From: a virus
Lineage: Duplodnaviria > Caudoviricetes
Direction: 5' to 3' (one strand)
IMG/VR virus record: IMGVR_UViG_3300037150_000196
Span: 1-52,522 of that record
DNA length: 52,522 nt
Shown: one piece after another, positions 1 to 52,522 of the stretch
Layout: every line of letters begins with the position of its first letter
How positions within the stretch are numbered: position 1 is the stretch's first letter
The notes under the pieces: model-generated
Databases searched by the model: none
Told to the model about the DNA's origin: nothing
The model's input: only the letters and a program-made list of their open reading frames with translations
Program-made: the position numbers and the translations under genes

Positions 1-127
1 TGAGATCGCTGTTGCACTAGTCGTTACAGTTGCACGAGTTGCTTCAAAAGTTCCACTAGCAGAACCACTTATGTACATATCGGTCGCAATATTCGTACCA
101 TTTTTAGTGATATACATAAACTTTTCA
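1..127. repeat. Terminal direct repeat, left copy (identical to 52396-52522)
   Basis: Exact 127-bp match between the contig ends. This length is typical of a k=127 assembler overlap and indicates a circular unit of 52,395 bp. Confidence 0.95.
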
Positions 128-537
128 AGACCGAGAAGTTTAGTTGTACCAATCGAGATTGTTGTAGAAGAAGAAATCCCGGCTGGAATCAAAATACTAG
201 TTACTGAGGCAAACGCTACTACACCATTAACGGTTGCAGCAGAACCTGGGGCAGCAATAGTATCCGTAACTACGTTTCCACGAATATCGGTACCCGTAAT
301 GACAATGTTACCAGTATCGGTTGTTGAAGATTGTGTAATACTCAAGACGCGCGGAAAGTCAGGTTGTGTAATACCGGTCGTAACAGTTAGGGCAGCACCA
401 GTACCTGTAATGGCGGCGTGAATCTTTGTTGTTGTACCCAAAAGAGGAGCGGTCCACCTCTGACAGTGTATTCTACCGCCAGGGATGTCCATACCACCCT
501 TAAGGACACGTTTTTCTAAGTCCTTAATTATTCCCAT
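1..537 (-). CDS. Virion structural protein, 5' part. Spans the circular junction and continues at 52395-52291 (about 213 aa total).
   Basis: ATG at 537 directly after the capsid gene. The frame (MGIIKDLEKR...TQPDFPRVLSIT...) is open to base 1 and in frame with the 52291..52512 ORF through the terminal overlap. Thr/Ala/Gly-rich. Confidence 0.8.
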   Translation of the reverse strand, partial: MGIIKDLEKRVLKGGMDIPGGRIHCQRWTAPLLGTTTKIHAAITGTGAALTVTTGITQPDFPRVLSITQSSTTDTGNIVITGTDIRGNVVTDTIAAPGSAATVNGVVAFASVTSILIPAGISSSTTISIGTTKLLGLEKFMYITKNGTNIATDMYISGSASGTFEATRATVTTSATAIS

Positions 538-545
538 ATCAATCC

Positions 546-1472
546 TTAAGCGACCGCCGCTTTAATTAGATAGACGGCTTGCGCTGCAATTAAGTGCTGG
601 TTGTAGTAGTCGTTAACACGAATCCAAGTTACTTTCGGGTCGAAGTCGTACCATGAGTCAACGTAGCGACCATTCTTCAGTACGAGCGTGTAGAAGGCAG
701 CTGGCGAGCGGAGAGCTGGTGTTGGCGGTACATACATAACCCAAGCGTTCTTACCCCATACAAAGGCGTTTGATGGTGTTAAACCTTCAGCAGCTGTATT
801 GTAAACGGCTTTAGCAATAATAACTTGGTCAAGATCAAACAAGGCAGCAAGAGCATCGGTCGACATCTTACCAAACTGAGTGTACTTAACGCGGTCGATC
901 AAGTCGGGGTGGTTTTTAAGTTTAGACCATACCTGATAGCCAAGTACCAAAGTATTAGCTGGCATTAAAGCGTTTTCAAGTACGGTATCAATCGCACCTT
1001 GAATATCACCAAACGGGTCGGAGTTAGCGTAGTCGGACCATTGCTGACCACCACTGTTTGTTTGGTTCTGCGTAATGACAGCTGTAGAAGCCATAACTGT
1101 GGCAAGGGCAATCTCTTTATTTAAAAGCATACGGTCAGAAACGGTGTTGGTGTGGTCAATCTTTGGATCGTATGGATTGGCGAACTCATCCATTTCATCT
1201 TTCTCAATACCGGACTTAAGAGCGTGTTCAGCTAAAGGACCGTACTGAGTTTTGGTTAGACCAAAGTCAACAACGGCTGTGCCTGACTTGCCGGAACGTA
1301 AATCGTTCTCTTGGCGAAGGTTAGCTGTATCGTACACAAAGTAAAGACCTGTACGGTGGTCTACGAATAGGACTGGGGCAATTGTCTCAGCTACGAACTG
1401 AGTGTTGCGAAACTGTACTGAAATGTTGGTCAGTAGAGTGTCGACGTAGTAATCTTGAATTCCTGCGGCCAT
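546..1472 (-). CDS. Major capsid protein (HK97 fold, Mu gpT/lambda E-like)
   Basis: 308 aa, downstream of protease/scaffold and decoration genes. Motifs VDTLLTNISV, WSDYANSDP and W..L..HP. Confidence 0.85.
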   Translation of the reverse strand: MAAGIQDYYVDTLLTNISVQFRNTQFVAETIAPVLFVDHRTGLYFVYDTANLRQENDLRSGKSGTAVVDFGLTKTQYGPLAEHALKSGIEKDEMDEFANPYDPKIDHTNTVSDRMLLNKEIALATVMASTAVITQNQTNSGGQQWSDYANSDPFGDIQGAIDTVLENALMPANTLVLGYQVWSKLKNHPDLIDRVKYTQFGKMSTDALAALFDLDQVIIAKAVYNTAAEGLTPSNAFVWGKNAWVMYVPPTPALRSPAAFYTLVLKNGRYVDSWYDFDPKVTWIRVNDYYNQHLIAAQAVYLIKAAVA

Positions 1473-1496
1473 TTTTTATATTCCTTTTTCTAGTTA

Positions 1497-1895
1497 TTAA
1501 TATCTGTCGGTTCCACCGATAGCAAATTCGACAATTTGCCCTGCGCTTGCAGCGTGGAGTGCAGTCCCAATCAAACGGTTTCCAGAAGATGTAGTGGAAA
1601 TAGCTTGACCGCTTGAGTTAGTTGTAAGAAATTCACTGATGGTTAAAGTACCACCAGCAACTACCTTACCCGTACCTTGAGCGCCTAACAAAAGAACAAC
1701 TGCTTCATCGCCCGAACTAGCAAGTGGTTTATTTAACAGAACTCCGGCGATTGGGTCTGTTGCGGACGTGGACAAAAGAACTTGATTATCGTTACTCGTA
1801 TCTAGTTTAACGATTAAAAACTGTGAGCCACTAAGATCCGTGCTGGTACTGGTAGCAAAGGTTCTTATTGGACTGTCATGATATAGTGATGCCAT
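1497..1895 (-). CDS. Capsid decoration/cement protein
   Basis: 132-aa beta-rich protein between scaffold and capsid genes. Pattern IAGVLLN...G.AL.AAS.G.IV. Confidence 0.7.
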   Translation of the reverse strand: MASLYHDSPIRTFATSTSTDLSGSQFLIVKLDTSNDNQVLLSTSATDPIAGVLLNKPLASSGDEAVVLLLGAQGTGKVVAGGTLTISEFLTTNSSGQAISTTSSGNRLIGTALHAASAGQIVEFAIGGTDRY

Positions 1896-1916
1896 TTTTT
1901 ATTCCTTTCTTATTTA

Positions 1917-3770
1917 TTATTTTTTAACTTCGGTTTCGTGGGCGGACGCTAACTCTGGGTGGGAATCAAGAACTCTTTTGGTAGCGGTTGAGTAGTCAAT
2001 CTTCTCGGAAGCAACTAATTCTTTAGCGAGTTTGTCAATCTGACCTAGACTGTTACCAGAGATTGTCGTATCTTCACTGGAACCGATTTCACTAAATAGG
2101 TTAAGGGCTGGGAGTTTTGTTACTAAAGCGTCAAAGGACTTAACTTGCTCATCACTTAGGGTCTTATAAAAACCGGCGAGCTCATTAGCAACAGCTGGAC
2201 CAAACTTACCCGACTTATTGGATTCGCTAGCAATAAGGCCACCGATCTTCTTTTCAATACGAGCGGCTTTCAACTCTTCAGCTGCTTTCATGCCTTCGTT
2301 AGCCATCTTCTCGATGTTGGCCATATAAGCTTTATCAACGACCATCTCGTTGGCTTTTAACTCTTTCTTTTCTTTCATTGGGGTTGTTTTTCCTTTCTCA
2401 TCTGCTGTATTTTCTTCTGGATCGTTATCGGCGTCTGGAGTTGGTTCCATTTCACCATCACCATCAGTATCAACTGTCTTGGCGACCGCTGGATCAACTT
2501 CTGGAACTGTGGTGTCGTGAGCGTCTACCAAAGCCTGCTCTTCGGGAGAACGATCAGCTGGATCTTTCGCTGTCGCTGCGTCTAAATCTAAAGTACCTTG
2601 AGCGTTATCTTCATTCATCTCTGGACCGTTTTCTACAATATTGTCGTCTGCTTTTTTCTGAGCCATATTATCTTGTGCCTTTCTATTTCTAGTTTCTTTA
2701 TTTTCTAAGTTTTCTTTCTCTATAAAAATCGTGGGGGTCGCGGAAGCTTTTGTCAAGCCCTTATTTTCAGAAGCAACTAATGGATCAAGTTTTTTCATCA
2801 ACGGACGGTTGGTTAATGCGCCACCAGTTAGGACATTTGGGATTTCAGCCGCGGTTTCAGGATCTACGTAAATCGTCCACCACTCAGGGGAGAAGAATTT
2901 GTATATTTTATCTTTTAAGAGTTGAGCTCCAAGCGGTGTCCAGTCAATGCCGGCCATTAACGAAGTTGTGCCATCAGCGTTCAATCTTGTTTCCATGCTA
3001 CTCAACCAGCCAGTCGCTGCTTTCTGATCGTGATCACAGTCGAGGGCTATCCCCTTGCGGACCTTACCGTAAAAGTTAGCAATCATATCATTAAAGACAT
3101 CAACCGTTAGAACAACTGGTTCGTCAAACGAATACTCCCACGTGCCAGTACGCATTAGCTCAATTTGAGTTGGTAAACCATTATCACCGTAACTAACGCC
3201 GTCATCTTCGGCCGCGGTTAAGGCACGGTCAACTAACTGAATAAAATTATAAAGATGATGTCCTTTAGCTGGTAACTCACAGGCCCCGTTAGAACATAAG
3301 TCGGACTGGATATTAAAACTCTTGGCAGCAGCACAGACTTTTTTTAAAGCGCTGGCTTTATCTTGAGCATTATCAAAGTCAGTTTGGTTAAAACGCGCTA
3401 GTGCAGCGGAAACGTGGGCTGAGTCGTGGATTGGTAATTTGCGATTACCTTCGGAGTCGATATAAGCAAAATCAGAGTCATTTAAATCGTTACGTTTTTT
3501 AGTTGTTAATTCAGCACTTAAGTTAGCGCACATTGTAGAAGTAATTTTATAAGCACTACAAACCTGGCAGATCTTTTTCATTGCCTGTTGCTTATCAGCG
3601 TCGTTCTCAAACGGTGTTTTAGCGAATTGAGCTAAAGAATTCCTAACGTGTGTCTCGTCGTGGATACATAAGAATCTATTGCCTTTTGAGTCTATATAGG
3701 CGTAGTCACTATCCTGTAAGGTCACTTGCTTATGCAGTGGCGTTAATTGTCGAGCTTTTAGTCCTGGCAT
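1917..3770 (-). CDS. Prohead protease/scaffold (Mu gpI-like) with two N-terminal DUF6582-like repeats
   Basis: Central IALDCDH..AATGW, WTPLG...YKFFSPE and GGALTNRP motifs of Mu-type proteases. Acidic coiled-coil C-terminus. Duplicated N-terminal domain. Confidence 0.8.
   Translation of the reverse strand: MPGLKARQLTPLHKQVTLQDSDYAYIDSKGNRFLCIHDETHVRNSLAQFAKTPFENDADKQQAMKKICQVCSAYKITSTMCANLSAELTTKKRNDLNDSDFAYIDSEGNRKLPIHDSAHVSAALARFNQTDFDNAQDKASALKKVCAAAKSFNIQSDLCSNGACELPAKGHHLYNFIQLVDRALTAAEDDGVSYGDNGLPTQIELMRTGTWEYSFDEPVVLTVDVFNDMIANFYGKVRKGIALDCDHDQKAATGWLSSMETRLNADGTTSLMAGIDWTPLGAQLLKDKIYKFFSPEWWTIYVDPETAAEIPNVLTGGALTNRPLMKKLDPLVASENKGLTKASATPTIFIEKENLENKETRNRKAQDNMAQKKADDNIVENGPEMNEDNAQGTLDLDAATAKDPADRSPEEQALVDAHDTTVPEVDPAVAKTVDTDGDGEMEPTPDADNDPEENTADEKGKTTPMKEKKELKANEMVVDKAYMANIEKMANEGMKAAEELKAARIEKKIGGLIASESNKSGKFGPAVANELAGFYKTLSDEQVKSFDALVTKLPALNLFSEIGSSEDTTISGNSLGQIDKLAKELVASEKIDYSTATKRVLDSHPELASAHETEVKK
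2728..2756 (-). promoter_or_regulatory. Internal promoter upstream of a probable in-frame scaffold start (ATG at 2666)
   Basis: TTGACA-17-CACGAT with the ACCCC motif shared with promoters at 3780, 41859 and 51334. Confidence 0.55.
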
Positions 3771-3779
3771 ATTAACTTA

Positions 3780-3809
3780 ATCATGGGGGTCGCCAGAACA
3801 CCTTGTCAA
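3780..3809 (-). promoter_or_regulatory. Late-type promoter of the protease gene (probably leaderless)
   Basis: TTGACA-18-CATGAT, 9 nt before the ATG at 3770. No Shine-Dalgarno. Confidence 0.6.
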
Positions 3810-3821
3810 GATCTCAAACAC

Positions 3822-3931
3822 TATGAGCTGGGTTCGAGGAGACAGTCCTCGCTTTATTTTCCCGTTGAACGGATCGGACTTACAACCGAAGGCTTGTGTG
3901 ATCACTTGCCTAATTTCTTACCCAGCTCATA
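3822..3931. ncRNA. Candidate structured RNA (12-bp closing stem with four internal hairpins)
   Basis: TATGAGCTGGGT (3822-3833) and ACCCAGCTCATA (3920-3931) enclose CGAGGA/TCCTCG, CCGT/ACGG, TCGG/CCGA and GGC..GTG/CAC..GCC stems. Confidence 0.55.
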
Positions 3932-3989
3932 AGGCTCTAATAAAATAATACACCAACCATCGTGCCAAAAAAAGTACGATGAAAATGGT

Positions 3990-4718
3990 TTAGGTGGCTG
4001 TCAAGCGTTTGTTTATTATGTCGATATACTCTGGTTCTTTCTCTATAAGAATATAATTTCGGTTAAGGTTTTTACAAGCCACACCTGTAGTTCCACTACC
4101 AGCAAAAGGGTCAAGAATAATATCACCTTCGTTACTACTTGATATTATTATTCTTTCAATCATTAAAAGTGGTTTTTGAGTCGGGTGAGCATTAAATTCT
4201 TTCATAGCAAAAAAAGGAATGGTATAGTGCCAAACATTTCCTAGCCCAGTCCATCTACATTTTATTCCATCTTCATTAGTAAACCACCCTCTGGGCTTGC
4301 CATCTTTTGTGTAAGGAGTTATGTGGTATTTTAATAATTTTTGTTCATTCCAAGTAAACCTATTTCCTTTTGTGTAATATAGTATTTCCTCTTTCATCGA
4401 TTTATAATTTTTACTACTTCCTCGGCCTTTGGTACGAGCCCAAGTTATCCAATTCCTAATAGTTCCATATTTATCTAATAGTAGTTTAAATTCAGATACA
4501 TTCGACCAACCCATAAAAGAATAAAAACTCCCATCATCTTTTAATACCCTAAAACATTCACCAACCCATTTTTCCGTAAAGCCAATAAAGTCATTAAAGT
4601 TATCCCAAGCAGCGTAATTTATCCCGTAGGGTGGGTCAACAATAACTAGGTTAATACTTTTATCGGGTATATCTTTCATAAAATCTAAACAATCACCCTC
4701 AATTACTTGGTTTACCAT
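3990..4718 (-). CDS. DNA methyltransferase (N4-C/N6-A, beta class), AT-rich moron
   Basis: VDPPY, HPTQKP and LDPFAGSGTT motifs. Own TATAAT (4727-4732) 8 nt before the ATG. Confidence 0.92.
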   Translation of the reverse strand: MVNQVIEGDCLDFMKDIPDKSINLVIVDPPYGINYAAWDNFNDFIGFTEKWVGECFRVLKDDGSFYSFMGWSNVSEFKLLLDKYGTIRNWITWARTKGRGSSKNYKSMKEEILYYTKGNRFTWNEQKLLKYHITPYTKDGKPRGWFTNEDGIKCRWTGLGNVWHYTIPFFAMKEFNAHPTQKPLLMIERIIISSSNEGDIILDPFAGSGTTGVACKNLNRNYILIEKEPEYIDIINKRLTAT

Positions 4719-4860
4719 TGACTCTTATTATACCTTTATTAAAAACTACTACAAAACGGCTTTAGAATTGTGTTATAATGCTCTTGGTGTGAACTTTAAA
4801 GTAAACCAAAGCGAATGTCCTCATTAAATCAGCAGCTACAACTGCGAAAGAGAACGACTT

Positions 4861-4890
4861 AAGCCAACAGGAACAGTTGGCTTTTTTGTT
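4861..4890 (+). terminator. Intrinsic terminator
   Basis: AAGCCAAC/GTTGGCTT stem followed by TTTTGTTT. Confidence 0.65.
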
Positions 4891-4943
4891 TACCTCCGTT
4901 TTAATTAGAATGTCACTACTTTTTACTTACGTCAAATTCTACT

Positions 4944-6635
4944 CTAGTCACCGCTATCATCTTCAGAGTCGTCTTGGCTACCATCTGGGTAATTAACTAC
5001 TAGGCGGCAGCGGCAATTATGTACCAGTATTGAATTGCAAGTGTAGAATTGATACTCTGTACTTAAATCATATACAAAACCATGAAAAGGCTTAATCTCG
5101 ACACTAACGATCTCGTCCAAGGATATGTCGCTGGGGAATCCGTCAATAAGATCGCTAAAAGCTTGGGGTGTTGTCGTGAGGTCGTCACTAATAGACTTAA
5201 GGAGTCTGGAGTCACAATCAGAAACCAAGTTGTCGCCAATAGACTGATGATGAGTAAAAGATCTCCAGAGTTTAATAAAGCTAACGCGGAAGCAGCCCAT
5301 AGAGCGGTAAAGGGAAGTAAGCAGAGCCAAGATAGTCTTATTAAAAGAGCTAAAGGGGTTGAACTTAGACAAAGCAATTCCTCTCCTGCTGAGCTTATTA
5401 TTATAAGTACGCTTAAACAATTCTCCGTTAACTGTAATCCCCAATTTGCTATCGGCAAATATAATGTCGATATTCTTGCAGGAAACACCATCGCCGTGGA
5501 GATCTATGGGGGAGGCTGGCACGCTTCTAAGAACCACATTGCCAGGGATAGATACATCCTCGATCAAGGATATGACAGGCTTACTATCTGGGTCGATAAT
5601 GTCAAGACTCATCCTTTCGATCCAATTAGGTGCGCTAAACAAATAATCTCCTTTCTTGAGTTTAGACGCTTGAACCCAACCGTTGGGCGTTGCCATCGGA
5701 TGTTTTGGGGTGACGGCAATTCTTATATTAGAACGAGTCGTAAGATAGACAGCAAGACCGTTATAGTCCGCGATCATCTTGGCTGATACACCTAAAGCTT
5801 TAACTTCTTGACCCCCTAAAATAGCATTAGGGTGGGCACTTGGTGCGTCGTCACCAGAACTAAAGGAGTCGTTAATATCTATATCTCCATCATCGGCGTT
5901 ATCTTCACAGATTGGACAGGGATCATATTGAGTTTCCCATGTCTTCGTAGTAGCACCAGACTGTATCCCATAAGTTAAAGTACCTTGGCCGTAAGCGTTG
6001 ACTGATTCTGTCGTGGCGATTAAGTGCGCACGATCTGGGTCATTTACTAAATCACTTAAAGCGTCTTGCGCCTGTTGGACGGTATTACCTTGAGCAAGAC
6101 TATCAGCTATTGAGTTCTGGATCTTACCTATAGTGGTGTCGTTAAGGCCCTTAATTAGCTTGTCTACGTGGTCTCTAGCAGCTTTTTCAATCGTAGTTGA
6201 TAAATCGGTAGCCGCAAGGTCAGAAGCTGCGCCAGCGTCCGCCTCAGCGGCCATAGCGCCGGCTTGTTGAGCTTCGACTATGTGATTAAAAGTTATCTTA
6301 ATTAATAGTTTTGTTTCAGCATCACTAATTGCTTTAGCGGTGACTAGGACTTTGGCGTTAATGGCTGCTTGTTTTTCAGTAGACGTGTTTGGTTTAGCTA
6401 GCTCTTTGGCGTAGGCTTTCCAGTTAACGTATTTAACTGCCCGACTACCGAGACCCTTAAAGTAATTCTTTAACCCTAAAACCATAGCGGCTTCGGCTTG
6501 GACTAGCTTATCAAAAGCTTCGGGATTGTTCTTGTAACCCTTCTCCCAATCTTCGGCAGCGATATAACTAGATAAGGTGGCTGTGACTGTGGTTCTGAGC
6601 CTTTTTAATACGTTCTCTTGTTCTGAGGAAATCAT
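4944..6635 (-). CDS. Head morphogenesis protein (Mu gpF/SPP1 gp7 family) containing an intein
   Basis: RAHLIATTES, K.W...DPCPIC and the C-terminal HPN|CRC motif, which is split by a 270-aa insertion. Follows the portal gene. Confidence 0.9.
   Translation of the reverse strand: MISSEQENVLKRLRTTVTATLSSYIAAEDWEKGYKNNPEAFDKLVQAEAAMVLGLKNYFKGLGSRAVKYVNWKAYAKELAKPNTSTEKQAAINAKVLVTAKAISDAETKLLIKITFNHIVEAQQAGAMAAEADAGAASDLAATDLSTTIEKAARDHVDKLIKGLNDTTIGKIQNSIADSLAQGNTVQQAQDALSDLVNDPDRAHLIATTESVNAYGQGTLTYGIQSGATTKTWETQYDPCPICEDNADDGDIDINDSFSSGDDAPSAHPNAILGGQEVKALGVSAKMIADYNGLAVYLTTRSNIRIAVTPKHPMATPNGWVQASKLKKGDYLFSAPNWIERMSLDIIDPDSKPVISLIEDVSIPGNVVLRSVPASPIDLHGDGVSCKNIDIIFADSKLGITVNGELFKRTYNNKLSRRGIALSKFNPFSSFNKTILALLTSLYRSMGCFRVSFIKLWRSFTHHQSIGDNLVSDCDSRLLKSISDDLTTTPQAFSDLIDGFPSDISLDEIVSVEIKPFHGFVYDLSTEYQFYTCNSILVHNCRCRLVVNYPDGSQDDSEDDSGD
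5016..5825 (-). mobile_element. Intein (270 aa, Ala1...His-Asn, +1 Cys) in the HPN|CRC motif
   Basis: Block B VTPKHPMATPNGWVQASKLKKGD, block F GFVYDLST and block G ILVHN|C. Removing it restores SAHPNCRC. Confidence 0.9.
5082..5786 (+). CDS. HTH + DUF559/Vsr-like endonuclease encoded antisense inside the intein (candidate homing endonuclease)
   Basis: N-terminal YVAGESVNKIAKSLGCCREVVTNRLKESGV (HTH-like). C-terminal SPAE...QFAIGKYNVDI...IAVEIYGGGWH...RDRYILDQGYDRLTIW matches the DUF559/Vsr pattern. Confidence 0.8.
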   Translation: MKRLNLDTNDLVQGYVAGESVNKIAKSLGCCREVVTNRLKESGVTIRNQVVANRLMMSKRSPEFNKANAEAAHRAVKGSKQSQDSLIKRAKGVELRQSNSSPAELIIISTLKQFSVNCNPQFAIGKYNVDILAGNTIAVEIYGGGWHASKNHIARDRYILDQGYDRLTIWVDNVKTHPFDPIRCAKQIISFLEFRRLNPTVGRCHRMFWGDGNSYIRTSRKIDSKTVIVRDHLG

Positions 6636-8559
6636 CGGCCTCCTTTAACTGTTCTTTGGCGATAAATAGAAACTCGCTGGCCGTTTGTGGTGTTATGGTT
6701 TGAAAATTAGACTTAGCAGACTTCGTTTCTAGCTCTTGTTGCTTCTGTAATAGTTGAAGTTCCATCTGCTTGATCTCTTCTAGGCGAATCGGATCACCAG
6801 CACATTCTCGCTTGGCAATTGTTATTTGGATTTGGCGAACGAAATCACGCAACTGATCTTTAAGGATAGCGGTCGTAATAGATGGTTGTGCAACCGGTTG
6901 CACGCTTGGCATATTAGAAACTGGATTGGCCGTACCGTTATCTAACTGCGGTACTTGTGGGGTTTGTGTCGGTTCAATTGTCTCATCAGCGGTATGTTCT
7001 GAAAAGTCCTCATCTTCTTCATTGGGATCTTCTACATCTGGTTTATACGGCGGTGTACCAGGCACAAGTGGTAGCGGTGGGGCAGCTTGAGCAATTGCTG
7101 GCAAGGAATCAAGAATCTCTTCCAGTTTTTGTTTGAACTCTCTAACAGCCTCAGCATCAGCATCTTTAAACGGTAAGTTCATAAGCTCTCGGATATATTG
7201 CTCATCAGCCAGATCGGTTGTAATTGTTCCATTTAAGACTAATTGGTTAATGGCTGCACTTAGGACTTGAATATTGGGATCGCCCAATGGGGCGTGGTCA
7301 AGTTTTGGAATCGCGACATTGTCACCAAAGTTAATTCTTACTAATCGTTCAATAACGTCTTTCTGAATAGAGGCTTCCAGATTATCAGCTTCCGCTTCCA
7401 AGGCGTCCATAAAGAAGTCCGATTGTGATTCAGCAACAGCCCGAGAACCAGAGCCTTTACCAACCGAGTTACCTAGTTCAACAAACTGAGCTAAGACAAC
7501 CTTTAGAATCTGACGGTCATGGTAAAGTAAGGTATCAACTGGATTTCGGAGTGTACCAGCTTTCATATCCATAAAATCAAATAAGAAGCCTTCAGGTGCT
7601 TCGATATAACCGGCTTGGTTGGCTCGTGAGTTCTGAGCAGCTTGACGAGCTAAATTCTTATCCTCTTCGGTCGCCTGTTGTGGTGTGGTAATTGTAAGAA
7701 TACCTAGACCTTGCTTCTCTAAAGCCATAGCGTCGATCTCCTCAACACCCTTTTTAATATACCAATGTTTGTAAGCAGGGCGTAATAGAGAAAGTCCCGC
7801 AAAATTATCACCCTCTTTTTGGTGGGTAATATAGACTAATTTTTCTCTAGGGATCGAAAGCGTACCACCGGACGGCACGATCTGAGTCACACCTTGTTGG
7901 TCAAACTGAGTTACCCATGAGAAAATAGTTCGTTGTTTACGCGAGGCGATCTCGTCAAGACCAATATAGGTTTTGCCCTCAAAAACATCTGACTTATAAA
8001 GTAATTCACCGACATAGAAACCAAACTCGAACTCAGTTAGCATCTCTTCAATCGTGTGTTTCCAGTTTAGGTTTTCAAAGAGCTGTTTGGCGACCCATTG
8101 CTGAATCATCAAGTCTTCGGGTGATTGAGAGGCTGGATCAATAAACCATTTAGCAGCAATAATAGGTAATTTACAGACTAATAAAGCCGCCCTAACCGTA
8201 CCATCAGATCGACGCATCTTGTCGTAAATATCTATCCCGTTCCAACCCGTTAGTTCAAGATTGTATTCTTCAAGGGTAATAATACCTTGAAAAATTAAAG
8301 TACCGGATTGACCGAACTGCCGGCCGGACTTAGCTAACTCAACGCCAAATCCTTCACTGTCTGGCATGGGCGGTGGCACAGGTGGACGAACAACGCCCAT
8401 AGAATAGGCTTCAACGGTTGGCGGCGCTTGATCTGCCCATGGTTTATTTGGAGCGACTGGATTTAGTGGGACGGGTAAGTTACCAGGTAAAATCTGACCA
8501 TAGCCAAGAGTCGTTGCTGGTGGCAAGTTTGGCGTATTCAAAGCTTGAGATGGTGTCAT
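6568..8559 (-). CDS. Portal protein (Mu gp29/DUF935-like) with Pro-rich and acidic extensions
   Basis: Follows TerL. Motifs YDKMRRSDGTV, GF.V.E, GLSLLRPAY.HW..K, HDRQI.K.VL.Q and GSRA. Confidence 0.88.
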   Translation of the reverse strand: MTPSQALNTPNLPPATTLGYGQILPGNLPVPLNPVAPNKPWADQAPPTVEAYSMGVVRPPVPPPMPDSEGFGVELAKSGRQFGQSGTLIFQGIITLEEYNLELTGWNGIDIYDKMRRSDGTVRAALLVCKLPIIAAKWFIDPASQSPEDLMIQQWVAKQLFENLNWKHTIEEMLTEFEFGFYVGELLYKSDVFEGKTYIGLDEIASRKQRTIFSWVTQFDQQGVTQIVPSGGTLSIPREKLVYITHQKEGDNFAGLSLLRPAYKHWYIKKGVEEIDAMALEKQGLGILTITTPQQATEEDKNLARQAAQNSRANQAGYIEAPEGFLFDFMDMKAGTLRNPVDTLLYHDRQILKVVLAQFVELGNSVGKGSGSRAVAESQSDFFMDALEAEADNLEASIQKDVIERLVRINFGDNVAIPKLDHAPLGDPNIQVLSAAINQLVLNGTITTDLADEQYIRELMNLPFKDADAEAVREFKQKLEEILDSLPAIAQAAPPLPLVPGTPPYKPDVEDPNEEDEDFSEHTADETIEPTQTPQVPQLDNGTANPVSNMPSVQPVAQPSITTAILKDQLRDFVRQIQITIAKRECAGDPIRLEEIKQMELQLLQKQQELETKSAKSNFQTITPQTASEFLFIAKEQLKEADDFLRTRERIKKAQNHSHSHLI

Positions 8560-8565
8560 GTATAA

Positions 8566-8594
8566 AGCGTATGTCTTACTATTCCTTTGGTCAA
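8566..8594 (-). promoter_or_regulatory. Late-type promoter of the portal gene (probably leaderless)
   Basis: TTGACC-17-TACGCT, 6 nt before the ATG at 8559. Confidence 0.55.
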
Positions 8595-8598
8595 GATA

Positions 8599-10167
8599 CT
8601 AAAAGTTTTTACCTTGCAATCCACCGAAACCACTAAATCGATCACTGTTTCTTTTTTCTGGATCTGGTCGGACTGGTTCGTTACTATTCAACTCTCTTCT
8701 AAAATCTTCGATATTTAATTCTGGTTTATAATTAGACCCATAAGTTCCTATTCTTGGGCCAGACAGACATAGCATAAGTGCGTCAGCGTCGTTATAGGAA
8801 AGAACTCCACGAGCTTTTAACTCATCCTTGCTTTCGATAATTCTGTTCTTATCACTTTGAGTTTTAAAAGCGACTTCGGTTAATTGGTTCCAATCGCCTT
8901 CGCCAAGTTTACCACCCAAATTAACAATCCAGTCATAGAGTTGGAAAAACGCCCAAGCTTTGACGTTGCGGTAACCTTCATCAGCTTTTCCAGTTAGATT
9001 CACTGGTGCGCTTGCGCCGACAATAATATCTTTAGCTGGGAAGCCGAGCTCTCTTAATCTTTTACCCACAGTGTAACCCATACCCGTTGCATCAACATTG
9101 ATTATGGACGGATTTAACTCTTTTAGGATACTTTGATATTCACCTATTTGAGCCATTGGATCATCGTTAGAACTTTCATAGACTCTTTTAGCATAGCGAG
9201 CATACTTAGCTACAATCGAAGTCTTGTCTGGTCTTCCCGAGCCTACATCTATTCCAATAACCGGTCTGTCGGTTGGACTAATACTAGGCTCGGTTATTAT
9301 CTTAGTCTTAGGATCGGCCTGTATTCTCGCCATAATTATTTGTTCAAGTTTAAATAGTCTAGTATAGCCGCCCTGGACTAAGCCTGATGGATCAGGGAAC
9401 TTACAAAGATACAAAGATTCATACTGAGGGCGTTTACTGGCTTCGTTTAAGAATGTTTGCGTATAAATCCCTTCACGAACCGCTCTTAATCCGTCCACAG
9501 TCAAAGAAACGTAATTATCTTCACCCATTAAAGCTCGGTAATAGTGATCACAATAGGTCTCCCTAGTGATAGCGTTACCAAGTTTAATGATCCGACCATT
9601 CGGCCAACCGGCAATCATACGCAAAACAACTGCCTCGGTTTCATTACTCGTTAAAGACGCTTCCTCAAAGACAATAATCTCGTCACCCTTACCCAAAACA
9701 CTCCGACGTTTTTCAACATTATCACGTTCGTTTAAAGTGATCGCTCGTATATGACCCGTGCCGTGTCCTGAATCCTTGAAGGAAATGAACTTCTTACTTT
9801 CGTTTGACTTTAATCGTTCAACTTTCTGCTCGCCACCTTGAAGCATAAGATTTTGAAAGAACTCTTTGCGATCAATCATTTCAATAAAATACTGAAGCGG
9901 TGTAACGGCTTGCTCTTCTTTTGGAGCAACGATTGTTATTCCGTAACCAGTCGCTGCCAATAATCCTAACGCTTTAGCGGCTGCTCGTGACTTTTGAATC
10001 TGAGTTGCGCCCAGAATAGCGACACGAGGTAACTCCATATTTAAAACCAAGGCCACAATCTCCGCTTGAGCTTCTTTTAACTCTTCGCCGTAATAATCTA
10101 CGGAAACTTGAGCCGCCCTTTCCGGTGTTACTCTAGCAGTCTTCCAAAAGTTGGAATCTGCGAGCAT
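8599..10167 (-). CDS. terL: Terminase large subunit
   Basis: Walker A-like GATQIQKS, Walker B IIVFEEA, RNase H-like IGIDVG, VDATGMG, ESKDELK.RG..S.NDADAL. Confidence 0.88.
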   Translation of the reverse strand: MLADSNFWKTARVTPERAAQVSVDYYGEELKEAQAEIVALVLNMELPRVAILGATQIQKSRAAAKALGLLAATGYGITIVAPKEEQAVTPLQYFIEMIDRKEFFQNLMLQGGEQKVERLKSNESKKFISFKDSGHGTGHIRAITLNERDNVEKRRSVLGKGDEIIVFEEASLTSNETEAVVLRMIAGWPNGRIIKLGNAITRETYCDHYYRALMGEDNYVSLTVDGLRAVREGIYTQTFLNEASKRPQYESLYLCKFPDPSGLVQGGYTRLFKLEQIIMARIQADPKTKIITEPSISPTDRPVIGIDVGSGRPDKTSIVAKYARYAKRVYESSNDDPMAQIGEYQSILKELNPSIINVDATGMGYTVGKRLRELGFPAKDIIVGASAPVNLTGKADEGYRNVKAWAFFQLYDWIVNLGGKLGEGDWNQLTEVAFKTQSDKNRIIESKDELKARGVLSYNDADALMLCLSGPRIGTYGSNYKPELNIEDFRRELNSNEPVRPDPEKRNSDRFSGFGGLQGKNF

Positions 10168-10784
10168 TACTTATCCCCACCGAGCCACTTACGCAATAAG
10201 GCGTTGTGTTCGATTAGTTCCTCTTGACCGATAACCGTTAGTGTTTCAGGAAGTTTTCCATCCATGTTTTCAAATATGAACTGGATTGCTCTCATGTCCC
10301 CTTTTTTAACTGCTAGTTCAATCGCCGTCGCAGCGACAGCTTTTTTAGCGTTAGGGGTATTCTCCATCTGGTCGCGTAAAATATCTCGCATAGTTTCTCC
10401 CTTGTGGGGTTGACCCAACCTATTGATATCTTGTGGACGTTCTCCTAAACCGCCTTTACCGGTAGGGTTGTTATTTTTATTACTATTTTTTGGCTTAACT
10501 TCTTGGTTTAACTTGGCTTGTATTTTAGCATCACTAAGTATCTTTTTTTTACCTATTTTCCCCTTTGGTCTTCCTACTTTTTTCTTTGGTTCGCTCACCT
10601 GTTCTTTTTTTACTTTTATTATTAAAACTTTATTTATTGCGTCCCAACTACCCTGAACGCTCTCTGTTAAAATAACATCCCCTATTAATTCGCCTTTATT
10701 AATTAGTTTATCGCCTATTTTAAGGTTAAAAAGGGCTTTGTTTTCTTTAATTAAATTGACTGATTTATATTGTTTAGTTTCCAT
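10167..10784 (-). CDS. Terminase small subunit (probable)
   Basis: Directly upstream of TerL. NPTGKGG...NR.G.P and A.KGD.RAI.FI...DGK motifs of small subunits. Confidence 0.65.
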   Translation of the reverse strand: METKQYKSVNLIKENKALFNLKIGDKLINKGELIGDVILTESVQGSWDAINKVLIIKVKKEQVSEPKKKVGRPKGKIGKKKILSDAKIQAKLNQEVKPKNSNKNNNPTGKGGLGERPQDINRLGQPHKGETMRDILRDQMENTPNAKKAVAATAIELAVKKGDMRAIQFIFENMDGKLPETLTVIGQEELIEHNALLRKWLGGDK

Positions 10785-10792
10785 CTACTTAA

Positions 10793-11764
10793 TTATACCC
10801 TAAACGCTTCCTGTCCAATTGGTATGAAAATAGTCTCGTCAGGCTGATTGGTATGAGTTTGGTTTCCGCCTTGTAATGTACTTCTCTGAGGAAAACTACG
10901 TATAACTACAAAATCATCAGGTGCATTATATTCGCTAATGTATATCTTGTTGGTTTTTGATACTTTCCGCGCCCAACTCCAAAACCTGTCATGGTCAAAT
11001 GCATCTTCTTTATATTCGGCAGTACCCCTATATGGTGGGTCGCAATAAATAATAGCATCGGATGGTATAGGTACTTCGTTATAATTACAAGAATATAGCT
11101 GCAGTTGCTCCAGTCGCTCCAGTCGCTGCAGTTGCTCCAGTCGCTCCAGTTGCTGCAGTTGCTCCAGTCGCTGCAGTTGCTCCAGTCGCTCCAGTTGCTG
11201 CAGTTGCTGCAGTCGCTCCAGTTCGTACACCCGTGTCTTTAATCTATGGCTTGTTCTAGCCAATCCCAGCCGTCTTTTATGCCAACTGTCTAACTTAAGT
11301 ATCTCATCTAAGTATCTTTGAGGTATTAAATCTCCCAAACCAGATGTGTCTTTGTTTATAACTAACATATGACCAGCACGTTTAAGTGGTTCAACTTCTT
11401 TCCCAAAGAGATATTCTGACTGACTATTTCCAAAAGACCAAATACATTGAACGTAGCCCACAAACCAATCATCATAATTGCCTGGGTTGGCCTTCACGTC
11501 TAAAAACATCTCCCTAGTAATAAACTCGGGCGTAAAAACACTGTCGTTAAATCCGCCACTGATCGCCTTACGTATAAGCTCGATCACATACTTGTTTTTA
11601 TCATTAGCGATAACCATCCAGCCCTTTTCATAAAACTTCTCCCCTATAGCAAGACCCCCACAAAATAAATCAACTAAAGTGGTTGCTTTAGGGTTAAGGT
11701 TTTTTATCGCAAGATATATTTTTAGAGCCGATTTTCTTTTACTGCCCATATATGGTACAGGCAT
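10793..11764 (-). CDS. DNA adenine methyltransferase (Dam/D12-like) with an internal L-[EQ]-[RQ] repeat
   Basis: PYMGSK, VDLFCGG, IYCDPPY and ISEY motifs. Confidence 0.88.
   Translation of the reverse strand: MPVPYMGSKRKSALKIYLAIKNLNPKATTLVDLFCGGLAIGEKFYEKGWMVIANDKNKYVIELIRKAISGGFNDSVFTPEFITREMFLDVKANPGNYDDWFVGYVQCIWSFGNSQSEYLFGKEVEPLKRAGHMLVINKDTSGLGDLIPQRYLDEILKLDSWHKRRLGLARTSHRLKTRVYELERLQQLQQLERLEQLQRLEQLQQLERLEQLQRLERLEQLQLYSCNYNEVPIPSDAIIYCDPPYRGTAEYKEDAFDHDRFWSWARKVSKTNKIYISEYNAPDDFVVIRSFPQRSTLQGGNQTHTNQPDETIFIPIGQEAFRV
11097..11222 (-). repeat. 9-bp tandem repeat CTG(G/C)AGC(G/A)A, about 13-14 units
   Basis: Visible directly. Encodes LERLQQLQQLERLEQ... Confidence 0.95.
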
Positions 11765-11766
11765 AA

Positions 11767-12261
11767 TTAGACCTCAAAGCTATGACCACACTCAGGGCAA
11801 GTTACCGTTTGTGGTTTTTCGCTTATAGTTCTATCCTCCGTACCCACAATGTCACCAAAATTACTTAGTAATTGTTTTAGATCACTTGTCTTCCCTAAAT
11901 CAACATGATAATCACCCAGTTCTATTTTGGGGATATTAATAACCAACTCGGCTAATTGTTGCTCGTCGTAATAACCGGCTCGGTCGTTAGCTGATAGGGC
12001 ATACTTAGTCATCGTCTCTTGATCCTGGGCGTCCACTACCCAAACGTCGACGGGATCAATACCAATCTCTTGGAAAGCTTTGAGCCTCATATTGCCAGAA
12101 AGAACTATGTTGTCTTGGTTTATTAAGAGTGGAGCGTAAACCCCTAATGTTTTAATTTGTTTGAGGAGTCGAGAATAACCTTCGGTTGTAATTCCCCTTG
12201 GATTTAGGGTCCACCCCTTAAGAGTAGATAGTGGGACTGTTTTTTTATCCAGTATACTCAT
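11767..12261 (-). CDS. ParB/Srx N-terminal domain protein with a C-terminal CxxC ribbon
   Basis: NPR.I, PLLIN..NIVLSGNMRLKA and terminal CPECGHSF. Common next to terminase genes. Confidence 0.8.
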   Translation of the reverse strand: MSILDKKTVPLSTLKGWTLNPRGITTEGYSRLLKQIKTLGVYAPLLINQDNIVLSGNMRLKAFQEIGIDPVDVWVVDAQDQETMTKYALSANDRAGYYDEQQLAELVINIPKIELGDYHVDLGKTSDLKQLLSNFGDIVGTEDRTISEKPQTVTCPECGHSFEV

Positions 12262-12452
12262 ATCTTACCTTCTCCAAAGTACTTATAACACTTGCTACAC
12301 ATCTTGAAGGGGTAGTGGCTACTATACAACTGCTGGATTTGATGACCTTTTAAGCCGCAGAATAAGTACCTTAAGCGAATCCCGATTACCCAGGGTCTGT
12401 TAATAAAAACTAACCATAAATAGTGTTTAACTTTAAGCCAATTATTTTTTAT
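12258..12452 (-). CDS. Small Cys/His protein (64 aa, DUF1660-like), probable ATA start
   Basis: AAGGAGG, 5 nt, then ATA. Open frame with LFCGLKGH...CSKC ending in an ATGA overlap with the ParB-like gene. Not in the ORF track. Confidence 0.55.
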   Translation of the reverse strand: MKNNWLKVKHYLWLVFINRPWVIGIRLRYLFCGLKGHQIQQLYSSHYPFKMCSKCYKYFGEGKI

Positions 12453-12473
12453 AGTAACCTCCTTTTAAGATAG

Positions 12474-12635
12474 TGTAGCACAGAAAACAACTACCTACGA
12501 AGTGACCGCCATCAACCAAGTAAATACTTAAATGTCTATAAAATGACGGAGTTTGGTATACCAAGTGACAACCAAATGGCAACCCAGGTTAGGTTAGGTA
12601 AGGTTAGGTTAGGTAAGAATACTAATACATGTTGA
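12474..12635 (+). pseudogene. 3' relic of a replisome-organiser-type initiator gene
   Basis: Frame bounded upstream by TAG reads ENNYLRSDRHQPSKY...NQMATQVRLGKVRLGK. It includes (AGGT[T/A])x6 at 12586-12615. Confidence 0.55.
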
Positions 12636-12724
12636 CTTTAGTAAAATAAGTGCTTAATGTGAAGTTAGTAAAAGTAAATAATCGTTTTTTAGTCTATGCG
12701 GACTACTAAGCAAAGGAGGAAAAT

Positions 12725-12922
12725 ATGCCTAAGTACGAAGGTCAACAAACTCTACGAGAGATTATGGAGTGGATTTTAGCGCACCGTAAAGACACAAGTG
12801 CGATGGATAGGATAAGCCGAGCTACTTATCCTTTTACGACACACTTTTTAAATAAAACTATGGCTGAAGCAACGGATATTATCTTGGGGGAAGAAGATGA
12901 AAACCAGAATAATTCAAACTAG
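12725..12922 (+). CDS. Hypothetical protein
   Basis: Strong SD AAGGAGG. First gene of the plus-strand arm. Confidence 0.7.
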   Translation: MPKYEGQQTLREIMEWILAHRKDTSAMDRISRATYPFTTHFLNKTMAEATDIILGEEDENQNNSN

Positions 12923-13565
12923 GTTTTGGGAAGATGAGTTAAACGATAATATAGGTTTAGAGGCGCAGCATTTATATATTTATCTTTTAACCTGCCAGCA
13001 AGTGAATATTTGTGGATATTTCCAACTTCGTGATGGCACTATAAAGTTTCAAGCTAAGCTAACTGATAAACAACTAGAAGTAGCTAAGATTGATCTTGAA
13101 AAAAATAAAAAAGTATTTTTTAAAGATGGGTGGATTTGGGTCTGTAATGCTCGAAAAAATAATCACTATGAAAACAGTGAGTTAAATAAAGTTGCTTGTG
13201 AAAAAGAATTATCAGTGATTCCAGATAGTATTAAAGATTATTTCAATACTACTATTGATAGTAGTATATATACTAACCATAAACAAGAAATAATAAATAA
13301 TAAATCAGAAATAAGAAATAAGAAAGAGGAGATTACTTTACAGAAAGAAGGGGATAAAAAATCAAAAGAGTATGTAATTGATAACTTAGAGTTATTTAAA
13401 AGTAAGTTTCCAAGCATCGATGTTGAATTTGAGTTTCAACATATGTGTGATTGGTTAGCAACGAAAGGTAAAGAGACTAAAGATTGGTCCGCTCGATTTA
13501 GGATGTGGCTTAACAGTGACATACCCAAAAAACAATCAAATAAAATAATAGCGAGGGAGACGTAG
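12897..13565 (+). CDS. Replication initiator protein (probable)
   Basis: RII.T.FW.D...LYIYLLT winged-helix-type N-terminus, low-complexity linker, C-terminal KDWSARFRMWL. Upstream of the helicase. Confidence 0.75.
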   Translation: MKTRIIQTRFWEDELNDNIGLEAQHLYIYLLTCQQVNICGYFQLRDGTIKFQAKLTDKQLEVAKIDLEKNKKVFFKDGWIWVCNARKNNHYENSELNKVACEKELSVIPDSIKDYFNTTIDSSIYTNHKQEIINNKSEIRNKKEEITLQKEGDKKSKEYVIDNLELFKSKFPSIDVEFEFQHMCDWLATKGKETKDWSARFRMWLNSDIPKKQSNKIIARET

Positions 13566-13571
13566 GGAGAC

Positions 13572-14483
13572 ATGAAGAAATATAACGGATTAACAGATGA
13601 GGCAATTAGGCAAGAGCTACACCTGGCTTTAGCCGAGTTAGAAAAACGTGGTCAGAAGGTATTTGAAGAACAGAATATTGAACCAGTAACCTTAAGTGAT
13701 AGTTATGACGCTATGATTAAATCATGGAGTGATAAATCTGAGTTACACTGGCCGTTCGTCTCTTTAGAAAAAAGATTAGGGGGTTATTGGCCTGGGGAAC
13801 TTTATACAATCGGCGGAACGACCGGAATTGGTAAATCTCTTTTAACCGCCTACTTGGTTTTAAGATATGTTTTGGATGGCGGTAAAGCACTTTACTTCTC
13901 AACAGAAATGCCCAATAAAGAGACGACTCAACGTATGTACCATATGTGGCAAAACTACCTTCAAGATAAGGATAATTTTGTAAACTTATATTTAGAATAC
14001 GGAGACGAAAAGTATTCTGTTACACCGGATATTATCGAGTTGATGTTAAAAAGAAACAAGGAACGGTCTGAGACTGGTATGGATAAACGCTATACTCTGG
14101 TTGTGATCGATAACCTCCATTGGTTTATGCGCGGTGGCGAAAGTGTTTCAGAGGATATTGGTATCGTAACAAAGCGTATGAAAGAACTAGCCCTGAGATA
14201 TGATGTTAGTATTATCCTTGTAAGCCATGTTAACCGAACGGCGGCCATGGGAGAGAAAAACAAAACACCGGCGATGGCTCAGCTTAAGGGATCGAGTTAC
14301 ATAGAACAAGATTCGGATGCAGTGATTATGATCACTAGAATGAAAGATGAGTATGGTAAAAGTATAAATAAATCCCTAATAAGTCTTGAAAAAAACCGGC
14401 GCAATGGTAGGACGTTTCAAGATGTTGAGCTAACTGTTGATAAGAATTTATGCTTTAGGCAAACTGGTAATGACCCAGAGTAA
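13572..14483 (+). CDS. DnaB-like replicative helicase (C-terminal RecA domain)
   Basis: Walker A GGTTGIGKS, FSTEM, VVIDNL, LVSHVNR, LKGSSYIEQDSD and KNRRNG. Confidence 0.9.
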   Translation: MKKYNGLTDEAIRQELHLALAELEKRGQKVFEEQNIEPVTLSDSYDAMIKSWSDKSELHWPFVSLEKRLGGYWPGELYTIGGTTGIGKSLLTAYLVLRYVLDGGKALYFSTEMPNKETTQRMYHMWQNYLQDKDNFVNLYLEYGDEKYSVTPDIIELMLKRNKERSETGMDKRYTLVVIDNLHWFMRGGESVSEDIGIVTKRMKELALRYDVSIILVSHVNRTAAMGEKNKTPAMAQLKGSSYIEQDSDAVIMITRMKDEYGKSINKSLISLEKNRRNGRTFQDVELTVDKNLCFRQTGNDPE

Positions 14484-14721
14484 GTTCTTATTCTACGAGA
14501 TAGAGCGAAAAAGGTTCGAGGACTTAATTAAAAGTACCTTAGCTAAAACTCGTGATCTGCTGGGCTATGAGGTTGATATTGCTGAAGCTAATTACTTATA
14601 CTATACCAGTGCCTTTGCTCAGCCCAGGAATAAGTATAGTTTGAGGGCAATAATAGATACCGTTGAGACGTATTACTGGTATCTTAACTGGTTAAAAAAG
14701 GATCTATATAAAAACAAGTAA
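14437..14721 (+). CDS. Hypothetical protein (start probably ATG at 14470)
   Basis: ORF coupled to the end of the helicase gene. Confidence 0.55.
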   Translation: MIRIYALGKLVMTQSKFLFYEIERKRFEDLIKSTLAKTRDLLGYEVDIAEANYLYYTSAFAQPRNKYSLRAIIDTVETYYWYLNWLKKDLYKNK

Positions 14722-14755
14722 TTGTCATGGCGCCACGAATTGTAACAAATGGCTA

Positions 14756-14784
14756 TTGACAAGCTAACGAACGTATGCTATAAT
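14756..14784 (+). promoter_or_regulatory. Consensus sigma70 promoter
   Basis: TTGACA-17-TATAAT. Confidence 0.85.
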
Positions 14785-14815
14785 TTAATCAATATAAGTT
14801 AAGTTGGAGGAAAAT

Positions 14816-14950
14816 ATGGAATATAACCTAGTAGTAACGTATGAGTCTGGTGAACAAGTATCTGTTACGAGCGATAGTATTAAGGCTGTTGTACAAGCTT
14901 TTGACCTAGCGAGTTCGAGTAACCTAAACACAACTTTGGAGGAATTATAA
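14816..14950 (+). CDS. Small hypothetical protein (44 aa)
   Basis: GGAGG SD and ATG after the promoter. Open frame to TAA. Confidence 0.6.
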   Translation: MEYNLVVTYESGEQVSVTSDSIKAVVQAFDLASSSNLNTTLEEL

Positions 14951-14951
14951 T

Positions 14952-15248
14952 ATGAACTACGGAACCTGGACTACGTTTGATTGCCCGACCGGTGATTTTA
15001 CAAAAGCTCATAATTGGTTAAAGGGCGAAGTCGAGAAGATTGGAGGTATGGTTAGGATTATAGATAACCCCCACGACTTAGGGACTTATAAGAGTTTTGA
15101 GATTGATAAACCCATCGAACTGGAAGGTGTTGATGAGGAGACTGAGGATCTAGAACTACAGGCCAGATTAAATAACTGGGTTATTGGGATAAATCAAATA
15201 GAAGATGATTATTCGGAGAGGTTCTTTGGAGGCGATAATGAACAATAA
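14952..15248 (+). CDS. Hypothetical protein
   Basis: GGAGG SD; in the ORF track. Confidence 0.7.
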   Translation: MNYGTWTTFDCPTGDFTKAHNWLKGEVEKIGGMVRIIDNPHDLGTYKSFEIDKPIELEGVDEETEDLELQARLNNWVIGINQIEDDYSERFFGGDNEQ

Positions 15249-15537
15249 AATAGCCCAACTAAACGACTTAGTACGTCAAGGTACAGATGGTTACTCTTTG
15301 ACAGTTGGTATTCAGGAGTTAAGAGATATACCAGGGTTACTTTATGAGATTAAAGAATATAAAAGTTTTACAGAGGATAATGATCCTTATGGTGAGCATG
15401 ATTTTGGAACACTAGAATGGGATGGTGAACTAGTAAATTGGAAAATAGATTACTACGATCAAGCACTGCGTAACTGGTGCGATCCATTGTCCAGTAATTG
15501 TAGAAGGGTAGTAACTATTATGTTGGCAGGAGAATGA
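15205..15537 (+). CDS. DUF3768-like protein (start probably ATG at 15238)
   Basis: IAQLND..R, F..DNDPYGEHDFG, WKIDYYD and RV.TIMLA.E motifs. Confidence 0.8.
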   Translation: MIIRRGSLEAIMNNKIAQLNDLVRQGTDGYSLTVGIQELRDIPGLLYEIKEYKSFTEDNDPYGEHDFGTLEWDGELVNWKIDYYDQALRNWCDPLSSNCRRVVTIMLAGE

Positions 15538-15704
15538 CGAATAGTGCCGCTAGTGAATTAGGTAAACTATCAGTTATTAAACGGCGTAAGTTAGCTGGTG
15601 GTCAGGAAGGTTTTAGAAGGCGTATGCAGGAGATCGCTAAGCTGCCCCGTAAAAAGGTACCAAAAACACCACTTGACAAAGGCTCTACAAAGGTTATTAT
15701 ATAA
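15534..15704 (+). CDS. Small basic protein (56 aa)
   Basis: ATGA overlap with the previous gene. Reads AASELGK...RMQEIAKLPRK. Confidence 0.5.
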   Translation: MTNSAASELGKLSVIKRRKLAGGQEGFRRRMQEIAKLPRKKVPKTPLDKGSTKVII

Positions 15705-15711
15705 GTAATAT
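15670..15711 (+). promoter_or_regulatory. Early-type sigma70 promoter, near-identical to 22383-22424
   Basis: TTGACA-16-TATTAT; 38 of 42 nt identical to the copy at 22383. Confidence 0.75.
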
Positions 15712-15733
15712 AAGGTTAATAAGGAGGAAGAAC

Positions 15734-15925
15734 ATGAACGAGAATACGTTCGAAACTGTGCTTGAGAAACGGTTAGAGACTGAGATAAACGAAGATGAAG
15801 CGATCAGAGCTGCGTTGGCCGATATGACCGGAGGTGGATCGGATTACTGGCAGGATGGTGTTTCGAACTATCAGATTAGACTGATAAAGGAACAATTTAG
15901 TAACCTATTAAGGGTAAGGGTATGA
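15734..15925 (+). CDS. Hypothetical protein
   Basis: AAGGAGG SD. Confidence 0.65.
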   Translation: MNENTFETVLEKRLETEINEDEAIRAALADMTGGGSDYWQDGVSNYQIRLIKEQFSNLLRVRV

Positions 15926-16239
15926 TTTACTTTTGGGGAATTGTCGCCCTAGGTTGTATGTTTGGACTCGGTTATATGACCGGCCAGTTAAAAGAGCGCG
16001 CTGAGCAGTCCGAAAGGTTTAGTGACTATATTCAAAAGAGTGCTAAATATGCACCTAGAAAAAAACTATGACGAATAGGGAAATAGCTAAGATTGCCGAG
16101 GAAATGGGACTGATTACCTGGAGACAAACTGATCGAGTAATTAAAGGGAAGGACGTTTACGTTGAAGCTGGAGAGAGTTCCGGGACGTGGCCAGTGTCTG
16201 GGTTAAGAGCAGAAGTAATTAAAAGATTAAAGGAGGTAG

Positions 16240-16452
16240 ATGCTTGAATATAGTAGTTTGATTGAAAAAATTATCAACGACATTCCTGATATGTCTCTAA
16301 CGGGAATAGAAACGAAAATCCTGTGTATGCGCCTTAATAATGCTAGCTTAGAAGATTGTGGTAAGGAATTTGGTATGACTTGTGAGCGTATTCGTCAAAT
16401 TGAAGCTAAAGCACTACGGAAAATAGAAAAATATAAGGAGGCAAATGCCTAA
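16240..16452 (+). CDS. Sigma70 region-4-only HTH protein
   Basis: SLEDCGKEFGMTCERIRQIEAKALRKI closely resembles RpoD region 4.2. Confidence 0.8.
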   Translation: MLEYSSLIEKIINDIPDMSLTGIETKILCMRLNNASLEDCGKEFGMTCERIRQIEAKALRKIEKYKEANA

Positions 16453-17614
16453 AGGGAAACCAAAGAAAAAAGGATTAAAGGAGGTGTCTGGTGTAGTTCA
16501 AGCTGGATCATTAACTCCATATAACGGTTCTGAACCAATAAGTGGGATAGCTCCTAAAGATTTAACCATTGAACAGTTAATCGCTAAAGGAATTGACCAA
16601 GGAGCTACGGTCGCGGTAATGACCGGACTGTTTGATTTAAGTGAGAAGATTAAAAAAGCCAAAGCCAAGGAAGCTTATGATAGTGATATGGGAAAGTTCC
16701 AGGGGAATTGCCCACCAATATCCAAAGACAAGGTTGTGCTTGGTAAAGACGGCAAGCCTCGCTATTCTTATGCCCCACTAGACGCTGTTGTGAGCCAAGT
16801 TAAGGGATTACTTATGGAGTATGGTTTTTCCTACTCTACGGACGCTGTGGTTGAAGATGGATGGGTAACTGCTATCTGTAAAGTAACTCACAAACTTGGA
16901 CATAGTGAACATAGTCAATTTAAAGTTCCGGTAGACAAAGAAGGATACATGAGCGCGCCACAGAAGTTTGCTTCGGCGTTGACCTTTGCTAAGAGATACG
17001 CGTTCCTAAACGCCTTTGGGATTATGACTGGTGATGAGGACACGGACGCCAATTATGAAGATAAAAAGGTACACACGCCCACGACCGAACCAGTAGAAAA
17101 GGTACAAGAAGGTACAAAAGCCAGTTATGATCAAGTTAAGAAGATATTTGCTTTAGCCAAAGACCTAGACCAGGAATCGACAGAGTTTAAGGATTGGGTT
17201 AAAGGGTATTTTAAACTAGAGAGTTTTAACGACTTGAGCATTACACGGGCGTCAAAACTTATAGAAGTCTTGGATAAGAAACTAGCTCTTAAGAACGCTG
17301 AAACAGATCCGTCTTTAAAGGTTGACGTTAAGGTTGAGAATATAACCGATGAACAGATAGATCGGGCCGCTGAGGACGCTTTAGTAGAAGATGTTAAAGA
17401 GGTTATGGGTGAGGCAGTTAGTGACGCATTCAAAGAGGAAGTAGAGGGCAAGATATTAAAGTTTGGTTTCAATGAGTTTGAGAAGCTTAAGCTTTATCGG
17501 AAGGCCTTTAACTTTGCCAACTATCCCAAGTCCGATGACGACTGGAGACAGCTTGGTTCGTTACTTGACTTGATGGAAGACGATCCTGAAGTATTAAAGG
17601 AGGTAAAAGAATGA
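16445..17614 (+). CDS. ERF-family ssDNA annealing protein
   Basis: YSYAPLD, H..G.S, Q...SA.TFAKRYA...AFGI..GDED.DA motif. Confidence 0.85.
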   Translation: MPKGKPKKKGLKEVSGVVQAGSLTPYNGSEPISGIAPKDLTIEQLIAKGIDQGATVAVMTGLFDLSEKIKKAKAKEAYDSDMGKFQGNCPPISKDKVVLGKDGKPRYSYAPLDAVVSQVKGLLMEYGFSYSTDAVVEDGWVTAICKVTHKLGHSEHSQFKVPVDKEGYMSAPQKFASALTFAKRYAFLNAFGIMTGDEDTDANYEDKKVHTPTTEPVEKVQEGTKASYDQVKKIFALAKDLDQESTEFKDWVKGYFKLESFNDLSITRASKLIEVLDKKLALKNAETDPSLKVDVKVENITDEQIDRAAEDALVEDVKEVMGEAVSDAFKEEVEGKILKFGFNEFEKLKLYRKAFNFANYPKSDDDWRQLGSLLDLMEDDPEVLKEVKE

Positions 17615-18060
17615 GGTCTATAAATCAACAACTAGATCATGATAAGAAGGTGGATTTTATTAATGAACACCGACCATATTTCAGTATTCTAACGCCTCGC
17701 GAACGAGATATTGTTAATATGAGGTGTCAGGGTTGGACACTTGAAGAGATTGGTACGATTTATGGCGTGACTCGTGAACGTATTAGATGCCTAGAAATTA
17801 AAGCACTTGAGAAATTGAAGAAAGCACCCTTGAACTATCCTGATCTAAAAGACATTAAACACGCTAATTCTACTAAAGACGAGTGTACTGTATCAGTTGG
17901 GGACATTCCCGAAGGTGAAGTTGTTGAGATAGTGACAGATATCGTTCTTGAGGGTAAGCGATTAAGAAGAGAGATTGTTAACATACCCTATCAACATATT
18001 GGATTCTTAATCCACGCCCTAGAACATTATCAAGATTATAAAAAGGAGATTAAAAAATGA
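17611..18060 (+). CDS. Sigma70 region-4 HTH protein with an extra C-terminal domain
   Basis: LTPRERDIV.MR...TLEEIG..YGVTRERIR.LE.KALEKLK. Confidence 0.8.
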   Translation: MRSINQQLDHDKKVDFINEHRPYFSILTPRERDIVNMRCQGWTLEEIGTIYGVTRERIRCLEIKALEKLKKAPLNYPDLKDIKHANSTKDECTVSVGDIPEGEVVEIVTDIVLEGKRLRREIVNIPYQHIGFLIHALEHYQDYKKEIKK

Positions 18061-18302
18061 ATATGAAAGTTTTAGAAGTTGCATGGTTCAATAGCTGGAA
18101 TGGTTGTTTGGGGGTTGTTCTTGCTGAGGACGAGACTATGGGTTATAGATGCGCCTACTTTGACAAAGTAGATAGCGGTGATGAAGAGCAGGATATGCGG
18201 AATATTATGGCCGAGGGCGCCAAGTTGACACTACAACAGGCCAAGGGATTTTTCCCTGGTTGGGACTTAGACAAAACTTATAAAGGAGTAAAAAATGGCT
18301 AA
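18057..18302 (+). CDS. Hypothetical protein
   Basis: SD and ATGA coupling. Confidence 0.65.
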   Translation: MNMKVLEVAWFNSWNGCLGVVLAEDETMGYRCAYFDKVDSGDEEQDMRNIMAEGAKLTLQQAKGFFPGWDLDKTYKGVKNG

Positions 18303-18486
18303 AGATAGAAAGTTTAAACGAGAATGGCTACTAAAGTTTAGCGGCACTTCAAAAGGCGATGAAGGTGAGGTTACGTTCGCAGAGTCTTTATTCAGTACGA
18401 TGTTAACTTCTGTAATTTATGCTTGGAATAACCAACACAAAACCACTAAAGTAGAGGTAGAGGAAGTTACGAAAAAGGAAATATAG
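18295..18486 (+). CDS. Hypothetical protein
   Basis: AAGGAG SD. Confidence 0.6.
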   Translation: MAKDRKFKREWLLKFSGTSKGDEGEVTFAESLFSTMLTSVIYAWNNQHKTTKVEVEEVTKKEI

Positions 18487-18493
18487 GAGGCTA

Positions 18494-18709
18494 ATGGCAA
18501 GAAAAAAAGCTAAAGCAAAAGTCGCAAAAATAAAGAAGATCAAAGTCGTTAAACCGAAAGTCGTCAAGGCGAAAAAAGTTAAAGTTCCGAAAGCTAAGAA
18601 GTTAGTTAATACACGAGTAAATAAAACTGCTCGAGATAAAGTTCTCGACCGTAAGCAGAAGGTGATGGATCGACACTCATCTGTATCTGTTAGGAAGAAC
18701 AAGGTTTAA
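18494..18709 (+). CDS. Lys-rich histone-H1-like basic protein
   Basis: AGGAGG SD; KAKAKVAKIKKIKVVKPKVVKAKK. Confidence 0.6.
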   Translation: MARKKAKAKVAKIKKIKVVKPKVVKAKKVKVPKAKKLVNTRVNKTARDKVLDRKQKVMDRHSSVSVRKNKV

Positions 18710-18727
18710 AAGTTAATAGGAAGAGAG

Positions 18728-18910
18728 ATGAAATCAATAACTGGCGGTAAAGTAGACGAGTCCTCAGAACTTAAATCACCGGATTTTAAATGTAAGCACT
18801 GTGGTAAGGCTATCCAACCGATCTGGGCGATCAGAACTGGTTACTGTTCGGGCTGTTCAAAGATTTACTACAAGCGTAAAATAGATTTAAATAAGGAGGA
18901 AAATGGTTAA
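18728..18910 (+). CDS. Small Zn-ribbon protein
   Basis: CKHC...CSGC. Confidence 0.55.
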   Translation: MKSITGGKVDESSELKSPDFKCKHCGKAIQPIWAIRTGYCSGCSKIYYKRKIDLNKEENG

Positions 18911-19175
18911 GAAGCTAAGTAGGGAAGATTATAGAGTTTTCGTAACAGAGGCGTTCGAAGCGGTTATAAGAAAGTCGGGTGTATTTAATAGCTCGGATAG
19001 TTTAATAAAAGCTATGCAGGAAACCTATCCTGAGGACCAGATCAAACAGGCGTGTTTATCAGAAGCTCTCTTTACCTATTTCGAGACACCAGAAGCTATG
19101 GAAAAGTTTGGCAAAAGATTAGTCACAACCTCAATGTTGTTTAGAGCTATAGAGGAGCGAAAGCATGATAAGTAA
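18903..19175 (+). CDS. Hypothetical protein
   Basis: AAGGAGG SD. Confidence 0.65.
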   Translation: MVKKLSREDYRVFVTEAFEAVIRKSGVFNSSDSLIKAMQETYPEDQIKQACLSEALFTYFETPEAMEKFGKRLVTTSMLFRAIEERKHDK

Positions 19176-19404
19176 AGTCGATCAGGAGCGTGAAATACTC
19201 CACGACTGGCACTATAAAGCCCACGAGGCTTTCGATAGTTGGTGGCAGGGTAAGAATATCCCCAGGAACTCTGCCTACGTCTGGTTACAGTTAAAAATGG
19301 GTTTGAGTAGTGGCGAGACCCATATTAAAAAGATGACTATAGAGCAGTGTCAAGAAGTAATAAGGTTAATTAAGGAGGACGATGAATCACAAAGAGAAAG
19401 TTAA
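19165..19404 (+). CDS. DUF3268-like C-terminal domain protein
   Basis: AHEAFD.WW...R..AY.WL...MG.....HI..M..EQC motif. Confidence 0.65.
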   Translation: MISKVDQEREILHDWHYKAHEAFDSWWQGKNIPRNSAYVWLQLKMGLSSGETHIKKMTIEQCQEVIRLIKEDDESQRES

Positions 19405-19567
19405 ACTAGCCCGTCAGTTGCTTACCGATGAGGAAAGGTACTTTAAGACAGGTAAGTTCCAATCTAAAGGCTGGGAAGAACGTAGGGCGGAAAAGAGAAG
19501 GCAAGTTGAATTAGACGAGGAGCGAGCCAAAACCAGAGCTAAGGATAGGTTAAAGGCCAAAAAGTAA
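19382..19567 (+). CDS. Hypothetical basic protein
   Basis: AAGGAGG SD. Confidence 0.6.
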   Translation: MNHKEKVKLARQLLTDEERYFKTGKFQSKGWEERRAEKRRQVELDEERAKTRAKDRLKAKK

Positions 19568-19797
19568 TGGAAGATAGATTGACTAAGGAGATCGTCGTAA
19601 ACCGTATTAGAGGTTGTTTCAGACGCTCAACTTATTCTCTGATAATGATAGTGATCTGTACTCTTGAAATATTTTATTCTAAGAGAGGTTTTACTACTTG
19701 GGTATTAGGTGGTGTTGATATTCTGTTATGTTTTTCTGTTATGGGCTCTATGGCCATAGTTAAGAATCTTGAAAAACATCTTGACACTACTAATTAA
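19567..19797 (+). CDS. Small two-TM membrane protein
   Basis: Two hydrophobic segments; TAATG coupling. Confidence 0.55.
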   Translation: MEDRLTKEIVVNRIRGCFRRSTYSLIMIVICTLEIFYSKRGFTTWVLGGVDILLCFSVMGSMAIVKNLEKHLDTTN

Positions 19798-19811
19798 AAA
19801 CCATTACGATT

Positions 19812-20210
19812 TTGTTAATGGCAAAGAATTGGCATAAGGAGCACCGAGAAAATAGATCGTTTTTAGATAGGATTGGAATTAAGGTCACTGGTTGGGTAGG
19901 TACAATGATTTGTGCGGTTGTTTTTATGTGTATTGCTCTAGTGAGTGCTCCGGCAGCCTTTGAAAGTGGCAACCCAGTAATTATTGTTCAGTGGGTGTCT
20001 GGAAACTTCTTACAATTAGTCTTGCTATCCGTGATCCTATTTGGAACGAATGAACAATCTAAAGCTTCAGAGGCGCAATCTAATGCCGACTTCGAAACTA
20101 ATGTGAAGGCCGAGAAAGAGATCGAACAGCTTAACCAAATATTAATTAACCAGAATACCGAACTAGCAGAAATTAAAAAGCTTCTCGGTAATGGTAAAAA
20201 GAGTAAGTAA
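19812..20210 (+). CDS. DUF1003-like membrane protein
   Basis: DRIG..VT..VGTM, FLQLVLL.VI..G, D.E.N.KAE.EI pattern. Confidence 0.7.
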   Translation: MLMAKNWHKEHRENRSFLDRIGIKVTGWVGTMICAVVFMCIALVSAPAAFESGNPVIIVQWVSGNFLQLVLLSVILFGTNEQSKASEAQSNADFETNVKAEKEIEQLNQILINQNTELAEIKKLLGNGKKSK

Positions 20211-20643
20211 ACAAGAAATTGAATCGGAAGAGATCTTCGGGGGTTTTGATGGTTTTACCAGTGCCGTTGGTGTCGTAATTGCTGCACTCTTGCAGAACAA
20301 TCTTCATACTCTAATTGTCGTTGTGGCTGGATTAGCGACCGCCTCGTCGTTGAGTATGGGTTTTGGGGAGTGGTTGGCCGACAACGGTAGGAGTGGCTAC
20401 AAGGCCTTTATTATGGCCGTAGCAACGCTTATCGGGACTTGTTTACCAGCACTACCATTTTTGTTCTTAAGTCGTGTACCGGCCATTCTAGTGGGGTCTT
20501 TGCTGTGTCTTTTAACTGTACTATTGATTGGTAAGGCACGTGGTAAAGGACTCCGGCCGTACATAGAGACATTTATTATTTTAGCAGTGGTTATTACGGC
20601 CACTGTAATTATTTCGTTACTAGCTGGAAACCTGGCCAATTAA
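20191..20643 (+). CDS. VIT1/CCC1-family membrane protein (compact)
   Basis: IFGGFDGFTSAVGV, A.SLSMGFGEWL and LPALPF motifs. Confidence 0.75.
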   Translation: MVKRVSKQEIESEEIFGGFDGFTSAVGVVIAALLQNNLHTLIVVVAGLATASSLSMGFGEWLADNGRSGYKAFIMAVATLIGTCLPALPFLFLSRVPAILVGSLLCLLTVLLIGKARGKGLRPYIETFIILAVVITATVIISLLAGNLAN

Positions 20644-20660
20644 GCTCGTTGCATAAGTGC

Positions 20661-20688
20661 TTGACAAACTTTATTAAACGGTTATATT
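20661..20688 (+). promoter_or_regulatory. Early-type sigma70 promoter
   Basis: TTGACA-16-TATATT. Confidence 0.6.
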
Positions 20689-20699
20689 TAATTAGTAGC

Positions 20700-20995
20700 T
20701 TTAAAAAAGAGGTATAAGAAAGACGACAGATCACCTGCTCGGTAGATAAGGCAAAGGCCCAGGAAAACTGTACGGCGTCGAATCAGTCTCGATACTGGGT
20801 TGCTCGCTTCTATATTGCAATAGTGTTAGCTGAAAGGCGCACGCTATATATAAGACGGCAACCTGGTTAAGCTCAATTTTTAATAGGTTATGTGTTGGGA
20901 GTGACGACTTTTGGCTATTAAGCTCGGTATTGCCGATGAAAGTACTACGGAATAACTTGATCCGTAAACGGGTAGCCCTCAGCACATAGGATATT
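20700..20995 (+). ncRNA. Candidate ~290-nt structured RNA or long 5' leader
   Basis: No credible ORF between the promoter and the SD near 21000. Nested stems 20795-20803/20858-20866, 20889-20899/20978-20988 and 20946-20951/20961-20966. Confidence 0.5.
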
Positions 20996-21367
20996 AAAGG
21001 AGGAGTATGGAAAAACAATCAAATAATTACGCGACACTTACGCCCGGACAAGCTGCTAAATACCTAGAGATAGTTAATAGCGGTAATATGGATGATATGT
21101 TCGATTGGGCTTCTGAGTTGGGTTGGGAAAAAGCTAAAGATGAGTATATTCACTAGATGATTAAGTCAAAAAGTACTGCGAAGGAGGCAGTTACTAAAAT
21201 GAGACTTACTGCCGTAAATAAAATCAGACGTATTAAAAAGATGATCGCCCAAGGAGCTAGACTACAGGACAGGTTAAGTATCTGGGAGAGTAAATGAAAC
21301 AGTCAGTAATAGTGGATATTACTCGTTGGGTATAATGTTGTATAATAATTTCAAATAGGAGGACTTA

Positions 21368-21553
21368 ATGATAGAAAAAAGAAAAGTAGGAAGGCCCACG
21401 CAGAATAAACAAGCTGAGGCTATTTATTTGCGCCCGTCAGTCCACAGTAAGCTTATGGAATTAAAGGAACGTACAGGTATGAAAAAGAGTGTTCTAGTTG
21501 AAAGATTACTAGAGCTTTGTTTTAAAACTGACCTAGATAATGAGATAATGTAA
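21368..21553 (+). CDS. Small DNA-binding protein (ribbon-helix-helix-like)
   Basis: KVGRP...IYL..SVH.KL.ELK..TGMKKS.LVE. AGGAGG SD. Confidence 0.6.
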   Translation: MIEKRKVGRPTQNKQAEAIYLRPSVHSKLMELKERTGMKKSVLVERLLELCFKTDLDNEIM

Positions 21554-21807
21554 TGGAAGAGCTAAGAAAAGAAGAGATTAATGCTGCGATAGAAAGAATG
21601 CCAAAGTCGAATACTTCCAAACCTATGAAAGGTAAACTCTACCAAGGTCTTGAAGGCGTTCAAATTAAAAGAGAAGTTGAGAAAGAAGAAACCAACCCAG
21701 ACGTCACCTGTCCAAAGTGTGGCAATACATTAAATTTGCCTGATAAAATGATTAAGCGAGGTGCTCGTTTACTAAGATGTCCTTGTGGTTGGTTAAGGGA
21801 GGATTAA
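21553..21807 (+). CDS. Zn-ribbon protein
   Basis: CPKCG...RCPCGW. Confidence 0.6.
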   Translation: MEELRKEEINAAIERMPKSNTSKPMKGKLYQGLEGVQIKREVEKEETNPDVTCPKCGNTLNLPDKMIKRGARLLRCPCGWLRED

Positions 21808-22172
21808 TGGTAGTACCAGAGTTTAAAGCACCGGATTATTTCGTTGATTTTATGGCCGAGGCGGACGATCTACTCCAAGCGTTCCGAAAACAGTATCCTA
21901 GGCTGAAATTGACCGATAACTTTGAGCCCTTAAGTAAGCGCGAGGATAATTTGTTTAAGAAACTTCCTGAACAAGAAAGGTTTGAATTAGTCCATGCTCA
22001 AATGTTGTTCAACTCACTATTCCAAGTTGCCTATAAGAAGTTCTTTTTCTTAACTCCGGCCGCCAGATCCAATGACGATAAGGCAGCAATGTATTACTTT
22101 AAAGACGAGCAAGTTATTAGAGAAGTCGATTTGCTACCAAGAAATATGTTAGGCAAATTAAAGAAGGACTAA
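21777..22172 (+). CDS. Hypothetical protein (start probably ATG at 21807)
   Basis: GGAGG SD before the ATG at 21807. Confidence 0.6.
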   Translation: MSLWLVKGGLMVVPEFKAPDYFVDFMAEADDLLQAFRKQYPRLKLTDNFEPLSKREDNLFKKLPEQERFELVHAQMLFNSLFQVAYKKFFFLTPAARSNDDKAAMYYFKDEQVIREVDLLPRNMLGKLKKD

Positions 22173-22381
22173 TGGACGACGAATACGTAATAAACGAAAC
22201 GGTTAAACCCAAAGGCTTTTCAGATAAAGCTGACGAGAACCCAAACTGGCATGCCCTTAAAACTTTTAGAGATTACTTCATCGCTACCCACGGGGGTAGA
22301 CTGGATAAGTTAACCACCAACGATCTAATTGAATTAAAGCGTCAAGAAGATATTTTTATTCAACAGAGCAAGGCTAGATAA
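22172..22381 (+). CDS. Hypothetical protein
   Basis: TAATG coupling. Confidence 0.6.
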   Translation: MDDEYVINETVKPKGFSDKADENPNWHALKTFRDYFIATHGGRLDKLTTNDLIELKRQEDIFIQQSKAR

Positions 22382-22382
22382 T

Positions 22383-22424
22383 CACTTGACAAAGGTTCTA
22401 AAAAGGTTATTATTAAAGTAATAT
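22383..22424 (+). promoter_or_regulatory. Early-type sigma70 promoter, near-identical to 15670-15711
   Basis: TTGACA-16-TATTAT. Confidence 0.75.
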
Positions 22425-22433
22425 GGAGAGGGA

Positions 22434-22913
22434 ATGAATAAGGACTACTACTGGTATAATAGGTTGTCTAAATTAGGTTATAAGGATCAGATAGACGAGA
22501 TTATTAACCAAAATAACTGTGATATTGATCCAAGTTTTCTAGGCTTTTTAGATACCTACTATTACCTTTCTAAAATAATCCCTAAACACCGTATTGTTAT
22601 TGATCTGGGGTGTTCCTATGGAATACAAGCAGCTTTCTTTGAAAAACACCTGGCTTATATTGGAGTTGACGTTAGTGATTGTCTAAAATTAAAGACTAAA
22701 AAATCTCTTTATATCACTAAAACAATTGACGACTACATAAAAGTAAACGGGTCGTTTGAGAATCAAAATCTTTTTGTTATATGTAATTACGTCCCCACCA
22801 GCACTAAACTCTTGAGGGAGACATTTCCCTACTTATATGTTTTTTATCCAGAGAGAGCCGATAATCCAGAGATATGGAAGGCAGAAAAGAAACTAGTTAA
22901 TATAAACCAATGA
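22434..22913 (+). CDS. Class I SAM-dependent methyltransferase-like protein
   Basis: VIDLGCSYG and YIGVD motifs. Confidence 0.6.
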   Translation: MNKDYYWYNRLSKLGYKDQIDEIINQNNCDIDPSFLGFLDTYYYLSKIIPKHRIVIDLGCSYGIQAAFFEKHLAYIGVDVSDCLKLKTKKSLYITKTIDDYIKVNGSFENQNLFVICNYVPTSTKLLRETFPYLYVFYPERADNPEIWKAEKKLVNINQ

Positions 22914-23125
22914 GAAAGTTAATAGTTGGCAAACAGGAGATCCCCGAAGAGGCCGTTAAGGTTATTAGAAAGATCTACGCTAACTGGATTATTCAACAGA
23001 TAGAGAAAGCTCAATATCCAGATATTAAAGTCTTGGACGACAAAATGACCAAAGAGTACATAGCTAAAATGTGTTATACAGACGGTTTAAACGGGGCAAT
23101 AGAAATAATAAAGGAAGATTTATGA
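22910..23125 (+). CDS. Hypothetical protein
   Basis: ATGA coupling. Confidence 0.55.
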   Translation: MRKLIVGKQEIPEEAVKVIRKIYANWIIQQIEKAQYPDIKVLDDKMTKEYIAKMCYTDGLNGAIEIIKEDL

Positions 23126-23346
23126 AAGACACCGAATTAATTGAACCAGCTTTAATTTTAGTTATTACCAATCGTAGAGGCGTATTAGGTGATAAGACTT
23201 GGTGTTTGGAGAATCATAGAATATCTCTTGAGCAAATTGCCGACACTTTATACGCCGGTGGAATTAAGAATCTATACGATATGTATCCCCAATTAAAAAA
23301 GAGTAAAAGTATCGAATTATTAGATAAGGAGGAAGGTGATCAATAG
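23122..23346 (+). CDS. Hypothetical protein (track ORF 23071..23346 with revised start)
   Basis: ATGA overlap and AAGGA SD. Confidence 0.5.
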   Translation: MKDTELIEPALILVITNRRGVLGDKTWCLENHRISLEQIADTLYAGGIKNLYDMYPQLKKSKSIELLDKEEGDQ

Positions 23347-23524
23347 AGAAAAGATAGAAGAATTAGTAGATCTGTTTGATAAAAAAGTTCAGATTAACCA
23401 GGAGCTTTATGCTAGTGCTAAAAACGAGAACGACGCCTATTATTATTCGGGTGAATTATCTGCTTGGGTACTAGCCAAACAAAGAGTACTTGATCTATTA
23501 AGAGAAAACAGAGGAATAAGATGA
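23336..23524 (+). CDS. Hypothetical protein
   Basis: AAGGAGG SD with a GTG start. Confidence 0.55.
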   Translation: MINREKIEELVDLFDKKVQINQELYASAKNENDAYYYSGELSAWVLAKQRVLDLLRENRGIR

Positions 23525-23688
23525 ATACTCAACTTTGGATATACGGTAAGATAAAAGAGGCTAATGCCTGACGATAACCTCAAAATCCTCCTCGGAGCAG
23601 TCTTCTTAGCGTCTTGTCTGCTGATAGGGGTGTTGGTGGTGACAATAATAGTAATGAGCTGGAAATAAATTAACTAGAAAAGGAAATT

Positions 23689-24030
23689 ATGGCAACAGAA
23701 TACAAACTAACAAAAGAAGAATACGAGAAAGTTAAGCACCTGCTTAAGAAAGAGGCTATTAAGTACAACGCACTTGACGATTTAGTCGGTGGAATTGTCT
23801 TTATTAGAACTGTCACCCACTACTTCACGGGTCGAGCAATAAACATAACGGGTGACTTTATTCACCTGGAAGACGCTGCCTGGATACCTGATACGGGTCG
23901 TTTCTATGAGTTCGTTAAAGGAACACCTACTGATTCGTTGGAAGTAGAACCAATTGGCACAACCTTTGTTGCTATTGGTTCTATTATCGAAATAATGCCC
24001 TATAGTAACTTGTTTACGGTTCAAAAATAA
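23689..24030 (+). CDS. Conserved-looking phage protein (Sm/SH3-like beta barrel suspected)
   Basis: VFIRTVTHYFTGR...LEDAAWIPDTGRF motif. Confidence 0.65.
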   Translation: MATEYKLTKEEYEKVKHLLKKEAIKYNALDDLVGGIVFIRTVTHYFTGRAINITGDFIHLEDAAWIPDTGRFYEFVKGTPTDSLEVEPIGTTFVAIGSIIEIMPYSNLFTVQK

Positions 24031-24137
24031 TGAACCAAGCAGTCGTTAGAACTGGCTGGGAAAGTTCGTGGTCGGGGTCGTGGTCGGGGTCGTGGTCGTG
24101 GTCGGGGTCGAGGTCGAGGTCGTGGTATACAAGTTAA
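24030..24137 (+). CDS. 35-aa peptide with a Ser-(Trp/Gly/Arg) dipeptide repeat
   Basis: TAATG coupling. MNQAVVRTGWES(SW/SG/SR)x10YTS, encoded by ten TCG(T/G/A)GG hexamers at 24066-24125. Confidence 0.65.
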   Translation: MNQAVVRTGWESSWSGSWSGSWSWSGSRSRSWYTS

Positions 24138-24197
24138 TTATGAGCTGGAAATAAGAAGGAAAATGACTAAATATGACAATACAGAGTTGGAGATAAA

Positions 24198-24941
24198 ATT
24201 AAACTATTCAAACTAACAGATTCAGACAACAAAACGAGAGATGACACCAAGTGGGGTGAGAACGTCACTCACCAGCTCAAGAAAGTCAAAAATCCCCAAC
24301 TGTGTTCAGGTGATGTCCTACACGCCTATACCAATGTCAATTTAGGGCTTATCCTAAATCCGATTCACGGCGATATCCAAGATCTTAACATCTGGGAGGC
24401 AGAGGGCGATATAGTGGTTAAAGATTACGGAAAAGTCGGGGTTTTTTCGCTTACCACCACTGGGCTGATACCACCTCCTGCGTGGATAAGTTCCGATAAA
24501 GAAAAAAGCGTTCGGGTAATGTTTGCGATTCTTTGTGCCGAGAGTGTCCTGAAGTACTTTGAGAATAAGTATCCAAAAGACAATAGACCGAGAAGAGCGA
24601 TAGAAGCAGCAAAAGGATACCTTAAACACCCAACGGCTCGTGCGGCTCGTGCGGCGGCTGATGCGGCTTATGCGGCTCGTGCGGCTTATATGGCTTATGC
24701 GGCGGATAATGCGGCTGATGCGGCGGCTCGTGCGGCTTATACGGCTTATGCGGCTTATGCGGCGGCTCGTGCGGCTTATACGGCTCGTGCGGCTTATATG
24801 GCTTATGCGGCTTATGCGGCGGCTCGTGCGGCTTATACGGCTTATGCTGAAATTGACTTTGCCCTCCTAGTTGATATGGCGGTCGAATTGATTATGAACC
24901 CAAAAAAGAAACCTAAAAAACTAGTAAAGGCTAAAAAATGA
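24198..24941 (+). CDS. Phage protein with an Imm5-like D.RPR.AIEAA motif and Ala-rich repeats; probable ATT start at 24198
   Basis: The frame of track ORF 24414..24941 is open 72 codons further upstream (KLFKLTD...WGENVTH...LCS...HAY...LNPIH). GGAG lies 5 nt before the ATT, and an in-frame TGA sits at 24174. Confidence 0.7.
   Translation: MKLFKLTDSDNKTRDDTKWGENVTHQLKKVKNPQLCSGDVLHAYTNVNLGLILNPIHGDIQDLNIWEAEGDIVVKDYGKVGVFSLTTTGLIPPPAWISSDKEKSVRVMFAILCAESVLKYFENKYPKDNRPRRAIEAAKGYLKHPTARAARAAADAAYAARAAYMAYAADNAADAAARAAYTAYAAYAAARAAYTARAAYMAYAAYAAARAAYTAYAEIDFALLVDMAVELIMNPKKKPKKLVKAKK
24633..24848 (+). repeat. Degenerate GCGGCT(TAT/CGT/GAT) repeat array encoding AAY/AAR/AAD
   Basis: Visible directly. 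Confidence 0.9.
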
Positions 24942-25102
24942 CATTTGATTATGAGTGGATAGAAAAACAAGAAGATGTCCGAAAACATATCCAGGAGTGC
25001 GAGGGGAAACATACTCAGCAAGCGATATACAGTACCTTTCACTACGCTCTGACTCAGATATGCTTTGGGTGCCAAAAAGTAAGAAGTACTATCAAGCGAT
25101 GA
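24938..25102 (+). CDS. Small hypothetical protein (54 aa)
   Basis: ATGA overlaps at both ends; MTFDYEWIEKQ...ICFGCQKVRSTIKR. Confidence 0.55.
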   Translation: MTFDYEWIEKQEDVRKHIQECEGKHTQQAIYSTFHYALTQICFGCQKVRSTIKR

Positions 25103-25464
25103 CTAAATATGACAATGTCGAGTTGATTAAGTTCTTGCGAGGGCAACATTGGCTTTTAATGAGTGAAAGGGAGCAAGCTGAAGCCTTTGCTAACGCACTT
25201 GAAGCGCAGGACAAGTCGGACTCTGAACCTTCCAGTGGGGAGCCCGAAGATAATGGTTGTGCCTGTGGTGAATGTCTTACTATGAAGTTGTGCAAAAATT
25301 GCATATGTGGTGGTATACCAATGCTTAAACCTATCAAACCCCAACCAGAGTCTGTGGAGAAGATAAATAAATTGTCTTATGGTTTACTATTACCAGATGA
25401 GTTAGTTGATAAAATAAATAACGCACTAGATAAGTTGACGATAATAAAGGAGGACAAATGCTAG
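25099..25464 (+). CDS. Cys-cluster hypothetical protein (track ORF 24955..25464 with revised start)
   Basis: ATGA coupling at 25099; CACGEC...CKNCIC. Confidence 0.55.
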   Translation: MTKYDNVELIKFLRGQHWLLMSEREQAEAFANALEAQDKSDSEPSSGEPEDNGCACGECLTMKLCKNCICGGIPMLKPIKPQPESVEKINKLSYGLLLPDELVDKINNALDKLTIIKEDKC

Positions 25465-25871
25465 AATTACTAACGGTTGAAAAATTAAAGGCGATGAATG
25501 ACGGAGATATATTTGCCCAAGGCACTATCGTTGACTCTCCTGAAGGTATAAATATGACGAGAACAGAAAAGATGTTAGACTGGGTCGCTTGTAGGGGTCA
25601 AGGTTATCACGACTGGGCTATTTATTGTACTTTTAGTGATAGTTATTGGAGCGAAGACGACATACCACGCTGGAAAAAGGTTGACGAGACTTTTAGAAAC
25701 CTCGCCTATTTAGGTGAGCCAGATTTTAGAAACACCCTGACTGGCATAGTCAAAGACCGTGAAGCCCAAACATATCTAGGTAAAAAAGTGGTAGCTATTT
25801 TGGGGCTGATAGGAGTAATCGTTGGGATAATCACTGGAATCTTTGCGACTATGTACTATGGCCACAAATAG
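25458..25871 (+). CDS. Hypothetical protein with a C-terminal TM helix (possibly chimeric)
   Basis: GGAGG SD; soluble N-half and hydrophobic C-terminus. Confidence 0.6.
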   Translation: MLELLTVEKLKAMNDGDIFAQGTIVDSPEGINMTRTEKMLDWVACRGQGYHDWAIYCTFSDSYWSEDDIPRWKKVDETFRNLAYLGEPDFRNTLTGIVKDREAQTYLGKKVVAILGLIGVIVGIITGIFATMYYGHK

Positions 25872-25905
25872 ATGGTGTATAATAAAATAAATAAGGAGGT
25901 TCTAA

Positions 25906-26046
25906 ATGCTTGAGCTGATTCTAATTGTTCTGCTCGTTCTGTTCTTGCTTGGTGGTTTTGGTCACGTTCTGGCTTGGATTGTATCGCTACCACTGGCGGT
26001 GGTGCTTTTGATTGTAGTAGTAATTGTGTTAGTAAGTAAAAAATAA
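25906..26046 (+). CDS. Small hydrophobic membrane protein (46 aa)
   Basis: AAGGAGG SD; MLELILIVLLVLFLLGGFG...VLVSKK. Confidence 0.65.
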   Translation: MLELILIVLLVLFLLGGFGHVLAWIVSLPLAVVLLIVVVIVLVSKK

Positions 26047-26054
26047 GGAGGTAA

Positions 26055-26966
26055 ATGATTAAAGGCGTAGACGTTTCACAGTATCAAAGTTCGATCAACT
26101 GGCCGGCGCTAAAAAATAGCGTAGATTTTGCGATTATCAAATCAACTGGTGGTTGCCCTGATCCGGGTCAGCCAGACAGCCAGTATCTCGATCCCCATTT
26201 TGAAACCAATAAGACTGAGGCTAGAAACTCTGGTATCTTGCATGGTTTCTATCACTTCTCTTACCCCCAGTACAACACGCCCGAAGCCGAGGCTGAGTAT
26301 GTTGCCCGTGTCCTTAGTGATATCCAACCCGGCGAAATAGTTGCCTTGGACTTTGAGGAAGCCTATGACGGCGACTCAGTGGCGTGGTGTCTAGCGTGGC
26401 TTAACAAGGCTGAGCAATTACTAGGATTCAAACCATTGCTTTACATCAATCTTGCTCTAGCTAAGGCGCACGATTGGCAACCAGTTATTAGCGCCGGCTA
26501 CGGTCTATGGTTAGCAGAATGGACGTTTAACGATAACGGCGTATACGACACCAGTCAACCCTGGCCGATGGCGGCGTTTATGCAGTACTCAGACAAAGGC
26601 CAAGTAAGTGGTATTCCCACCACAGTCGATCTCGATCTGTTCTTTGGTGACGCAGCGCAGTTCCAAGCCTACGGTAAACCTCAGCCAGCTCAACCATTAC
26701 AACCAACGATACCAGCCCCAGTTGAGATAACGGCCGAACTAACCCCAGAGCAACCAACGGAAGTGGCCGAGCCTATCTCGGACGTGCCGCCACATAACAC
26801 GCCTGAAACCCCGGCTACTCCTGAGGTTGAGCCAGTTGTTAGTTCTACTTCAGATACTCCAGTCACTATCGTTACTCACGAAACAATCCTAATCGAACTA
26901 CTCGATGAGTTAAAAAGCTTGGTCGAGCGAGTAGTAGATAAGTTGGAAGGAAAAAAAAATGATTAA
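26055..26966 (+). CDS. GH25 lysozyme (endolysin) with a Pro/Thr-rich tail
   Basis: GVDVSQYQ, GFYHF, ALDFE, LWLA, QYS..G.V.GI...VDLD. Confidence 0.92.
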   Translation: MIKGVDVSQYQSSINWPALKNSVDFAIIKSTGGCPDPGQPDSQYLDPHFETNKTEARNSGILHGFYHFSYPQYNTPEAEAEYVARVLSDIQPGEIVALDFEEAYDGDSVAWCLAWLNKAEQLLGFKPLLYINLALAKAHDWQPVISAGYGLWLAEWTFNDNGVYDTSQPWPMAAFMQYSDKGQVSGIPTTVDLDLFFGDAAQFQAYGKPQPAQPLQPTIPAPVEITAELTPEQPTEVAEPISDVPPHNTPETPATPEVEPVVSSTSDTPVTIVTHETILIELLDELKSLVERVVDKLEGKKND

Positions 26967-27147
26967 ATCATTACAAGGCTACAAAGTCTATTTTGTGTCA
27001 ATTATAGCCATCATCTATTTTGTAGTTGCTTGGTCAACTGGTAACGTCAGCCAAGTGGCTGGTGTCTCCGGTATTTTTACCGCACTTGGTGCGATGGGAT
27101 TCCGCTCAGCTCTCGCCTCAACGCTTGAGCAATTGCTAATTAAGTAA
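26959..27147 (+). CDS. Holin-like two-TM protein (paralog of 31305..31487)
   Basis: L.GYK.Y...I..IIY...G...RSA. Follows the lysin. Confidence 0.65.
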   Translation: MIKSLQGYKVYFVSIIAIIYFVVAWSTGNVSQVAGVSGIFTALGAMGFRSALASTLEQLLIK

Positions 27148-27459
27148 ATGAAACAGCCGTACACCCAACTAACCTTAAAGCACTTGAGGAAGTTGGGTTA
27201 TACGGTGGCAGTTGTTGAACATTGGAATGGGTTTACCAATAATCGGGTAGACCTTTTCAATATAATCGACCTAATCGCAATTAAGCCTGGCGAGATATTA
27301 GGTGTCCAGTCGACCTCAGACAAACAGCGTAATGCCCATATCAGGAAGATAGTTGCCGAGCCGCTACTCCAAGAGTGGCTGGACAGCGGAGCTAAGTTCC
27401 AGCTCATTACCTGGGCTAAGCCAAAGTTTCGCTATATCCCAACAATTGAGAACTTTTGA
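27148..27459 (+). CDS. PD-(D/E)xK nuclease, resolvase-like
   Basis: LRKLGY.V..VE...DLFNIIDLIAIK...LGVQ.T motif. Confidence 0.65.
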   Translation: MKQPYTQLTLKHLRKLGYTVAVVEHWNGFTNNRVDLFNIIDLIAIKPGEILGVQSTSDKQRNAHIRKIVAEPLLQEWLDSGAKFQLITWAKPKFRYIPTIENF

Positions 27460-27515
27460 CAATCTCCACAAACGGAATACTGTAAAGTAATAGTTCGTAC
27501 TTTAGGAGTAACATT

Positions 27516-27692
27516 ATGAAAAAGTGTCGATATTGTGGGAGTGACGATCTCCACCCATTTTCTAATTTGACTCACTGCTTAAATTGTCAACTCTACCTCG
27601 ACGATGAGGACGTGGTTGACGATGAGGACATTGAGCCATCATTATTCGCCGATACCTCTCCAAAGGAGGACGAGTTCAGCTGTGACTACTAA
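27516..27692 (+). CDS. Small Zn-ribbon acidic protein (58 aa)
   Basis: TTGACA promoter at 27456, AGGAG SD; CRYC...CLNC. Confidence 0.6.
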   Translation: MKKCRYCGSDDLHPFSNLTHCLNCQLYLDDEDVVDDEDIEPSLFADTSPKEDEFSCDY

Positions 27693-27754
27693 ACAAAGAG
27701 TTGGTCATTACAGAAAACATCTCAAGTTGCCCCGTCCGAGATTGGAGGTACACG

Positions 27755-28012
27755 ATGGACAGGCACGAATCCGCCCGAAGGTTGCAACAGCAAATAGCTC
27801 TTGCTCTAATAGTCGAAAATAGCCTAGCACTCTGCACCTGGACGTGTGGAATTGAAGGTTGTGAGGGACATATCGAGAGCCAGTATGTTGGCTTGCCCGG
27901 CGAAGGAGATTATATCGGTTGTAACTGCGACAAGTGCTATCGTACATATAACCCGAAGATTTCCTTTGAGTTAGTCCGGCAACTCGACCTACCGAAAGGA
28001 GAGATCATATGA
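27755..28012 (+). CDS. Cys-rich hypothetical protein (track ORF 27701..28012 with revised start)
   Basis: GGAGGT SD before the ATG at 27755. Confidence 0.55.
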   Translation: MDRHESARRLQQQIALALIVENSLALCTWTCGIEGCEGHIESQYVGLPGEGDYIGCNCDKCYRTYNPKISFELVRQLDLPKGEII

Positions 28013-28016
28013 TTAC

Positions 28017-28052
28017 AGCCCTCATTTCTTACAAAGAAGTGGGGGCTTATTA
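28017..28052 (+). terminator. Hairpin, probable terminator
   Basis: AGCCCTCATTTCT/AGAAGTGGGGGCT stem followed by TATT. Confidence 0.5.
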
Positions 28053-28121
28053 CTTGACAAAATCTAGAAATTTATAACAAAACACGCTACGCTAGCTAGG
28101 TCATGCAAGTTAAAGGAGTCG

Positions 28122-28793
28122 ATAAAACGACTTAAAAACGAAGCACCACACCCACTCTGTCTATCCTGTGTACTCTGGAATCCCTTGAAGTTTATACTCT
28201 TAGCAATCCTGCTCGCATTTATACTTGTACCCTCGACTTACGGTCAGTCTGTTACGTTAGTGGGTTCTGACGTATCTACCGGGAATTCTGGTAATTCGTT
28301 GCCATCTTCTAGCCAAAGTCAATTAGTTGGTTCAATTAGTTGCCTTAATGTTCAAATTTGTGAACTTGTCAGAAATACAGTTTCTATTAAAATAACTCAA
28401 AGTGAGTACCAAGCCCAGCAAGAGGCCATTGCGAAGCAAAAAGCTCTCACAGCAGCCAGTTCTAACGGTAACTTAGGGGTATTACAAAAGCCTGCGGTTA
28501 AGCAGGCTAATGCAGAGAGTTTTGTGACGGTACAAAATAGCTCTGCCTATACGCTACCACCAATTTTTGCTAAAATAAAACAATGCGAGAGTGGAAATGA
28601 TCCAGTTGCTCAAAATCCTCACTCTACAGCCAGTGGTTTATACCAAGTATTAAATTCTACGTGGAATAATTACGATGGTTATGCCAGGGCTATGTATGCA
28701 CCCCCTGCTGTTCAAGAGCAATTTGCGCTTGAGCTTTATACACGGCGAGGGACTGAGCCGTGGATTTCATCTTCCAGTTGCTGGCAGGGTTAA
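28122..28793 (+). CDS. Secreted Rpf/transglycosylase-like protein; probable ATA start at 28122 (track start 28185)
   Basis: Signal-like N-terminus. C-terminal IKQCESG......N..STASGLYQ..STW...A.PAVQ...A..LY...G..PW. Confidence 0.85.
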   Translation: MKRLKNEAPHPLCLSCVLWNPLKFILLAILLAFILVPSTYGQSVTLVGSDVSTGNSGNSLPSSSQSQLVGSISCLNVQICELVRNTVSIKITQSEYQAQQEAIAKQKALTAASSNGNLGVLQKPAVKQANAESFVTVQNSSAYTLPPIFAKIKQCESGNDPVAQNPHSTASGLYQVLNSTWNNYDGYARAMYAPPAVQEQFALELYTRRGTEPWISSSSCWQG

Positions 28794-28945
28794 TAAAGTT
28801 AGGCTTAAAACCTTTGGCACGGCTTTTATTATTACAACCTATAGAGCAAGTAAGACTACGCTTACCTACGTGTTTCATTATCGGTTGGTACAGTTTACCA
28901 CAGACTATACAAGGAACTTCAGGAATTTTTTGTTCTGGTTTTAGT

Positions 28946-29383
28946 CTACTCTTTAACTGGGGTAATCCCAGCTTCAGCCATTAACTGTTCGTTAGTAGTA
29001 CTAGTGGGGATCGGGGTCACCGCTGGGATAGTCGTTTTTACGGTCAAAATCTTCTCAGACGCTTGTTTTTCTTTGGCAATGATAAGTTGGTTAGCTATTT
29101 GTTCAGCCGTTTGTTGTGTCAAGTATGGCGAGGTACTGTCGAGCGTGATTGTGAGCGGATCACGTCCGACTGAGCAAATGGTATTAGTTAGGCACTTAAT
29201 ACTCTCCGAATTACCAGGAATCCCGGTAGATACAGAATTAGAAACAATTACCTGGCCCTGTACTGACGTTGGGTATAAACAAAAACTAGCAATAAGCATT
29301 ATTGATAAGACGAACTTCCGGGAGTTACTGAGTATTTTTGAGTATCTGAGGGGGTGTAGTGAACCGTTCCAAAGTCTACGAAT
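28946..29383 (-). pseudogene. Truncated paralog of the 28122 transglycosylase gene lacking the catalytic domain; probable ATT start at 29383
   Basis: N-terminal ~100 aa align with the plus-strand gene (HPL, KF, VSTG..GNS, I.CL...IC). Stops after LMAEAGITP. Confidence 0.55.
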
Positions 29384-29449
29384 AGACTCCTTTGCTTTTC
29401 ATGACGTTATTAAACGTAATAAAAGTCACAAAAAATGTCAAGGCACATA

Positions 29450-29833
29450 CTATTTATTTAGAGATTTTACCAAATCCTTGTACTGTTTTTTTAAATCTTC
29501 AAGTTTTTCTTTCCACTCATATTCTTTAATAGGTCTAATAGGATAGGCTTTTGCTTTTAATCTTTCATATCGACCAGGCCATTTGACTAGAAACCATTCA
29601 GCATTCTCTAATGGTGAATTGTGCCAAGAATTCCTAGCCCACTCATGATCTGAGGCGCACATTGCGATTATGTTATCTGGGTCCGCAGCAGTATTACCAA
29701 AGGTTATTGGAAAAATATGAGCTCCTTGAATTTGTCCAGCCAACTTTCCTTTGCCACATTTTTGGCATATCCACGAGTCCCTTTCCTTCGCTACTTTTTT
29801 AGCTATATCAATTGCTTTTTGCCTTGTTGTCAT
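29450..29833 (-). CDS. NinG-like/HNH nuclease
   Basis: RD...CQKCG...AHIFP...D..N...MCASDH motif. Confidence 0.7.
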   Translation of the reverse strand: MTTRQKAIDIAKKVAKERDSWICQKCGKGKLAGQIQGAHIFPITFGNTAADPDNIIAMCASDHEWARNSWHNSPLENAEWFLVKWPGRYERLKAKAYPIRPIKEYEWKEKLEDLKKQYKDLVKSLNK

Positions 29834-30050
29834 ATTGTTTTAACCCACTAGTATTCCGGCCCTTACCAAGACCACGTTTTAAGCGATTCAATTTATTAAG
29901 TCTATTTTTATAGGTAGTTCGGCAACTTTCTTTTTGGCAGAGTTTTGATTGCCAACTCATAGCACGAAATTCCTGGTTACAAACGATACACCGCCTTATT
30001 TCTATACTCCTACGGAAACCAAACCAGTTGGTTACGCTCATAAGAACCAC
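29808..30050 (-). CDS. Small Zn-finger protein
   Basis: CIVC..EF......KLC....C. Confidence 0.5.
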   Translation of the reverse strand: MVLMSVTNWFGFRRSIEIRRCIVCNQEFRAMSWQSKLCQKESCRTTYKNRLNKLNRLKRGLGKGRNTSGLKQYDNKAKSN

Positions 30051-30421
30051 CTATCCTTTACGTAACATTCGTGAGAACAATATTTACTGTCCTTGGTTAC
30101 TTGCGAATTACGAACCTTTCTTGGGGAGCCACACACCTTACATAAAATTTCAGTTGAGCCGCCCACCCTCTTTAGATTATTCATTCTTCCATCTTTAGTC
30201 ATATGACATTTACGGCAGAGCCATTCCCAATTTTCAAAATTCCTATCATATATCCCTTTATTGGCAAGGTCTAAGGGTGGAACTATACCACAACATTCAC
30301 ATAGATCAGGTTTTTTTAGATACCTAGTAACCCAAACGTGTAAACCAGCTTTTTTAACTAATTCACCCTTCCAGTTAGGATTATTACTCCCTAGGACCGA
30401 ACTAACTTTTTCTTTATTCAT
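30038..30421 (-). CDS. Free-standing HNH endonuclease
   Basis: G.NNPNWKG...LH.WV...KP..CECCG...DLAN...N...LCRKCH...D, followed by CKVCG...KYCS.EC. Confidence 0.75.
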   Translation of the reverse strand: MNKEKVSSVLGSNNPNWKGELVKKAGLHVWVTRYLKKPDLCECCGIVPPLDLANKGIYDRNFENWEWLCRKCHMTKDGRMNNLKRVGGSTEILCKVCGSPRKVRNSQVTKDSKYCSHECYVKDRWFL

Positions 30422-30487
30422 AGTACTATACTATAACACTACTATACATAAAACCAGTTTGCTATGCTCGTAAACATAATATAACAC

Positions 30488-30517
30488 AAAACACCGCCGG
30501 CGACGCAGCGATGTTTT
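30488..30517 (-). terminator. Intrinsic terminator
   Basis: Minus-strand AAAACATCGCTG/CGGCGGTGTTTT stem with a U-rich tail. Confidence 0.55.
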
Positions 30518-30730
30518 AAGTTATGTTCAGATCTCGACCTGACCACATATTTATTATGCTCAGTAAGGGGGCATGACTGTCAATACCCGACAACCCTGCC
30601 CCCCCACGGAATTTTAAACCGAGCAGATGATCCAGTCAGTTGACCCGTCGCAGCATCTCCAGCCGAGGCATCTGTTGACAATTTTTGGTGAGGTGAATAC
30701 ATTATGTATTCTTTTTAAAAATAGCACAAC

Positions 30731-30771
30731 AAAAAGACCGAACGCGCGAGGAGGGGGTCGGCGTCCGGTCT
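30731..30771 (-). terminator. Terminator-like hairpin with a C-rich (CCCCCTCCTC) loop
   Basis: AGACCGGACGC/GCGTTCGGTCT stem followed by TTTTG. Confidence 0.6.
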
Positions 30772-30795
30772 CTAAGTCTAGCGTATAGCTATTTT

Positions 30796-31104
30796 TTACT
30801 GAGCAACAGTAGGGTCAACAGGTGCGTCTTCTGCGGCTGGTGCCTCAGGAGCAACTTCAGGAGTTGCTTCTGCTACTGGCTCGGCCACAACTTCGTTAAC
30901 CGGAGCTGTTTCAACAACAGGAACCACTGGAGTAGCTGGTTCTACTTTGGCTGGAAACTGATCAATATTACTTTTAAACTTATTCATAAGATCAGCTATT
31001 TTTGTAACCATAGTACCTGGAAACTGAGCGTTCTCTAATAGACCCAATACGTACTCCCAATCTTCTTTTACTAAACCGGCGATATCATTAATTTCGTCTT
31101 GCAT
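30796..31104 (-). CDS. Hypothetical protein with an acidic Pro/Ala-rich tail
   Basis: AAGGA SD; in the ORF track. Confidence 0.65.
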   Translation of the reverse strand: MQDEINDIAGLVKEDWEYVLGLLENAQFPGTMVTKIADLMNKFKSNIDQFPAKVEPATPVVPVVETAPVNEVVAEPVAEATPEVAPEAPAAEDAPVDPTVAQ

Positions 31105-31130
31105 ATTTAATTCCTTACTAGATTATTAAT

Positions 31131-31289
31131 TTATAATAATGACGCTGCGAATCCAAAGGCAATACCCCAAAGACCAAATGTCTGAGCACTTATACTGCTT
31201 GTAAAGACCGTACCACTTATAAGAGCCGCTATAACTAACAAGATCACAGCTACAACCAAAAACAATTTATTTAACCATGGATAATTCAT
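31131..31289 (-). CDS. Small two-TM membrane protein (52 aa)
   Basis: AAGGAG SD; MNYPWLNKLFLVVAVILLV...GFAASLL. Confidence 0.6.
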   Translation of the reverse strand: MNYPWLNKLFLVVAVILLVIAALISGTVFTSSISAQTFGLWGIAFGFAASLL

Positions 31290-31304
31290 ATTTCTCCTTA
31301 TCTA

Positions 31305-31487
31305 TTAACCTAATATTTGATAACTTTTTGCAATACCACTACGCAGAGCTGATGCCATACCAGAACCTAAGACCATCGGAATCGCTTGACTCCAACCCAT
31401 ATGACCAGTAAAAGCTGCTGACAGAGCATAAATAACCGTAACAATCGCCAAGATATGCGTCTTATAACCTCTTAATTCGTTCCACAT
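31305..31487 (-). CDS. Holin-like two-TM protein
   Basis: LRGYKTHILA...LRSGIAK. Follows the endolysin. Confidence 0.65.
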   Translation of the reverse strand: MWNELRGYKTHILAIVTVIYALSAAFTGHMGWSQAIPMVLGSGMASALRSGIAKSYQILG

Positions 31488-31506
31488 TTTTATTGTTCCT
31501 TTCTAT

Positions 31507-32145
31507 TTAATAATGTAAATTTCCACTGAACACAAAGTGACCAAGCGAGCTTTTAACCCAGTTAGAGTTTCCACCTACATTTGAACCCTGTACAATCGCA
31601 ACACCCGTAAACGTATTACCTGGTTGTATAACGCTAGTAATCTGAGCAGATATTGACGGAGCAGTTCTGACGTTACTAGTTCTAAGAACTGTGACGTTAA
31701 AATTAACTGGAGCTGGTTGTGGAGTTGGTGCAGGTTGAGGAGCAGGAGCTGGTGCTACAAGCGGAGCTATACCAATATTATGAACTGTGCCGTCCGCTAC
31801 CCAACCGGCCGGAGCGTGTTCAAGACCAAACCATGGATCAGAAGTAACTCCGTTATGTTCAAGTACCCAGTGCTTAAAACCAGACCAGTTACCCTCTGCT
31901 AAAGTATACCCAGAACCATTCATATTTATCTGTGAGTAAATTTTTGGTAGAACTCCCCAGACTAATTCACTATTCTCAAATCCACCATTGGCGTTCATTT
32001 TGCCTATGAAGTCCTGTGGAGTTACATTATAACCAGCAAGATTCAAAGCATTCACACATGAGATTGCGAGACAACCTTCTTTTGCTACACTTAATCCTCC
32101 GTTACCTAATGTCAAATCTGGAAAATCTGTCTGTTTAAATATCAT
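31507..32145 (-). CDS. Endolysin-like protein: C39/papain-like peptidase plus SH3b domain
   Basis: FKQ.D...EGC...S, HWVL, DPW. Pro linker. C-terminal SNVRTAPS...W.K...G.V. Confidence 0.7.
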   Translation of the reverse strand: MIFKQTDFPDLTLGNGGLSVAKEGCLAISCVNALNLAGYNVTPQDFIGKMNANGGFENSELVWGVLPKIYSQINMNGSGYTLAEGNWSGFKHWVLEHNGVTSDPWFGLEHAPAGWVADGTVHNIGIAPLVAPAPAPQPAPTPQPAPVNFNVTVLRTSNVRTAPSISAQITSVIQPGNTFTGVAIVQGSNVGGNSNWVKSSLGHFVFSGNLHY

Positions 32146-32169
32146 ATAACCTCCTTTATTAATTTAATC

Positions 32170-32262
32170 TTATGCCCAAACTAATCGAAGTGTCAAATAA
32201 AAACTTGTTAAAACAAGAATTCCCACAACAGTCCAGAGTATTATCCACTCCCAGTCTGGCAT
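32170..32262 (-). CDS. Single-TM peptide (30 aa)
   Basis: TAATG coupling; MPDWEWIILWTVVGILVLTSFYLTLRLVWA. Confidence 0.45.
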   Translation of the reverse strand: MPDWEWIILWTVVGILVLTSFYLTLRLVWA

Positions 32263-32795
32263 TAAATTGGCTTAAGTTTATCATTAAGAACTGGCGCACC
32301 ACGCTGGATTGAGTCATGTATCTCGTTTACTTTTTTTAGAACTTCACCGTGATGATCATTTTCACTAAAACCATCTTTTAGTAAGCTAAAAACCATATCA
32401 AAGTTATTAGTATCTTGAGCATAATGATCAGAAAAGTTTTTGCGCAATTCAACAAGTTCTTTCCGTGAATTAGATAGCTCTTGGAGAATGTTTGTAATGT
32501 TTTTATTGAAATCTGGATCACGGAGAGCTAGTGTCTCTTGGAGAATTTGAACTTTACCTATCTGCTGATTTAATTGAGCAGTAGTAGCGTCGTATTTTTT
32601 AGCCAAACCTTCTTGGGTTTGCTTCATATAATCAATATCCCTACGTTGAGAATCTACTAATGCCGACAAAGTATCTACTGTCTCTTTTTTAGCATCTGAA
32701 TTACCTCTTGAGCCATATGCCCAGAAGAACGTATAAACGATTGCACCACCAGCCACTAAAGCTGCAGGGATTTGCCAGTAGAGATTAACGTCCAT
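32262..32795 (-). CDS. Membrane-anchored coiled-coil protein (lysis module)
   Basis: N-terminal TM then heptad-like helix; lies between tail and lysin genes. Confidence 0.6.
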   Translation of the reverse strand: MDVNLYWQIPAALVAGGAIVYTFFWAYGSRGNSDAKKETVDTLSALVDSQRRDIDYMKQTQEGLAKKYDATTAQLNQQIGKVQILQETLALRDPDFNKNITNILQELSNSRKELVELRKNFSDHYAQDTNNFDMVFSLLKDGFSENDHHGEVLKKVNEIHDSIQRGAPVLNDKLKPI

Positions 32796-32852
32796 TCTTA
32801 TAATCTTTATTTATTGAACTGTCACCGTAATCATATGAACCTAAGCCTGCCA

Positions 32853-33752
32853 TTACCAACCTATTGCTATCCACAGAATATCAATGTCTCCTGTATTAAC
32901 CGACGTACCGTCAGGCGTATTCCAGGCCCATATTGTAGCAAAAGATGCGTTCGTATAAGTATTACTGTCATCTATTACCTGAAGGCCTATTGTGGTATTA
33001 CTTGGACCAGCTATAACAGGGAGGAAACACAGTAGCCCATTAGGAAATGAGTTAGGAAAATTTATTGTAGCGTTACCATGAGAGTTAGTGGTCACTGTAG
33101 TCTTGCCTGCCTGCATAAGAAAGTTACTAGAACCTACCGCTGGGGGATTACCACCACCTGTGCTAGCTGCTGCCCCAAATAAATTAAACGGTACTGTGCC
33201 AGCCGCTAATGAAGAACCATTGACGGTTAACTTTGGTCTTACGTCAGTAATATTTGCGGTAATAATAGAACTAAATCCATTGGCCACAGCGATATTGGCC
33301 AAGACTATAAAAGGATTTGAAGCCCCGATATAAGACTCAATTGCGGCGTTGTTGGGCGCAACTGGTGAACCTGAAGGTGTACCAGCTACAACATCTATTA
33401 AAAATGCTCCAGGGTTATCGTTGGAACTTGAAGACACAACACTCAAATTAACATAAGCAACAATTACATCTATACGAGCCGAGCCTGAAGTATTGTTGGC
33501 TATAGTGATATTTCCAGTTGTTGGTAGCCAACACTCATAAGAATAGGTTGAAGCAGATGGAGAGAGGGAGCCAATAATACAGTTACCAACCGCTACAGCG
33601 ACGGTTTTATTGGGAGTTCCTTGGGCGGTGACTAAGAGATCACCCGAGGCAATTACGCCATTATAACCAAGAAAAGCACTGAGAGTTTGGGTTAAACCTT
33701 GTTCAGAGGTCTTGCCTCCGTTTCTGTTTGCCAACTGGCCGCTTAAACTCAT
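32853..33752 (-). CDS. Tail tip/fibre protein with a gp53-like C-terminal domain
   Basis: RIDVIVA, LA.I.V...I....ITD.R and C-terminal FP.SFPN...WIAIGW. Confidence 0.7.
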   Translation of the reverse strand: MSLSGQLANRNGGKTSEQGLTQTLSAFLGYNGVIASGDLLVTAQGTPNKTVAVAVGNCIIGSLSPSASTYSYECWLPTTGNITIANNTSGSARIDVIVAYVNLSVVSSSSNDNPGAFLIDVVAGTPSGSPVAPNNAAIESYIGASNPFIVLANIAVANGFSSIITANITDVRPKLTVNGSSLAAGTVPFNLFGAAASTGGGNPPAVGSSNFLMQAGKTTVTTNSHGNATINFPNSFPNGLLCFLPVIAGPSNTTIGLQVIDDSNTYTNASFATIWAWNTPDGTSVNTGDIDILWIAIGW

Positions 33753-33761
33753 ATTACTTAA

Positions 33762-33790
33762 AGCGTAAAGCTAATAATTTAATTGGTCAA
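33762..33790 (-). promoter_or_regulatory. Late-type promoter (probably leaderless)
   Basis: TTGACC-17-TACGCT, 9 nt before the ATG at 33752. Confidence 0.55.
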
Positions 33791-34048
33791 GACATTAGTA
33801 TGGTAACTATACCCTCATAACATGCTATATGGTATAAGGGAAAAGTGATAGGGCGGCGTTCTTACACTTGTGCCAATATCAAAAAACTAGTACGCTTGTG
33901 TTATGAGTGATCAAATGTACAATCTTCCGCTTGAGAGGGATACGGAAACCTTGATAGATAGGACACTGGAAAATCTTGGCTGGGTTGACGATCCAAAAAG
34001 CCAAGATAGGAATGTATACAAACAACATACCGTTTAAAGTTTTACGTG

Positions 34049-34702
34049 TCAAGGTGTTAGTAATTTTTCCCAAGCTCCAAAATTATCACTAGAACTATCC
34101 TCTAGGTTGGCATCTAATATCCTAACTGGATATCCCTCATAGGTAGTGGGGTCGGGTGAATAAGAACTACAGTAAGCCAGGGGGCCTAAATAGTTGACAC
34201 TATAGACTACACACTGTGGGGTAATACCCCCTACTGGGTCTACATTACACATATCGCCTGGATCGCAGACATCTACCATCTGTTGGGAACCACCATTAGC
34301 ATAAGATACACCAGAATTTTGATCACACGAACTAGGATCAGTAGAAACGCCATCAACACAAGCAGATCCGTCCATAGTCGTACTCGTTGGCTGAACTGTC
34401 GGAGTTACTGCTACAGTTTTTGGCTCTATAACAGAAGTTGGGGTAAGAACTTTAGGAGCTACAACTGAAGTAGAACTAGCTGGTTTGGTTGCTACTGGGG
34501 CTGTTACGGTTGGGGTAGACTTTACGGGCGTGGTGGCTACCGTTGGAGTAGTAGATGTAGGCTTAACGACTTCGGTAATAGGTTTTTGATTACTTAAAAC
34601 GTCAACTCGTTTATTCAAGTGGTACAAAGAATAACCCCCCAAAGAGGCGGCACTAACAGAGGCTACTATTCCAGCACTTATTAATAATACCTTTAGATTC
34701 AT
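34049..34702 (-). CDS. Secreted or membrane-anchored moron protein with a Thr/Pro linker and Cys-rich domain
   Basis: N-terminal hydrophobic segment. Own TTTACA-16-TATTAT promoter 7 nt before the ATG. Confidence 0.65.
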   Translation of the reverse strand: MNLKVLLISAGIVASVSAASLGGYSLYHLNKRVDVLSNQKPITEVVKPTSTTPTVATTPVKSTPTVTAPVATKPASSTSVVAPKVLTPTSVIEPKTVAVTPTVQPTSTTMDGSACVDGVSTDPSSCDQNSGVSYANGGSQQMVDVCDPGDMCNVDPVGGITPQCVVYSVNYLGPLAYCSSYSPDPTTYEGYPVRILDANLEDSSSDNFGAWEKLLTP

Positions 34703-34744
34703 AAAGTTAATAATAACCTTTTTAGCAAGTTTGTAAATAGGTGT

Positions 34745-35011
34745 TTATATAACTGGTTCGACAATACTACTTGTGCCGGTAACTGTTTCGGTATCGGTAA
34801 CTACTGGCTCTATGGTTTGGGTTCCGTCTTCACTGGTTATTACTTGATAGTTTTGTGGATTATTTAAGCAGTCGTTAAACTGATCAGTGGTCATATAACT
34901 AACGTCTATCGTACTTATTAACTTATTATCTGGGCTGCCATTAAAGGGAATACCAATACCATTAGCAAAAATAATACTCTGATCCTGGTAAACTAAAGCT
35001 TCACGTTTCAT
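34745..35011 (-). CDS. Small tail-region protein
   Basis: Contiguous with the minor tail genes. Confidence 0.55.
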   Translation of the reverse strand: MKREALVYQDQSIIFANGIGIPFNGSPDNKLISTIDVSYMTTDQFNDCLNNPQNYQVITSEDGTQTIEPVVTDTETVTGTSSIVEPVI

Positions 35012-35497
35012 TTAACTTTGTGCGGAGTCTGGTGGCGCTCCGATATATCTAAACCTTAATCTTATTATAACGCCTATGGAACTACCACTGTTATTAGTGA
35101 TTGTCATTACATAGGCGTTCTTAGTATAAAAAGTATTAGACCCATAGGGCAATACCTGAGTAAAATCATAGCTATATCCAGAGACTATCGGTACTAACCC
35201 CATATCCAAACCTCCAAATCCCTGAAAGTAATCATTAGCACTTGAAACTGAGCCATTATAAACAGACCACTCACACATGGATAGAAGATCCCAATCACCA
35301 CTTGGGTTTAAATAAACAAGTGGATCAAAATACCATGTAATACCATTATTGATAGTTATTAAACTCGTAACGTATTCACTGCTACCCTGGACAGTAGTTA
35401 CTTGAACTGCTTTCAATTGTTTTAAATCCTTCTGCATATCTAAAATCTGCTGCTGTAGGTAATTATTGGGTCCTTTTTTAATGACGTTCTTACTCAT
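35012..35497 (-). CDS. Minor tail protein
   Basis: Follows the Tal-like gene; N-terminal coiled coil. Confidence 0.6.
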   Translation of the reverse strand: MSKNVIKKGPNNYLQQQILDMQKDLKQLKAVQVTTVQGSSEYVTSLITINNGITWYFDPLVYLNPSGDWDLLSMCEWSVYNGSVSSANDYFQGFGGLDMGLVPIVSGYSYDFTQVLPYGSNTFYTKNAYVMTITNNSGSSIGVIIRLRFRYIGAPPDSAQS

Positions 35498-36630
35498 TAT
35501 CCTGCTAAAGTTAAACTTAATTGCTCGGTATTACTATCATCAACTGTCCAGGTATATGATTCGACTCGGTAGTTGTTCCCATCTAAGTCCTCAAAACTAT
35601 CCTGATTGGCTGCAACTCTAAAGACCAACTGATCTCCGATATTTATTTGAGTTATGTCTGGGCCAATTACACCGTCTAAAACTAATTCGGGAACTATAAT
35701 AACAGAAGATAAGGCGGTTGCATCGGCTGTTGCTTGAGATTGGAGCATATCTTGATTAGTTATATCACTATAACTATTAACCGTTGTCTGAAGTCCTAGG
35801 TCGCTCTGCTGAGAGGCTGTATTGGTTCCAGTGGCTTCCAACGTACCAGAACCTTGTCCAATAACATTATTTGCCAGATTGGTTCCATCATCTGTTACGG
35901 TAAGTTGAATCGGTGTACCAGGAATCATAATTGGTATATCTGGTCGGGTCGTTCCGATACCAGGATAGTAAATATTAAGAATCTTGTCCCAAGTAATCTC
36001 CATATCAAAACTACCCTCCATCTCCGTCAACTCCGTAAGGGCGTCCTTAATACACTTGAACTGAAGATAGGTACAGGTTTGATCATTACTTGTCTGAACC
36101 GTTCCTACGGTAATATTGGTAATTGCTGGTTGGGCGTATTGGGCGGCTTGAGCGTTGGCTAAAAGAGCTAGAGCGATCTGTCCACCGTCAGTAGTACCAG
36201 CACTATAATCCAAAGCTGAGTTAATGGTAATCTGATTAGGCGCAGCGTTATAGTAGTATCTTGCCAGTAAACCAAGCCAACCTAAAGCGACAATCACCAC
36301 CGTTCTGTTGCCGTCCTCTAAACCTCTTTGTAATGACTGAATTTGACCAGCTCCAATACAGGCAAACTCACCAGTGACTTTACTGATTTTATAAATCCTT
36401 AATTCATTAACTCTGACGTTAACTAGATTCCTAATATTAGTTCCTAACGTAACGGCCAATTCGTGCATCTTATCTAAACTACACTGAACCTGTAATTGAT
36501 CGGCGTCGTTTCTAGTTTTGATAATTTGTTTTGCTAAGTCCAAGCCGGTTAAATCAACAACCAAGTTACCGGACGGATCGTATATTTGAACCTTATAAAT
36601 AGATTGGTTGTTCATTAAATACCTGCCCAA
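35497..36630 (-). CDS. Tail hub/Tal-like minor tail protein (ReqiPepy6 Gp37-like)
   Basis: Follows Dit. Motifs GWLGLLAR, G.FD.EIT, AN.V.G.G, IGD and YRV. Confidence 0.7.
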   Translation of the reverse strand: MGRYLMNNQSIYKVQIYDPSGNLVVDLTGLDLAKQIIKTRNDADQLQVQCSLDKMHELAVTLGTNIRNLVNVRVNELRIYKISKVTGEFACIGAGQIQSLQRGLEDGNRTVVIVALGWLGLLARYYYNAAPNQITINSALDYSAGTTDGGQIALALLANAQAAQYAQPAITNITVGTVQTSNDQTCTYLQFKCIKDALTELTEMEGSFDMEITWDKILNIYYPGIGTTRPDIPIMIPGTPIQLTVTDDGTNLANNVIGQGSGTLEATGTNTASQQSDLGLQTTVNSYSDITNQDMLQSQATADATALSSVIIVPELVLDGVIGPDITQINIGDQLVFRVAANQDSFEDLDGNNYRVESYTWTVDDSNTEQLSLTLAG

Positions 36631-37484
36631 GTATTATAGTACGTTAGAACACACTTGGCGTCATCTCCACCACCACCCGACGTATAAGAGATTGTATTGT
36701 TACCCGGTTGTATACCCCACCAACTCGAACCATCTTGAACGTATAAAAGAGCTGAAACACCGTTAAGTAGAACTGTTTTATTCTGTGGATCAATTACCAA
36801 AGTATCCGTCGAGATCATGGTCAAATTAAAGGAAATATACTGACTCGTTGTCTGATTAACTATAAGAGGATTGGTCGCTATTCCTGTAATGGTGATAATG
36901 GGGTAGGCGGTGACGTTTCCGGCGTTATTAGCTGTCCCGACATTTCCTGTTCCAGCCGCAAAGACAATTGGAACGTCGACTGGCAGGATAAACCCACCAC
37001 CTGTTGCTAACTGAAGCGTTAAAGACTGCTGATTGTTATAATCAAAGAACCAATCATTACAGATAATATCGAGAGAGAATGGTGCGTTAGTTAAAAATTG
37101 ATCGGGTAATAGAATGTTAGTAATTTGCCCAGTAACCGCATAAGTATTACCATCGTCAGTCGTGAACAAACAAGTCTTTTGTTGAAGCACCCCACTATTG
37201 TTGCGAGTTGCTTGTTGGAGACTGGATATATTCTGACGCATTGTAGTATAGTCATCTACACCTGCCGTGGCGGCGACAATCCCGTCTAAGTGAATCGTCC
37301 GTTGTCCTTGGAAAATATTAGCAATAAATACCCCGTCTTCACCGGCACGATTAAACTGTGTAACACGTTGGGGAACTTCGGCAATACCAGGAATGGGCGT
37401 GTAGACGTAATAGTGACACGTTGAGTCGGTTACATCGTGAATTTTTAGGTTAGAACCTGTTGAGTCTAGTATTATTGTTTTCAT
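36615..37484 (-). CDS. Distal tail protein (Dit)
   Basis: Follows the tape measure gene. R.G.DG...RTI.L.G, N.G.V.AYP.I.I.G...NP, L.ID and PG.N.I. Confidence 0.8.
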   Translation of the reverse strand: MKTIILDSTGSNLKIHDVTDSTCHYYVYTPIPGIAEVPQRVTQFNRAGEDGVFIANIFQGQRTIHLDGIVAATAGVDDYTTMRQNISSLQQATRNNSGVLQQKTCLFTTDDGNTYAVTGQITNILLPDQFLTNAPFSLDIICNDWFFDYNNQQSLTLQLATGGGFILPVDVPIVFAAGTGNVGTANNAGNVTAYPIITITGIATNPLIVNQTTSQYISFNLTMISTDTLVIDPQNKTVLLNGVSALLYVQDGSSWWGIQPGNNTISYTSGGGGDDAKCVLTYYNTWAGI

Positions 37485-37488
37485 CTAA

Positions 37489-39675
37489 TTACATTAATGC
37501 GTTCTTCACGGAAAACGCCATGCTTCTTGCAATAGCATTCGGGTCTTGGGGGGTCGAAAAGTTGTTATTCTGATTAATTACCACTTGGGAGCTGTTAGAT
37601 GTTTGACCAGCTGGTGTAACCGTTACTTTCTCCCCTGATTGAGCAAAAACACCACCGCCTAACGGGTAAGAATCATTAGGAAAACCTTGTGGCACTATAA
37701 AAGAACCACCAGAAGCTAAGCCAATTTTACTAAGAATAGAACCAGCAGCACCAGTAATTCCCTTGAAACCGTTCTCAATATCGGTCACTAAAGTAGAACC
37801 AGTTCCACTAATTGCCTTACCAATATCCGCTGGCATACCTTTGAATAGATTAATCACCCAGTTATAGGCAGTAACAAACGGAGTGGTAATATCCGTCCAA
37901 ACACTACTTAACCAGGTTACGGTAGCGTTCCAAGCGTCTTTAACTGCATCTTTAATTTTATTCCAATATAAAGCTGTCCATTTAAGAACTTTGTCCCATG
38001 CATCATTTACTGCCGTGGGAAGATTTTCAAACCAACTAATTACAGACTCGATCCATTTAATTACATCAGCTATTGCATTTGAAACAAGCGCCAAACCTCT
38101 AACCAAAAGATCTAAAGTGACTATTATTATCTGGATAGCAGCGTCTAGTACTACTCCAATAATAGCGGCAATCACTTTTATTGGTGGTCCAAGAGTATTC
38201 CAAAGATTTTCTAAAGCAGGTAGTAACTTACTTTTTATGTCATCCCAAAGTATCTCTAATTCACCACGTATTTGTTTGAAAGCCTCTTTAACAAACTTTA
38301 TAGAAGCGCTATTTCCATCAAACCACTTCTTTAATTCACTGAGAGTTGTGGAGATTTTCTTAAAGTTAAGAGCTACTAAAATAGCTATATCTATAATAGG
38401 GTTGAATACTTCAAAGAATAATAAGAAAACAGTTATAAAATCAGCTACATCTTTTTTATGTGCGTTTAGATAGTCAAATACTATTTTAATAGCGCTCTCA
38501 AAGGTAGGCCACGCCTCTTCGGCTACTTTGATAATAGCTTTAGCTATGGTCTCTATATCGTTCTTTAATATTTCGAGTCCTGGTTTGACGTAGTCAAAAG
38601 CTAGTTTTAATCCATTAAGAGCATCTTCACCAGCCTGCTTTAGTTTAGGCCAATATTTTTCAGCCAATGGGATAAGTTTTATAGCTTCATCTTCTAAGGC
38701 CATACCAATTTTAGTTAAAGCAGCATAAAACTTTTGACCAAACTCTACCTCAAGGGGATCCATCTGAGCCTTTAACTCAGCTAGTTTACCAGAAAAGGTG
38801 TTGGTCGCAGCCGTTGCGTCTCCACCTACTACCGTTGCTAGGTCTTGCATCTCAAGGGCCTGAGCTCCTGCGGTATTTCCAGCCTTTTCCATAGCCTTAA
38901 CAGCAGCGACTTGAGCTGGAGTAAAGTTTACCATTTGACGAGTAAAAGCAGTTATGCCGGTAGCTGGGTCTTCTAAAGCCTTACCAAGTGCTTTACTTGC
39001 TTGAGTTAACTGTTGAGTTGAGGGTGTACCGCCTTTAGCCATACGAGTTGCTAGGTCATCTACTAAAGAAATTGACTCAGGTAGAGACTTTTTATTAATA
39101 GCACTATATCCCATTAAAGCCTGTTCAACGGCTTGATTGCTAACCCCAGTAATAGTGGTTCCCTTGGCGGTACTATCAGCTAAAGCGTCAAGTTGAGAGA
39201 TATTCATACCAATTGCGTCATTAGTATTCTTTAACGTCTGGGTCATCAAGGCATTAGAACTTTGAAATAAGTCCGTTGCTGTTTTTACATCACCTATAAA
39301 GGCTTTACCACCTTCGTACAAACCAAACATCGCTGCTAAAGGAATAATAGTTTTGGCAATAGAACCGCCTAGTAAGTCAAACCCACCAGAGCTTTCGGCT
39401 GCAGCTGAGCCCGCGGCTTCTGTTTCAGCTCCAGCTGCGTCAGCACTAGCACCCATCTCAGCTAGTTTAGGAGCAGCACTACCAGCGGCAAAACCAGCAC
39501 CTTCAAAAGCTCCACTCATACCTTCTGTTGCAACACTAGCCTCTTCTGTCGCTGCCGTAACAGCTGCACCCATTTCTTCAGTGGTAGCTCCTAGTTCAGC
39601 CATAGAAGATTCAGCCGCTGTAATACCGGCTGGATCAAAGACTGTATTAATAGATACTATTAGATCGTTTGGCAT
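37489..39675 (-). CDS. Tape measure protein (728 aa)
   Basis: Ala-rich helical protein with W/F periodicity, LGKAL.DP..G and a C-terminal GLASGG...E.V.V.P. Follows the chaperone pair. Confidence 0.88.
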   Translation of the reverse strand: MPNDLIVSINTVFDPAGITAAESSMAELGATTEEMGAAVTAATEEASVATEGMSGAFEGAGFAAGSAAPKLAEMGASADAAGAETEAAGSAAAESSGGFDLLGGSIAKTIIPLAAMFGLYEGGKAFIGDVKTATDLFQSSNALMTQTLKNTNDAIGMNISQLDALADSTAKGTTITGVSNQAVEQALMGYSAINKKSLPESISLVDDLATRMAKGGTPSTQQLTQASKALGKALEDPATGITAFTRQMVNFTPAQVAAVKAMEKAGNTAGAQALEMQDLATVVGGDATAATNTFSGKLAELKAQMDPLEVEFGQKFYAALTKIGMALEDEAIKLIPLAEKYWPKLKQAGEDALNGLKLAFDYVKPGLEILKNDIETIAKAIIKVAEEAWPTFESAIKIVFDYLNAHKKDVADFITVFLLFFEVFNPIIDIAILVALNFKKISTTLSELKKWFDGNSASIKFVKEAFKQIRGELEILWDDIKSKLLPALENLWNTLGPPIKVIAAIIGVVLDAAIQIIIVTLDLLVRGLALVSNAIADVIKWIESVISWFENLPTAVNDAWDKVLKWTALYWNKIKDAVKDAWNATVTWLSSVWTDITTPFVTAYNWVINLFKGMPADIGKAISGTGSTLVTDIENGFKGITGAAGSILSKIGLASGGSFIVPQGFPNDSYPLGGGVFAQSGEKVTVTPAGQTSNSSQVVINQNNNFSTPQDPNAIARSMAFSVKNALM

Positions 39676-39682
39676 TAGTTAA

Positions 39683-39712
39683 AGCGTACTCCTAGACTAA
39701 TCAGTCTGACAA
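39683..39712 (-). promoter_or_regulatory. Late-type promoter of the tape measure gene
   Basis: TTGTCA-18-TACGCT, 7 nt before the ATG. Confidence 0.5.
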
Positions 39713-39714
39713 GA

Positions 39715-39915
39715 TTATTTTTTGCCATACTTGGTTTTGACTTGCTCTTCGGTGTCCATAAAGTGCATATCCTGATTGTAGATATTAAGCGGTGTTTCTA
39801 AAAACTGTTGATAGCCTATACCCATATTTCGGCGATAGGCAAAGAACGTATAACTAAGAGGTGGGCTGACTGACGGCTTCTGTCCCTTCGCTTGGCTCAC
39901 TAGAAACATCGTCAA
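39715..39915 (-). CDS. Tail assembly chaperone, frameshifted C-terminal extension (GT-like)
   Basis: Overlaps the end of 39854..40228, starting right after an A9 run (39916-39924). Confidence 0.65.
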   Translation of the reverse strand: MTMFLVSQAKGQKPSVSPPLSYTFFAYRRNMGIGYQQFLETPLNIYNQDMHFMDTEEQVKTKYGKK

Positions 39916-40228
39916 TTTTTTTTTCCTCTCCTTTAGTAAGCTGACCGTAATCGATTTGTTTACTTAGGAAAGTAAAATCAGTAACCTGTAATTGCTTCAC
40001 GCTCTCTACGGTAATAGGTAAAATCTGATCGTCTGAACCTGTAATATTCCAGGAGATTATCGCTTTGGTTAAAAGTTGTAAACTTTTTTCCATATTGCTG
40101 GCAGATTCGTCTATATCTACTAGCGAACCAACGGAGATTCCTTTATTAATCTCTACGATAGCCGGATCTCCATCAATACTTGACGGTAGCGTTACCTTAA
40201 CAATTCCTGCTGTGTTGATCTTTGGCAT
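39854..40228 (-). CDS. Tail assembly chaperone
   Basis: Between tail tube and tape measure genes; I.SWN.......LPIT.E....L motif. Confidence 0.75.
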   Translation of the reverse strand: MPKINTAGIVKVTLPSSIDGDPAIVEINKGISVGSLVDIDESASNMEKSLQLLTKAIISWNITGSDDQILPITVESVKQLQVTDFTFLSKQIDYGQLTKGEEKKIDDVSSEPSEGTEAVSQPTS

Positions 40229-40259
40229 ATTCCTCCTTTTTGTTTATTCTACTCTAAAA

Positions 40260-41651
40260 CTAAACTGTCGCCAGGGTGTTAATTACTTTTACGTCAAAAG
40301 CCTGTGAATCACTTTGGCTTAATACTGGTACATAAGTAGCGTCAATATAGAGTAACTCATTTACCTTGCTTTCTGGGTCGAGTTTAGTACTGGCATAAAT
40401 CTTGTTAAGAGTTAAACGAAGTTCGTAAGAACCGGAATAGCTTCTAATAACCAACGCACCTGAAGCGGTAACTGATTTAAAGGTAGCCATATCAGTTGGG
40501 GAGTCAAAGAACTTCTTAATATTCAAGGATACATCGGCTTCTTTGCGTGGTAAGGAGGCTGGGTCGATCGTGCCTGAACGGTGTTCACCACCGGCGCTAT
40601 TAAACTCCCACTTCACTTCATAACCTGAACCGTCTTCTACTTGCGTCTGTGTGGCCACTAGAGCGGTTGCAGCGGTTGATCCGAAGCAGAATTGGGTACT
40701 TGACCATTCAAACGGTGAAAGTAGGCTGTAGGACGGAGTTTGGGGGGCTATAGAGACTATATCACCGGCAGCGTTTGCAGTTACGTTAGTCGTGGTGGTA
40801 ATTGTCGTTCCGCTAGGAATGGAGGCAACGGTAAACTTCGTATAAGAGTTACCTGATACAGAATAGATTTGAAGCGTGTCACCAACCACCAAACCGGTTG
40901 TTGGGTTTGGATCATAAGCAGTGCTAAAAGTAATCGTATAAGGATTTGAACCAGTAGGCGTAATTGAGATTGCACGAGGTGAGAATGAACCAATCGCCGA
41001 GACTGAGACGGCTAGTTCCATCTTATTCTTATTAAAACTTGGTTTAATTCCAGAAGCCTTAACACCAAAGTAACGAATAACATGAAGACCTTTTAGAATA
41101 TCAAGCGTATAAGAAGCTGAATCAGACGAACCTGGCATGGCAAAGTTGTGTTGGTAACTAGTAGTCCCAGCAGTGAAAGCTGAGAATGTAATATTACCCG
41201 TTGGGGTTCCTGAAACGTATGTTAAAGTACCGCTTGCACTTGGCGCTCCAGTACCTTGAGCGACTAGGGTTGTACTACTAGAAACGGCTGATGTAACCGT
41301 AAAAGTAACACCATTATTGGTATAGGTAGCTCCAGCACTTGCACTGGCACTAGCAATCGTAAAAGTATAAGTGTTAAGAGTAGCGGCTTTATTTAAGAGC
41401 ATATTAAACCAAAGAGCGGCGGTGTTTGGTTCGCCCATAACAGTTAAGGCGCCCATATGTTCGCGTTGACCTTGGTATACGGCATAGTTGGCATAAGGTA
41501 CGCCGGCGATCACTTTATCAGTATCGAGTTTAATATCGGTCTGCATTGTATCCGAGTACAACGGGAAAAAGATACTTGGCGTGACTGCCGTACCAAAAGT
41601 TGTTTCTTTGCCTAACGCTCCATACCCTAAATCACTTAATCTTTCGCTCAT
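40260..41651 (-). CDS. Tail tube (major tail) protein with inserted beta domains
   Basis: GKETTFGTAVTP N-terminus, Y.H.F and SYTL...G motifs; precedes the chaperones. Confidence 0.8.
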   Translation of the reverse strand: MSERLSDLGYGALGKETTFGTAVTPSIFFPLYSDTMQTDIKLDTDKVIAGVPYANYAVYQGQREHMGALTVMGEPNTAALWFNMLLNKAATLNTYTFTIASASASAGATYTNNGVTFTVTSAVSSSTTLVAQGTGAPSASGTLTYVSGTPTGNITFSAFTAGTTSYQHNFAMPGSSDSASYTLDILKGLHVIRYFGVKASGIKPSFNKNKMELAVSVSAIGSFSPRAISITPTGSNPYTITFSTAYDPNPTTGLVVGDTLQIYSVSGNSYTKFTVASIPSGTTITTTTNVTANAAGDIVSIAPQTPSYSLLSPFEWSSTQFCFGSTAATALVATQTQVEDGSGYEVKWEFNSAGGEHRSGTIDPASLPRKEADVSLNIKKFFDSPTDMATFKSVTASGALVIRSYSGSYELRLTLNKIYASTKLDPESKVNELLYIDATYVPVLSQSDSQAFDVKVINTLATV

Positions 41652-41851
41652 TATTTAGTGTCCTCTTTTTCTACTAGTTGGGTTGGGGCGACCACTGGAA
41701 TAACCTCTTTAATTGCTGGTGCAATTTTAGGCTCACTCACAACCTCAAAATTTTTGTTATTTAATTCTTTTGCTTCAATAATCTCTTCCGGCTCAACAAT
41801 CCCATGTCCGAGAAGGTGCTGAACTAAACCGCTAATGTTTTTATACTTCAT
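41651..41851 (-). CDS. Small virion-associated protein
   Basis: Preceded by the promoter at 41859-41888 and coupled to the tail tube gene. Confidence 0.6.
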   Translation of the reverse strand: MKYKNISGLVQHLLGHGIVEPEEIIEAKELNNKNFEVVSEPKIAPAIKEVIPVVAPTQLVEKEDTK

Positions 41852-41858
41852 TATCTTA

Positions 41859-41888
41859 AGTGTGGGGGTTTATTAAGGACGGTGTCAA
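41859..41888 (-). promoter_or_regulatory. Late-type promoter (probably leaderless)
   Basis: TTGACA-18-CACACT with ACCCC, 7 nt before the ATG at 41851. Confidence 0.6.
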
Positions 41889-42421
41889 GTACGCACCGGC
41901 ACCAGGACGTTCTCCTCTAGATCAAGCGTCACGATTAACTCAGCCGTCATTATATCATTGGGCCTAACGCTAGTGGCAAAGTCACAACTAATCTCTTGTC
42001 TAGTTAATCTAACACCGAAAGTATCTTGATCTTTATCTGTCTGGTTGATTGTATAGTTTGTTCGTAAAATACCCAACAAGGAGACGGGGGAATATTCTAA
42101 AGTTACTGGATCACGACCATCGTAATACTGTTGTAATAATTGGTGGGTTGTTTTGGTGTTATTTGCGGTCATAAAATCTTGTCGTTTATCTATAGCGATT
42201 TTAATTTGGATCTTGTGTGTTGTGTGGTCTAAACCAGTCGCTTCGGCCGTAGTTGTACCTGACTGTTTTTCAACTATTAAAGCAGGGAGGTTGGCGGTCG
42301 GAATAGCCCACGGATCACCATCATAATAGGTCGTAAAGGTTGTTTTGAAGTTAGTACGTAGTAAATTTAACACTCTGGCTGTAATCGACGTGTTGAACGT
42401 ATTTAAGGGTAAAGTTGCCAT
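41885..42421 (-). CDS. Tail terminator/completion protein (probable)
   Basis: Synteny; YY.GDP..IP...LPALIV. Confidence 0.6.
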   Translation of the reverse strand: MATLPLNTFNTSITARVLNLLRTNFKTTFTTYYDGDPWAIPTANLPALIVEKQSGTTTAEATGLDHTTHKIQIKIAIDKRQDFMTANNTKTTHQLLQQYYDGRDPVTLEYSPVSLLGILRTNYTINQTDKDQDTFGVRLTRQEISCDFATSVRPNDIMTAELIVTLDLEENVLVPVRT

Positions 42422-42885
42422 TAAATAGAAGCCAATCTAGCTTCAATACCAGCTTGAAATACGTCACCGATAATCTTATTAGTTGCAAAATTAAAACCAA
42501 TCATAGCACGACGTGGTAGGTTTGAGCTTCTCGGTGCTGAGGACTGATGATACTTAAAATATGGAGCGGTATTAGTAACCGTCATCATTGTTGAGTTAGA
42601 CATCGTGACAAAGCTTCCTTGCATCTTGCCACTGGCCACTAAAATACCTTTTCCAAAACCATACTTATTACCCTTATACGTTGCGTATGGTTGACTTAAC
42701 GGTGCCCATCTTTGACCAAGGGCTTGACCATCACTGGCAAAAACATCGCTATTGTAAAATTTCTTAAGTAAACCAGATATTTCTGAAAGTTCGTTTTTAA
42801 AGTTTGATAGAGAAGTTGTCAACTCCTCGAGTTTGTCACCAACTAAATTGCTATTAACTAGGTTTACTTCAACAGAGAGTATCAT
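42421..42885 (-). CDS. Virion morphogenesis protein (Mu gpG-like)
   Basis: F...G....RWAPLS..Y, IL..SG.M..S, Y.KYHQ and LPRR..IG. Confidence 0.8.
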   Translation of the reverse strand: MILSVEVNLVNSNLVGDKLEELTTSLSNFKNELSEISGLLKKFYNSDVFASDGQALGQRWAPLSQPYATYKGNKYGFGKGILVASGKMQGSFVTMSNSTMMTVTNTAPYFKYHQSSAPRSSNLPRRAMIGFNFATNKIIGDVFQAGIEARLASI

Positions 42886-43868
42886 TAAAATATCTTTCCA
42901 CGATAAAACATCGGACCATTATCTCCATTATTACCACCAATACTAGGATCACCAGGAATTCCGGTAGAAGTAGTTGAATTAGGCCAACTATTAACTCCTA
43001 AATCTTCGTCAAGCAGTAAGGAGTGACCAAACTGATCCAGTAAGGTCATCTCACGGTCAACAATCATCTGTAACTTAACCTCGCCTTCGGTAGCTTTAGA
43101 ATCGCCCTCATCTTGTTTTGGTGAGAATTGACCATACTGTTGTTGCTGTAAAGTCCAACCAGCAGCAATTAATGTAGCTATTCTACCTAAAATAGGCGGA
43201 TAGGGAGTAGGAAGTGGAATATCGTAACTGTTATGTAGTCGGTCGTTTATATAATCTTCAGCAGCCGAGCGCATCTCATCTAATACCTGATCAGTAACAG
43301 CTGGGACGTTCATTAATCCAGCCTCATTTCTAATCCTGTCTATGGTGGTAAAGTGGCCTACTTGACCACCAATAACCCAGGTGGCGTCTGTGATAGGGGT
43401 CTCATCAGTCGTTAAACTGTTCTGATAAGTATAACCGTAGTAAAAGGCAGATCCTCCGGAGGTATCAGTGTATTCGGTATTATAAGATATAGGATCAATT
43501 TCAACTATTTGAATCGAGGTTGGAGTCGTTACTGTTGGATCGGGAACGCCAGCACCAGTGTTGGGAATACGATAAAAATCAATCGAATCTCCATAAGCAA
43601 CGAAGATTTGTTCGTAAATATTATGCTCATAGATTAAAGCCGTGGTTAAGGTCACCACTAATCCAGTAATAGACTGAACAAAAACCCTTTCCATATTCTG
43701 GTTAGTCGGCGAACCAAAGAATAGTGGGTCGTTAATATCTATCTCCGCAACGGTAGCAACACTAAGAGTAGTTGCACCAATAAGGGCATCGCTCGTTAAA
43801 CTACTACTACCTTTCTGGTTTGCTGGATCGAAGTTGGCTGCAACTAGGTTTGTGGCTATTAGTGACAT
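42885..43868 (-). CDS. Head-tail adaptor (gp36/gp6-like) with an N-terminal beta extension
   Basis: C-terminal half T.D.IR...AE.YIN..L...Y.IPL...P.IL..IA..IAA. Confidence 0.65.
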   Translation of the reverse strand: MSLIATNLVAANFDPANQKGSSSLTSDALIGATTLSVATVAEIDINDPLFFGSPTNQNMERVFVQSITGLVVTLTTALIYEHNIYEQIFVAYGDSIDFYRIPNTGAGVPDPTVTTPTSIQIVEIDPISYNTEYTDTSGGSAFYYGYTYQNSLTTDETPITDATWVIGGQVGHFTTIDRIRNEAGLMNVPAVTDQVLDEMRSAAEDYINDRLHNSYDIPLPTPYPPILGRIATLIAAGWTLQQQQYGQFSPKQDEGDSKATEGEVKLQMIVDREMTLLDQFGHSLLLDEDLGVNSWPNSTTSTGIPGDPSIGGNNGDNGPMFYRGKIF

Positions 43869-46800
43869 TATTTTCTTTCTGTTTTAAGTATTGTCCTGTA
43901 AATTGCTTGCGTCAATATAGCTATTTCTTTAGCCTGACTTAATATGGTCTGGTTGTATGATTTAATATTACTAAACATGACAACCTTAGCCTTGCCTAAT
44001 TGGGTTTTGGTGGTTGTTTGTTTAATCGATCCCTTGCCAAGTTGAATTTGATTTGTAATTCCAAGTATATTGGCCTTACCTATCTGAGTTTTAAGACTCG
44101 TAACGGTTATCCGTGCCTTACCAGTAATTGTCTCGGTATCTGTAACTTTAATCGATGCCTTACCGAGTTGGTTCTGAGTGATGGAGCTCTTTATTCGTGC
44201 TTTACCTAGATTGGTTTGAGTGGTGATTCCTACTATCCTAGCCTTACCTAATTGGGTTTTAAGGTCGGTTAGGGATATACGCCCCTTACCTGTTTGTGTC
44301 TTGGTAGAAGTAACGGTAATCCTCGCTTTACCTGTCTGAGTATGTGTTGGAGAGCTACCAATATTGGCCATTCCCAATTGAGTCTGGGTAGTGGTCTTCT
44401 TGATCGCCGCCTTACCCGTCTGAGTTTTAGTAGTCGAAGATGTAACACGAGCTTTACCGGTAATGGTTTTTGTATCAATTAGGGTTATTCTTGACTTACC
44501 CAGTTGGGTCTTTAGATCCGTAACAATTAAACGAGCCTTACCAATCTGGGTCTGAGAAGTGGTATTGGCGATATCAGCCCTACCAGTAATCGTCTTGGTA
44601 GTTGCCGTAGTAATAATAATATTAGCCTTACCGAGTTGAGTCTGAGTGCTAGTTAGGGTTATTCTTCCCCTACCAGTAATGGTTTCGGGCGTTGTATTAG
44701 TAATACGCGACTTACCGTTCTGGGTCTTCAATATTACATTAGTAACTCTCGCTTTACCTAGTTGAGTCTGATCGGTCGTATTGGTTATCTTAGCCTTACC
44801 AGCAATGGTTTGAAGTGTTGTATTTTTAATTGCCGCTTTACCAACAATTGTTTTGACAGTGTTATTTCTTATATTGCCTTTACCTAATTGGGTTCTTGTT
44901 GTCGATGACGTTACGGTAATATTGGCCTTACCCAGCTGGGTTTGAGTGGTTGTGTTAGTTACTTTAGCCTTACCCGTAATTGTTTGGGTCGTTTTAGCGG
45001 TGATCCTTGACTTACCCAAAATTGTTTTAGTTGTAGTGACGATGACTCGGGCTTTGCCCAACTGGGTCTTTACAGATGTCTCGGTGATACGTCCCTTACC
45101 CGCTTGAGTCCTAGAAGTCTTGGCCGTAACTCTTGCTTTGCCCAACTGGGTATGAGTGGTCTGGGCTGTTATTCTACTCTTACCATATTGAGTCCGGTTA
45201 GTGGTATTGATAATATTTGCTTTGCCCAACTGGGTTTGAGGAGTCTGCAGAGTAATACGCGTAATTCCTAACTGCGTCTGTTGTGTCTGGGCAGTAATCC
45301 GTGATTTACCCACTAGCGTCTGGGTGGTTATTTGAAGTACGGAAGCTTTACCTAGTTGAGTTTGAGTGGTGGTCGCAGTAATCCGTGATTTACCGGATTG
45401 GGTTTTGTTAGTAAATATGGCAATGCTAGCCTTACCCAACTGGGTTTGGGTAGTTGTTGCTTTAATGTTAGCTTTACCGGTCTGGGTCTTGGAAGTAGTG
45501 GCGAATATATTGGCTTTACCTAATTGGGTATGAGGAATGATACGGGGCAACGGCTTAAAGGCAAGTACTATCATAGCCCAGTCGTCTGAGGCTGATCCTG
45601 TATAAGTATCTGTATAGCTACCCACTAAAGATCCAAGTAGATAGTCCATCGCACCTAGCGTAGAGCTCGTTGTATCGTTACTTAGTTGTTTCTGATTAGT
45701 GGTTGCGGATGTTGAGCTATTTCGAGAAAGTGTTCCTACGATCAAGTCACTTGGGTCAACAGTAGTAACACTGACAGCTGGATTACCCGATGTTCCCGTA
45801 GCTGTATTATAAGCGTCCGGTTGAAGAGACTGGTATACACCCGTGAATGAAGCTGAAGTAAACTTATTGGAAGTAACCGCTCCCGCAATTACAACCGTGA
45901 TGGTTTGTGTGCCGGTTGTTGGACCGAGGAGATACCACATCTCAGCCGCCATATTATTCTGATTAAGATTGGTGACCTTAACTAGAGATTGTATTCCATA
46001 AGTAATACTGGTTATCGTTCCTGTGCCAGCAACGGTCTGATAGATATCGGCAGCAACAATTAATATAGAATTAGAACCAGTTACGGTGTGGCTCCAACTC
46101 AGTGAAGTGCTGGTTGTGGAAGTATCGAAAGCGGTCGGAGTTATCCACGCTTTACCACTCTGATTCTGCGTAGTAGTATTCTTAATTGAGGCTTTACCCG
46201 ACTGAGTCTGGGTATCTGTTTTCTGAATTCGTGCCTTACCAAGTTGAGTTTGGGTATCTGTCTTTTGAACTCGAGATTTACCCAACTGAGTCTTGGTATC
46301 AGTTACCTTAATCCGTGCTTTACCAGTTTGAGTACGGGTATCCGTTAAACCAATGCGTCCTTTTCCAAGCTGAGTGTGAGTAGTGACAGCATTTCCCGAT
46401 GAGGCCAAGTTTCCAATCGCTAGAACGGTTTCCGTCCAATTTTGAGATTGAGAGATACTATATCCTTCAGTATAGGTATTAGGAGTTGTAACAAGTCTGT
46501 AACCAGCACCAGCTCCGTCTGGCATTGTGCCATTATTAAGAGCTATTTTATTAATAGTCTGACCATTAGAAGCAGTAAATCCAGCAGAAGAAGACCCAGT
46601 ACTACTAATAAGAGCAACAGCATCAAGAAGCATATCTCCTGCGCTTAGAGTGGTTATATTTTCAGTCGGAGTAACGCCTGTGCCTGATGTTTGAGCAACT
46701 ACTTCGGGGGCGACGTTCTTACAGTTATTAAAGGCATAAGCGGCAATACCATAATAAGTGTTACCACTAAAATTAACGACAATATTATAAGTTGTTGTGC

Positions 46801-47131
46801 CAACATTACCAAGCCAAAAAATTTGAGTATGAACATTTCCTGAGACCCCAGCATTAGTATCTTGGCTTGAGCCAATTTGAGTCATACTAACCCCATTAAA
46901 GGTTACTCCAGTCGCTGTAATAGCAGGGTCAGCTACGAAAACTTCAACGTAAAGGTTTACATTAGAGCCGACATGAAAAGAGAAAGCAAAAGTATCACTG
47001 GAAGATTGCACCCCACTAATACTGGTTGAGTTAATATTATTATTCCAAACAATACCTGGTGGGGGCTGAATAAAAAGATTAAACCTATCTACTAACGGCT
47101 TATGCGGTTGCCCACGCCCAAAACGTGCCAT
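43868..47131 (-). CDS. 1087-aa fibre-like virion protein with more than 40 ~14-aa T-x-T-Q-L-G-K-A-R-I repeats and two related globular domains
   Basis: Repeats are visible directly in the translation; lies in the structural cluster. Confidence 0.75.
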   Translation of the reverse strand: MARFGRGQPHKPLVDRFNLFIQPPPGIVWNNNINSTSISGVQSSSDTFAFSFHVGSNVNLYVEVFVADPAITATGVTFNGVSMTQIGSSQDTNAGVSGNVHTQIFWLGNVGTTTYNIVVNFSGNTYYGIAAYAFNNCKNVAPEVVAQTSGTGVTPTENITTLSAGDMLLDAVALISSTGSSSAGFTASNGQTINKIALNNGTMPDGAGAGYRLVTTPNTYTEGYSISQSQNWTETVLAIGNLASSGNAVTTHTQLGKGRIGLTDTRTQTGKARIKVTDTKTQLGKSRVQKTDTQTQLGKARIQKTDTQTQSGKASIKNTTTQNQSGKAWITPTAFDTSTTSTSLSWSHTVTGSNSILIVAADIYQTVAGTGTITSITYGIQSLVKVTNLNQNNMAAEMWYLLGPTTGTQTITVVIAGAVTSNKFTSASFTGVYQSLQPDAYNTATGTSGNPAVSVTTVDPSDLIVGTLSRNSSTSATTNQKQLSNDTTSSTLGAMDYLLGSLVGSYTDTYTGSASDDWAMIVLAFKPLPRIIPHTQLGKANIFATTSKTQTGKANIKATTTQTQLGKASIAIFTNKTQSGKSRITATTTQTQLGKASVLQITTQTLVGKSRITAQTQQTQLGITRITLQTPQTQLGKANIINTTNRTQYGKSRITAQTTHTQLGKARVTAKTSRTQAGKGRITETSVKTQLGKARVIVTTTKTILGKSRITAKTTQTITGKAKVTNTTTQTQLGKANITVTSSTTRTQLGKGNIRNNTVKTIVGKAAIKNTTLQTIAGKAKITNTTDQTQLGKARVTNVILKTQNGKSRITNTTPETITGRGRITLTSTQTQLGKANIIITTATTKTITGRADIANTTSQTQIGKARLIVTDLKTQLGKSRITLIDTKTITGKARVTSSTTKTQTGKAAIKKTTTQTQLGMANIGSSPTHTQTGKARITVTSTKTQTGKGRISLTDLKTQLGKARIVGITTQTNLGKARIKSSITQNQLGKASIKVTDTETITGKARITVTSLKTQIGKANILGITNQIQLGKGSIKQTTTKTQLGKAKVVMFSNIKSYNQTILSQAKEIAILTQAIYRTILKTERK

Positions 47132-47995
47132 CTACCAACTAGCAGCTCTTTTAACTGCCTGTAAAATAGGTTTTTGTTGTTGAGCGATAAAAGCTGGTGT
47201 ATAGGTAATAACGATAAGACCACCAGCACCAGTTCCAGAAACTCCTTGACTAGAAGTACCGCCGCCGCCGCCGCCGTAGCTTCCGCCATTTCCGGCATTA
47301 TAAAGACCACTACCGCCGCCGCCGCCGCCAGAACCAACAGTTCCCGAAGCAGGCGACCCATTAAGGTTAGTGTATGTCCACTCGGTACCAGCACCCCCGT
47401 TACCACCATACGTAGAACCACTACCGCCGCCGCCGCCGCTGGTTCCATTACTGGCGGTGCCGCCAGAGCTTCCGGCGCCGCCCGTACCGGTACCGCCAAA
47501 ACCAGAATTACCGCCGGCAGCCCACTCCGTACCTCCAGCCGTGCCGTTATCGGCCCCGCCGCCGCCGCCATAAATAGTACCACCAGCGCCGCCAGCGCCA
47601 AGGGGACCACCAGCGCCACCGCCACCGCCAATCTCAGCGCCGCCAGCGCCACCAGCATATTTGAGTGTTCCCACTGAGTTAGCCGTTGCGCCCCCTGGGG
47701 GACTACCACTCGTTCCCGAGCGTCCATAATCGGCTACGAGTGGCCCCGTAGAACTACCAAACCAGGTAGTAGAATATCCACCGGCTGAACCAATGTTCAC
47801 CGAAATTGACCCACTGCCCGACCAGTTGCTAATCTTCGCATAGGCGCCGCCGCCGCCGCCACTACCGCCGCCGCCGCTGTTGGTTGCGCCATTTCCTCCC
47901 GAACCTAAGGCTTCAATCGTATTATTGGAGGCGTTCCAGTCTCCAGGAACCGTCCAGGAAGTACCGGTTGTAAGGGCAATAACTACAGTAGCCAT
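47132..47995 (-). CDS. Glycine-rich virion protein
   Basis: SWTVP...IEALG.GG.G...GGGGGAY and G.IVITY motifs. Confidence 0.75.
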   Translation of the reverse strand: MATVVIALTTGTSWTVPGDWNASNNTIEALGSGGNGATNSGGGGSGGGGGAYAKISNWSGSGSISVNIGSAGGYSTTWFGSSTGPLVADYGRSGTSGSPPGGATANSVGTLKYAGGAGGAEIGGGGGAGGPLGAGGAGGTIYGGGGGADNGTAGGTEWAAGGNSGFGGTGTGGAGSSGGTASNGTSGGGGGSGSTYGGNGGAGTEWTYTNLNGSPASGTVGSGGGGGGSGLYNAGNGGSYGGGGGGTSSQGVSGTGAGGLIVITYTPAFIAQQQKPILQAVKRAASW

Positions 47996-48011
47996 TGGGT
48001 CTTACTCCCGA

Positions 48012-48512
48012 CTAAATTTCTACTTCGATATAACAAATGGCGTTGACAGCTGCCCCAGCCGTCACTCTAACACGACAAGCGTTACCGATAACCAAAACTG
48101 GCTCTTGTCCCAATGGGAATTGATAAACGTATTGGTTAGTTGGAGCAACTAACTGAGCGTCAAACATACGTGTAGTTGTAATGGAACCTTCTGAGGTACA
48201 AGTATATCCAGTCGCTGAAGTGCCTTCAGTTAGACCAGCTATTGAAGCGACGGCTTGGTCAGCTCCGTTTTGCTTAACACAGTCAGCATCTGCTGAAGCG
48301 GTCACTGTTCCAAAGACTGTCCCCGTTTCTAGTAATTCACATTTAATTGGCGTAGCTGCGGCTGAGCCGTCAAAACTAATGCCCCAAGATACTATTTTGG
48401 CTTGGTTAAATGGTTTTAATTGTAAAAGAGTCTTAATCGCTGTACCTGTCGTCACTGCTACCTGTGCCGCTGTTGTTGGTGCGGGTCCATTCCAGACTTT
48501 ATATCGTGCCAT
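48012..48512 (-). CDS. Structural protein (beta-sandwich, hypothetical)
   Basis: In the ORF track; coupled to its neighbours. Confidence 0.65.
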   Translation of the reverse strand: MARYKVWNGPAPTTAAQVAVTTGTAIKTLLQLKPFNQAKIVSWGISFDGSAAATPIKCELLETGTVFGTVTASADADCVKQNGADQAVASIAGLTEGTSATGYTCTSEGSITTTRMFDAQLVAPTNQYVYQFPLGQEPVLVIGNACRVRVTAGAAVNAICYIEVEI

Positions 48513-48727
48513 TAGGAAGCCCCCATCTCTGTATTGTAAGCAGCAAAAGCAGCCGTTAGTTCATCATCTGTGTAGTTGGGCGAGAAGCGCAAAACCTCAT
48601 CGTTATAAGTTACTTTAATTACGTTACTAACATTTCCACCATCATCTGTTTCTTCTACCAATCCAACACTCCAAGTCGCTAGGGCTTGGTCGTTGACACT
48701 CCATAACTGGGCTGTTGTTATATCCAT
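48512..48727 (-). CDS. Small acidic protein (distant paralog of 49257..49562)
   Basis: Shared TWSV...I..T...L.F....T.(D/E)EL pattern. Confidence 0.55.
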   Translation of the reverse strand: MDITTAQLWSVNDQALATWSVGLVEETDDGGNVSNVIKVTYNDEVLRFSPNYTDDELTAAFAAYNTEMGAS

Positions 48728-48850
48728 TTATTTCCTTTCTTAGTTTACTGCTATTGTTTGTTTTACGTTCTTGCCGTCTACTAAACTGAAAACCTTTCTG
48801 CATTTTTTGCAAAATACACTAACTTGTGAATACTCTCTTGGTCTTCCCAT

Positions 48851-49279
48851 TTAACTTACCGCCAAAGTAGTTTGTTTATTGCGACCACTACTATCCGTAC
48901 ACTGCCAACCGATAAAATACCGGTTAACATACCTATTTTGGACATCTCCTTGAAAATCTATCCGTGACTCACGGAAATATATCAGACGAAGCTTATGTTC
49001 TTCTGGCACAAAATACTGATCATGGATAGCAATCGTTACTCCATTAACGGTAAAAAGACCGTTCCTTAAGTCAACGGCGATAGTTTCGTCTGTGTCCGGA
49101 TTATACAACGAAAAAGCAACGAGTTCATCTTCACGAGCCAGTACGTCACTAAACGCACTTGGATTATGTTCAGCCCCTTCAACGTGGTTCTGCGAACGGT
49201 CGTCTTCTGGCTGATTGAGAATTGTCCCATCAGAGAAGATAGCCCTAAAAAGCCACTTAAGCGGTTGGGATGTTGTCAT
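48851..49279 (-). CDS. Hypothetical protein
   Basis: LF.A.FSDG...Q..D.S, VDL..G.F.VNG, RLIYFR and Y.IGWQ. Confidence 0.65.
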   Translation of the reverse strand: MTTSQPLKWLFRAIFSDGTILNQPEDDRSQNHVEGAEHNPSAFSDVLAREDELVAFSLYNPDTDETIAVDLRNGLFTVNGVTIAIHDQYFVPEEHKLRLIYFRESRIDFQGDVQNRYVNRYFIGWQCTDSSGRNKQTTLAVS

Positions 49280-49562
49280 TGGATTGACCTTCTGGGATTG
49301 TATTCCCGTTTAATTGTTCGACTAATGCTTTATCGGCTTCGGCTTGAGCAACTTGAGCCGCTTCCATTTCTGGTGTGATAACTTCTTGGCCTTGACCAGC
49401 TTTCTCAGTTGCGTCAACCATTTCTTGAAGTTGTTCTTCAGTAGTCCCACCTGGGAACTTTAAGAAGTGGCCATCAGAAAAAGTGGCAACAATCTCGTCA
49501 TTACCGTCTACAGACCATGTTACATCTTCTTCTAACTGTGTAAATGTGTTAAATACTTGCAT
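49257..49562 (-). CDS. Small acidic protein
   Basis: AAAGGA SD. Confidence 0.6.
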   Translation of the reverse strand: MQVFNTFTQLEEDVTWSVDGNDEIVATFSDGHFLKFPGGTTEEQLQEMVDATEKAGQGQEVITPEMEAAQVAQAEADKALVEQLNGNTIPEGQSNDNIPTA

Positions 49563-49649
49563 TTAATTTTCCTTTCTTTAAAAATAATTATATAAGTCAA
49601 GCGTCAATCTTTTGGCCAGTCTTGTCAATACTTTTTTTATAGTGTTTAA

Positions 49650-50423
49650 CTAAGAGAACTTTTTACGATCCTTGTAGTCTCTTTTACACTGCCGGCATTG
49701 GCGGTGAATAAAACCGTCTGGCGTGACCCATTTATAGGTATTTACTTCATCCAGGGGGTGTCCATGTTTGCACACCAATTTACCATCATTGCCATTAGAC
49801 CGCGGAGGTTCAGTTCTCAAAAGACGCTTTCTGGCGTTATATTTAGCAGACCTTATCGCAGAGGAACTTTTACCTAGCAATTTAGCTTCGTCTAATACTT
49901 CACTATGAGTACGTCTTGATTTAAACTCTAGTTCTAGTGGGTAATACTCTTCTGGAATTTTATTGCCATGCATATCTACACCTCTATTAAGTTCGTGAGG
50001 ACAATATTTTCCAGAGCGTTTACCAAGATTGCAGTTAGCACATAAAACTTGGAGTTTAATATCTTGTGGGTAGTTATTTTGCTTTAACCAATAATAGAGT
50101 TGCGTACCGCCCATAATTCCCTTCTTGGACCACTCCTTACGGTAAAGATAGCCATCACCATTTATATGATCAAGATGAAGAAACTTTATCTCTTTCTCCC
50201 CACAACAACAACAAACAGCACCGCCATAATGGTTAAAAACCTCTAAGCGTATTTTATTATAGGATCTAATCTGGCCAGCCCTATGCTTGTCTTTGTTTTC
50301 TCTCCGCCACTTCCTAGAACGCTCAGCAGCTTGTTCCTTATTTTTTAATCCCTTTTCTGTTTTGAACCACTCACGCATATAAGCGGTATGTTTATTTGGA
50401 TCTTCTTGTTTCCACTTTGACAT
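49650..50423 (-). CDS. Free-standing HNH homing endonuclease
   Basis: YGG..C.CCGE...FL.LDHINGDG...LQVLCANCN, plus C-terminal CKHGH...NTY...R.CR.C. Confidence 0.85.
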   Translation of the reverse strand: MSKWKQEDPNKHTAYMREWFKTEKGLKNKEQAAERSRKWRRENKDKHRAGQIRSYNKIRLEVFNHYGGAVCCCCGEKEIKFLHLDHINGDGYLYRKEWSKKGIMGGTQLYYWLKQNNYPQDIKLQVLCANCNLGKRSGKYCPHELNRGVDMHGNKIPEEYYPLELEFKSRRTHSEVLDEAKLLGKSSSAIRSAKYNARKRLLRTEPPRSNGNDGKLVCKHGHPLDEVNTYKWVTPDGFIHRQCRQCKRDYKDRKKFS

Positions 50424-50426
50424 AAA

Positions 50427-50475
50427 AACTCCTATTTCTAGGAGTTATTATGCACTAGTTTTGCCTACCCGTCAA
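50427..50475 (-). promoter_or_regulatory. Promoter overlapping an SD-sequestering hairpin of the HNH gene
   Basis: TTGACG-17-CATAAT, then AACTCCTA-GAAA-TAGGAGTT containing the SD. Confidence 0.7.
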
Positions 50476-50507
50476 GTATAAATTATACGATATATGTAAT
50501 TAACAGG

Positions 50508-51293
50508 TTAATTTTCATTATATTGCATGGTCATACTGGCTTGTGCCGTGTCACCAGCAGCTGCACTTGTTGTTGTCTGAAGCTGTGTTGGGAGATACTG
50601 GGAGTAACCAGAAGATGTAATAGCAGCGGTTGGGGTAGCTGCGTATGGCCCTGTCGTGTTGAACCAGACTACAATACCAGAACCAATCGATACAGCGGAG
50701 GTAATATCTTTAGTAAGGTTGGCATTCGTTGTTGTAGAAGGGGTAGCGTAAACAGCGTAGTTGGTAAAGGCTGAAAAGGTAAGTGTTGCGTCACCTGTAC
50801 CCGACGCTTTGGTCAAAGTACCAGATGCCGTTGGGCTGGCTGTTGGAGAAGCTGTCGACATAATAACGGACGTTGACGAAGCGACTGTTGCAACTACGGT
50901 AAGGGTAATACTGTTATTAGTGTAAGTTGCTCCAACTGTAGCGTTACCACTTGATATTGTGAATAGGAATTGACATCCACCAGCACCACCATCGGTTGCG
51001 CCTTTAAGAGTTAGGCCTGTACCAAGCGCACCAGCAGTATGAGCAAAAAGACCAGCTGAAATTTGGTTAAATGAACCAGTGAAAGAGCCGTACTGATATT
51101 TGGTGTATGAGTTATTTCCAGCTGTAATTGGAGCAGCTGAGTAAGCCGTACCTGAGTTTACGGTATTGTCATCGACGTTTTTCCAGTTGACGTCTGTTGG
51201 GTAGTGAGTATCCGCCCCAAAACCCGATTGAGTTGTTCCGTGTGAACTCGTTAAAGTTCCGTTATCTTCGCACCAGTTAAAAGTTGCTGAAAT
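50508..51293 (-). CDS. Virion structural protein (261 aa), probable ATT start at 51293
   Basis: The frame of track ORF 50508..50861 is open 144 codons further upstream (SATFNWCEDNG...) up to an in-frame TAG, with no ATG, GTG or TTG in that stretch. Confidence 0.7.
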   Translation of the reverse strand: MSATFNWCEDNGTLTSSHGTTQSGFGADTHYPTDVNWKNVDDNTVNSGTAYSAAPITAGNNSYTKYQYGSFTGSFNQISAGLFAHTAGALGTGLTLKGATDGGAGGCQFLFTISSGNATVGATYTNNSITLTVVATVASSTSVIMSTASPTASPTASGTLTKASGTGDATLTFSAFTNYAVYATPSTTTNANLTKDITSAVSIGSGIVVWFNTTGPYAATPTAAITSSGYSQYLPTQLQTTTSAAAGDTAQASMTMQYNEN

Positions 51294-51333
51294 TTTGTTA
51301 CCCTACACTCTCTAGTTATATTAATATAACTTA

Positions 51334-51363
51334 ATCGTGGGGGTAAGGAGTGGGTTGTGTCAA
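51334..51363 (-). promoter_or_regulatory. Late-type promoter followed by an 18-bp palindrome (51314-51331)
   Basis: TTGACA-18-CACGAT with ACCCC; palindrome AGTTATATTAATATAACT. Confidence 0.6.
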
Positions 51364-51392
51364 GAGCTGTTTTGAGTTTAGATTAGTTAAAA

Positions 51393-51761
51393 CTAACTTC
51401 GCTCAATTAGTAGGTCAACATTGAATATCTGGTTAGCTATTTCATTACCAGAACTTGTAATCGTAAAGGTATAGTTAACACCACATAGGGGAATCTGGAA
51501 ATAATTATTATTAGTATCAACTAGGAAGGTTGTCTTGCCACCTTGAGCAATAGCGACTTTAGAGAAGACTGCGTAACCATTATCATCAGTAATCGTAAGA
51601 GTTACTGTATGACCAGATACTAAAGCTGGGACAGTCACACCAATTCCCCTTAAAATACCGTTAACAGAAATCCCAGTAGCTGTAGCTACGGTGGCACTTG
51701 TTTGGTAAGCCAAATTAAGTACGGTTGTCTGTCTTTGTATAGGGAATTGATGTACTGACAT
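51393..51761 (-). CDS. Structural protein (hypothetical)
   Basis: Beta-rich; lies in the head-to-tail cluster. Confidence 0.6.
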   Translation of the reverse strand: MSVHQFPIQRQTTVLNLAYQTSATVATATGISVNGILRGIGVTVPALVSGHTVTLTITDDNGYAVFSKVAIAQGGKTTFLVDTNNNYFQIPLCGVNYTFTITSSGNEIANQIFNVDLLIERS

Positions 51762-51766
51762 CAGGT

Positions 51767-52267
51767 TTATTTAGTTGTCTTGCTCGGTGTTTCCTCTACT
51801 GTTTCGGTTGTGTCTTCGGTCGGAGTTTCAGTTTCTGGAGTTGGTTCATCTTCAGATGAGTCGAGTTCAATACCATCATCAGCAACTGGGGTTTCTACGA
51901 CTGGCTCTACTACAGGAGCTACTTCTGGAGTTAAATCTGCGGCAGTGTTCTCAACACTTGGAGTTTCAGGGGTAGTTACCACTGGCTGACCTTGTAAAGT
52001 AGTTCTTATAGCTTCTATTAGATCAGATTGTAAACCATATCCAGTTGGGTTAAGTCCTAAACTGGTAGCGTAAGCTGCGCGCTCCGGCACGGTCATATTG
52101 TAGAAGTCTGGTTTTTTATCAGCTTCTGGGGCTATAGAATCAGATACCTTAGCGGCAACACCTAGACGAATTAACTCAAGAGCTTCGTTATCACCAAGGT
52201 CGAACTCATCGCCAACCTGGTGAAGACCGAAGTCACTTTTAATATTACTTATTGCTTTTATTTTCAT
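51767..52267 (-). CDS. Head-associated small-domain protein with an acidic tail
   Basis: AAGGAGG SD; GDEFDL...EA.ELIRLGVA motif common in genes after capsid genes. Confidence 0.6.
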   Translation of the reverse strand: MKIKAISNIKSDFGLHQVGDEFDLGDNEALELIRLGVAAKVSDSIAPEADKKPDFYNMTVPERAAYATSLGLNPTGYGLQSDLIEAIRTTLQGQPVVTTPETPSVENTAADLTPEVAPVVEPVVETPVADDGIELDSSEDEPTPETETPTEDTTETVEETPSKTTK

Positions 52268-52290
52268 TGTCTTTTTTCCTCCTTATTTTT

Positions 52291-52522
52291 TTAAGCTGTT
52301 GTTAGGTAACTCTTACTCGCTAGTTCACCGGTAATATAGTTAGCCTGGAAATTCAACGTACCATTTAAGGCCGTGTTGAAAGCAACGGTATTTAATGAGA
52401 TCGCTGTTGCACTAGTCGTTACAGTTGCACGAGTTGCTTCAAAAGTTCCACTAGCAGAACCACTTATGTACATATCGGTCGCAATATTCGTACCATTTTT
52501 AGTGATATACATAAACTTTTCA
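52291..52522 (-). CDS. 3' part of the junction-spanning structural gene (starts at 537)
   Basis: In frame with 537..1 through the terminal overlap. Confidence 0.75.
   Translation of the reverse strand, partial: EKFMYITKNGTNIATDMYISGSASGTFEATRATVTTSATAISLNTVAFNTALNGTLNFQANYITGELASKSYLTTA
52396..52522. repeat. Terminal direct repeat, right copy
   Basis: Identical to 1-127. Confidence 0.95.

Follow-up and report, generated by a model that had tools for sequence, protein, structure and literature searches.

An intein in a phage head gene and the frame opposite it

The window is the whole 52,522-nt stretch of IMG/VR record IMGVR_UViG_3300037150_000196, a phage from a peat metagenome, and the locus described here occupies positions 4944-6635 of it. 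On the minus strand lies a head morphogenesis gene of the MuF/SPP1-gp7 type, for which a blastn search in distant mode found no DNA match in the phage collection; its product carries Phage_Mu_F on residues 171-270 (Pfam, 1e-5) and matches a head protein in PHROG at 2e-25. The gene is interrupted at HPN/CRC (slashes mark splice junctions), the most conserved motif of the MuF/gp7 head gene, by the 270-codon intein that the original prediction had placed there. Wholly inside this intein, on the plus strand, runs a 234-codon open reading frame (ORF) whose ATG comes from the CAT codon for His in FHGFVYDL, read as its reverse complement, and whose 3′ part crosses the TPKH codons of splicing block B, again as had been described. 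The features are as follows.

4944..6635, minus strand: MuF/SPP1-gp7-like head morphogenesis (minor capsid) gene, 563 codons, intein-interrupted (ORF; Pfam and PHROG)
5826..6635, minus strand: N-extein, 270 codons, ending ...SAHPN (junction supported by an intein-less allele in related Jerseyviruses)
5016..5825, minus strand: intein, 270 codons or 810 nt, with AILGG..., TPKH and ...FVYDL...SILVHN (Pfam, AF2, Foldseek)
4947..5015, minus strand: C-extein, 23 codons, first residues CRCRLV, giving Cys+1 (ORF reading)
5700..5711, minus strand: block B T-x-x-H (TPKH), across which the 3′ end of the antisense ORF runs (T in 72/73 and H in 73/73 host ORFs)
5121..5621, minus strand: insert between the splicing halves, intein residues ~69-235, stop-free (no family match, no confident fold)
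5082..5786, plus strand: homing endonuclease gene of 234 codons and a TGA stop, in codon register with the intein (ORF, homologues, AF2, profile, Foldseek)
5103..5225, plus strand: N-terminal helix-turn-helix (HTH) DNA-binding module, residues ~8-48 (HTH_58, HTH_38; AF2 helices; profile matches)
5379..5681, plus strand: Vsr-like/EDxHD nuclease core, residues ~100-200, with E104, D130, E140 and H147 (profile, Foldseek, AF2)
5682..5783, plus strand: C-terminal tail of the nuclease ORF, reading through the block B codons (frame identities; AF2)
5044..5049, plus strand: TAGAAT, candidate -10-like hexamer, 5/6, at the position of TATAAT in relatives (comparison with relatives)

The minus-strand ORF reads ...SAHPN/AILGG...SILVHN/CRCRLV..., and Pfam places Intein_splicing on residues 283-540 at 46.8 bits (3.5e-12), above the cut-off of 35.8 bits. 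AF2 modelled the two HINT halves at pLDDT 67-91, and Foldseek matched the intein model to the mini-inteins 6frg (8.3e-4), 2imz and 4o1r. The splicing residues are in place (TxxH in block B as TPKH; a terminal His-Asn followed by the +1 nucleophile, ...VHN/C), and in relatives they are nearly universal: besides the block B pair, the terminal Asn is found in 71/71 and Cys+1 in 68/71. From this conservation we infer that the intein would remove itself from the MuF protein after translation. Intein position 1 is not Cys: the window copy lacks a nucleophile at this position and has Ala1 (HPN/AILGG), as do 2 of the 71 relatives that have the residue, the other 69 having Cys. Ala1 is compatible with class-2-type inteins, so it lowers any claim of a standard class 1 mechanism and leaves the status of the element as an intein unaffected.

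Between the splicing halves, the sense frame holds no recognisable nuclease, as the original prediction had noted: Pfam returned no nuclease family and no match of any kind for the insert, AF2 gave it a pLDDT of 27-46, and Foldseek matches of the sense model were to mini-inteins only. The possibility of an in-frame nuclease was set aside on these grounds. The exception to the low confidence is a short island, DLHGDG...IDII (pLDDT 60-65), which forms strands in the model; its conservation is explained by the other frame, since it is the complement of the catalytic motif AVEIYGGGWH of the nuclease. Together, these results support a view of the sense insert as a stop-free unstructured spacer.

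The antisense frame behaves very differently. Modelled from the same DNA at a similar alignment depth, its protein reached a mean AF2 pLDDT of 82.9, with the nuclease core mostly at 86-97 in 10-residue blocks (falling to 64 at residues 141-150 and to 81 at 171-180) and residues 217-234 below 50. The N-terminal module forms helices at residues 8-16, 21-28 and 32-41 and matches resolvase and transposase HTHs by profile. For the core, the best solved-structure match by profile was the homing endonuclease I-Bth0305I (3r3p; E 2e-6), which was also the top Foldseek match (probability 1.00, with a modest E of 2.5e-3 and a TM-score of 0.25 query-normalised and 0.53 target-normalised), and 1vsr was matched at probability 0.99. 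By profile and Foldseek, the fold in this frame is Vsr-like. Four homologues were found at E 2e-31 to 2e-19, three to four of which carry PF18741 in precomputed annotation, and a profile search with the antisense protein recovered 1321 50%-identity clusters at E≤1e-30. Its own Pfam matches are sub-threshold (MTES_1575 1.3e-4, HTH_58 1.8e-4, DUF559 0.0099); with MTES_1575 (PF18741) at 22.4 bits against a gathering threshold of 38.2 and DUF559 (PF04480) at 16.2 against 20.6, the protein is by profile score a distant relative, not a curated member, of PF18741 and PF04480.

The catalytic Asp and His of the EDxHD class are both present: in the 3r3p construct, which is D196A and H213A (PMC3239194), the two substituted Ala positions are matched by D130 and H147. 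E104, D130 and E140 are invariant across the clade, and H147 is found in most relatives (absent from L007 and L009). D222 of I-Bth0305I, the fifth EDxHD residue and second metal-binding Asp, falls opposite a non-acidic column in the profile alignment of the clade; the window copy has D156 nearby, within a stretch that carries a 4-residue deletion. Family members carry one to five HTH repeats. The C-terminal tail is shaped by sense-frame constraint, with an amino-acid identity of 0.54-0.60 in the sense frame against 0.41-0.42 in the antisense frame, and probably plays no part in nuclease function. The antisense ORF is a real gene, encoding an HTH module joined to a Vsr-like (EDxHD, I-Bth0305I-type) endonuclease, which bears out how its protein had been read from the letters alone.

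Two codon-aligned frames under alternating constraint

The offset between the two frames (5082-5016 = 66) places them in codon alignment. In this register, a stop in the sense frame can arise only as the complement of the nuclease-gene Leu and Ser codons TTA, CTA and TCA, so that avoiding these three codons keeps the intein frame open at no cost to the nuclease sequence; enumeration of the genetic code showed that the codon-aligned register alone imposes no forbidden residue or dipeptide. With codon usage based on every open frame of 120 codons or more in the phage, some of them spurious, 11.5 sense-frame stops were expected across the antisense ORF of the window copy and none was seen (P ~3e-7), and 16.9 antisense stops were expected across the same sense codons, again with none seen (P ~3e-10). 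Across 11 loci, the corresponding expectations were 84.0 sense-frame and 107.2 antisense stops, and neither frame had any. Both frames are therefore open far beyond chance. The loci are related by descent, so that locus counts and recoding tests overstate independence, and the uniform register may reflect a single origin.

Substitution patterns assign the constraint to one frame at a time. Within the insert, amino-acid identity is 0.43-0.63 in the antisense frame against 0.16-0.46 in the sense frame, and variation peaks at antisense position 3; conservation and the third-position pattern are reversed in blocks A/B and F/G, where they follow the sense frame. In 4 of the 11 distinct loci an insertion of ~48 codons corresponds to an extra HTH repeat, and such domain-level indels make sense in the antisense frame only.

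Distribution, insertion alleles and embedded candidate signals

The antisense-nuclease layout was found at 13/13 viral loci and 84/84 further loci, 97/97 in all, and always in codon alignment. At each of the 84 further loci, the nuclease ORF lies inside a codon-aligned ORF of the opposite strand with no stop across the match, and none of the 97 has a sense-frame stop across the nuclease match, frameshifted L010 excepted. A Pfam scan of 72 of the 74 host-ORF sequences (L026 and L041 left out) placed Intein_splicing on 61/72, Phage_Mu_F on 40/72 and Phage_min_cap2 on 7/72. The layout occurs in 115 GenBank phage records (Salmonella, Pseudomonas, Klebsiella, Vibrio and others), including the same arrangement in the actinophage Gordonia phage Vivi2, and in at least 437 metagenome stretches; a scan of genome contigs, limited by its peptide pattern, gave one locus. 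In the three GenBank phage records inspected, the nuclease ORF is unannotated. Homology, fold, the AF2 contrast, the 97/97 layout and frame-switching selection together uphold the proposal of a nuclease with its own antisense gene, opposite a sense insert that acts as a stop-free spacer. The spread of such inteins far beyond actinophages is an addition of this work.

Intein-plus and intein-minus alleles coexist among relatives. The gene is matched by 386 Jerseyvirus-type records, of which 58 have the intein, and among the 60 Jerseyvirus-type matches listed, 36 are two-piece matches lacking ~820 bp. In Salmonella Jerseyviruses the junction is exact, with PPAHPN/CRSTT in the intein-minus phage PBSE191 and PPAHPN-(272 aa)-CRSTT in the intein-plus phage BPS11Q3; in these relatives the intein is thus a precise in-frame insertion. 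In four peat-metagenome runs, a weak comparison based on contigs, no joint skipping the intein of the window's MuF gene was found.

We also examined sequences upstream of the nuclease start. An exact TATAAT lies on the antisense strand of the last 16 intein codons at 32/82 loci, against 3.5 ± 1.8 under synonymous recoding, and GGAGG precedes the nuclease start at 36/82, against 8.5 ± 2.6. TTGACA-17-TATAAT stands at a fixed position, with 12/12 bases in 7 loci and at least 10/12 in 21. A putative sigma-70-type -10 box and a Shine-Dalgarno sequence thus appear to be written into the block G/F codons of the relatives, far above the recoding expectation.

The window copy is poorer in such signals. 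Of the promoter hexamers proposed earlier, TAGAAT (5044-5049), TTGATA (5049-5054) and TATACA (5071-5076) are all present, and TAGAAT sits at the conserved TATAAT position of the relatives. Neither TAGAAT nor the proposed leaderless promoter TTGATA-16-TATACA was reported by a consensus promoter scan of 4600-6100, which gave 2 sites against 2.8 expected from shuffles; the leaderless pair is left unsupported and was rejected as a candidate. The corresponding -35 position reads GTACCA (3/6 bases), and no Shine-Dalgarno sequence precedes the ATG at 5082, compared with its presence on 23/52 ORFs of the same phage. That homing is uncoupled from late head-gene expression, as was first suggested, is plausible on the evidence of this promoter-like sequence.

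A probable two-strand mobile element and its known relatives

The observation that opened this analysis is confirmed in every detail of the locus that was checked. Inteins normally carry an in-frame nuclease domain; here, the element is very probably a composite in which a HINT-type intein and a free-standing-type homing endonuclease gene (HEG) occupy opposite strands of the same DNA. The region where an intein usually holds its nuclease domain would be the reverse complement of an independent gene, whose product joins an HTH DNA-binding module through a helical linker to a Vsr-like nuclease of the EDxHD, I-Bth0305I type. If it acts as I-Bth0305I does, this nuclease would cut an intein-less MuF allele near HPNCRC during co-infection, leaving recombinational repair to copy in the element as a whole. 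In relatives, a candidate -10 box, often with a -35 or a TG extension, followed by a Shine-Dalgarno sequence and start codon within the block G/F codons, could free production of the nuclease from control by the late head operon. The window copy, with Ala1, no Shine-Dalgarno sequence and a poor -35, may be weakly expressed or past its mobile phase.

A broader proposal, which we think could equally well prove right or wrong, holds that MuF intein and antisense EDxHD nuclease together make up a single two-strand element, ancient and very successful, whose whole expression cassette lies in the block G/F codons. The putative cassette would open with either a sigma-70 -35/-10 pair or a TGnTATAAT box and continue with a Shine-Dalgarno sequence and the ATG complementary to the block F His, so that one DNA stretch would encode splicing chemistry on one strand and, on the other, the signals that start transcription and translation. 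A promoter of its own, convergent with the late head operon, would then drive the nuclease independently of that operon, and the window copy, with Ala1 and with its Shine-Dalgarno sequence and -35 lost, would represent a late stage of the homing cycle.

Among alternatives, it is possible, if on balance doubtful, that the window copy is an inherited relic whose nuclease is no longer expressed or mobile and whose intein splices poorly or in a non-standard way. Its start region points that way, as ATG 5082 has no Shine-Dalgarno sequence and GTACCA (3/6) stands at -35 where relatives have GGAGG and TTGACA; so do Ala1 in place of the Cys of 69/71 relatives and, weakly, the contigs of the four peat metagenome runs, which held no intein-less form. 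Yet the 234-codon ORF is intact and keeps E104, D130, E140 and H147, none of the 16.9 antisense-frame stops expected without selection has appeared, and TAGAAT is kept at the -10 position. Moreover, KlbA-type Ala1 inteins splice, and the host may follow other promoter and ribosome-binding-site rules. This question concerns the window copy only and is compatible with the composite element as the explanation of the family.

The remaining alternatives concern the family. That the antisense ORF is a non-coding shadow of the sense frame, with its homologues arising as wrong-strand gene-calling artefacts, we regard as barely credible: no antisense frame is easier to keep open than a codon-aligned one, and the ORF went uncalled in the three GenBank records, but conservation and third-position variation in the insert follow the antisense frame, its protein independently resembles a solved homing endonuclease and Vsr, AF2 is confident in that frame only, HTH-repeat indels fit it, Shine-Dalgarno and -10 elements are enriched upstream of it, and it has 0 stops against 107 expected. 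The frame-specific conservation, the 3r3p match and the AF2 contrast led us to reject this reading. A functional sense insert, serving for example as an in-frame nuclease of a novel kind or as a structural element of MuF in a dual-functional locus, is very unlikely; the strand-forming DLHGDG...IDII island speaks for it, but that island is the complement of AVEIYGGGWH, and the rest of the insert combines low model confidence, no Pfam match and mini-intein folds only with the lower of the two frame identities. Similarly improbable is domestication of the antisense protein as an HTH regulator, or of the antisense transcript as a regulator of MuF, in place of homing. The one to five HTH repeats of the family and the position of the gene antisense to a late structural gene would suit such a role, but the clade shows little or no variation at the nuclease motif residues, and the presence and absence of the intein in Jerseyviruses, with exact junctions, fits homing. 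A split-intein or fractured-gene interpretation was discarded, the 563-codon ORF running through the element with no sense-frame stop.

As a composite of two strands, the locus is among the clearest natural cases of long antisense overprinting, with ~230 shared codons along which constraint visibly switches frame, and it supports the view that inteins gain nucleases through invasion by free-standing HEGs. If the embedded promoter and Shine-Dalgarno sequence are functional, the invader brings or evolves its own expression inside essential splicing motifs. In practice, phage annotators should look for an antisense ORF in such inteins. Should the broader proposal hold, cultured Salmonella, Pseudomonas, Klebsiella, Vibrio and Gordonia phages carry the element without annotation and would be tractable systems in which to study the colonisation of inteins by free-standing HEGs (the 'splicing first' model). 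Direct tests are possible in cultured phages of enterobacteria and Gordonia.

The architecture itself, of which the original prediction knew no description, is already known: Gosselin, Arsenault & Gogarten report 'anti-sense VSR-like HEN' inteins in actinophages (bioRxiv 10.1101/2025.01.02.630785), drawing on PhagesDB only and calling the architecture rare. As described there, these inteins resemble the window copy, which fits their definition, in having an unsplit intein, an antisense Vsr-like nuclease with a 3R3P match, a structureless sense insert and minor capsid proteins among their hosts. The main text of the preprint contains no 'promoter', 'ribosom', 'synonymous' or 'Salmonella', and has 'codon' only within 'stop codon'; relative to that text, the results on register, stop avoidance and embedded signals are therefore additions. 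What is new here is the spread beyond actinophages and the embedded -10 and Shine-Dalgarno signals. For antisense LAGLIDADG inteins, the same preprint points to Gorbalenya 1998 and Gogarten 2002; these inteins (Synechocystis DnaX, Chloroflexus SpoVR-like) likewise carry a nuclease opposite the intein strand but differ in nuclease family, host genes and their location in cellular genomes.

I-Bth0305I, the EDxHD prototype (Taylor et al. 2011, PMC3239194; 3r3p), shares the Vsr-like core; the antisense nuclease has equivalents of its D196, H213 and two conserved Glu residues, with no acidic residue aligned to D222. Both proteins are built in two parts, DNA-binding at the N terminus and nuclease at the C terminus, and both are tied to a self-splicing element in a phage gene. 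I-Bth0305I belongs to a recA group I intron and has NUMOD motifs, whereas the present nuclease has one or more HTH repeats and a gene overprinted on the intein. The fractured genes of Dassa et al. 2009 (PMC2677866), an account that also covers GIY-YIG HEGs with split inteins and models HEGs as invading inteins, offer a further parallel, with a free-standing-type Vsr-like HEG at the insertion point of the intein nuclease. Their HEG has the orientation of the parent gene, and host gene and intein are split in two; here the HEG is inverted and the intein frame open, so that, unlike fractured genes, the host gene stays unsplit. Finally, the intein in the Mu-like prophage F protein (gp30) of Methylococcus capsulatus, like that of the window, interrupts a phage Mu F-type head protein, and was described as having no recognisable endonuclease (Ward et al. 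2004, PMC517821). A nuclease on the other strand would explain such seemingly endonuclease-less MuF-type phage inteins, and if the gp30 intein has an antisense ORF, the puzzle of 2004 would have the same answer.

The intein and its opposite-strand nuclease gene

The window, 52,522 bp long and bounded by direct terminal repeats, represents a complete viral record, near-identical copies of which were seen in peat metagenomes from several studies. Its minus strand encodes a head morphogenesis protein with an intein, and the plus strand of that intein encodes a second protein:

4944..6635, minus strand: MuF/SPP1-gp7-like head morphogenesis protein ORF, 563 aa (Pfam Phage_Mu_F; PHROGs head protein, 2e-25)
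5016-5825, minus strand: intein, 270 codons, between ...SAHPN and CRCRLV... (Pfam Intein_splicing)
5082..5786, plus strand: antisense ORF, 234 codons, entirely within the intein and codon-aligned with its frame

These elements are all as the original prediction had described them, with the insertion at HPN|CRC. The Intein_splicing match of the sense protein scored 46.8 bits (Pfam cut-off, 35.8), block B reads TPKH, and the C-terminal end reads ...SILVHN|C. Intein residue 1 is Ala (GCT, 5823-5825, minus strand) in place of Cys, which may point to splicing that is impaired or takes a class-2-like route; among relatives, Cys1 is present in 69/71 and Ala1 in two (loci L046 and L069). The other splicing residues are nearly uniform in relatives: block B Thr (72/73) and His (73/73), terminal Asn (71/71) and Cys+1 (68/71).

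At its start, the MuF gene shares 68 nt (6568-6635) with the end of an upstream 663-aa ORF (6568-8559, minus strand) that, by position, looks like the portal gene. Downstream lies a 242-aa ORF (3990-4718, minus strand) with a DPPY motif, typical of N6/N4 DNA methyltransferases, and a terminator-like hairpin with a T-run (4861-4893, plus strand) separates the two.

The antisense ORF starts at an ATG complementary to the His codon in FHGFVYDL, and its final ~35 codons cross block B. A word-index search returned four homologues of its product (E 2e-31 to 2e-19), three with PF18741 in their precomputed annotation and one named by its source a very-short-patch-repair endonuclease. A profile built from 14 sequences matched 18,398 cluster representatives at E<=1e-3, 3,960 at 1e-10 and 1,321 at 1e-30; these span 185-446 aa with 1 to 5 matched stretches, corresponding to repeated HTH modules. 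Among solved structures, the top profile match was 3r3p, the catalytic domain of I-Bth0305I (E 2e-6), and the N-terminal part matched resolvase and transposase HTH domains. 3r3p is the D196A/H213A mutant of this homing endonuclease (Taylor et al. 2011, PMC3239194, a characterisation of I-Bth0305I), and its two mutant Ala residues align with D130 and H147 of the window protein; no substitution of E104, D130 or E140 occurs among the 14 aligned sequences. From that alignment, AF2 gave a mean pLDDT of 82.9, with a nuclease core mostly at 86-97 per 10-residue block (dips to 64 and 81) and a tail (residues 217-234) below 50. In Foldseek, the top hit was 3r3p (prob 1.00, E 2.5e-3), with Vsr (1vsr) matched at prob 0.99. 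As a side observation, the first ~113 residues of a 186-aa database protein (P0004) are 51% identical to the HTH and linker part of the family, and its remainder is topoisomerase-IA-like (PF01131); this may be an ORF of chimeric origin, or else a relative that has entered a different host gene.

Two reading frames under different constraint

As an internal control, the sense-frame intein was modeled as well, with an alignment of 11 sequences from the same loci as input. Its HINT halves (residues 1-67 and 235-270) were modeled confidently (pLDDT 67-91), the insert between them stayed at 27-46 save for a short island at 60-65, and the only fold matches were mini-inteins. The alternative that the sense insert is itself a folded nuclease, raised in the original prediction as one outcome that would count against it, thus found no counterpart in the model of the window intein.

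With the frames codon-aligned, every alignment column holds a codon of each, and we compared them over 11 distinct loci. Within the insert, antisense identity was 0.43-0.63 vs 0.16-0.46 for sense, and the most variable base was antisense position 3 (differences 0.42-0.73 vs 0.30-0.57 at position 1). In blocks F/G and A/B the pattern switched, with antisense identity of 0.36-0.47 vs 0.54-0.67 for sense and sense position 3 the most variable base. Where the nuclease ORF tail crosses block B, the constraint is that of the sense frame; this stretch is probably mere read-through, ended by the TGA stop that a sense Ser TCA codon provides. A ~48-codon indel in four loci corresponds to an additional HTH repeat in the antisense frame.

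Both frames are stop-free: across the 11 loci, whose shared ancestry means that counts are not independent trials, 84.0 sense stops were expected and 0 seen, and 107.2 antisense stops were expected and 0 seen. In the window alone, 11.5 sense stops were expected and 0 seen (P(0) ~3e-7). Sense expectations were derived from the Leu/Ser content of the nuclease ORFs and the codon usage of each locus, the background for which took in some spurious open frames. In the codon-aligned register, sense stops pair only with antisense TTA, CTA (Leu) and TCA (Ser), all swappable for synonyms, and by enumeration the two other registers outright forbid 5 or 6 dipeptides. This advantage of codon alignment is real but modest, and a single origin would likewise account for the uniform register. 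Off-register open frames also occur inside the intein region (5063-5491, minus strand, 142 codons; 5446-5646, plus strand, 66 codons), and the 13 viral loci show comparable frames of 60-146 codons; the overlap of two frames probably generates them as a side effect, through the codon composition that it imposes.

Putative expression signals within blocks G and F

A GGAGG-like motif, arising from the codons after VYD of block F, lies 6-10 nt upstream of the nuclease start codon in 10/10 viral loci. An alignment of 82 loci anchored at the terminal Asn codon showed, in a subgroup with block G ...STLYIANGxxSSN, TTGACA-17-TATAAT always placed ~26 nt upstream of the ATG (12/12 bases in 7 loci, >=10 in 21, >=9 in 27). 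A second subgroup (block G ...IITHN) carried TGnTATAAT, formed by its Ile-Ile-Thr-His codons. We compared motif counts with 1000 synonymous recodings preserving the amino acids and codon usage of each locus; shared descent inflates these contrasts, which are therefore indicative and no proof of function. On the antisense strand of the last 16 intein codons, exact TATAAT occurred in 32/82 loci vs 3.5 +/- 1.8 (max 10), and matches of >=5 of 6 (TAnnnT) in 65/82 vs 15.6 +/- 3.0 (max 26). Antisense-strand GGAGG occurred in 36/82 vs 8.5 +/- 2.6 (max 19), and GGAG or GAGG in 58/82 vs 24.7 +/- 3.9 (max 38).

In the window, the position homologous to the relatives' -10 box is TAGAAT (5044-5049), which had been flagged as a promoter candidate, and the -35 position is GTACCA. 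No SD precedes its nuclease start, while 23/52 ORFs of the phage have one. No RNA run was found among the runs carrying the window sequence. Given Ala1, the missing SD and the weak -35, the odds that this copy is still active are about even.

Distribution, mobility and known antisense-endonuclease inteins

A scan of viral contigs yielded 13 loci (antisense-protein identity 33-40%). In each, a MuF-type ORF bearing an intein at HPxC...(S/H)N|CRC encloses the nuclease ORF on the opposite strand and in codon alignment, and 12/13 are open in both frames. In the exception (L010, 3374-5646), a single frameshift disrupts both frames at the same place, which would reflect assembly error or decay. A metagenome scan returned at least 437 relatives; in the best 80 plus four other loci, the codon-aligned opposite frame was stop-free across the nuclease match in 84/84 (three cut by a contig end), and the nuclease ORF was intact in 83/84. 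The remaining locus (L096, 1706-2437) has an internal nuclease stop with the intein frame still open, possibly a decaying HEG in a retained intein. About a dozen of all 97 loci are duplicates or near-duplicates. Two loci (L073 and L074) are the same element twice in one 79,320-bp contig (22191-27868 and 61801-67478, ~39.6 kb apart), probably because a phage genome that is circular or concatemeric was assembled in duplicate.

Among 72 host ORFs, left after dropping 10 duplicates and the two longest, Pfam identified Intein_splicing in 61, Phage_Mu_F in 40, Phage_min_cap2 in 7 and Phage_portal in 8. The MuF host proteins (L014-L098) differ widely in build, 8/72 being fused to a portal domain, and some carry C-terminal cargo-like domains (Gln_amidase/papain-fold toxin, 2; PhageMetallopep, 2; NUDIX, 1; collagen repeats, 1; DUF6883, 1).

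In GenBank phages, tblastn matched the nuclease in 115 records (Salmonella 62, Pseudomonas 15, Gordonia 15, Klebsiella 8, Vibrio 3, and others). In all three records inspected, the sole annotated feature is an other-strand head morphogenesis or MuF-like minor capsid CDS, and the nuclease ORF has no annotation. The gene of the Salmonella Jerseyvirus BPS11Q3 matches 386 Jerseyvirus-type records, 58 of which cover >=80% of it. Two-piece matches made up 36 of 60 shown from across the ranking (identity 86-95%, coverage 53-56%, record span ~1,030 bp); these are alleles lacking the ~820-bp element. Related phage PBSE191 has PPAHPN|CRSTT vs PPAHPN[CLLGD...IIAHN]CRSTT in BPS11Q3, with exteins otherwise almost identical. 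Such a presence/absence pattern is as expected for a homing element.

The finding is real, and the original prediction was right in substance, save that it took the architecture to be undescribed. Ward et al. 2004 noted that the F-gene intein of a Mu-like prophage 'lacks a recognizable endonuclease' (PMC517821), and Dassa et al. 2009 reported free-standing Vsr-like HEGs splitting inteins (PMC2677866). Gosselin, Arsenault and Gogarten (October 2025 version, bioRxiv 10.1101/2025.01.02.630785) report actinophage inteins with an 'anti-sense VSR-like HEN', so the architecture was already known. They matched that nuclease to 3R3P, found minor-capsid inteins exclusively non-canonical, described antisense LAGLIDADG and out-of-frame EndoVII-like types, and credited antisense LAGLIDADG inteins to Gorbalenya 1998 and Gogarten 2002. 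The terms 'promoter', 'ribosom', 'synonymous' and 'Salmonella' are absent from that preprint's main text. The window adds a new member, from outside the actinophages, to the antisense-HEN inteins. Our analysis further shows how widely the element is spread, with cultured phages of enterobacteria, Pseudomonas, Vibrio and Gordonia among its carriers, documents a selection signature that switches frame, quantifies how three codons are avoided, and describes a putative promoter/SD/start cassette embedded in blocks G and F.
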